From contig NC_068984.1 of assembly GCF_001194135.2 (NCBI RefSeq), forward strand, positions 90,445,776-90,489,952: DNA of 44,177 nt, given 5' to 3'. A model generated the notes under the pieces. The model was not told the origin of the DNA. It was given only the letters and a program-made list of their open reading frames with translations, and made no database searches. Both the position numbers and the translations under genes were made by a program. This stretch comes from Octopus bimaculoides. Lineage: Eukaryota. Positions 1 to 44,177 of the stretch are shown piece after piece (the first letter of the stretch is position 1; each line of letters starts with the position of its first letter).

Positions 1-200
1 CCATGGTGATGCACCGCCGTTTTGTTACACTGTTATTACTGAGAGCCTCCTCCAATATGTGGCACTTGGTGAAGAATGGAGTTTGATGTAACTACCCTCA
101 CTTGCACCTCTTGCCGTGAGGTAGGTTCTTCTGCGACTCTCGACAGGAAGAAGTCCAGCCTTGATTTTAAAATGCCTACACAGCCACGCCTGTGCCTACA
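1..200 (-). mobile_element. 3' end of a CR1-type LINE (ORF2 C-terminus plus start of 3' UTR)
   Basis: My minus-strand translation gives GILKSRLDFFLSRVAEEPTSRQEVQVRVVTSNSILHQVPHIGGGSQ** (stop at 36-38). This resembles the FKxxLDxFL CR1/L2-type terminus. It is bounded by (TCTA)n/(GA)n. Confidence 0.6.
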
Positions 201-264
201 TATCTATCTATCTATCAATTTGTATACAGAGAGAGAGGGGGAGGGAGAAAGAGAGGGAGGGAGA

Positions 265-1018
265 GAAACATTATTATTTCTAAATCTCTCAACGAGTGAC
301 ATTCAGTAACAGTGCTCTAAAGTAAAAATTATTTGCCAGCATAATATGGCAGTCCCGGTTTGGACGAATGTTACTGCTATTTAGCCCCAGGAAACATCGT
401 CTCCAGCTGGCTATAGAGTCACTATCTGTGTCCTTATATTTTCGAACAGAGGAGTTTAGCATCCCCACTCAGCACAAAGCAATATCTGTGGACCGCGGTT
501 TCTGGGTTATTTCTCTTCCTCGGCACATAATAATTGCTTGGCTAGAGATAGCGCTGCCAAATTCCTGTTCGAAAACATATACATTATTTTCAAAGTGACA
601 CACAGTCACTGATCTAATAATTAGAAACATTATTATATCTAAATCTCTCAACGATTGACATTCATCAACAGTACACTAAAGTAAAGATTATTTGTTAACA
701 TAATGTGGCAGTCCCGGTTGGGACGAATGTTACTGTTAATTAGCCCCAGGAAACATCGTCACCAGCTGGCTATACGACACTATCTCTAAACGAGAGACAT
801 TCAGTAACAGTGCACTGTGCTGAGGAAGAGAAATAACCCAGGAACTGCAGTCCACAGATATTGCTTTGTGCTAAATGGGGATGCTAAACTCCTTTGTTCG
901 GAAATATAGGGACACAGATAGTATGTCGTATAGCCAGCTGGAGACGATGTTTCCTGGGGCTAAGTAACAGTAACATTCGTCCCAACCGAGACTGCCACAT
1001 TATGTTGACAAATATAAT
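265..1018. repeat. Three copies of an unclassified dispersed repeat: direct 265-620, direct partial 624-785, inverted 811-1018
   Basis: The core CATAATRTGGCAGTCCCGGTT.GGACGAATGTTACTG.TA.TTAGCCCCAGGAAACATCGTC is present twice on + and once on -. A further fragment lies at 28738-28800. Confidence 0.85.
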
Positions 1019-1090
1019 ATATACATACATACTGCACAGCATATACAGACACAAAGGTAGACAGAGAACCAGACAGAGAACCAGGCAGAC

Positions 1091-1265
<175 letters not shown>

Positions 1266-1274
1266 AGAGACAAG

Positions 1275-3358
1275 TTTCTTTATTAGCCACACAGGGCTGA
1301 ACACAGAGGGAACAAAATACAATGTTGAGCTTTTCTTTTTGAAAAAAAGAGAAAAAAGGAGAAAAATAAAATTCCGATAAAAAGGGATTGTGAAAAAAAA
1401 TGCCGATCAAAAGGGATCGTGTATCACAGAAAATATCATAAATGTAAAAAACAGATTAGGTTTATCCGTTGAAAGAAAAGCCTACAAAAAAGACCACAGT
1501 GACCTCGGGCAATAATGTCATACAAAAACACATAACAGTAAGTTACTCTCTTTTTTCTTTTCTTTTTCTGGTTCATAGGATTATGCTCAAGTACCATCCT
1601 TGCAACATTCACCCATCTTTTATTGAAACATTCGCTAGATAAAACTTTCCTCTCTACTCTCACCTTCCTTTTCAAGTGATACTTGAAGTTGATGAGAGAT
1701 TGACCAGAGAGGAAAGTGTTTGTCTCTAGGCCTTCCAGATCGCCTGACCATTGGAACGCTTCCTTTCCACAAGAAGCGGAAGAGGATTCGTTCCAGTTTG
1801 GTGATGGTAGGGTCGGGACAAGGCACGACGGTCAGGCGGTAGTAGATGATGGACGCGATGTACGCGTTCGCCACCTCCGCCCGACCTTTTAGGGACAGCT
1901 TCCTCTCGGCCCATTGCCGGGCGTGAGTGGCCACTCTACTCGTTATCTCGTCCCAGTTCTTCTCCCTACTCGTTATCTCGTCCCGGACCAAACCAGACCC
2001 CGAGAGCAACTCGACCGGACCGTCGGTCCAGCGTCCCACGACGGCATGGGCTTGCTTCTCCAGGTTCCGAGCTACAAGCCCACTGATTTTCCGGGTTAAT
2101 TTTGATGAGAGGGGGCATCCCTGACGGACCGAACGTGCAATATCGAATGGCCTCAATAGATGCCCATTCACGCGAGTTACCGAACTCATGCCTTTGTATA
2201 AGGCAGCGATCCAGCTGCGGAAAACGGGACCGAAACCAGCAGTTATGAGGACAGCCTCCAAATATCGATGGTCTACCCTATCAAAAAGCTTGGACTGATC
2301 CAAATTGATCAATGCCCCACCCATGCCAGGTTCCTTAACTACTCTGTCTATGATGTAGCGCATGAGATGGAGGTTGTCATGGATGCTCCGGCCCGGCATG
2401 GCGCACGTTTGCGCCTTGTCGACCAGTTTCTCGATGACAAGCGCCAACCTCTTGGCTAGCACATTGGGCAACATTTTCAAATCTGCATTGAGCAGAGTGA
2501 TGGACCTGAAGATATCTATTACGTCCCCCTTGTTTGGGTCTTTCTTTAGCAGCGTTACGGCTCTTTTTCAGCAGCGTTACGGCTCGAGTAATTCGTGCCC
2601 GTGTTCATCCATTGTTGCCCTGTTGTNNNNNNNNNNNNNNNNNNNNNNNNNNNNNNNNNNNNNNNNNNNNNNNNNNNNNNNNNNNNNNNNNNNNNNNNNN
2701 NNNNNNNNNNNNNNNNNNNNNNNNNNNNNNNNNNNNNNNNNNNNNNNNNNNNNNNNNNNNNNNNNNNNNNNNNNNNNNNNNNNNNNNNNNNNNNNNNNNN
2801 NNNNNNNNNNNNNNNNNNNNNNNNNNNNNNNNNNNNNNNNNNNNNNCCCATTTGTTGTTGATGATGGCTCCCGTCAAAGCCCTCTTCACTAGCGTGCTAA
2901 TCCGGTCTCTGAAAACCTGTCTCGACGGGAAAGATGCGTTCAGTTTCCAGTAACCGGGACCCTGCCTGTGTGCCTTATCTAAGTCAAGCGTACACGTCAC
3001 AAGTTTGTGATCCGTGTAGCTGACTATGTGGAATTGTGAACACCCTACGCTATCTCTATCTACTGTCCTACACAGTATTCTATCTAGATACGATCTCGAC
3101 GATCCAGTGCGATTGCTCCATGTCCACGTTGGCGCAACCGGGTGGTCGAGTTGGTACCTGTCAGACAGTTGAAAGTGTCTGAGCAGGTTTTTGAGGTATT
3201 TGCAACCCCTCCTGTTACTATCTCTGCCCACGTAGTCTAGATGCGTGTCGAAAGTAGTGTTCCAATCCCACACTAAAAGTAAAGGATGAGACGTTCCTAG
3301 GAATACTTCTAGACGTCGAAAGAAACCCGGCCGACCTGTTAAAGGTGGTGCGTAGACT
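1275..3358 (-). mobile_element. 5'-truncated, internally deleted Tx1-clade (L1 group) LINE: APE endonuclease C-half, RT relic, 3' UTR
   Basis: ORF 2605-3273 has EN motifs (WDWN, TWTW, SYLDRILC, TDHKLV, YWKLN). ORF 1635-2480 has RT motifs (LAKRL, GRSIHDN, LDQSKLFDRVDH, RQGCPLS, LSLKGRA, FLWKG). The C-terminal frame reads SLINFKYHLKRKVRVERK. The 3' end is GGCTAATAAAGAA. An N gap lies at 2627-2846. Confidence 0.93.
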
Positions 3359-3478
3359 GTTCTTTATTAGCCACACAGGTCCGAACACAGAGGAGACAAA
3401 GTACAATGTTGACCTTTTCTTTTCGAAAGAAAAAAAAAGTAGAAAATAAATTTCCGATCAAAAGGGATCGTGTTAAAA

Positions 3479-3480
<2 letters not shown>
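3359..3480 (-). mobile_element. Isolated 3'-terminal fragment of the same Tx1 family
   Basis: TCTTTATTAGCCACACAGG..AACACAGAGG..ACAAA.TACAATGTTGA.CTTTTC matches 1277-1340, and TCCGATCAAAAGGGATCGTG matches ~1402-1421. Confidence 0.88.

Positions 3481-3570
<90 letters not shown>
3481..3570. repeat. (GATA)n microsatellite
   Basis: Directly visible. Confidence 0.98.
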
Positions 3571-3571
<1 letters not shown>

Positions 3572-3779
3572 GGAAATTTCTTATTGTGAAGAAAGTAGCT
3601 TATTAATATTTAACAGAAAAAATCATTTATCTTTTCTTATGAGAAATTTAAAGAACAGATTCATAATTTCCTTTTCATTCTGTAATAAACTTACTTCTTT
3701 GATGATCTTTTTTTTTTTTCGAAAGTGATAGATAAATGGCTTTAACGACTATGTTGAGGAATATGTGTCTGTCTGAGTA

Positions 3780-3850
3780 AATACATACATACATACATAC
3801 ATACATACATACATACATACATACATACATACATACATACATACATACAT
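3780..3850. repeat. (TACA)n microsatellite
   Basis: Directly visible. Confidence 0.97.
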
Positions 3851-4544
3851 GCCTACATAAAAAAGGGCGAGATCGAGGGAGGGAGAGTTGCAAACCAAAC
3901 CGGAAATAATGTTACAGACAGATTTCACAAAATTTTATAATAATGGTTGAAAACGTCGTCGTAGAAAAAGATGGAAATGTTTTGTATCTACAGTTTGTGT
4001 TGAAAGAAAACGGTCGGAGAAATGTAAAACAAACAATGGGGCTATATGAAAAAGACTTCCTTTTCCTTTAAAAGTAGAACTTCTTTATACAGTAGATTTT
4101 CTTCGTTTCTCTACTTTTTCTTTTGTACTTTTGACACAAACGTTTAGAGCGCAACTTGTTTATACACCATACATTATATATACAATTAAATGTATTTAAA
4201 AGCATGCTTGCCGATATAAATGCAGCTGTGCGTATGTTCATTTGTTCAAAGCTAAAGTTTAATTCTGTCGCTATATTTAGAATATCCTTCTGTATAATTT
4301 CATCATTGTGATTGTAGAAATTGAATTATTAATAGAGTTTAAAGATGTACAATAGTTTATCATGGTTCCATAGCATAATGCAACTGTAATAGTTTGATAA
4401 AAGAAAAGAGATACCTGCTATATGATAATGTAATTCTTACTAGAATTGTCTAGCACCAGCCAGAACGGGGGAACAACAGAATCGGCAAAGTTTTGTTTTA
4501 TTCCGAATGAATGGATAATCTACAAAAAGTATCGAATACTTTTC

Positions 4545-4658
4545 TCTTTGTGTCTTTCTCTTTCCCTCTCTCTCTTTCTCTTTCTCTCCCTCTTTCTCTC
4601 TCTCTTTCGTGTGTGTGTACGTCTATGTATGTATGTATGTATGTATGTACGTATGTAT
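4545..4658. repeat. (CT)n/(GT)n/(TATG)n compound microsatellite
   Basis: Directly visible. Confidence 0.9.
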
Positions 4659-6424
4659 GATGTGGAGCTAGTCTATATCGTTGTTATATGAGAATTCTGA
4701 TCATGTTTGGAATATTCAGGAATATAGTACAACTTATTCTATGCGTGTGCTTTTTTATTTGGATATGTTTATATGTTTTTTTGTGTATTTTATTTCATAT
4801 GTCATTGGTTATTACCATCAACTACTTCTGAGGATACAAAGACTAGTAGTAACTATCTAGTCAACGACGTCGCTGTTCTCGTGTAAGTTTGTTTTGTTGT
4901 TTGTTTTCTTTCCTTTGTACCATTTCAAACAGACAAGATAGATATGTTTATCAAATTGTATAAATACACTAAGAATCAGAAAAATCGATCTTTTCATTTT
5001 TGAGATAACCATACAGATGGCAACTCCCAAGAGCCGCAACTTGAAGAGGATAATATGAAGTCCATGATTAAAGGCTATAAACGTTGATGTTATGTAAGAC
5101 AACGCAATTTGTTAGAAATATCTAACAAATACCTATATCAATTGAAATGTAAAATGGCGCATTTTATTAATTCTGATTCTTTAAAAATGTGCGTATTCTT
5201 AAGGTAATGTAAAATATATTATGGTAAATTATAATAAGAAATGAAGTACCGTTCCATACGCATATAGTTTAAATAATAACAATAGGCGGAGAACTGACCG
5301 AGAGCATTTAGAAGAGAAAAAAATTATAATGTTGGTCTCGTAGACTTCATTTGTTTACAATCACTTGTATTATTTCTTCCGGCTATGGTTAGTTCGTTGT
5401 GTCTAGCTTACTGCAGAATCAAAAGTATCCAGCAGTTTTGCACAAATAAGGAGTGCTTCCTTATATCAAGTGAACTACTGGATTTATACTATTACGACTC
5501 TTATCCCTGAGGAAAAAAAGAAGAGATATGCAATCACATAAAGCTGAAAGATCTTCAAAAAACTGGTATCAAATTTTGATACTTAAATCCTCATATCTTT
5601 AGCTACTATATACTTCTATAAGGTCGGCTCTATCTCTCTTTTGAAATATATTAGATTTCAAAGGTAAGTTTTCAAAACATAATAGATATGCAAAGAGTAG
5701 ATGGCAACACTTTCAAATAATACTTAGTTACTTTACTAGTCAACAAAAGAGTACAAATGTGTATTATTTGTACAACATTTGGCAACTCTTTTGAGCATAA
5801 CCTAAACTCTTCCAGAAAATCTGACATTGATTTGGTATCACGATAATAGTAGAGAAATACGAAAGTTAATAATTTAATAACTTCATGTGAAATCCATGCC
5901 AAGAAACGATTATCATGAAGAAATAATGTTAATTAAAAGGAAAAGTGATATTTGCTAACATCAATTTTTTGTAAAACAGATAACCATTCTTCAATTATTC
6001 CAATTCATTAAAATGTCAATTCAAATTATATATCCATATCAATAAACTGAAGGAAGAAATGTAATAACAGGTAACATTTCCATAAGATTCGACTTCCACT
6101 CCACGCAGCGCATCTCTTCAAGTAAAATATAGCTTAATTGCAATGTGTTTATACTCCTAGAGAACGTTTAGTTTAGCAGTTTTATTTTTTCTATCTAACT
6201 TCAATAACTTAATACTCCGCTGTTTAAATGAGAAACAAGTTCAGTCGAAGATTTTTACTGGAACATATCCTGATACATTTTTTATAATATCTTGGAGTTC
6301 ATATATGTTGTCTAGTGCAGCATGCTTCACACACTATCCCTTATTCCTCCCATAAATCTGACATATTTTAGGTATCGTGTTTGATCAATTTGTAACATCG
6401 CTGAAGTTATTCGCGCGAGCGAAC

Positions 6425-6565
6425 GCATACATACATAAATACATTCATACATGTACATGTATATGTGCGTGTGTGTATATACATATGTGTGTGTATGTAT
6501 GTATGTATGTATGTATGCATGCATGTATGTATGTATGTATGTATGTATGTATGTATGTATGTATG
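6425..6565. repeat. (TACA)n/(TATG)n microsatellite
   Basis: Directly visible. Confidence 0.95.
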
Positions 6566-6589
6566 TCTCCTCTGTATTCAATCATTTAT

Positions 6590-6980
6590 ATTCTTCTTCT
6601 GAAGAAGAAGGAGCTGGTTTCTAACAAGGATACGAAGCTCCGTCTTTGGAATGGAGATAACGAAAACAACATCACATTTTAAACCTGAGAAAAGTCTTGC
6701 ATAGTTTTATTGTTCTGTAAACAGATTGTATTTGTAATGTGCGAATCAGTTGGTCGATTTCTTTTTCTGAAAATCCAAGCTTATCCAGACTGAGAGTTGA
6801 GTATTTACTTACAAAACCAAGTGCTTTAATTATTACTGATATAAATGTAAATTTGTAATCCGGATATAGAAGCTGGAGGTTTCGAAACAGTGTTCCATAG
6901 TTACCTTCTTTCTCTTTCATTTTCAAAGAGATATTCACATCAGCAGGACAGCTGACCCCTATGACAGTACATATTTTTCC
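6590..6980 (-). mobile_element. 3' fragment of an RLE-type (R4/Dong- or NeSL-like) non-LTR retrotransposon
   Basis: ORF 6672-7028: CTVIGVSCPADVNISLKMKEKEGNYGTL...FISVIIKALG...LQIQS. This matches the E-x-S-x-P-x-D / K-x-x-Y / IIGALG restriction-like endonuclease tail. The short 3' UTR has a GGAGCT/AGCTCC stem. Confidence 0.8.
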
Positions 6981-7073
6981 AATGTATGTATGAATGGATG
7001 GATGGATGTGTTTATGTGTGTAAGTCAAGCTATATTTGTCTAGGAGTACTAGTAAAGTCTATACTTTATTCAT

Positions 7074-7213
7074 ATCGGCATTTCGTCCGTTTTTGCATTC
7101 TGACTTCATTGCTTCTCATCCTTTCAGGGTTGATAAAATAAGTACCAGTTGAGCACTGGGGTTGATGTAATCAACTTACCCTCCCTCAAATTTGTGCCCA
7201 AATTTGAAACCAA
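7074..7213 (+). mobile_element. SINE fragment (GTCGATAAAATAAGTACCAG family)
   Basis: CATCCTTTCAGGGTTGATAAAATAAGTACCAGTTGAGCACTGGGGTTGATGTAATC is shared with ~10 other copies in the window. Confidence 0.88.
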
Positions 7214-7919
7214 TGTACATAAAAATAGTTTTTTAGTTACCTTACGTTGGTATTACCTTTAAATGAATACATCAATGGTTCATTCTACCATCGAAGATGA
7301 TAAATAAGGTTAGTTTCTTGATTTTTGTATTTAGATAGTTTTTTGGTGATTGATTAGACATATTTCTTTCAAGAAGTGCTTAATTTGACTGTTTGCTGTT
7401 TGTGTTTTCCTCAAAAGCAACATCAACTAAAATAAACGGAAAGGGCTACAATTAGGAATTGAAATTAGGACCCAGATTCTCAACCAAAGAATCCTCTCTT
7501 TTAATTAACACTATTTAGGCAAAGATTAGTTGACAACTTGTTGAAGAGAAATAGTAAAATCATCTGCAGTAAGCTAACCAGTTTATCAATCCCATAATAC
7601 TGAAATTTAAATTTGAACCCAACGAAACTAAATACGTTTGAGCATTGTGTCTAACTCTCTACCGTCTCATGCACCTCTACTTCAAACACTTATTTAGAAA
7701 AATTTGCTTTTGCTTCGTATTTCTTTTATCGGATATTTCTGAACACTACAAAATTGCTTTTCGCATTTTATAATTAAAAGAAAACAATTGTTTTTTGTTT
7801 GTTCTTTTCTTAATATATATATTCCATTCAGTTTTCCTATTTTTCTAATTTTCTATGCAAGAATATATAAAATATAAATTCTTGCAGATGTTATGCAAGT
7901 CTGAATAAATTCCGTAACA

Positions 7920-7920
<1 letters not shown>

Positions 7921-7978
<58 letters not shown>
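7921..7978. repeat. (TAA)n microsatellite
   Basis: Directly visible. Confidence 0.98.
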
Positions 7979-7979
<1 letters not shown>

Positions 7980-8966
7980 TAGAAACAAGCACAGAAAAAG
8001 CTAAGCATATGAAAACCCGTGCTAAAACTGCTGCCTTAGATATTCTTACTGATAAATGGCAAGGAAAACCTCTAAATAGCAAGTACTCAAAGAGAATTAA
8101 TAGTGCCGATGTTCACAAAGCCCTTACCCATCAATGGTTAGCGTCTTCTGGCTTAAAATCAGAAACAGAAGGGTTTATCATAGCAGTCCAAGATCAATGC
8201 TTACCTACAAGAAACTACCAGGCCAACATATTGAAGAACAGCAGTAGCCCAACATGTCGTGTATGTCAACAACAAAATGAAACCATTGATCATGTTGTCT
8301 CTATGTGCAGTCTTCTTGTGCCTACAGAGTATCTCAACAGGCATGTTAGAGCTGCACAATATATTCACTGGGTAATTTGCAAAAACCTGGACCTACTCCA
8401 TGATAAAAACTGGTGAGGATACAAACCACCTCCAGTGCTTGAAAAGGATCACATCTCACTCCTTTGGGACTTCATCATTCAAATTGACAGAAAGACAGAT
8501 GCGAATAGGCCAGACATTATGCTGAAAGTCTTGAGACAAAAATCATGCTTCTTCATTGTGTATCTGTCAAGACCTACCAAAAATTGAGCAGGTATAAAGA
8601 TTTTGAAATAGAAATTGGCAAAATGTGGGATTTCAAGACTAAAACAGTACCTGTTGACATAGGTGCCCTAGCAATGATAGCAAAAGGGGCTGATTCCTTC
8701 CTAGTTCAGATACCAGGAAACCCCAAGATGGTAGAAATTCAAAAGATAGTGCTCATGGGAACTGCTCATATCCTACATAAAATACTGTCTATGTAATCTC
8801 AAATTTTAAAACAAACTCATAATTTTCTTTTTAAATATTCTCTAGAACAATACTGTGTGCAAAACCAAATATATGACACCCTAGTCATAACACCAACAAC
8901 TTGTCTCTTGAAGTCGCTGAGTGAGACTTGGAGCCAACTTGTACAAATGCAAAGCATAAGTCAAAC

Positions 8967-8969
<3 letters not shown>
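7979..8969 (+). mobile_element. 5'-truncated R4/Dong-clade retrotransposon copy A (CCHC finger plus RLE endonuclease, decayed)
   Basis: GLKSETEGFIIAVQDQCLPTRNY, CRVCQQQNETIDHVVSMC, YLNRH, then LLWDF..ANRPDI and QKLSRYKDFEIEI..WDFKT..VPVDIGAL..IQKIVLMGTAHIL (ORFs 8009-8416 and 8545-8796). Confidence 0.93.

Positions 8970-9037
<68 letters not shown>
8970..9037. repeat. (TAA)n microsatellite separating the two Dong-like copies
   Basis: Directly visible. Confidence 0.98.
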
Positions 9038-9577
9038 GTTGGGACCTATATACACTGGAAGCTATACTAACATTATGGAATAACAACAGAAAAAAAGATT
9101 GTATAGGTATACGCCAGAAAAGGTCACAGAAAATGAGAAAGCTACCATACTCTGGGATATGCCAATGCACACAGATAGAGAAATTAAAGCCAATACGGCG
9201 GATATAGTTCTCAGAGATCACCAAGAAAAAATGTTTTCTAATCGATGTATCAATACCAACAGATGACAAGGTTTCTCTAAAAGAAATTGAGAAACTTTCA
9301 AAATACAAAGATTTGGAAATAGAGTTAACTCGAATGAAGAGTCTAAAAGCAGAAACAATTTCTGTCATAGTAGGGACATTAAGTCTGATAAAAGATATTC
9401 TGACAAATACATAGCAAAAACACAAGGGCTAACAAATATATATAACATACAGAAAATAGCACTAATAGGCACCGCACACATCCTCGGTAAAACATTTTTT
9501 AATACAGTAAAAATAAGAGCGTCAACCACAGCACATACCCAAGGCACACTTCTCGGTAGTGCAGTCAAAGCACGTGA
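9038..9577 (+). mobile_element. 5'-truncated R4/Dong-clade copy B (RLE domain, different subfamily)
   Basis: My translation gives PEKVTENEKATILWDMPMHTDREIKANTADIVL...IDVSIPTDDKVSLKEIEKLSKYKDLEIELTRM...IQKIALIGTAHIL. Confidence 0.9.
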
Positions 9578-9595
9578 TAATAATAATAATAATAA

Positions 9596-9626
<31 letters not shown>

Positions 9627-9732
9627 AAGAAGAAGAAGAAGAAGAAGAAGAAGAAGAAGAAGAAGAAGAAGAAGAAGAAGAAGAAGAAGAAGAAGAAGAA
9701 GAAAAAGAAGAAGAAGAAGAAGAAGAAGAAGA
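9578..9732. repeat. (TAA)n followed by a near-pure (GAA)n tract
   Basis: Directly visible; it gives the poly-R ORF. Confidence 0.98.
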
Positions 9733-10299
9733 GTTAGATACTTAATTCAGAATTTGTTTTAAGTATTTGTAGTTCTATGCGATAATAAAGTTTATATGCA
9801 ATGTGATGACATATTTAGAAGACAAAATTCTAAAATAAGTTTCCTTCAGTAATCTAGGAACTTTTACTGCTTAACAAATTCATCTCTTAATTGATTTATA
9901 ACGACAATTCTATATCCTGCACACTCATCAGAACAGATTAGTATTCAGCTGAAAATCCCTTTAGTAACTGATGAAGATAGACTCTCTTCCAGAGAATTAT
10001 CCAACTGTAATATTTATCTTATTATATAAAATTGTACTGGAGTAGCAGAAATGCTACTGTGTCTGAGAAAATGCTATAAAGCGTTTATTTATGCCCCCGT
10101 ATACATTTAGTTCAAATCCTGCAGATGCTGACTTTGTCTTTCGTTTTTCAGGATCAATAAAAGAAATATCTTGAGGTCTAATAATTCGAATGCATTCCTC
10201 TACAACTAGATATCCACTCTTGTACCAATGTTAGAAACTAGGGATCCAATTTAGATGACTTGCCGACCCTGAAAATTTGTGATATTAAGCTGTCTGAAA

Positions 10300-10410
10300 T
10301 CAATAGAATGTTGGAAATAGTTGTCTTGGATTTAATTACGTCTCTTTACATTCTAAGTTCAAATCCGCTGAAGTCGACTTTGCTCTTTATCTTTCCGTTT
10401 TGATGGAATA
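10300..10410 (+). mobile_element. Degenerate SINE fragment interrupted by the Tc1/mariner TIR
   Basis: TACATTCTAAGTTCAAATCCGCTGAAGTCGACTTTGC resembles the SINE consensus seen at 26060-26110. Confidence 0.65.
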
Positions 10411-11050
10411 CATGGTGTGCCATAAAGAATTTCCGACTGATATTTAGTCGTAATTTTTAGTAAAGGGCATAAAACTCAGGAGTTGTTTAGGATTTAATTA
10501 AATATGGCCATGTAACATATTGAGATATACTTCATTCAATGTGTTCCCCTTTAGCTTTCCCAATTGCCCAAAGACAATCACACGAACACCGGACGACTTC
10601 TTCACCTAAACTATCCCGTGATGCGACTAAAGCTTTCTTCAGAGTGGTGTTATTTTTGTAGGAAACTCTTGAAAAGTCACTTTCTAGAATGGACCAAATA
10701 GCGAAGTCCATAGGGTTGACGTCAGAGCCGGAGGTGGAGTCGCATATTCTTGTCCCAGAACCACTGAAATTGCTCTTGCACCACTGCTGTGTCACATTGG
10801 CACACTGAATCTCTTCCGCTACTTTTTGTACCTGTCCAGTCGCTTTGCTTTGGAAACGGCCGAAATTAGGTATCGACACAGCAGTTTTAATGACTTACAA
10901 TTTAAGTCTTCATGCACGACCTGTTGCATAGTGTCTGAGGGATATCAAGACTTTGCCTCCTGCTCTGCCGTGACATTCTCTTTCGGACGACATGCACCCT
11001 CATGTAGTCGCTTGAACTGACAGAAACAGTAGCCAAATCTCTGCCAAAGC
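10411..11050 (-). mobile_element. Internally deleted Tc1/mariner-superfamily transposon (DD37D/maT-like) with one TIR
   Basis: The end is TA|CATGGTGTGCCATAAAG (mariner-type TA-CAGGGTG terminus). The transposase relic reads HEDLNCKSLKLL..AKRL and ANVTQQWCKSNF..SDVNPMDFAIWSILE..KAKGEHIE. Confidence 0.88.
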
Positions 11051-12589
11051 ACAGCCCACTATTTCAAAAAATAAAAACCAATGCAGTTCCAGATATACTA
11101 ATTTTGAATCTAAACGAGACATCCTCACTTAAAGGTTCACTCTACAAGTCGACTTGGTTAAAAATAATGGCAACAACTCTTGTCAAGAAGGATAAAAAAG
11201 AGAACTCCGAACTTCAAATTGATGAAAAATTGAATGGAAACAAAATGGAAGAGGGTTTGACCACTATTCAGTACTTTGATCTCAAGCGGACAAGGTCTGA
11301 TACCTAACACTAACAAAGTAAGGGTGCACAAACTTTTTAAACAACATTCAACATTCCTGAAACAAATCAAAAATGTTACTTGTCGCCTAAAACTGTTTTC
11401 TACAATACCATGTTTGATACCACCAAGGATTATGAAGAATAGGATAGGGCAATGTCATGTATCACATAGACACGGAGCAATTACAATGAGCTAGTTATAT
11501 CACATCTAGAAAGTAAATAAATCTTTTTTTTTTGTAATAATGTGAAGTATCAATGGTTTAAAATTATTAATATCATGATCTTCAACAACAAATGTAACGT
11601 ACATACATTATAAAAGACCTGATTTCTAAAAGTTTGATATTGTACTTGACTTAATTCTACGAATACAGGATAACACCGTTATTTAAGAGGGAACTAAAGA
11701 TGTATTGCTAGATAGCTAAGGGATGGGTGTAATTAAGCATATTAAGAAGACATCAAGTGTATAAACACAAAAACGAGCCTAAAGTGTAGACAGAGATTTT
11801 GAAAGACGTTTACAGTTATAGATTCTAATGCAAAACTACTTTATCATCTTAATGACTTGCTTGAAAAGTATTAAAAACTAATGTAGTGTATTTTTAATTC
11901 AGTCTGATCATTTATTGCAACCCATAGAAGTGTACTCAGAAGTGTACAAACAAGTAATCAGAATAATTTTTAAAATTGGAATTTGACTCATTTCGCTAAA
12001 CTGAAATAATTCATCATTATTATTTAAAGGTGACTTTATATTGGGCAACTTATAAAGTGATCAAGTTTCCAAGTCATTCTTCTACTATAAATATTTGCAA
12101 TATACTGGAGAGGAATCTAGCGACTCTCTTCGCTCGTTCTTACTATGATTCTTATAAATCAGGCATGCGCGAATGTTATAAATTGATTCAGAAATGCAAT
12201 TCTAATATTCTCAGAGATCTAAATTAATGATAGTATGATTTTATGTAATTTTAAAATCTTTATTTCATTCGATGACTAACTAACATAAAAGGAAAATCTC
12301 TTCATTTAATATACACAGTTCTCTTCAGAGACAAGAAGTGAGCGATCAAATAAAGTTTAAAGATATAATCGTTCTCTTGACCATTCATTTGGTAAATTTT
12401 TCGTTTATACAATGCTGCATAAATACGTTTTCCTTTCAAGTTTATAATATGAAAATTTCAATATTTTCTGCGTGACTGAACATTCAAACATAGAAACTTT
12501 AATGAAATTAGTTTTATCTAAAATGACATTCATAGTTACAGTTGCCTTTTACCTGAACTTTGTTGAAATATCATCACTTTGTTACTCAG

Positions 12590-12790
12590 AACACTGAGCA
12601 GAAATCACATCGCATCCAGGCGGCTCAGCCGGCTATGCGACGCTCAGTTTCAGTTAGACAATCGGATTTCCCTAGTCTGAACCGGTTACAAGTCGACCGT
12701 TTCTGTACGTCATAGCAGCTGCCAACCAACACACGAGCGAGCTTCTGTGTTGTTCAATGTCAATCTATGGAAACGCGTCGCGTGACACTG
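12590..12790. promoter_or_regulatory. CpG/GC-rich island; candidate promoter or first exon
   Basis: It has many CpGs in an otherwise CpG-poor region, a TCAGTT initiator-like motif, ACGTCA and CAGCTG motifs, and a minus-strand CAG|GTAAAA donor near 12552. There is no direct functional evidence. Confidence 0.3.
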
Positions 12791-12819
12791 CTCTATTCAC
12801 AAAAAAAAATCATTATCAA

Positions 12820-13870
12820 CTTCTCTAACCCTCCTAATTACAATCCTTCCGCTCTTACTCCCAGTATCTCAAAAGTGAGTGAAACAGTCGTAAAACGACT
12901 ATCTTTACAAATTTATAAATTTCTTCTTTTTCGAAGATCACCGATTCGGTTTCTATAGGTTTCACCGATTCGGTTTCACTGTCTGTCGATAACTACAACG
13001 AAAACAATGTTGTTGTCTTTGATGTCAGTGAAGTCTTTCATTGGCTGGAAAAGAATAATGTAGTTTGCTTCTCTGTAAGTTCTATCCGTCTCATATGCCT
13101 AACACCAGGAGTCTCATGTTAAACTGATTCATCCCTAACATACACTCTTTCAATTCTTCGAATTTCGGTTATGCTCCAAAACTCTTTCCTCTGTAACAAA
13201 AAATTACCTTTTTCTACTTCTAACAAATTGCACTCCTACACAGAAAAATAACACCCTTGACTCCACCTTGACCTTCTGATACAAGTGTCATCTCAATGCA
13301 ATTTAAACATCTCAAATCAAACTGTTTCAGCTAGTCGTAATCTTGAAATCAACCTCCGATCAGGACATAACAAGAGAGCCAAAAACAATAATCGTGTGTG
13401 TGAAAGAAGCAAGTTTCTTTCACTACATAGCCATAAATAAGACACAAAGCCCTCAAATTTGCTACTGTTTCACGAGTAGGTATTCTAAACTATGTCAAAA
13501 AAAGTTATATCAGCCATCCAGCTGACTGATCAGATACAACCACTGGTTCACTAACAAGCAACAACTACTCACTGGCTCACGATTCCTCTTTCTTCTCTTT
13601 GTCTCTTCTGTTGTTATTATAATGACCTCTACTCCTTTGATTCAAGCTGTGCAAACCACCTCTGCTCTAACACATGCGATACACCTCTTTTTTCATCTTC
13701 TTGTTACCCTTGCTATATCTCACCATACCGCTCCCTAGTTGTATACTCAGCACTTTTCTCAATCCTTCCTTCCCAGAACGGTAATCTTCTGATAATCCGT
13801 CTTGTTTTTACATTGAACTACAAAGCTCAAATCGGAAACCAATCACATTGATCTCACCAGTTTGGAAAGA
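12820..13870 (+). mobile_element. Highly decayed CR1/Jockey-group LINE RT region
   Basis: SNPPNYNPSALTPSISKVSETVV (cf. SNYRPISL..ISKV.E), EDHRFGF (cf. QYGF), DVSEVF (cf. DISKAFD), and a C-terminal SQSFLPRT-like segment. Confidence 0.65.
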
Positions 13871-14739
13871 TACTAGACACTAAACTTTTCCTCTGATTAA
13901 TTAATAAAAAGCCATGTTGACAAACTTTTATATTCTATAACTTTAACTCTTAACGACCGACACAATAGATGATAGTCCGGTTACCGATTATTAAATATAT
14001 CCGTTCTAACATGCAAGGATTAAACCATTCATCATTAAACTGTCTTATGTCTATATTGAATATCTAATAAGATTTTATTCGGTGTTCTGATGTCGATCTA
14101 ATACTGTTATCTTTTAAGCTTCTACTTCAATGATTATACCAATATTTCATCTCCACTTATTTAAATGTCTAAATTACACATAACCACTTGAAAAAGCCAA
14201 AATAAATATCATTAAAAACTTAAATATCCACTTCATGTTTTTTTTTTATTATTAAACATGATTATTTCCTGCTCTAGTTCATTTTTTTTTCTTTTCATAG
14301 GCTTTCGGAAGAAATGTTACAGAAAGAAAAAACCAGGAATAAAATCAAAACATGTTTGTTGAAACTAAACTTTTATCATTAACTTATGCACAACACAAAA
14401 TATGCAATAGTGTATAGCTTGGCATAAGTAAAGTTTAAAACAAAAAAGTATCAGTAAATCCATTAAAAAAGTTTGGTGCCTTAGCATAACACTTTTGAAT
14501 AAATTTGTACGATTTTATGTCCTTTGGATTTGCATAATTGGAGTACCTATAAGCGGGATATGTTTATCATTTAATATTTTACTTAAATACAGAGAATAAG
14601 ATGCTCAAAACCTAGTAGAAAATTGCTGACTGTGACATGTTATCTCAAACTACAGATCTATGTAACTATATTTTCTTGTTGTAAATAAGAAGTGTCATTA
14701 TTCTATAACCTGCAACTATAATTTGTTTTACTATAATCT

Positions 14740-15025
14740 CAGGATGAGTCTGTTAAAATTTGCCCAAGACTTCACACAGATTTTATGGGGAAAAATATCA
14801 ACTTCAGCACTGTAATATATTGAGTTAATTCCCTTTGATTGTAAGATTCCAGTATCCAATATCCAGAATTTCATCGCTCCTAAAGGAGGAATCCCTCCCT
14901 GAACTCCTTTCACCGTTGTCTATCACTGGCCCCCAGATAGCGGGTAGAGTCATCTCGCTATGTTGTATTTGGTTGGCCTTTTGATCTTGTCCATTATCTT
15001 GGTGTCCATTCCGTTGCCCTTCAGT
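14740..15025 (-). mobile_element. Possible decayed LINE RT fragment (R1/LOA/I-group-like)
   Basis: One minus frame reads GMDTKIMDKI...TTVKGVQGGIPPLG..WILD..LQSKGINSIYYSAEVDI, loosely like KGxPQGGxLSPLLW..YADDV. It contains several stops. Confidence 0.3.
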
Positions 15026-15032
15026 TGCAGGG

Positions 15033-15437
15033 GTGAAGGGCGTAGTGAAAGTGAATCTGGAAGATGGGAGGAGGATCGAGACATGAGGGTGGTGTTGCTG
15101 GATGACGGAGAGGCAGCTGGACTGCAGGAGATGTTTGGAGGTGGGATGGATGGTGCACCATTGCGGTTTCAATATGATGAACTATTACCTGTGGTAAAGT
15201 TTGAAGATCTAATGGCTTTTTTTTATTTAAACACGATACAAACTGAATTGTAAAAACAGTAAAATGGAACTTTTTACTTTCGTGGGTAGAAAGCCATTTC
15301 ATTTCATTATCATAATTTTTCACACCTCATAATTCATTCGTTAATCGTTCTATGTAATCCACATTTGTCTTGTCTGTCCTTGTGATGTTCCTTCTATATA
15401 TAAGGCTTTATGCCTGCAATAAAGAGAGGAGAGTACG
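15033..15437 (+). mobile_element. 5'-truncated copy (ORF C-terminus plus 3' UTR) of the ORF1-only element
   Basis: It aligns with 16633-17009: MRVVLLDDGEAAGLQEMFGGGMDGAPLRFQYDELLPVVKFEDL, then a near-identical UTR ending TATATAAGGCTTTATGCCTGCAATAAAGAGAG. Confidence 0.88.
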
Positions 15438-17009
15438 CATAGCCTGGTTGTTGTGTCTTGATTTCGCTTGCATGTGAATTATTGCTTTGTTAATTTGAAG
15501 TACGGAATTGTTGAATTACTGAATTGTTGAATATTGTGATTGTTGAATTTGTGATTTTTTGAATTTGTTGAAAATTTTATTTGGCTTCCCATTTATGGGT
15601 GAAGCGGTGAACAACGCGAATATGAATACGTAGGTACAAACAGGCAGTTATGCGGCGGTGACGGGCAAAAGCCTGACAGCTGTGCTACTGCAGATACGTG
15701 AACTGGAAGCAAAGGACATAGACTACAAGAAGTGTAATATCTTGTTGAAGAAGGAGGATGCCCAAGACTGACACCTGCCAAAAAAGTGACGGAGAAGACA
15801 GAAAGAAAAATTATTACTCATAAAACGTTGAATATAGCGACAAGGAAGGTGGAAATAGCAGGCGTTGAAGCGATAGAAGAATGCTTAAATGAAGTAAAAG
15901 AAGTAACTACTTTCTATACCAGAGGACGAAAGTTCGTCACGGTGTAGGTACGCTTCGTTAATGAGAACGAAGCAAAGAAATACTCCACCGTAGCCTTGAA
16001 ATCGGCACAGTGGGCACTGTTATCTACTTACTGCGGAAGACGTGCGGCCAGAGTGAGGATAGGGAGAGTGCCACCCGAAATAAACGAGGCATGGCTGGTG
16101 GCAGTTCAACTGATGGGGATATGGCCTGGATGTTATGGTACATATCAGCCTGCCTGACCTCCACAAAGTTGCGGAAGAAATAATACTACCCGATGAAACC
16201 AGACTGAGAATCATGGTGGAGGGTAGACCGCCAATGTTTCAAATGTGGAGTAAGGGGGCACATGAAGGCAAAGTGTCCCCAGAAACACGAACAGGAGGTG
16301 GTGGAGAAGGAGTGTCAGGAAGAAGTAAATGTAAGAGCAGAGGAGGAAGTAGAGTTCACTGAGGTAGAGAAAAAAAGAGGAAATAGTGAATCTCCACCGA
16401 AAAAGAAAAGAAAAGCAGAGAAAAAGGAAAAAAATGAAGCAACGGGAGATCAAACACAAGGGCCGGAGCCATCAACAAGTAAGAAGGAGGAGGGACGGAA
16501 GGAACTGGAAGATGAGATAGAAACACCAGTAATAAGGGCAGAGAATGAAGTGAGAAAGCCACGTAAAGGGAAACATGAAAGAATGATGGTGATGTACGAG
16601 AAAAGTGTAGAAATAGAAAAACGAATTGCAAAAATGAAAGGCGTAATAAGAGTAAAACTGGCAGATAAGGAGGAAAATCGAAACATGAAAGCAGTGTTGC
16701 TAGATGATGAAAAGGCAGCTTGACTGAAAGAGATATTTGGAAGTAGGATGGATAATATGCCATTATGGTTTCAATATGATGGACTACTACCTGTGGTAAA
16801 GTTTGAAGATCTGCTGAATTGTAAAAACAGTAAAATGGAACTTTCTACTTTGGTGGGTAGAAAGCCATTTCATTATCATAATTTTTCACACCTCATAATT
16901 CATTCGTTAATCGTTCTATGGTTCTATGTACCCCACGTTTGTGTTGTCTGTCCTTGTGATGTGCCTTCTATATATAAGGCTTTATGCCTATAATAAAGAG
17001 AGAAGTACG
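15438..17009 (+). mobile_element. Apparently full-length ORF1-only (Tx1-derived, HAL1-like) non-autonomous retroelement; ORF1 decayed
   Basis: A TTGAATT-repeat 5' UTR is followed by ATG at 15595. The frameshifted ORF1 reads GSYAAV..EECL..RGRKFVTV*VRF..LLSTYCGRRAARVRIGRVPPEINEAW..VEGRPP-CFKCGVRGHMKAKC, homologous to ORF1 at 43-44 kb. An E/K-rich tail leads to AATAAA at 16992 with no EN/RT. Confidence 0.8.
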
Positions 17010-17049
17010 TGTAGAATGTGTTGATAGTCGTGTCTGTGTTGATACAGAA

Positions 17050-17257
17050 ATTATACTGTGATACTGAGTGGACGTTATAACGATCCAACCTTTTGAGGAC
17101 ACTTTTGATGATAATAACACTGTACGACTGGGGGTCGTACAGTGCCAGATTGGAACGTTCTATCGACGACTTCGGAATATAACAATATCTGTCAGAGCGA
17201 CAACCGTCGTACAAAGACAGATACAACAGAACTTATCACTAGGTTACCCTGATCCGT
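17050..17257 (+). other. CpG-rich unique segment with two hairpins; possible (pseudo)exon
   Basis: The open frame 17068-17274 has N-glycosylation sequons (NNT, NIT, NLS) and a GTAAGT donor at 17258. There is no convincing in-frame acceptor. Confidence 0.25.
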
Positions 17258-17635
17258 GTAAGTATCAAAAATAATTATCATTTTGTTAAAATATTGACAC
17301 ACTAGAATACTTAAAACATGAGAGCCAGATGTACCAATATAGTTAAAGTTTTATGCAAAGTAGAATAGAATATATGGTAGGCAAATTCATTATGTTAAAA
17401 ATGTGAAGACTTGGCAATAACTAAGGTAATAACTCAAGCAAATTTTACTGTGAATTTGTAGTTATAGGTAGATTTTACTGTAATATATAACTAATTTTTG
17501 CATTACTCTATTAATTGTACTAACTAATTATGTACTACTATTATTTTTATAACCTATTTTCAAATTTGTAATTGTTAATTAATAATTACAAAAGTTGATT
17601 TTTTAATGTGGAAAAATATTTTAAGTGAGTTATTT

Positions 17636-18661
17636 GGATCTTTTCCCTTTGAATGGCAGATCGAGAGATTAATTTTCTGTAACTAAACACTTTTAAACTT
17701 CGGACACTGGTAGAATGTGTCATATAAAACATCTTTTACTCTTAGTGTTTTTGAGAAAAGTTGATATTTTCAAAGTTATTTCGTGTTAAAGTAGTTGTAT
17801 TTCGGTAATTTCAACCAATTAATGACGTGTATTCAGCTGAATAAAATTACTGCCGTTGTTTGTCAACAACAACTATCGGCGGTGTATATTTCGTTTGTCA
17901 CTGTTATTTATGACATCGTTCATGCGTTTGTACTGGTTTTAGCTTTAGGGATTTAGGGTTAGGGATAAGGTTTTAGGGTTAGGGTTAGGTTTTTAGAGTT
18001 AGGGTTAGGGTTTTAGGGTTAGGGTTTTAGGGTTAAAGTTTTAGGGTTAGGGTTGGGGTTTTAGTGGTAGGGTTAGTGTTGGGATTTTAGGGTTAGAGTT
18101 ACGGAAAAAAGTGAAAAATGAAGAAATTGGAGGAATAGGAGTAGGGGGGCAAAAAAGTCTTTCCGAAAATAGTAGCTGTAAAACAGGAAAAGAAAACTAA
18201 AAGCAGTAGAAATGCACGAACGATTGTGGTGGTGCCATGAAGTAAACATGCTTTAGATACACTCGTTTATTCATACAAACGTAACTGAGATGAAATATGT
18301 CATAAATAANNNNNNNNNNCATGAAGTAAACATGCTTTAGATACACTCGTTTATTCATACAAACGTAACTGAGATGAAATATGTCATAAATAACAGTGAC
18401 AAACGAAATATACACCGCCGGAAGTTGTTGTTGACAAACAATAGTAGTAATTTTATTCAGCTCAATCGACGTCATTGATTGGTTGAAATTACCAAAATAC
18501 GACAACTTTAACACGAAATAACTTTGAAAATACAGAATTTTCTTAACAACGCCAACAGTAAAAGATGTTTTATGTGACATATTCTACCAGTATACGAAGT
18601 TTGAAAGTATTTAGTTACAAAAAATTGATTTTTCGATCTGCCGGTCAAAAGGTAAAGATTC
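17636..18661. mobile_element. Non-autonomous Mutator-like (MULE) element with ~280-bp TIRs and 9-bp TSD
   Basis: 17636-17916 is the imperfect reverse complement of 18381-18661 (GGATCTTTTCCC.../...GGTAAAGATTC). An identical GAGTTATTT flanks both ends (17627-17635 and 18662-18670). Confidence 0.9.
17944..18100 (+). repeat. Degenerate telomere-type (TTAGGG)n tract inside the MULE
   Basis: TTAGGG and TTTTAGGG units interspersed with variants. Confidence 0.92.
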
Positions 18662-18802
18662 GAGTTATTTTTTGTTACTAATAGAAATAACAAGTAATAG
18701 TTTTAATAAAATAGTAATAGTTTTAATAAAAGCTAATATTTTCTAAATCTAAATATTTTATTTGAAATTTTATCCTTAGCTGCAATATTTTAAGTAAAAA
18801 TT

Positions 18803-19425
18803 TTCTTGTTCTGTACTTTACGAGATGTAATAAGTTATCCTGAACTTTTCCAAGTGTAATCACTTGTCCTGTAATTTTCGAGGTTTATAATCTTAAGGAT
18901 ATTATTTCTCTTGCTCGCATTTTCCCCTGTAATATACATATTCTCAGCCAGAATTTGAGAAGCACAGAGTTTTATGCTCTGTGGCTGATTTCGGCCACTT
19001 TTCCTTTTCTATGGGGATATTTTTACCCGATTTTGTAAATCCTGTCTTCACAACGATTCTCTTGCGTTCGATCTCATATATATAAAGTATGGTTGCAGTT
19101 TGCTTTTCTCTCTTTTTTATTTGTCATCATCATCCTTTTGTTCCCTCTGATGTAATAATTACTCAACGAGGGGTACTCAGTTAGCTACACACCAGGCTGA
19201 AAATATCTTAACTATATGAAGGTCAGATTGTCATTAAGGAATCCCAAGTTAACTCACCAAAGATATAATTTGAAATTGTTAAGGGATTTCTTAACGACAA
19301 TCTAACCTTCATATAATCAAGGTATCTTCGGCCTGAAGTGTAGCTAGTTGAATACTCCTCGTTGAGTAATTATTATGTAGCCTGAATTACCTGCTCCACT
19401 CCTTCAATTTGAATATATACATGTG

Positions 19426-19466
<41 letters not shown>

Positions 19467-19578
19467 TTGTTTTGTACTTTATCAGATGTAATAAGTTGTC
19501 CCAAACTTTTCCAACTTGTCCTGTAATTTTCGAGGTTTATAATCTTAAGAATATTATTTCTCTTGCTCGCATTTTTCC
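18803..19578 (+). repeat. ~120-bp diverged direct repeat (18803-18926 and 19464-19578)
   Basis: Both copies contain CACTTGTCCTGTAATTTTCGAGGTTTATAATCTTAAG.ATATTATTTCTCTTGCTCGCATTTT (one substitution at the start). Confidence 0.9.
19162..19366. mobile_element. Hairpin MITE, ~90-bp TIRs, TA flanks
   Basis: TA|CTCAACGAGG...GAATCCC pairs with GGGATTTC...CCTCGTTGAG|TA. Confidence 0.85.
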
Positions 19579-22329
19579 ATATTATCCATGTTTTTTCCAG
19601 GCGATGCTATTATGCTAATTAATAATGTGTCAAATGTGTCAATTAGCAGTGTCGTTGATATTTTTTTCCTTGTCTCAATGACACCGGTGACATATATTAA
19701 AAGTCCCCTTATAGAACTATATTCATAAAGAAGTATAGAACTATATTATCACCCTCAAATTTGAGAAACAAACACTCACAACTTTTTCTTTTAAAACTTC
19801 ATTGCATGAGATTGATACCATGAAACTCCTCGAATTGTGCTCTATCATTTATGCATAATTAAAATATAGTTTGCTTTCAAAATAAAAAATTCAATTATAC
19901 TTAAATCCTATTTTTTGGCTTGCTTATATTGTTTTCATGATATTTTACCTCACAACTTTTTTTATACAATTTTTTGTTTCATGGGAACAAAACTATGAAA
20001 TTCTTTATGCTTTCTTCTATCATTGAAGCTAAGATAAATGTATTTTGCTTTTAAAATAAAAAAGTTATTTAGATCCAAACTTGAGTGTTGGCGTTACTTA
20101 CTCTCCTATAACGTTGCAACAAATTTTGATGTAAACTTTTTTCTACTGGATCAAATTTTATATGCCAAAATGTAGATAGAGACCAGTCTTCTTCAAAGAT
20201 CTTAACAGTTTTCAATTTTTGGTTCAGAACTGAATTAGCGACAAACTCTGAAAGATGCTGCGTGTGAGTAAATTGCGACCTTAAGAATATTATTCAATTA
20301 CTACCGTAGTTGAATGATACGTATATAAACATGGTGAAGTTTATTATAGTGCAGGAAGTTTATTATAGTGCGGGATTCAGAATACCTTAAACACAAATCT
20401 ATAGTTATTTATTTGAAAGTTTTCACTGTGGGTATTGCAGACGTTATGAAAAATAACCAATTACTCTCGTACGTAACTTACTATATATAAATATAGTGAG
20501 TTAAGTTCAAGTTCCCTGGTTCGCCGAAGAATCGAGATAAGGGGACGGTTATATACGAGGATTCCCTTATGTTTTTCTGTTTACTAGAGATAAAAATAAA
20601 ATATTTCTCCCATCAAATAAGCAACTTGTCATTTGTTATCTATTTGTCATCATAGATTTTCAGGTATTCTAATTACGCTGTGTTACCTAAATATACCACT
20701 ATTATATTCCTCTTAAAGTTGCCAGCTTCATTAACAATATTACCAGCTACGATAGCGAGTCAGCCTCATATCAAATTTCAAATCCTTTCATTTGAAATGA
20801 ACAACCGCCAAAGTAGGTATCCAACGTAATCATAATACAAAAAGCTGAGCATACTGAAATAAACATTAACAGCCTTAACAATGCACTTCTATAGGTCTAA
20901 AAACGACTTCATCATCATCATGCACAACAATATGAGAGTACAAAAATAAACGATATACAATTTCATCGCAAAATTCCTAAAAATCTCAAAAGAAAAGACG
21001 AAATTTTACTCCACTCACATCAACCATCCCAGATTTCCAATTCTGAAAAATTCAATAAAATCATTATCACAACATTGCTACTATAGTATATTTACATACA
21101 GAAACAAATTTGAAATTAGTGACAATGAAAGATTCCAGACAGCAACACTGCACGTCATTTAATAAGCCATTGAATATCGGAACGTACAGTGCAGAGAATC
21201 CTATCTTTTACTGTCACCATACATAAGTGAATTTCGAAACAATTTTAAAGGTTCCAACATGCCAATCTACAAAGATAATCGTACTTATATGATATTACTT
21301 GTAAGAATCTTCCCAAAAATTTGAGTCGATCAACAATGTATTTCTGAATACAAAATAAATTATCAAAAAAACGAACGCTTTCAAATGAGAAAATGACAAA
21401 ACTGAATCTTAAATTTAAAGCGATAATTTATGTAACATACAAATGTAGATGCAGGATTCGGTATTGTCGACGGTCTCACATATGATCGCATTACATTTTT
21501 TCTTCATCACACATGCATCATCAGGGGAAAGTTATTTTGTTGTGGTTTTAGTTTTTCTCCCTGAAAATTGATTTCTGTATTTCTGTCAAATTTCAGTCTT
21601 AATCCAGCATATTATATGTTGTTGCTTGTAGTGAACATGAATGCTATATCTTTATCTAATTTTGAAGAATTTAGTTTTCACGCTTCAAAGTAATCTTTAT
21701 TGCTGATATTCATGAGGGAAATTTTTCTCATCAATTTACTCAATTATATTTTTGTTGCATTTTTTGCAGTCGACACAGGAAAATTGCTTTTTCTTGTTAA
21801 GTGCCCTATCAACAACCAAAATAGAGGTCATATTATAATAATTATAATCTTAACATTGAGTAAAAGTTAAGCAAACACTCCTTTGGGTATGAACAAACAA
21901 GCATCGATTTCTTACTTAGATGCAAAGAAAAGAATTTGTAGGAATAGAGATGGCACTCGTATCTTTCTGAATTTTATAACCAATCTAAATCATATTTTTC
22001 AACAAATGCTAAAAACTTCTTTGAATTAGAAAATTGTCTGCATAAACCCACAAATAATAATCTAACACACAATTACCCGAAGCCAGCATACAAGCTTACA
22101 ACAATATTGTGACACAAAAAGATATAGCAAAAAGCTAAAACTACACAGTTGATCGGAAGCCTTAATTACACACGGAGTATAAATCACTATTCAGGAGCAA
22201 AATGACAATTTTGCCTGAAGCACTAAATACAGGTTAATTAACTCCAGATACTGGATTATTTTGGATTAGTTTGTGAGAATATTTTATGTCTTTAATAACA
22301 ATATTAGGAAGGTGACTAACCTCCAACAA

Positions 22330-22366
22330 TGTGTGTGTGTGTGTGTGTGTGCGTGTGTGTGTGTGT

Positions 22367-22434
<68 letters not shown>

Positions 22435-22786
22435 GTGTGTACATATATCTATAACTATAAAAGAGAGTTTGTATGTGTGTGTGTGCGTATGTTCCTTATA
22501 CATTCCAAAATCGAGGTGCCGATTGTGACGTATGGGGTATCAAGATTCATTACTATTTCGGCTACCAATTAAACTTTATTTTCTTTGACATATTTGCACC
22601 ATAGATTACAAAAATTTAAAATTATAATCTTTTACCTAAATCAACTATCATAAACATTTTATGACGATGATGACGTTACATTTTCTATATGTGTGTACTT
22701 TAAAAGATATCCTTCATCACGACACACACCTTCACTCACTTTGTCTCTCTGTCTCTCTTTCTCTCTTTCACACACACGCATGCACA

Positions 22787-22827
<41 letters not shown>

Positions 22828-22830
22828 ACA
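22330..22830. repeat. (GT)n tract 22330-22440 and (CT)n/(CA)n tract 22740-22830
   Basis: Directly visible; it explains the CV/HT ORFs. Confidence 0.95.
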
Positions 22831-23944
22831 CGTCCATTTCATATACACGTACATACATCTTTCACTCTCTCCCCTTTTCTCTTTCCTTTCAATTTCGGGG
22901 CTGTTTTTGCATTTTCTTCTCTCACAGCTGGCCATATTTCTAAAATACAAAAAGTATATATTCAAGCCAGTTGTCATCAGGGTAAAGCATTTTCAGTTAT
23001 AAAGAAAGCAGATTCAGATTTGTGATGGCAAAGTTTCATAAAGATCATACATACCATGAAGTTCTTTCAACAGTTTTTTGCCCATGCTTGACTAAAAGTG
23101 ACTTTGACCCATGCGACCTCAATTAAAACACTAAGGGTGCATTCAAAATACCAATTTTCATAAGACATAGTTAAAGTTTCACCAAAACATGTTTCACTTG
23201 ATTTGCAATGGTAGTCACAATAAATCAAGCACAGCGTGAGAGTATCTGCAGAAAAATTCCACAAATATGAGACATGTATGATGTCAAGGACTACAGAAAT
23301 GTGTTGTTCATTACTATTTAATTCCATAAGGAATATTTAAAACTGGTTATATTGAAAATTGTGAAAGTTGGTCAAAGTGATGCTTCTTATTTTACTAAAG
23401 GTACTTAAATCATGACTTTTATTTTCATTTTTGAAGTTGCATTTACTTTGAATATTGAAATTAGCTTATTTTAGATATTGAAAAATTATGTTTTCGAAGT
23501 TATGTCGAGCTCTTACTTTGGTCTGCATTCGATGAAGCTAAATCTAACCTTAGAAATGGTGACAATAGAGGAAATGTTAAAAAATGGACATTTGAGTTTG
23601 TGAAAAATCTTCACGTGATAGAGCAAAATGGATTTCATTTTTGAATTCAGCATCCCAAAATTACTAGGAAATTTGTCTCCAACACCAGACAACAAAAACC
23701 ATGTTCCTCAGTGTTATCAAAAGCACATTTTCTAAAACAATACTTCTTATGAACCCAAGATGCACAATTAAAACACAAATCTTTCTCAACGAACTACATT
23801 CTTCCCAAAAAAATATAGCAGTTATCGACCATTCTAGTCATAATGCCTATTTGAACTTAAAACTTTTGAGGTCTCTGGGTGAGACTTGGCCTCAGACCGT
23901 AGAAACACAAATCAAAATCCAAGCATAATCATAATAATGATCTT

Positions 23945-24143
23945 TCTACCAGGCCTGAAATTTGTGGGGAGGGGGATAGTCGATTACTTCAACCCAGTAC
24001 TAGACTGGTACTTATTTTATCGATTTCGAAAGGAGGAAAAGTAAAGTCAATCTCGGCGGAATTGAAGCTCAGAACGAAAAGACGGACAAAAGGCTGCTAA
24101 ACATTTTGTCCGGCATGTTAACAGTTCTGCTAGTTCGCTGCCT
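23945..24143 (-). mobile_element. SINE (GTCGATAAAATAAGTACCAG family)
   Basis: CTGGTACTTATTTTATCGAT..CGAAAGGA..AAAAGTAAAGTCAATCTCGGCGGAATT. Confidence 0.88.
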
Positions 24144-24230
24144 TCATCTTCATCATCATAATAATATGGTGATAGGACAATAAAAGAATAATTGTGTAAA
24201 AAAAAAAGGAAGAATTGTATCAAAAAGTGA

Positions 24231-24545
24231 AGGCGCATGGCTTAGTGGTTAAGGCATTTGGCTCGCGATCGCCAGGTCGTGATTTCGATTCCTGGCGACG
24301 CGTTGTGTCCTTGAGCAAGATACTTTATTTCAGATTGCTCCAGTCCACTCAGCTGGAAAAATGAGTTGTACCTGTATTTCAAAGGTCCAGCCTTGTCGTA
24401 TTCTGTGTCACGCTGAATCTCTCTGAGGACTGCATTAAATATACACGTGTTTGTGGAGTGCTCAGCCACTTGCACGTTAATTTCACGAGCAGGCTGAACC
24501 ATTGATCGGATCAACTGAAACCCTCTTCGTCGTAACTGACGGAGT
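24231..24545 (+). mobile_element. tRNA-derived SINE with CORE/V-like central domain (second family), near full length
   Basis: A box TGGCTTAGTGG and B-box-like GATTTCGATTCC, then TGTGTCCTTGAGCAAGATACTTTA..TTGCTCCAGTCCACTCAGCTG. Confidence 0.88.
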
Positions 24546-25694
24546 ATCAGTTGGGAAGATTTTGAATTGTGCAAAAATGATGATATTAATGAGAAAGAAG
24601 AAAGGAACATAATAATACAGTATTATTATAATGAGGTTGTATGAGAGGTGTGGAGAAATTGCAAGAAAGTTAAGGAAACTGCATGGAAGAAATGTTAGAG
24701 ATGTTTCTGCTATTAGGGACAGAGTATGGATTAAAGTAAGATTTGAAGTATTATTTCGTTGAGAGTGATTGGCTGTTAGAATCTCGAACATTTCTGTCAA
24801 ACACGATTCACATGTCTTCCTAATTTTAGTGTAAGTTTGCTCTTGAGTGTTTCTCATGTTACATTGACTGGAGTGCTTGCTGTGGATATGACAGCGAGCA
24901 ACACTAAACAGGCTGGTGAACTAAATGATTTATTCCTTTGCTTTGATCTAGAATCTCAGGTACGATAACCGGTTGGTATTTAAAAAAATAGCAACCATGC
25001 ATCAACAGATAGAATTAGAAAGAACTTCCATCTTTAAAAATTATGAATTCTGATCTTGAAATTGCTCAAAATTCTTCGACTGTTGACCTACCTTCCAAAC
25101 CTACTGGTATCACCATCAGTTACATACATGGAAAGTTTATCCTCTCCAGAAACATATGTTGTGCTATTCCATTATAACTTACTTTAACCTCTCAATTTCT
25201 TTCTCAATTTCACATTTTTCCTTAAATACCTCCTTATCTCAATATCTTCCATTATTTAGTCTGACCTGATTTTTCTTCCATATTTTATTTTCTCATTCTC
25301 TTTTACCTTACTTTTTCTTCTCACCATCACTTTCTCCTCGTCACCCACCTTTCTTTTTTATTTTCTTGCTTATTCGTCTTTTTCGTTTTGCTTTATCTTG
25401 TTTTATTCCTTTCTCTATAAGCATCACTACTGTCCGGCCATGTACGTACACTTGTTCTGTATGATCAAATTCACAACTTAACCATTTTAATCTAATTTTA
25501 ATCTTTTAACCCTGCACTTTTACCCACCTTTCCTCTACCCTTTTCTACTAAATGTACATTCATCCTAAACGATTCACTGTATCGTTTTCCTCTTCTGCTC
25601 TATAAAGTTACCTTTCGTTTTCAAATGGAATTATACCAACAACTACAGCCTACAATCTTTTATCTATTTGCACATCTGTTTCAATATTGTATTC

Positions 25695-25775
25695 GTTGTT
25701 GTTGTTGTTGTCGTCGTCGTCGTCGTCGTCGTTGTCGTTGTCGTTGTTGTTGTTGTTGTTGTTGTTATTATTATT
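25695..25775. repeat. (GTT)n(GTC)n(GTT)n(TTA)n compound microsatellite
   Basis: Directly visible. Confidence 0.95.
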
Positions 25776-26290
25776 AGGAAGTCGGCAAGTTGGCAGAATC
25801 GTTAGCACGCCGGGCAAAACGCTTCGCGACATTTCGCCCGTCGCTACGTTCTGAGTTCAAATTCTATCGAGGTCGATTTTGCCTTTCATCCTTTCGGGGT
25901 CGATAAATTAAATACCAGATGAGTAATCGACTCATCCCCTCTCCCAAAAAATGTCTTCCCCTGTGGAAAAATTTGGAACCATTATTTATTATTATTAAGG
26001 CGGAGAGCTGGCACAATCGTTGGCACACCGGGCGAAGTGCTTAGCGGTATTTCGTCTGCCGCTACGTTCTGAATTCAAATTCCGCCGAGGTCGACTTTAC
26101 CTTTCATCCTTTCAGGGTCGATAAATTAAGTACCAGTNNNNNNNNNNCGCCGAGGTCGACTTTACCTTTCATCCTTTCAGGGTCGATAAATTAAGTACCA
26201 GTGAAACACTGGGGTTGATGTAATCGACTATCCCCCTCCCCCAAATTTCAGGCCTTGCGCCTATAGTAGATAGGATTATTATATTATTAT

Positions 26291-26325
<35 letters not shown>

Positions 26326-26537
26326 AGGCGGCGACTGGCAGTATTGTTACCACTCCAGGCAAAATGCTTATCGGTATTTTGTCCATCTTTACGTTCTGAT
26401 TTCAAATGCCGCTAAGGTCGATTTTCCCTTCCATTATTTGAAGTCGATAAAATAAGTTCCAGTTGAGCACTGAGATCGATGTAACCGACGATCTCCTTCC
26501 CATAAATTGCTGGCCTTGTGTCGAAAATTCGAAACTA
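25776..26537 (+). mobile_element. Three head-to-tail SINE copies (25776-25983, 25996-26280, 26324-26537) separated by TTA/TAC tails
   Basis: Each begins (A)AGGCGGCGAGCTGGCAG-like and contains GTTCAAAT.C.GCCGAGGTCGAC and GTCGATAAA.TAAGTACCAG. Confidence 0.92.
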
Positions 26538-27121
26538 ATGTCATTATTTTGTAACACAGTGTTCATATTGGAACCGATTGAATTGCCCTTTCTATTGGGT
26601 CTAGTATAGCAAACATTCTTGTCAATTACTTCAGTAAGATTCTTTTTATGCTGTTCACGTTTATCCTTACTTTGTACTGAGACATCTCTTAATGTTTGTT
26701 GCTCGTCCAAGTAAACAATTTCTACTGCACCCCCTCCAAGATTAAGATCTAGTTTTCCAGTGTTTGCTCTCGACTTTGTCACAGTTCCAAAAGTGCGAAT
26801 AATAGTTGGTAGAATCATGCACGACCTTGTCAACTCCTTTATTCCAGTATTTTAGAATAGAGATTCTAAGTATCGTTGGGGAATGATTGGAATTTATATA
26901 AATATATTGAAATTTCTTGTTCGGTTTTCTGTAGGAGTACCTAAATCTAAATGTGTATCTAAGAAATTAACTTTAAAAAGAATTATGTTTTGTGATATTT
27001 CAGTTTCCTTGAATATCTTTATGAACTTTTTTCTTAACAGCGACAATAGTAGGTCGAACATATATGTATTTTGTACATAATAATACATCATACATAATAA
27101 TACATCATACATAATAATATA

Positions 27122-27306
27122 CAGACAAGAAAGTAATATTTCGAACGCAGTATAGCCGTGAAAACAAAGATTGGGTATTTATTTACCCTTACATGACGTA
27201 AAAAGTTGTCAGTAGACAGCCACGTGACTGTCTGCTGACAATTTTTTCCGTCATATAAGGGTAAAATACCCAATCCACTGCGTTCGAAATGTTATTTTTC
27301 TGTCTG
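27122..27306. mobile_element. Fold-back MITE / near-loopless palindrome, TA flanks
   Basis: TA|CAGACA..TTTCGAACGCAGT..GATTGGGTATTT..GTCAGTAGACAGCCAC|GTGACTGTCTGCTGAC..ATACCCAATC.ACTGCGTTCGAAA..TGTCTG|TA. Confidence 0.88.
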
Positions 27307-27384
27307 TATGATACGATACACATTCAACGTTTCCAAAAACAAAAGCAAAAAGAAATGTCTGTTTACATATGTTGTATAATAATA

Positions 27385-27820
27385 TTCATTTCTACAATAG
27401 GTACGAGGCCTGAATTTTTTAAGGGAAGGGGCTAGTTGATTACGTCGACCCCAGTTTTCGAGTGGTACTTATTTTATTGACCCCGAAAGGATGAAAAGCA
27501 AAGTCAACCTCGGCGGAATTTGAACTCAGAATGTACTGATAGGCGAATTGCCGCGAAGCATTTTGCCCAGCTTGATAAAAATTTGCCAGCTCGCCACCTC
27601 TATAATAATATTAGCTTCAAATTTTGGCACAATGCCAGCAATTTCGGGGAAGTAGTGTAAGTCGATTACATCGACCTCCAGTGAGCAACTGGTACTTATT
27701 TTATCGACCTCGAAAGGATGATAGGCAAAGTCGACCTTGGCGGAATTTCAACTCCGAACATGAAGACAGATGAAATGCCGCTATGCATTATGCCTGGTAT
27801 GCTAACAATTCTGCCAGTTA
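27385..27820 (-). mobile_element. Two tandem SINE copies (27385-27600, 27610-27820)
   Basis: Reverse-complement of the same family (GGTACTTATTTTAT.GACC.CGAAAGGATGA.AGGCAAAGTC.ACC). Confidence 0.92.
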
Positions 27821-28155
27821 TAGATGAGTAGAACACTATGCTAACGTATTTCAATGTGTTTACGAATATTTCAGCTGATATATTGTCATGTTGCTTCTTT
27901 ATTTCAATTACTTTATTCTTCAGAAATCTGACATTCAAGTATCTTGTGATTCAGGAAATGTATACAACGACTACATTATGAAGTAGTAAGTACTTTTTTC
28001 TCCGTTTGTAAATCCAAAATGTTCTTCAATCAACTTACATACATACATAATATATATGAATGCATGTATCTGAATGTGTGTGTGTGTATACATATATGTG
28101 CATGTATGCATATGTGCATAAGTGTACATGCAAATAAGTTTGTATGTATGTATGT

Positions 28156-28210
<55 letters not shown>

Positions 28211-28218
28211 TTCATAAT

Positions 28219-28430
28219 TATAATAGAGGGTACACGAAGCACAAGCTTGCTAGAAAGGAAAGTCAAAATTTTCAACTTATCCACCAATCTCACTGAGGTA
28301 GTATGTTAAATTTTGCTCGTTTGCCTGATTTCTCTTGGTCCGTCGCGTATTTTCAGTGAGATTGGTGGATAAGTTGAGGATTTTGATTCTTCTTTCTAGC
28401 AAGCTGGTGCTTCGTGTACCCTCTATTATA
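28219..28430. mobile_element. Hairpin MITE, ~78-bp TIRs
   Basis: TATAATAGAGGGTACACGAAGCAC.AGCTTGCTAGAAAG...CCACCAATCTCACTGA is mirrored at 28353-28430. Confidence 0.88.
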
Positions 28431-28526
28431 TTTATAAATTTATTGTATTGCTATTTAATGCTAATATTGCTTGCTGCCACTAATATTATTGTTATTATAA
28501 TCATCAATTATTTAGATTTACCGCTG

Positions 28527-28603
<77 letters not shown>

Positions 28604-28643
28604 NNNNNNNNNNGTACAAATGCAAAACAAAAGTCAAACATAA

Positions 28644-28685
<42 letters not shown>
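28527..28685. repeat. (TAA)n tracts either side of a 10-N gap
   Basis: Directly visible. Confidence 0.95.
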
Positions 28686-28686
<1 letters not shown>

Positions 28687-28799
28687 TCTTTATAAATATT
28701 CATTTCAATATTTACTCATTTACATATATATAGTAGAGATTATTTACCAACATAATGTGACAGTCCTGGTTAGGACGAATGCTATTGCTATTTAGCCCC

Positions 28800-30378
28800 T
28801 TTGAGAGTCCAGTTGGCAGTACAATCTTTATTATAGACTCAGCCGATAGCTGTACTCTCCTTAGATGCAACAACACGTGTTCTACGTAAATTATCAAGCT
28901 TGACAGCTGCTGACATTGTACAAAAGCGTGCTGGACAGTTTCCTCGTCCAGCCCACATCTTGGACATGTCGGTGGCACTGACATTCCGTGTCTGGATAAC
29001 TTCTCGCGAACAGGTAAAGCGTTCCTGTAAAACTACCAGGTCATGGATATTTGGTAATTATCCAAATACCTGGCTTGAAAGTTTTTCGAAACAGTTTGGC
29101 AAGTTGGTTCTCGTCGAACCCCAGAGCCCCTCCTAGGACGTCGTCACTTTTACACTCTACCAAATCTTTGTATAACACCGAGGTGGTATCCTCACTGCCG
29201 GCCTTACCCGTCTTCTGGATAAGTACGAGTGTCTGTCGACACTCTTTTTGCCATACAATCAGGTTACGTCTTTTAATGAAACCGGGTTTGAATCTCTCCA
29301 AGGAGGCTGGTCGCGGAAAGAATTCGTCTGCCAGCGAATTCTACACCTTATCACCTTCCAGGTAGCGCCAGAGATGCCTCAGCCTCAACGCATGTTGCAC
29401 ATCATTAGCCAAGGCATCCCTAACCCACCCTTTAGTTGTTCCTGGCAGCAAACGGAGCGCCTCACAAGTGGCTTTCCTCCCTTCCACAAAAAGCGGTAAA
29501 GGGGGCGTTCCAACATGTTTAGCCACGAATCGGGGCAAGGAACAACGGTTAGGCGGTAGGTGAAGACAGATGCAATAAACACCTGTACCACTTCCGCCCT
29601 TCCGGACCAAGTCCGGACTAGAGCCTCCACCTTGTCTGCCACCTCGCTCCAATTCACCTCCGTCTGGGAGTCCGGTCCAAACCAAACTCCAAGCAACTTA
29701 ACAGGACCATCTGTCCAGTGACCCACGATACTGGACAATATTGGCTTGCTCCTCCAGGTGCAGAGGCGTAAGCCGATGGATTTGTCCTTGTTAACTTTTT
29801 CCCCTGCCAGCGCCTCGTATCCTTTGATAGCGTCCTAGGTAGTTACGCTTCATTGGACACGATGAAGGTGACGTCATCCGCATAAGCAAAAACCGACTTA
29901 CCGCATCCGATTTCATTAGAGTTACCTCCCAACTTCTCCAACTTCCGCAGCAATGGCTCAAGAGCCAACACGTACAGAAGCGGAGACAGGGGACAACCTT
30001 GACGTACTGAGTGCTTGATCGAAAACGACTCCGACAGGTAGCCATTTATCTGTACGGTGGATTTGATGCCGCTATACATGGCGGAGATCCACCTACGGAA
30101 GTCCGGGCCCAGCCCAGCCGCTTCGAAGACCGCCGCCAGGTACTGGTGGTCTACCCTATCAAACGCTTTACTTTGGTCTAAATGGACCATTGCCCCAACT
30201 TTGCCGGTTAATTTACCTAACCTGTCTAAGGTGTAGCGTATAAGGTGAAGATTGTCCTGGATCGACCTGCCTACGATGGCGCATATCTACGCCTTCCCTA
30301 CAAGTTTCTCCACAACATGCGTCAACCTTTTGGCTAACACCTTGGCCAAAATCTTTAACTCTGCGTTAAGGAGAGTTA
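28800..30378 (-). mobile_element. Tx1-clade LINE fragment (RT through CCHC finger), truncated at both ends
   Basis: ITLLNAELKILAK, LDQSKAFDRVDH, RQGCPLSPLLY, AYADDVTFIV, RLTVVPCPD, GGLGMP, CPRCGLDEETVQHAFVQC. It is frameshifted. Confidence 0.95.
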
Positions 30379-30379
30379 T

Positions 30380-30392
30380 GTATATGTGTTTA

Positions 30393-30423
<31 letters not shown>

Positions 30424-30477
30424 TTGTGTGTGAGTGTGTGTGTGTATGTAAGTATATATGTATATGCGTGTGTTTGT

Positions 30478-30508
<31 letters not shown>

Positions 30509-30609
30509 NNNNNNNNNNNNNNNNNNNNNNNNNNNNNNNNNNNNNNNNNNNNNNNNNNNNNNNNNNNNNNNNNNNNNNNNNNNNNNNNNNNNNNNNNNNN
30601 NNNNNNNNN

Positions 30610-30663
<54 letters not shown>

Positions 30664-30665
30664 CA
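30380..30665. repeat. (GT)n microsatellite with N gap
   Basis: Directly visible. Confidence 0.95.
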
Positions 30666-31185
30666 CATGTACTAATAATTGTATATTTTGTTAAATACCT
30701 TGCAGAATGCCTTTTAAACCCCGTCCACATAATTTGGTTACCTGATGTCAACAACAGTATGGAAGTATATGCCACTGGATTAACATGAGGGATTCCTTTG
30801 TGCTCATAGTTTATATAAAAAGATCATTTTATTATTTTTTTTTTTTATTTCTTATTCTTTTATCCATGTATACTTTATTATATTACATATTTTTATGATT
30901 TTAATGCTTCTATGAAAGGGATTCTTCCATTCTATCTGAGTTCATTATGGAAATGGATGGAATGCTACACTAACTGAGACGTATTGTTCTAGAAATAAGC
31001 GAAACGGCAAGTAAAAAAACGAGGTATTTTTTTAAAATTCACCTGAGGAGATGCATTTGCTCCTGTAATGCATAACAATTGATTATACATCTCATCTGTA
31101 AGGTACGGATGCATGATGAGTCAAAATGTTCGCAGTGGTTATGAATAAAGAAGCTTGTGAATTCTATTTGCTTTCTCTTCATCTT

Positions 31186-31227
<42 letters not shown>

Positions 31228-31241
31228 CATATAAATATACT

Positions 31242-31463
31242 TATGGCCGATCGCTGGGCTTACTCTAGAGTTCACGTCCATAAGGCGCTTAACTTCACGG
31301 CGTTTCCTCAGACCCTCATGGCCGGTGGCCTATAACCTCTTTTTAAAGTGGAGGGAGAAAAGATCACGTAGCTACTTGTTGAACGCACGGGAGTCTGACG
31401 AAACACCAAAAGCTAAGCGCTTTATGGATGTGATACCCACAGTAACCCCATAGACTGGCCATA
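31242..31463. mobile_element. MITE with ~80-bp imperfect TIRs
   Basis: TATGGCC..GGGCTTACT..TCACGTCCATAAGGCGCTTAACTT..GGCGTTTCCTCAGACCC pairs with GGGAGTCTGACGAAACACC..AAGCTAAGCGCTTTATGGATGTGA..AGTAACCCC..GGCCATA. Confidence 0.82.
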
Positions 31464-31539
31464 ACTAACTTTATCTAATTACTCTACTGCTCTATAACTT
31501 AGAGTGTGCTTCTCTTTTGGGGATTTATGATTTACTGAC

Positions 31540-32150
31540 GATATGTATGTATGTATGTATGTATGTGTGTATGTATGTATGTATGTATGTGTGTATGTAT
31601 GTATGTATGTATGTATGTATGTATGTATGTATGTATGTATGTATAGCTATACATTTGTTAATTTCCTACCTTTTATTTGTCATGTGCTCCAGTCATTGGA
31701 CTGTGACCATGCTGGAGCACTGCCTTGAAGGGTTTAATCAAGCAAATCAACTGCAGTACTTATTTCAAAGTCTGGCACTTATTCAATCAGTTTTCTTTGC
31801 AGACCGCTAATTATGGAAACGTACCAAAAAATTTCTTTCAACGTCCGTTTTAAAGATAACGCGTATGTGTAGAGATGCTCTTTGGTTTATATATGTGATG
31901 AGGGAATTGTGCTACTGAAAATCCTTGTTCCTATGCTTGAAACTGCCTCTTTCAACAATGCTAAGAATTTCGAAAAATGAAACCAGGAACACATGCATAC
32001 ATTCAAACATAAATACATGCTTGCATGCAAGCATACATACATATATACATAGATAGAAACATCCATACATAAATGCATACATACATACATACATACATAC
32101 ATACATACATACATACATACATACATACATACATACATACATACATGTTG
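31540..32150. repeat. (TATG)n 31540-31645 and (TACA)n 32070-32145, with a SINE 3' fragment at ~31690-31830
   Basis: The microsatellites are directly visible. GACCATGCTGGAGCACTGCCTTGAAGG..GTACTTATTT resembles a SINE tail. Confidence 0.75.
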
Positions 32151-33199
32151 CTGAAATGCACGTTACTGTCAAAACATCTTTAAGTTTGCACGTCTTTATA
32201 ATCTAGGATCTGCTGAAAAAATGTTTGATAAGGACAAACAAATGTGGATAACCAGAAGGGAAGCGTGAGTGAGAAATAGAAAGAGTATGAGTAAGAGAGA
32301 GCGGGGAAGAGAGACAGAGATTAGCAAGAAAAGAAAGGCAAATAACCTGAATAGAGAGAGGGGGGTTAACAGTAAAGGAAGGCAAATAAACTGACTGAAT
32401 CCGATACATGAGAGAAATGGTAATCGCCAGCTGCAAAAAGATATGAAGATAATAGCTAGAATCTTAGAGACAAACAATGAAACTGTGGAATTGAGAAGGA
32501 TAGACACATGGTTTATGGGACAAAATAGCAAACAGAAACAGATTATGAGTAAGCAGAGAGAGTATAAAAGCAAAGATGTTCCCTACATGCAGAAAATTAT
32601 GGACAATCCTATTTCTTTTTTTATTTTTGTGTGGAAGAATATCTAGAGCTAATCTATCTAACATATAACAGTAGTGAGGTTGGTCTTTTTTTTTTTTTTT
32701 TTTTTTTTTTGTGAAGTGAGTGACCACTATGTCAGCATTATCCAATGTTTTTTTATGCTTAGTATTTGTACTAGTATGTTTGTGAATATGAATTTAGCTT
32801 GTGCCCCTTTCTTTGTTCATTGCTCAAAGAAAGCATGAGAAATTGTCCGCAACAAAGTAAAGAGACTTAGTGCTAACAACTGACCGGAAACACGAACTAT
32901 TGTATGCATTTTATGGATGTATAAATGTATATAACTACACACGTATATACTTGCATGTGTGTTTGTATGTATTATGTATGTTTATGTACATATACATGTG
33001 TGCGTGTGTGTGTGTGGTGAATATAATCAAGCTGTGATTAATGAGAAGAGGCAGATGTCCCAGTAGGCACAGTAAAATGTGAACCTATAACTATTAAATA
33101 AACTCTAATTATAGAAAGTATTTAAGCCAATATGTTCACCTAAAACCTATAAATATTCTGAAATTGACTAAAACAAACAAATCGAAACGAAAATAATCA

Positions 33200-33900
33200 T
33201 TTAAAATAACATAACACCACAATCTGCAAAGAAATTAACGAAAGCACAAACTTATCATTTCATTACCCTGCTACCTAAAGCCAAAAACCAGTTATCATTC
33301 TGTATGCAGAAATCCCTTTCACCTCTCTAATAGAAGTGACATTGTACACAATAATATACAACAACATATGACAACCTACCCACAAACTGCAAAATAGCGA
33401 CTTAACTTTCAACATTGATTAAAAATAATCATTCTGTAAATCTTTGCTCGGCTGGAAGCTAGAGATTGCCCCGTATTTTCTCAAAATTTCACTATTTCTC
33501 CCTAAGAAACAACTAAAACTAACATTTTCTTAATATAACCTTGTTTTTCCATACGTATCATTAGCCTTTTAATTCTATTCAAAAACAAACAAACCTACAG
33601 CATCTAATAACTTGACTGGGAAATGCGTTATATTCTACCTCGAGGAGAATTCTATTTAGTGCCCAGAGCTATGATTCAATATGAAAATCAAAGTTATCAG
33701 TTTTATTATAAACACTAGTCAGCCTTTTTTTCCTTCGTGAGATTACTTTAATATCTAAATATTTGGCTTCATCTACCGAATCGTTATTTCTGATCACTTC
33801 TAGATGTTTTGGATATATATTCCCAATCAAATATTCAAAATAATTATAATTACAAATAAAGGTCTCATCGATATATTTGCAGAACCCACCTCAACCTTTC
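33200..33900 (+). mobile_element. Possible very old Penelope-like RT relic
   Basis: Only scattered motif echoes (ITLLPKAK cf. YLLPKIHK; FLDV/IDI..PT-like segment near 33800-33890). Confidence 0.25.
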
Positions 33901-34264
33901 TTTTCCTTCAGTATAGATCATTCAGAAAACTAAATTCACATTAATTTGTCTGCTAAGGACTTCAATTACATATCGGAAGACCCTTAATTTATACCATGAT
34001 CCTCCCTACGCACACAAATATATACATATGATGCTTGTGTATGTGTATGTTTATGAGAATGTATCTATACATTTATGCTTAATTTCATCAATGTAAACCA
34101 GTTGGTTTATTTATGCTTTTTGTCTCAAAGCAGTGAACCGAAATAATACCACATTGTAATAATAACTGGAGCAATATAACCGATTAAGCTTTTAAATTTG
34201 GTGCCTCAGCATAGTTGCAGACGAATATCTGAAACCAATTAAAAAATATAAAATATCTGGCATA

Positions 34265-34485
34265 ATATTGATTTCAAATGTTGGTACAAGGCCAGCAACT
34301 TCGGGACAGGGGATAAGTTGGCTACAACAATTCTAGTATTCAACTGCTATTTATTTTATCGATTCCAAAAGGATGAAAGGCGAAGTCGACTACGGCAGAA
34401 TTTGAACTCAGAACGTAAAAACAGATAAACTACTACTAAGCATATTACCCGGTGTGCTAACGATTTTGCCAGCTCACCGCCTTTC
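34265..34485 (-). mobile_element. SINE (GTCGATAAAATAAGTACCAG family)
   Basis: TATTTTATCGATTCCAAAAGGATGAAAGGCGAAGTCGACTACGGCAGAATTTGAACTCAGAACGTA. Confidence 0.88.
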
Positions 34486-36234
34486 TCTGGCCTCATATTT
34501 TTACGTGTATCATGAAGGTGCCAGATAATCCATCAAAGTTCCTACGTAACATCTTGAGAATCTGCCCTTTTCAAAGATGGAATGAATATGCTTAATTCGC
34601 AAACCAATAAATGAAACAAACATTGCAAAATTTTCTCAAACTTCATTTTCAAGTCAATCTAGAATCAATCCTGGATTTATTTTTCTAACGTAGGAAACTA
34701 AATTCAGACTGAATTGGTTCATCATCTTGGAAAGAAAATGTGAAATATCCAAATGAAATACTGAAGCACTGATATAAATATACCAAACTGAAAGGTTACA
34801 TATTAATATATTTCCGTGTCTGGACAATAGCTTAGAGATAATAGCAAGAACATAGCTAGAATCTACTTAACTAAATACCACATAAGTATTCCGAAAATTG
34901 CTCTGTAATTTTTCTAAGGATTCTTCTATATGTTCTAAGTCTACTGAATATGACGTTGAAGAGTTATAAGATAATGTAACAAGTATCAGCATATAATATA
35001 ATTTACATAATGGATGGTATTATACTATTGTAGTGACCCGAAAATATATAATCAAATGAAACTTACAACTGTAATGAAAATTAAAATCCACAGTTTAAAT
35101 ATATTAGACGTCTTAATTAAATGTTCTTTCGCGTAGAAGGCATTTCTGAGAAATGTTTACTTGTTGTTGTTACTAAATTCAAATTACAATAATAATGAAA
35201 AGAAGAATCATTGAAATCAATGATTATTCTTGCCAAAGGCAAGGAGATAGATTCGTTATTCAAAATGATTAAAAACAAAAATCAAATGGGGACATACAGT
35301 TGGAAACAAGTTTGAATTTTTGATTAATACAGTAACAACTTTAGTTGTCTTATGTCAGTGTAGGGAGTGATTTTCTTTTGTTTTGCTTTGTTTTTCTTTT
35401 TTCACTAAAATCCTACATATTCTCTCAATCATTCTTTGATCTGGTAAAAAAAAAGACTAGTAATATTATGTTGATAAGGACTAATAAGATCGAAACATCT
35501 AGAGTTGTCAGGCTCACTCCCCACTGCATAGTCCCATTCAATTTTTAAGTAATTTCAGAACTGAAGTTATCTTCCTTACTTGTGGTAACAATTACCATTA
35601 AGCCTAATGATTTTTCTTTTCATAACGGATGTAATTTTAATTTTGGAGTTCACATCATTACGTGTATTATCTCCCATTTAACTATATATTTTCCATTCGG
35701 TAAGCATCGCTAAGAAAATTCCCCACGTTATGACATTATTTATTTTGTCAACACCGACAACTATTTTTGTCTCAACTATATTGAGGAATTCGGAAACCCA
35801 TATAAGTTGCTTTTGTTATTGTTGCTGTTGATAATTTCAATTATTGATGCTTTTGTTTGCCCCAAGCTAGCATTCCAATCGTGACTATCTAGTCTTTTTT
35901 CTTCAGTTCAAAACAATGTATTCTTATTTTGTAAGACAATACGGTGTCTTTCTTCAAAGTGGAGCGACCATAGAGTCTGCCACGTTGGGTCAATAAGAGA
36001 AGCAAATGTTAACGCTGATTTTTAATTTCACTTTGAATTCTTTTAGATTATTGGCAAGAAGTACAACACTGTCAAGAAGAGTGTTGAAAGAGGCTCAGCG
36101 AATAGAGAATAGAATAAAATGCTTACTGAAAAAGAAGAGGCTGGTAAAAATGTCAGAAAGTTCGGAGAAGAGTTCATTATGGAAATAAAAATTTCCAATT
36201 ACAAGCATACAGTCTGTAATTATGGAAACGGGGC

Positions 36235-36495
36235 TTAGATCAAGCGCAGCTATTGACTTGATATTATATTTTATCGACCAGAAAGGATAAAAAAAATTCT
36301 GAACCTCGTTGGGATTTGAACTTGGAACGTAAAGAACTGGAACAAATACCATAAGGATCTTTTTCCAGAAATCCTACTTAGTCCTTCCAATCCACCGATC
36401 TGAAAAATATAGTAATAATCCTTTCTATTATAGGCATAAAGCCAGAAATTTAGGGGAGGAGTTGGTCGATTACATCGACCCCAGTGCTCAGCTAT
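36235..36495 (-). mobile_element. Two degenerate SINE fragments
   Basis: TTTTATCGACCAGAAAGGAT..GGATTTGAACTTGGAACGTAAAG and GGTCGATTACATCGACCCCAGTGCTCA. Confidence 0.75.
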
Positions 36496-36686
36496 TCCAG
36501 AATGGTGTCTCTCACGCTTTTTTTTGGTGGGGGGTATATATATTAGCGGCTAATATCTGATCTGAGGAAGTGTTGGCTGTTGGTTTTTCCATGTCGAATA
36601 ATCACGTTAAGCTTCTTTCCTAGAGTTGATATATACGGTGTGTGTGTGTATGTGTGCACGTTTNNNNNNNNNNATACATACATACA

Positions 36687-36751
<65 letters not shown>

Positions 36752-36789
36752 GGAAGTTATAAATTCTTTATCGGAACGACTCTAACCTT

Positions 36790-37750
36790 TGTGGATATGG
36801 TTGAAAGGGGCTCTATCACCTCTGATGAAACTAGGAACCAATCTGCTTAAATTAATAAATAGCATTCATGCCTCAATCCAATTCACTATGAAAATGAATG
36901 AAAAGGAACTCCTCTTTATGGATATTCTGATATTCAAAGAAAATGAGACAGTTACAACTGACTTCTACTACAAGAACACAGACATACACCACTATTTAGA
37001 TGTTAGATCTTGCCATCCTTCCCATAGAAAAAGTAACATACCATATAATATGGCAAAGCATATATGTTCAGTAGTCACAGATACCATTAGACGAGAGAAA
37101 CGAGTAGCAGAACTTATATTCCTTCAGAAACAAAAATACCCCAACAAGGTAATTCAACATGCCGTACCAAAAGCAAAGAGAAACACTCAAGCTAGGTGTG
37201 AAAACAAAAATACAAATACAATTATTCCATTTGTAGCCACCCACAATCCTAGAAACCACGCCATCCTGCATTCAGTCAAACGATACCTCCCAATTCTTCA
37301 TCAATCACCAAATCTCACACGAATAATTTTAAAAATCACAAGCTATCAACAGTCGAAGAAAACCACTAAACCTCAAAAGACTTCTAACAAAGATGAAAAA
37401 GAAACGATGCAAGTAACCAAACTGTAGAGACCCTCGTTGTGGGGTATCTGAATTAATTGAACAAGGGACAACCAACAGATTCAAGAATGGGAACGAATTA
37501 AAAGTGAATGCAACATGAATTGCAAAACAAAAAACATCATCTACTGCATCACATGCCCACAATGCAATGAAAACTACATTGGGGAGACAAGAAGGGAACT
37601 GACCAGTCGTGTAAATTTGCATATACAACAAATCCATCTCTTAAGAATGTCCCATGCAGTGAACATCTAGATATTTGTGCAAATGGAAAATTTTTAATAT
37701 TCCATGTTACCAAATAAACGATGAAAATGATCAACTACGAAAGGCAAAAG
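36790..37750 (+). mobile_element. Penelope-like retroelement relic (RT C-terminus plus GIY-YIG endonuclease)
   Basis: INSIHASIQFTM..LLFMDILI..TDFYYKNTDIHHYLDVRSCHP..NIPYNMA..QKYP..FVATHNP, then NCKTKNIIYCITCPQCNENYIGETRRELTSRVNLH. Confidence 0.93.
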
Positions 37751-38269
37751 GTAAAAGAATATTTACATATTCCCTTTTTACAAAATATTATATTATATAA
37801 AAATGATTAACTATGAAAGACAAAGGAAGAATACTTCATGAAAATCATAAGTCCGAAAATAAACCGGAAATAGTTGATACTACCACTACTACAAAAAGAA
37901 CAACTTCCTCTTTCAAACATTATCTAAGAACACGTGTGTTTGGAAAGATAATCGAAAGCGCTTACACACACTAGAAAGAAACTTCTTCCACAAAGATTAG
38001 TGACGTTCTGATAAAGAATTTATAACTCTTTCTAGATATTTTTTAAAACTCTTTTTTATACTTAATAAAANNNNNNNNNNNNNNNNNNNNNNNNNNNNNN
38101 NNNNNNNNNNNNNNNNNNNNNNNNNNNNNNNNNNNNNNNNNNNNNNNNNNNNNNNNNNNNNNNNNNNNNNNNNNNNNNNNNNNNNNNNNNNNNNNNNNNN
38201 NNNNNNNNNNNNNNNNNNNNNNNNNNATATATATAAATATACATATATACACCTCATGAGGAATGCTAC

Positions 38270-38830
38270 AGGGACCAAAGATTAGATGAAAACATGTCTT
38301 ACGATGTTACTTGTAACAAGACATGTGTCACTAAAGAATATTACAGCCGGATAAGGAAAATATGAACCTCGTAACTCTCTGCATTCAATAAAACAGTGGA
38401 CTAAAATGTGTTTTGCAGTTCCAGCACTGATACCAACATTTGAGCTACTTGATTAGATGCTTGATGAAATCCGAGCCATTGATGTGAAAACCCGGAAGAT
38501 ACTGACCAATACGAATAATTTCCACATCAACAGCGACCTCTACCTAAAACGAAAACAAAGAGACAGGCTTAACATCGATCCAGACAGCCTTTGAATGTCA
38601 TCTCATATCCCTTCGGCAACATCTTTTAACCACCACGTCTCGAAGTGCATCCCTTGACCAAGTTTGCATACATGAGGCAGATAACATCATGAGACTTGGA
38701 AAGCAACTCTTCGAACAACATTCTTTGTGATAAACTTGAATTCATGCCTAAAAAGCTGCACGACTCTACCACAACGTACCATCAGATAAAAGGATAAGCA
38801 TATATCAGCAGATGGCTATGCCTGGATATG
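38270..38830 (+). mobile_element. Decayed R4/Dong-type RT C-terminal region
   Basis: My translation across frameshifts gives KEYYSRIRKI..LSAFNK..FAVPALIPTF..LDEIRAIDVKTRKILT..FHINSD..LYLKRK. Confidence 0.8.
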
Positions 38831-38899
38831 TTAGCAGAAAGCTCCAAGATGACGGTAACGTTGATCATAAAAGTAGTCTATCATGGACCAACAACCGGA

Positions 38900-39159
38900 T
38901 TACTAATGCTCACTTATTCTATACTTATTCTATCGGTCTCCTTTGCCAAATTGCTAAGCTATGAGGATGTAAATACACCAACCCCGGCTGTCAAGCGGTG
39001 GTGGAGGACAAATACAGACACAAATACAAAGACATAAACGATGGACGTCTTTCAGTTTCCGTCTACCAAATCCACCGAGGCTATAGTGGAAGACACTTTC
39101 CCAAGCTAACACGCAGTGGAATTGAACCCGGAACTATGCAGTTGGGAAGCAAGCTTCTT
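38900..39159 (-). mobile_element. tRNA-derived SINE (third family) lacking its extreme 5' end
   Basis: Minus strand AAGAAGCTTGCTTCCCAAC..GGTTCAATTCC (B box) ACTGCG..CTTGGGAAAGTGTCTTCCACTATAGCC..GGATTTGGTAGACGGAAACTGAAAGA. Confidence 0.85.
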
Positions 39160-42100
39160 TATTTCATAAATTGACCATGGAAGCCGTACATAGATGGGAC
39201 AAACAAGAACAGACAAACATAGAGGGTTAAGAAGTTGCTTATTACGGATGAAAAAGTTTCGAATTATAAAATATGTCATGCTGTTAAAAATTATATCTTT
39301 TTTTTTTAATTTCAATATAACCTCGATAATCATTGCAAATTTTACAATGTGTGACTGAAGGAAAGGCGTCCAGCCGCCAGGTTCGAATCTTTACTTTTCC
39401 TTCTGGCCCCACTTACCTGGTTCCAGTCACTCGCAGCTTGTTCACTACTTGCTTCCATCTTTTCATGGACACATCCTGTGATAGGTATCTCTTCTCCAGC
39501 CTGATCTTTGCTATCGAGGTGGTAACTAAAGAAGTTAACCAACCCCTGGCCGGAGACGAAAGTATCTGTCACTATACCTCTTACACGCGTCTTCCATACT
39601 GTTTCTTTCAGTATGGATACTACGCAGAAAAAACAAGCATTCCTTTCTCCGTTAAGGAAAGGAAGCGGTACAATCTTGATGATAGACTCAGCCTATAGCT
39701 GTACTCTTCCCATCGTTGACAACAGTTGCTAGACAAAGGCTATCAGTCCTGATAATTCCGGACACTCCTCGAAGGCGTGCAAGACAGTTTCTCTGTCCCG
39801 CCCCCATCTTAGGCATGTGGGAGAGACGGCACTTCCGTGCCTTGACAGCTTGTCTCGAACAGACAATGCCGAACGGTACCACTGCCAAGCCAGGGATTTC
39901 TGGTAATTCTTAGATACCCCGGCCCGAAAGTTCTCCTGAACAGGTTGATCAACTGATTTCTATCGAAGCCCAGGGTCTCTCCCAGGACATCGTCTGACAT
40001 AAATTTGACTAACCCGCTGTAAAAATTCTACAGTGGAACTCTTGTGGCCGGTACTGCCCGCCCGAGAGAGTAGCTGGAGTGCCTGACAGCACTCTAATTG
40101 CCAACCCCCTAGCCTAGGTCTTCGTTTGATCCATGGACCAATATCCATTAAGGACGTCAACAGTGGAAGGTAGAACCTTACGTGTAGTGACCACACCTGC
40201 TCCCCATCCAGTTAAAGCCAGAGGTCCCTCAACCTTAACGTGGTTTTCGCATATTCAGCCAAGGCATCCCTAGCCCGCTCTTTAGCGATTTTTGGCAGCA
40301 GACAGAGCGCTTCACAAGTGGCTTTCCTCCCTTCCACAAAAAGCGGAAAAGAATTCTTTCTAACTTGTTCATCCACAAATCGGGGCAAGGCACAACGATC
40401 AGGCGGTAGGTGATGACAGATGCTATGAACATCCGCACAACCTCCACCCTCTCTAGCAAGGATAACGCCCGCCCAAACCAGGTCTGGGTTAGGGCAGTCT
40501 CCTTGCCCGTAACCTCGCTCCAATTCTTCTCTATCTGGAGGTCTGGACCGAACCAGACCCCCTAGTAACTTAACCGAACCTTCTGTCCAACGTCCCACGA
40601 CATTATTGGACGACATCGACTTGCCCTCCAGATGCCGAGTTGCAGGCCGACCCCTAGTTAACCTTTGCTCCTGCCACCGCCTCGTATACTCTGATGGCGT
40701 TTTCCACATAAGGAAGCTGCCTTTCTTTAGACACGATGATGGAGATGTCATCTGTATATGCAGTGGCTCCTCTTCCACGCCACAGATCATGCGGCACGCC
40801 CCCTTACGCCTCCAACTTCTGCAGCAATGGCTCAAGAACCAATACATACATAAGCGGTAACAAGGGATATACCTGGCGAACTGAGCATTCAATCTTGAAC
40901 GGTTTTGAAAAAAAACCGTTTACTCGGACGATATACTCACTCGATGTCACTACAAAACAACAATCCAACTGCAGAAAGTTGGGCCCAACCCGGCCTCCCC
41001 GAGGACCGCTGCCAGGTACCGATGGTCGACCTTATCAAATGCTTTAGACTGGTCTAAATGTACCAGTGCCCCACCTTTGTCAGAAATTTCCCAACCCTCT
41101 CTAAGGAGTAGCGTATAAGATAGAAATTATCGTGAATTGACCTGCCCGAGATAGCGCAAGTTTGCGTCAACCTTTTGCCAACACCTTGGCCAAAATCTTT
41201 AACTCTGTGTTTAGACGAGTTATGGGCCGAAAATTACTTATAATATCCTCCTTGTTCTGGTTCTTTCTCACCGGCTCGCAAATCTGGGAATTCTCCCATT
41301 CTACTGCCAGTTGGCGTAGACGCTGGCCAGTAGGTGCCCGAACAAGTCTGGCATATTTTTGCAAAACTCATAGGGTAGACCATCAAGATCCAGCGACTTG
41401 TCCCCGAGCAATCGGGCAGCACCTCGATCACGTCGACAGCTGTAATCGTCCCGTCACAGCACTCAGCTTCTCGTGCTGAGAGACGCGGTCCACCAGCCAG
41501 GAAGTCCCGTAGGGCCTCACCATAGTCTAGCGTCCCGCTCCTCCCGAACAACTCAGCGAAGTGCTTGTAAAGTGCCTCACACATCTCCTCCTGTCCTTTG
41601 ACCAAACGTCCATTTTCGTCAATCAAAAACCTGATTATGGCATCGTTGCCACGCTGAGTCTTTACCGTACAGGCCCACCCGGCAACATTAATTCCCTCGC
41701 GGCCCAATGCACGTACTTTTGCCCGAACCCTGCATCCTTCATGTTTGGCTTTGAGGTGACGGTCCAAGGCTGTTCTCGCTGCCAAAATTTGGGATGCAAA
41801 GCCCAATCTCAACGCCTCTTCTAAAGCCTTAAGTAGATTCCCTTCTATCCTAGCTTTATCTAAACTTAGCTGACGGCTAAATCTAATAGGCACAAAACGT
41901 ATGGGTCTTTTTAGAGCAAACTACCACCGGTAATTCACTACGGTGCCGGTTAATGCCCTTTTCCCTAACTCCTTAATCTGGTTACAGTATGCCTCACAAG
42001 CCAAAATAGACTTGTTCAGCTTCCAGCAGCCGGATCCCTGTCTATAGGCACTTTCTATGTTCAGCCTACACTTATCCATTTTATGATTAGTGTAGGCGGC

Positions 42101-44177
42101 TTGAACAAACTGTGGACAGCTAAAGCTAGACTTATCTCTAATCCTTAAAACTATCCTGTCTAATTTAAACTTGAGCTTCTCGTTGCCATTCATCCAGGTC
42201 CACACTGGGACGTTCGGGTGCTCCAGTATGTAACGATCTGCCAGCTGAAAACGCTTAAGCAGATCGATGAGACGTGAGTTAACCCTACCAGTCGAGCCAC
42301 AGCTATCCAGGCGTGCATCCAGGATAGCATTATAGTCTCCTAACACAACTAATATTTTGGACTTCACGAGAAAGTTCTCTAGGCGCTGATAGAAATCAGT
42401 TTGCTGCCTTCTTTCAAAAAGCGCGTAAATACCGATCAACCTGAAGGCTTTGTTGCTGTATGTCACGTCAAAGACGTCCAGCCCACCTTCAGGGTCCACA
42501 AAGACTGTACTTATCTGCAGAGCCAAGACTTTTCGGACTACTACACCTCCTCGACCTCCAGTCTGACCAGGAGACATGATTTTCTCATAGCCATTCAGGA
42601 GAACCGAGAAGGTGTGTAGCCTATCCAGCTTGGTCTCTGTAGCAACCATCACATGTATGTCATGTGATCTGAGGTCGTCGAGGAGACATGCTTGCTTCCA
42701 CTTCGAGCTCAGACCACGCACATTTATACAACCAAGGTTAAGTGTTGTCAGTTTAAGAAAAAGTAAAGTTTCTACTTACCTTTTCGTTGGTGATGTATGG
42801 GCCAACCTCACATCCCTCTTTTTCCCTCTTTCCTTAGATATTTCGGTTGGTCTTTTAGCCTTGAAATGGCTTCTAGATGCCTCCCCTTCAGTTTTTAAAC
42901 AACGTTTCTCCTATCCAGGCACATTGTCTAGAATAGTCCTTGTGCTTTGGATATAATATTGTAGTGTGGTGTGGCGCTATCACATCAGTTGTGTATTTGT
43001 CCTTTGGGTCGAACTCACCAAATTCTTTTTCCCTTTGGTTTCTCTGGGACGGTTGGGCGAGTTTTTTTTTAATTGTCTGTATTGCAAGGTTTTCTAATTT
43101 TGTGGGGGATATGGATGGGGAGTGGGACAATAGTCTTTTGGCTGAGTATCGTACAGCAGTGAACTCCCCCTCGACTACCTCCATGGTGTCATCTGAGGGA
43201 GTTGCACTTTTGTTATCAGGTGCCATCGACGTTAAGGGATGGGTATCTTTCTTGTTGTCGAGAATGATATATGCGTAGGTTGGGGCTTTTGGAGCATTTG
43301 TTTGCGGACATGTGTGGGCACCGCAGTTGGGGGAGTGGGTGTTTTTGCTGTTGTAGGGGCTGGTGTGTGTGGGGGTTTGGGAGCAGTTTTTTGAATTTGT
43401 GAGGGGCCAGGTGTAGATTGTAATTACAGATGTTTGAGCCTTTGAATGTTCTTCCTCTTCTATCGAGGTTTGTCCTTCCTTTTTCTTGGAGTCACAATCG
43501 GCCCTTATGTGCCCCTTTCGACCAAATTTGAAGCACCTAGGCTTCTTTCCCTCCACCTGAATTTTCAGAACCACGTTCTCACCCACGAGCGCTCTATTGG
43601 GAATTTTTTCAAGGTCTTCCGGAGCTGCTTGGATGATAGCCGTGATACTCTGCCCGAGCCAATTTGGGGGGGTGGGGGGCGAGCGTGTCACTTGTAAGAT
43701 GTTAATTTTGTCCTCCGTTAAATAACAGGGCGGTCATCACCCACACGGTTTCAATTTCCGGCGGTACTTCTGCTACCTTAATACGGGATGTGCGCCGCCC
43801 CATGCAAGTCGGCAAAAGCACCACTTCATTTGTTTTTAAAGGGCTGACAGAGTGCTCGTGGACCTTCTCTGCTGTCCTAAACCTAGCTTCTACGGTGCCA
43901 AATGCTCTCCCTCTTGAGATAGACATGATGTCATTCCAAATTGAGGCAAGACATTTTTCAATTCTATCCTGGTCCATGTGTGCCATTTTCTTTTCCTTTG
44001 GGCAAAAATGTTTTGAATATAATGGTTCTTGTTTTTATTTCCACTGTTGCATCAGTGAGAGGGGATATTTTAACATCGCCCTCCGCCTCCGACATCCTCT
44101 TGAACATCTCCTGGAGGTCCCCAAATGGGATCTCCAGATTTTCAGTATGTATCGCAGCGACTGCCGCGAAGCCCTTG
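39155..44177 (-). mobile_element. Near full-length Tx1-clade LINE (ORF1 with zinc knuckle; ORF2 EN-RT-CCHC), decayed, 5' end beyond window
   Basis: ORF1 has GFAAV..EKCL..RGRAFGTVEARF..GRRTSRIKVAEVPPEI..VEGKKPRCFKFGRKGHIRADC. ORF2 has NVRGL, ETKL, IYA, LGDYNA, LDRIVL, WKLN, NFRPITRLNTELKILAK, SKAFD, AYTDDISIIV, GLGMP and TCLRW..ETVLHAFEEC. The 3' UTR ends GAAATAAAGAA. Confidence 0.96.

What the first reader, a model, noticed from the sequence alone, without database searches (positions are those of the whole stretch)
15438..17009. Candidate ORF1-only Tx1-derived retrotransposon (HAL1/HeT-A-like)
The decayed ORF aligns motif by motif with ORF1 of the autonomous Tx1 at 43-44 kb: ExCL, RGRxFxTVxxRF, LLxTxxGRR, VPPEI..W and VEG..CFKxGxxGHxxAxC. 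It then runs into a ~150-bp UTR and AATAAA with no endonuclease or RT. The second copy of the same 3' end upstream argues for a family rather than a one-off deletion. ORF1-only elements are established in mammals (HAL1) and Drosophila (HeT-A). I do not know of one described from a cephalopod Tx1 lineage.
Basis: partly seen in the sequence, partly recalled or inferred. Interest (0 to 1): 0.85.

Follow-up and report, generated by a model that had tools for sequence, protein, structure and literature searches.

The report
ORF1-only Tx1-type retrotransposon in octopus
This stretch of octopus DNA is a decayed copy of a jumping gene that kept only the RNA-binding gene of a Tx1-type LINE and lost the copying enzyme, so it must borrow that enzyme; elements of this design are known elsewhere (HAL1, HeT-A, Ag-Sponge), so this is a new example, not a new principle.

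Summary
Window 15451-17004 (+) is a decayed unit about 1.55 kb long. It has a 5'UTR, a LINE-type ORF1 and a 190-nt 3'UTR, with no endonuclease or RT. A 5'-truncated second copy lies at 15025-15432.

Nine further octopod loci settle the family question. Seven more copies, in Octopus sinensis, O. vulgaris, O. bimaculoides and one unnamed sequencing run, pair this ORF1 with this 3' end. None has ORF2 (one locus is cut by an assembly gap). Two copies still encode intact proteins.

Two loci with related ORF1s carry APE + RT + zf-RVT directly downstream.

The last 60 nt, including a 4-bp hairpin before AATAAAGA, are shared with Tx1-type LINE copies and with a tRNA-type SINE. That points to mobilisation in trans.

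Five copies sit at one identical site of a foldback repeat, with TSDs of up to 20 bp and two empty sites found. This is Tx1-like target specificity.

Head-to-tail tandems recur.

The upstream window copy carries an ADAR-like A-to-G hypermutation cluster.

Verdict: interpretation supported; a new member of a known kind; moderate interest.

The parts
15025..15432 (+). Upstream 5'-truncated copy (U). It holds the last ~65 codons of ORF1 (C-terminal domain, 15025-~15230) plus the 3'UTR and tail. Its AATAAA is at 15418-15423.
   Evidence: 78% identical to 16635-17005. Family proteins hit 15026-15223 by tblastn. Its ORF ending is of the family type...FEDLMAFF, with the stop shifted by one extra T.
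15030..15163 (+). A-to-G hypermutated stretch inside U.
   Evidence: 26 of 39 substitutions against the main copy are main A to upstream G. The 5' neighbour G is depleted (1 of 26 against 20 of 46, Fisher p=3e-4). The 3'UTR part has only 2 such changes. Family proteins agree with the main copy, which sets the direction of change.
15433..15450 (+). 18-nt spacer GTACGCATAGCCTGGTTG between U and the full unit. It is repeated after the full unit, so it is a candidate target-site duplication.
   Evidence: Local alignment of the two junctions stops here; homology beyond is at chance level. TSDs of 19-20 bp are seen in L003 and L008.
15451..15594 (+). 5'UTR of the full unit (M), with (GAATTGTT)n-like short repeats at 15505-15572.
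   Evidence: Homologous to the 5'UTR of the L002 copy, z=4.5. Tandem repeats found. A similar 5'UTR occurs in L009 copy 2.
15595..16813 (+). Decayed ORF1. It contains two RRM-like domains, a CCHC knuckle (16235-16285), a Lys/Glu-rich linker and a conserved C-terminal domain (~16553-16813). It has 3 stops, 3 frameshifts and 2 deletions.
16814..17004 (+). 3'UTR of M. The conserved 3' tail is ~16947-17004.
   Evidence: 93% identical to U over the UTR. The tail profile hits L001, L003, L006 and L008 at E=2e-5 to 1e-26.
16977..16989 (+). Tail hairpin AGGC-TTTAT-GCCT, 2 nt before AATAAA (16992-16997).
   Evidence: Across 11 tails, 93% of cells are paired, 8 cells change on both sides, and 0 of 500 shuffles reach the observed score.
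17005..17023 (+). 3' copy of the flanking direct repeat, GTACGTGTAGAATGTGTTG.
39155..44177 (-). Decayed Tx1-type LINE, cut by the window end. ORF1 is at 43986-42888, APE at 42721-41921, RT at 41893-40212 and the 3' tail at 39155-39280.
   Evidence: Its tail aligns with the ORF1-only 3'UTR at z=6.2. nhmmer gives E=0.06 for the whole search, at exactly the expected place.
1276..3273 (-). Second Tx1-type copy (EN/RT ORFs at 1635-3273). Its 3' tail at 1276-1340 reads ...TGTTCCCTCTGTGTTCAGCCCTGTGTGGCTAATAAAGAAAC.
   Evidence: (E=0.0024).
36421..36520 (-). 3' end of a tRNA-type SINE carrying the same tail variant (GGCTTTATGCCTATAATA) as the window's ORF1-only copies.

Best explanation
The region holds two old, dead copies of a non-autonomous, ORF1-only retrotransposon family of octopods that descends from Tx1-type (L1-group) LINEs.

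Structure. A unit is about 1.55-1.75 kb. It has a ~75-170-nt 5'UTR and one ORF of about 380-405 aa. The ORF encodes two RRM-like domains, a CCHC knuckle, an acidic/basic linker and, in most copies examined, a folded C-terminal domain. A 190-520-nt 3'UTR follows. Its last ~60 nt carry a small hairpin just before (T)AATAAAGARA. There is no endonuclease or reverse transcriptase.

Inferred life cycle. The element is transcribed and its ORF1 protein coats the RNA. The ORF2 protein of a Tx1-type LINE recognises the shared 3' tail and copies the RNA into the genome by target-primed reverse transcription. This yields TSDs of up to 20 bp and occasional 5'-truncated copies.

Target choice. In several lineages the borrowed endonuclease places the element at one fixed site of a foldback repeat ('T'). 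Insertion duplicates that site, so a later insertion can land next to an earlier one. This would explain the head-to-tail pair in the window.

Shown: the anatomy, the family-wide absence of ORF2, the shared tail, TSDs, filled and empty target sites, intact relatives, and recurrent tandems.

Inferred: trans-mobilisation, the identity of the partner, the role of ORF1p, and the stacking mechanism for the window pair.
For: ORF1 homology to Tx1-type ORF1: E=6e-23. It is 32% identical to the ORF1 of L004 and 24% to that of L005. ORF2 follows both of those ORF1s, and Pfam finds Exo_endo_phos, RVT_1 and zf-RVT there.

Family members are found only in octopods. There are 441 profile hits in 1.84 billion representatives. 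All 22 hits that carry a name come from Octopus bimaculoides, O. sinensis, O. vulgaris or Argonauta hians; the 11 from ENA or Logan assemblies carry no name.

No EN or RT follows ORF1 in window M and U, L001, L003, L006, L007, L008 or L009. The L002 3'UTR begins like that of L001 before an assembly gap.

Related intact ORFs exist: P0017 (404 aa, O. bimaculoides; no DNA was recovered for it) and P0082 (379 aa, the O. vulgaris copy L003).

In a neighbour-joining tree of the RRM-to-knuckle region, a split separates the three ORF1-only copies from the three autonomous copies in 194 of 200 bootstrap replicates.

The tail is shared with Tx1 copies and a SINE. The hairpin shows compensatory changes: GG/CC in ORF1-only copies, GC/GC in Tx1, CC/GG in the SINE.

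TSDs are 19-20 bp in L003 and L008. L001, L003, L006, L007 and L008 sit at the same site of element T. Two empty T sites were found.

Tx1-clade LINEs are known for target specificity, and SINE/LINE partners are known to share 3' tails (PMC4494074).

Head-to-tail tandems recur: in L009 and in the gene models P0096 and P0001, which join a C-terminal piece to a downstream ORF1 piece.

The A-to-G cluster in U indicates passage through RNA.
Against: The autonomous partner was not found. The five Tx1-type copies examined lie next to microsatellites or a SINE, not in element T, and their 5' regions show no clear similarity to the family's 5'UTR.

Tail similarity to the Tx1 copies is weak in whole-search terms (nhmmer E=0.002 to 2). 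It becomes convincing only because the hits fall exactly at the Tx1 3' ends.

Only about ten copies were examined. They were reached through ORF1-like gene models, so an autonomous relative inside the same ORF1 clade could have been missed.

L003/P0082 and its relatives show no detectable C-terminal domain, so more than one ORF1-only lineage may exist.

The flank of the window pair is not significantly T-like. The L009 tandem has almost no spacer, so the stacking model is not proven.

No selection test (dN/dS) and no expression data were available.
Confidence: 0.8

Rival explanations
1. A one-off or repeatedly arising internal deletion: dead-on-arrival Tx1 copies that lost ORF2 by chance. On this reading the ORF1-only state has no propagating lineage of its own.
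For: Internal deletions are common in LINE copies. The window copy is heavily decayed. L003-type copies lack the C-terminal domain, which hints at more than one origin.
Against: The same ORF1-to-3'UTR architecture occurs in about ten copies from at least three species and in several deeply diverged subfamilies (28-60% aa identity). Intact ORFs of 379 and 404 aa persist. The ORF1-only ORF1s group apart from the autonomous ones. Full-length copies have TSDs.
Confidence: 0.08
2. A gag-only LTR-type or pseudo-LTR element. The repeat-internal-repeat layout (15025-15450, 15451-16625, 16626-17023) would be two long terminal repeats around an internal region, with TATA and AATAAA in the repeat.
For: A direct repeat of about 400 nt flanks the internal part. 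TATATATAAGG lies 22 nt before the AATAAA in both repeats.
Against: The upstream repeat starts inside the conserved coding domain and differs from the downstream repeat by 7-21%. Single units with TSDs and no upstream repeat exist in L003 and L008. The repeat ends in a tail shared with Tx1 LINEs and a SINE. The TATA-like motif is absent from the other subfamilies. No primer-binding site or polypurine tract is evident by eye.
Confidence: 0.03
3. A host gene family derived from LINE ORF1 (like mammalian L1TD1). The dispersed copies would be processed pseudogenes or tandem gene duplicates, not a transposon.
For: Intact ORFs occur in several species and are annotated as genes. The C-terminal domain is folded and conserved. 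Units carry their own AATAAA.
Against: There are many decayed and 5'-truncated copies. The units have no introns or poly(A) tails. They end in the Tx1/SINE tail. They are inserted at one fixed site of a repeat, with TSDs and empty sites. These are transposon hallmarks. The two readings are not fully exclusive.
Confidence: 0.07

Closest known systems
HAL1 (half-L1), mammalian ORF1-only derivative of L1
   Same: It belongs to the L1 group of LINEs. It keeps ORF1 and the 3' end and lacks ORF2. It propagates as its own lineage and depends on the ORF2p of an autonomous relative (listed among ORF1-present bipartite non-autonomous LINEs in PMC5786205).
   Different: HAL1 ORF1p is the coiled-coil/RRM/CTD type and HAL1 inserts without site specificity (my own knowledge). 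Here ORF1p has RRM-like domains plus a CCHC knuckle. Several lineages are site-specific, and the 3' end is a defined hairpin tail that is not followed by a poly(A) run in the copies read here.
HeT-A of Drosophila (Jockey clade)
   Same: It is ORF1(gag)-only and relies on a partner's RT. Copies occur in head-to-tail arrays.
   Different: HeT-A is telomere-specific and belongs to the Jockey clade, with a promoter in its 3' end (my own knowledge). The window pair is interstitial, lies between other repeats, and comes from a Tx1-type lineage. The TATA-like motif in the 3' end is subfamily-specific and untested.
Ag-Sponge of Anopheles (CR1 clade)
   Same: It is the third described ORF1-present non-autonomous LINE (PMC5786205).
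   Different: It belongs to a different clade and host. No site specificity is known to me.
Tx1L inserted in Tx1D in Xenopus, and other target-specific Tx1-clade LINEs (Keno, Kibi, Koshi)
   Same: Insertion occurs at one fixed site of a non-autonomous DNA-transposon-like repeat, giving composite elements, and SINEs share the LINE tail (PMC4494074). Here, five copies occupy one site of foldback element T, and two empty T sites were found.
   Different: Those elements are autonomous, with ORF1 and ORF2. The octopus family has ORF1 only.

Membership tests
ORF1-present non-autonomous LINE (HAL1 / HeT-A / Ag-Sponge kind) | Encodes an ORF1p homologue and no endonuclease or reverse transcriptase, as a property of the family and not of one copy | tested here: met
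   Window M and U, L001, L003, L006, L007, L008 and L009 have no EN or RT hit after ORF1. L002 is cut by an assembly gap 50 nt into its 3'UTR.
ORF1-present non-autonomous LINE (HAL1 / HeT-A / Ag-Sponge kind) | 3' end shared with an autonomous LINE lineage | tested here: met
   The 60-nt tail and its hairpin are shared with four Tx1-type copies. The statistical support is moderate (whole-search E=0.002 to 2), but the hits fall at the exact 3' ends.
ORF1-present non-autonomous LINE (HAL1 / HeT-A / Ag-Sponge kind) | 5' end shared with the autonomous counterpart (bipartite origin by internal deletion) | tested here: inconclusive
   The 5'UTR is conserved within the family (M against L002, z=4.5). 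It shows no clear match to the 5' regions of L004 or L005 (z=2.5 and -0.9). The true partner was not sampled.
ORF1-present non-autonomous LINE (HAL1 / HeT-A / Ag-Sponge kind) | Dispersed copies with the marks of target-primed reverse transcription (TSDs, 5' truncation) | tested here: met
   TSDs of 19-20 bp in L003 and L008, two empty target sites, and 5'-truncated copies (U and L001).
ORF1-present non-autonomous LINE (HAL1 / HeT-A / Ag-Sponge kind) | ORF1 kept functional by selection; mobilised in trans by the partner's ORF2p | not testable with these tools
   Intact ORFs exist (P0017 404 aa, P0082 379 aa). dN/dS needs many DNA copies, and mobilisation needs an assay.
Tx1 clade of L1-group LINEs | Placement by RT phylogeny | not testable with these tools
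   The element has no RT. Its sampled relatives have APE + RVT_1 + zf-RVT, which fits the L1 group but does not separate Tx1 from L1. Papers on octopus repeats report L1-Tx1 as abundant.
Tx1 clade of L1-group LINEs | ORF1p with RRM domain(s) followed by a CCHC zinc knuckle | tested here: met
   zf-CCHC by Pfam. The model shows two RRM-like domains, with Foldseek hits to IMP3 RRM12, Sxl and HuD.
Tx1 clade of L1-group LINEs | Target-sequence preference (common in the clade, not universal) | tested here: met
   Five copies lie at the same site of element T, and two empty sites were found. This was not shown for the window pair.
HeT-A-like telomeric array element | Located in head-to-tail arrays at chromosome ends | tested here: not met
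   The pair lies in the middle of a 44-kb window, between unrelated repeats on both sides. The TTAGGG-like run at 17936-18101 lies inside an inverted-repeat element.
HeT-A-like telomeric array element | Promoter in the 3' end that drives the downstream neighbour | tested here: inconclusive
   TATATATAAGG lies about 30 nt before the unit junction in both window copies, but it is replaced by TGTATGGAGG or TGTGTTTAGG in other subfamilies. No transcription data were available.
LTR retrotransposon (gag-only derivative) | Matching long terminal repeats on every full copy, plus a primer-binding site and polypurine tract | tested here: not met
   L003 and L008 are single units bounded by TSDs with no terminal repeats.

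The most novel reading that the evidence does not exclude
The octopod ORF1-only family is an old, self-sustaining lineage. It has kept a working ORF1 protein for longer than the divergence of Octopus species while relying on the enzyme of a site-specific Tx1 partner. Because each insertion duplicates its own target, the family builds HeT-A-like head-to-tail arrays inside a foldback DNA transposon. The upstream window copy would in addition be a genomic fossil of a retrotransposon RNA that was hyper-edited by ADAR before reverse transcription, in an animal group famous for RNA editing.
Probability: 0.3. Interest if true: 0.6.

Novelty: new member of a known kind. Interest (0 to 1): 0.45.

Why it matters
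ORF1-only LINE derivatives are rare. The review text read here lists three: HeT-A, HAL1 and Ag-Sponge (PMC5786205). They bear on an open question: what ORF1 protein contributes when the copying enzyme comes from another element.

A Tx1-type example offers a compact natural system in which a LINE, a SINE and an ORF1-only element compete for the same enzyme. It has a defined 3' hairpin tail, a fixed genomic target, intact copies in at least two Octopus species and a SINE that uses the same tail.

It also matters for annotation. Octopus genome annotations list these ORFs as 'CCHC-type domain-containing' or 'uncharacterized' genes, and some gene models fuse pieces of neighbouring copies.

I could not check Repbase or Dfam, so the family may already be deposited there under a Tx1 non-autonomous name.

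Tried and rejected
LTR-like reading of the repeat-internal-repeat layout. Rejected because single-unit copies with TSDs exist.

Extension of the repeat beyond 15450/17023 into a third unit. The post-junction alignment scores at chance level.

A 3'-end TATA promoter as a family feature. The motif is not conserved outside the window subfamily.

The window pair sitting in the same foldback element T as the other copies. My by-eye similarity (CAGAAAYTA) was not supported: nhmmer finds T copies at window 329-1011 and 28721-28799 but not at 17005-17300, and pairwise scores are at shuffle level.

Homology of the C-terminal domain to the C-termini of autonomous Tx1 ORF1s. It is only suggestive: hhalign E=0.006 and 0.04, both around the LKExFxxDV motif. 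Pfam has no family for the domain.

Searches that gave little:
- Contig look-ups for the UniRef-only O. bimaculoides proteins found nothing.
- The word-indexed homologue searches returned only 4, 9 and 2 proteins.
- Rfam found nothing credible in the L008 flanks.
- blastn of the whole unit against the window missed the Tx1 tails. They appeared only with profiles and anchored alignment.

An error of mine: the first tree used a wrong frame for the first half of the L002 ORF. I repeated it correctly.

Full report
**1. What is in the window**

The sequence at 15025-17023 (+) consists of a partial unit followed by a full unit. The direct repeat 15034-15431 / 16635-17005 is 78% identical (E=2e-98).

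Translation in three frames shows a decayed ORF starting at ATG 15595. I joined four frame pieces into a 417-aa conceptual protein. It aligns with the ORF1 of the Tx1-type element at 43986-42888(-) at 26% identity over 223 aa, E=6e-23. Pfam recognises only the CCHC knuckle.

The main copy has stops at 15631, 15945 and 16721. It has frameshifts near 15767, 16119 and 16234, a deletion of about 20 aa after the second RRM-like region, and a 31-nt deletion at about 16813.

**2.

Octopus bimaculoides proteins found with the conceptual ORF (43-50% identity) run on past the position of the 16723 stop. They continue through a conserved segment...KMK.I.R.KLA.KE.N..KAVLLE....LKEIFG.R......YD.L..VV.FEDL..FM, and then end. 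The same segment is encoded by the main copy up to 16813 and by the upstream partial copy at 15025-15230.

So the TGA at 16723 is a mutation, the true 3'UTR is about 190 nt, and the upstream piece is a 5'-truncated copy that begins inside the coding region.

**3. How common the protein is**

A profile search of 1.84 billion representative proteins found 441 relatives. I looked up the sources of 30 of them; together with the nine proteins already named, all 22 that carry a name come from O. bimaculoides, O. sinensis, O. vulgaris or Argonauta hians, and the 11 from ENA or Logan assemblies carry no name.

Two relatives are intact. P0017 (404 aa) has the C-terminal domain. P0082 (379 aa) shows no detectable one.

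An AlphaFold model of P0017 (mean pLDDT 75) shows two RRM-like domains, the knuckle, a disordered linker and a confidently folded C-terminal domain. Foldseek returns tandem-RRM proteins such as IMP3 RRM12, Sxl and HuD.

**4. Does ORF2 ever follow this ORF1?**

Nine genomic loci were recovered through annotated proteins.

- In L004 (O. sinensis) and L005 (A. hians), a related ORF1 is followed directly by Exo_endo_phos, RVT_1 and zf-RVT. These are autonomous-type Tx1/L1-group elements. The related ORF1s are 32% and 24% identical to the window ORF.
- In L001 and L006 (O. sinensis), L003, L007 and L008 (O. vulgaris) and L009 (a Logan contig), ORF1 is followed by a 200-520-nt UTR and the tail. No EN or RT similarity is present.
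- In L002 (O. bimaculoides), the 3'UTR starts like that of L001 and then runs into an assembly gap.

In a neighbour-joining tree of the RRM-to-knuckle region, a split separates the three ORF1-only copies from the three autonomous ones in 194 of 200 bootstrap replicates.

**5. The 3' tail**

Anchoring sequences on AATAAA shows a shared motif in all ORF1-only copies...TGTCCCCTCTGTGTTTAGGCCTTGTGCC(TAT)AATAAAGARA. The same motif occurs in four Tx1-type copies: window 39155-39280(-), window 1276-1340(-), L004 at about 15289-15344 and L005 at about 15187-15242. It also occurs at the end of a tRNA-type SINE: L001 at 620-691 and 10615-10672, L005 at 9076-9130, and window 36421-36474(-).

A profile built only from ORF1-only tails finds the SINE tails at E=1e-4 and three of the four Tx1 tails at E=0.002 to 2 for the whole 155-kb search. 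Each hit ends exactly at the element's 3' end.

A 4-bp stem with a mostly 5-nt loop lies just before AATAAA. It reads AGGC/GCCT in ORF1-only copies, AGCC/GGCT in Tx1 and ACCC/GGGT in the SINE. Across 11 tails, 93% of cells are paired, 8 cells change on both sides, and no shuffle or slid control comes close.

Sharing a 3' tail is the classical mark of a LINE and the non-autonomous elements it mobilises (PMC4494074).

**6. Insertion behaviour**

L008 is bounded by a 20-bp duplication, AGCAAGCCA[T/G]GCTACTCCAG. L003 is bounded by a 19-20-bp duplication.

The flanks of L001, L003, L006, L007 and L008 are homologous to one another. They belong to a foldback repeat, here called T, with arms such as L008 7043-7171 and 9275-9403. 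All five elements sit at the same position in T. Uninterrupted T copies with a single copy of the duplicated 20 bp lie at L008 10095-10409(-) and L007 7281-7629(-).

This is site-specific insertion, as known for Tx1L in Tx1D and for other Tx1-clade elements (PMC4494074).

The Tx1-type copies sampled here end next to microsatellites or a SINE, not in T. The actual partner is therefore still unknown.

**7. The tandem pair**

In the window, the partial copy ends at 15432. Then come 18 nt (GTACGCATAGCCTGGTTG), then the full unit, then a diverged copy of the same 18-19 nt.

The simplest reading is a TSD of the full unit. That places its target directly after an older copy. A site-specific element regenerates its target on insertion, which would give exactly this stacking. 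However, the window flank is not significantly T-like.

Tandems recur elsewhere. In L009 the tail of one copy is followed within about 3 nt by the 5'UTR of the next. The gene models P0096 and P0001 join a C-terminal-domain piece to the start or the middle of a downstream ORF1. The near absence of a spacer in L009 leaves template switching between RNAs as an alternative mechanism.

**8. An unexpected feature**

The coding part of the upstream copy differs from the main copy by 39 substitutions. Of these, 26 are A in the main copy and G in the upstream copy. The adjoining 3'UTR has only 2 such changes (Fisher p=3e-6).

Family proteins agree with the main copy, so the upstream copy is the changed one. 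The altered adenosines avoid a 5' G (1 of 26 against 20 of 46, p=3e-4). To my knowledge this is the ADAR neighbour preference.

The likely meaning is that this copy was reverse-transcribed from a hyper-edited RNA. That would also explain why the coding part looks more diverged than the UTR without invoking selection.

**9. Comparison with known elements, and verdict**

ORF1-present non-autonomous LINEs are described from the Jockey (HeT-A), L1 (HAL1) and CR1 (Ag-Sponge) clades (PMC5786205). Papers on octopus repeats list L1-Tx1 families but do not mention an ORF1-only one. I could not consult Repbase or Dfam.

It is a new member of a known kind and is of moderate interest. The interest is raised somewhat by three additions: the site specificity, the tail shared with a SINE, and the editing footprint.

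Noticed in passing
window 15030-15163: Cluster of 24 A-to-G changes in the upstream partial copy relative to the main copy and the family proteins (26 over 15025-15211). The 5' neighbour G is depleted, as with ADAR. The adjoining 285 nt are almost free of such changes. It looks like a fossil of a hyper-edited RNA that was reverse-transcribed.
   Followed up: partly
L008 6975-7462 and 9187-9476; empty copies at L008 10095-10409(-) and L007 7281-7629(-); window 329-523(-), 688-785(-), 820-1011(+), 28721-28799(-): A foldback repeat ('T') with inverted arms of about 130-250 nt, bordered by (TA)n. It is the fixed target of five ORF1-only copies. Copies without an insertion also occur in the window. 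This was not classified; it may be a non-autonomous DNA transposon analogous to Tx1D.
   Followed up: partly
window 36421-36520(-); L001 450-692 and 10450-10673; L005 8960-9131: A tRNA-type SINE (B-box-like GTTCAAATTCC) ends in the same 60-nt tail and hairpin as the Tx1-type LINEs and the ORF1-only family. The window copy even carries the GGCTTTATGCC variant of the window's ORF1-only copies.
   Followed up: partly
L009 734-2700; proteins P0096 and P0001: Further head-to-tail arrangements of ORF1-only copies. In L009 the next copy's 5'UTR begins about 3 nt after the previous tail. Two O. bimaculoides gene models splice a C-terminal-domain piece onto a downstream ORF1 piece, so they are annotation chimeras of neighbouring copies.
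   Followed up: partly
window 17638-18659: An inverted repeat (arms 17638-17923 and 18374-18659, 87% complementary) encloses degenerate telomere-like TTAGGG / TTTTAGGG repeats at 17936-18101, about 0.9 kb downstream of the element. It is interstitial. I found no link to the element.
   Followed up: no
L004 15345-15390; window 28540-28690(-); window 880-1275(-): The Tx1-type copies end directly in microsatellites: (ATT)n in two cases and a (CCGT/CTGT)n-like run in one. These may be microsatellite-targeting Tx1 lineages like Kibi and Koshi, or microsatellite tails.
   Followed up: no
protein P0023 (559 aa): This gene model carries an RGS domain split by a knuckle-to-C-terminal piece of the ORF1 family. 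It is either an insertion annotated as exon or an exonised fragment.
   Followed up: no
window 15396-15406 and 16970-16980: TATATATAAGG lies 22 nt upstream of the AATAAA and about 30 nt before the end of the unit, in both window copies only. Other subfamilies have TGTATGGAGG or TGTGTTTAGG at this position. It could be a subfamily-specific promoter for a downstream neighbour, or just drift.
   Followed up: partly
window 36789-37427(+): A 212-aa ORF that, by eye, resembles the C-terminal part of a reverse transcriptase from another retroelement class (...FMDILIF...TDFYYKNTDIHHYLD..S.HP...). It was not analysed.
   Followed up: no
protein P0014 (453 aa): An ORF1 family member from O. bimaculoides has an exact internal duplication of about 100 aa in the linker and C-terminal region.
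   Followed up: no
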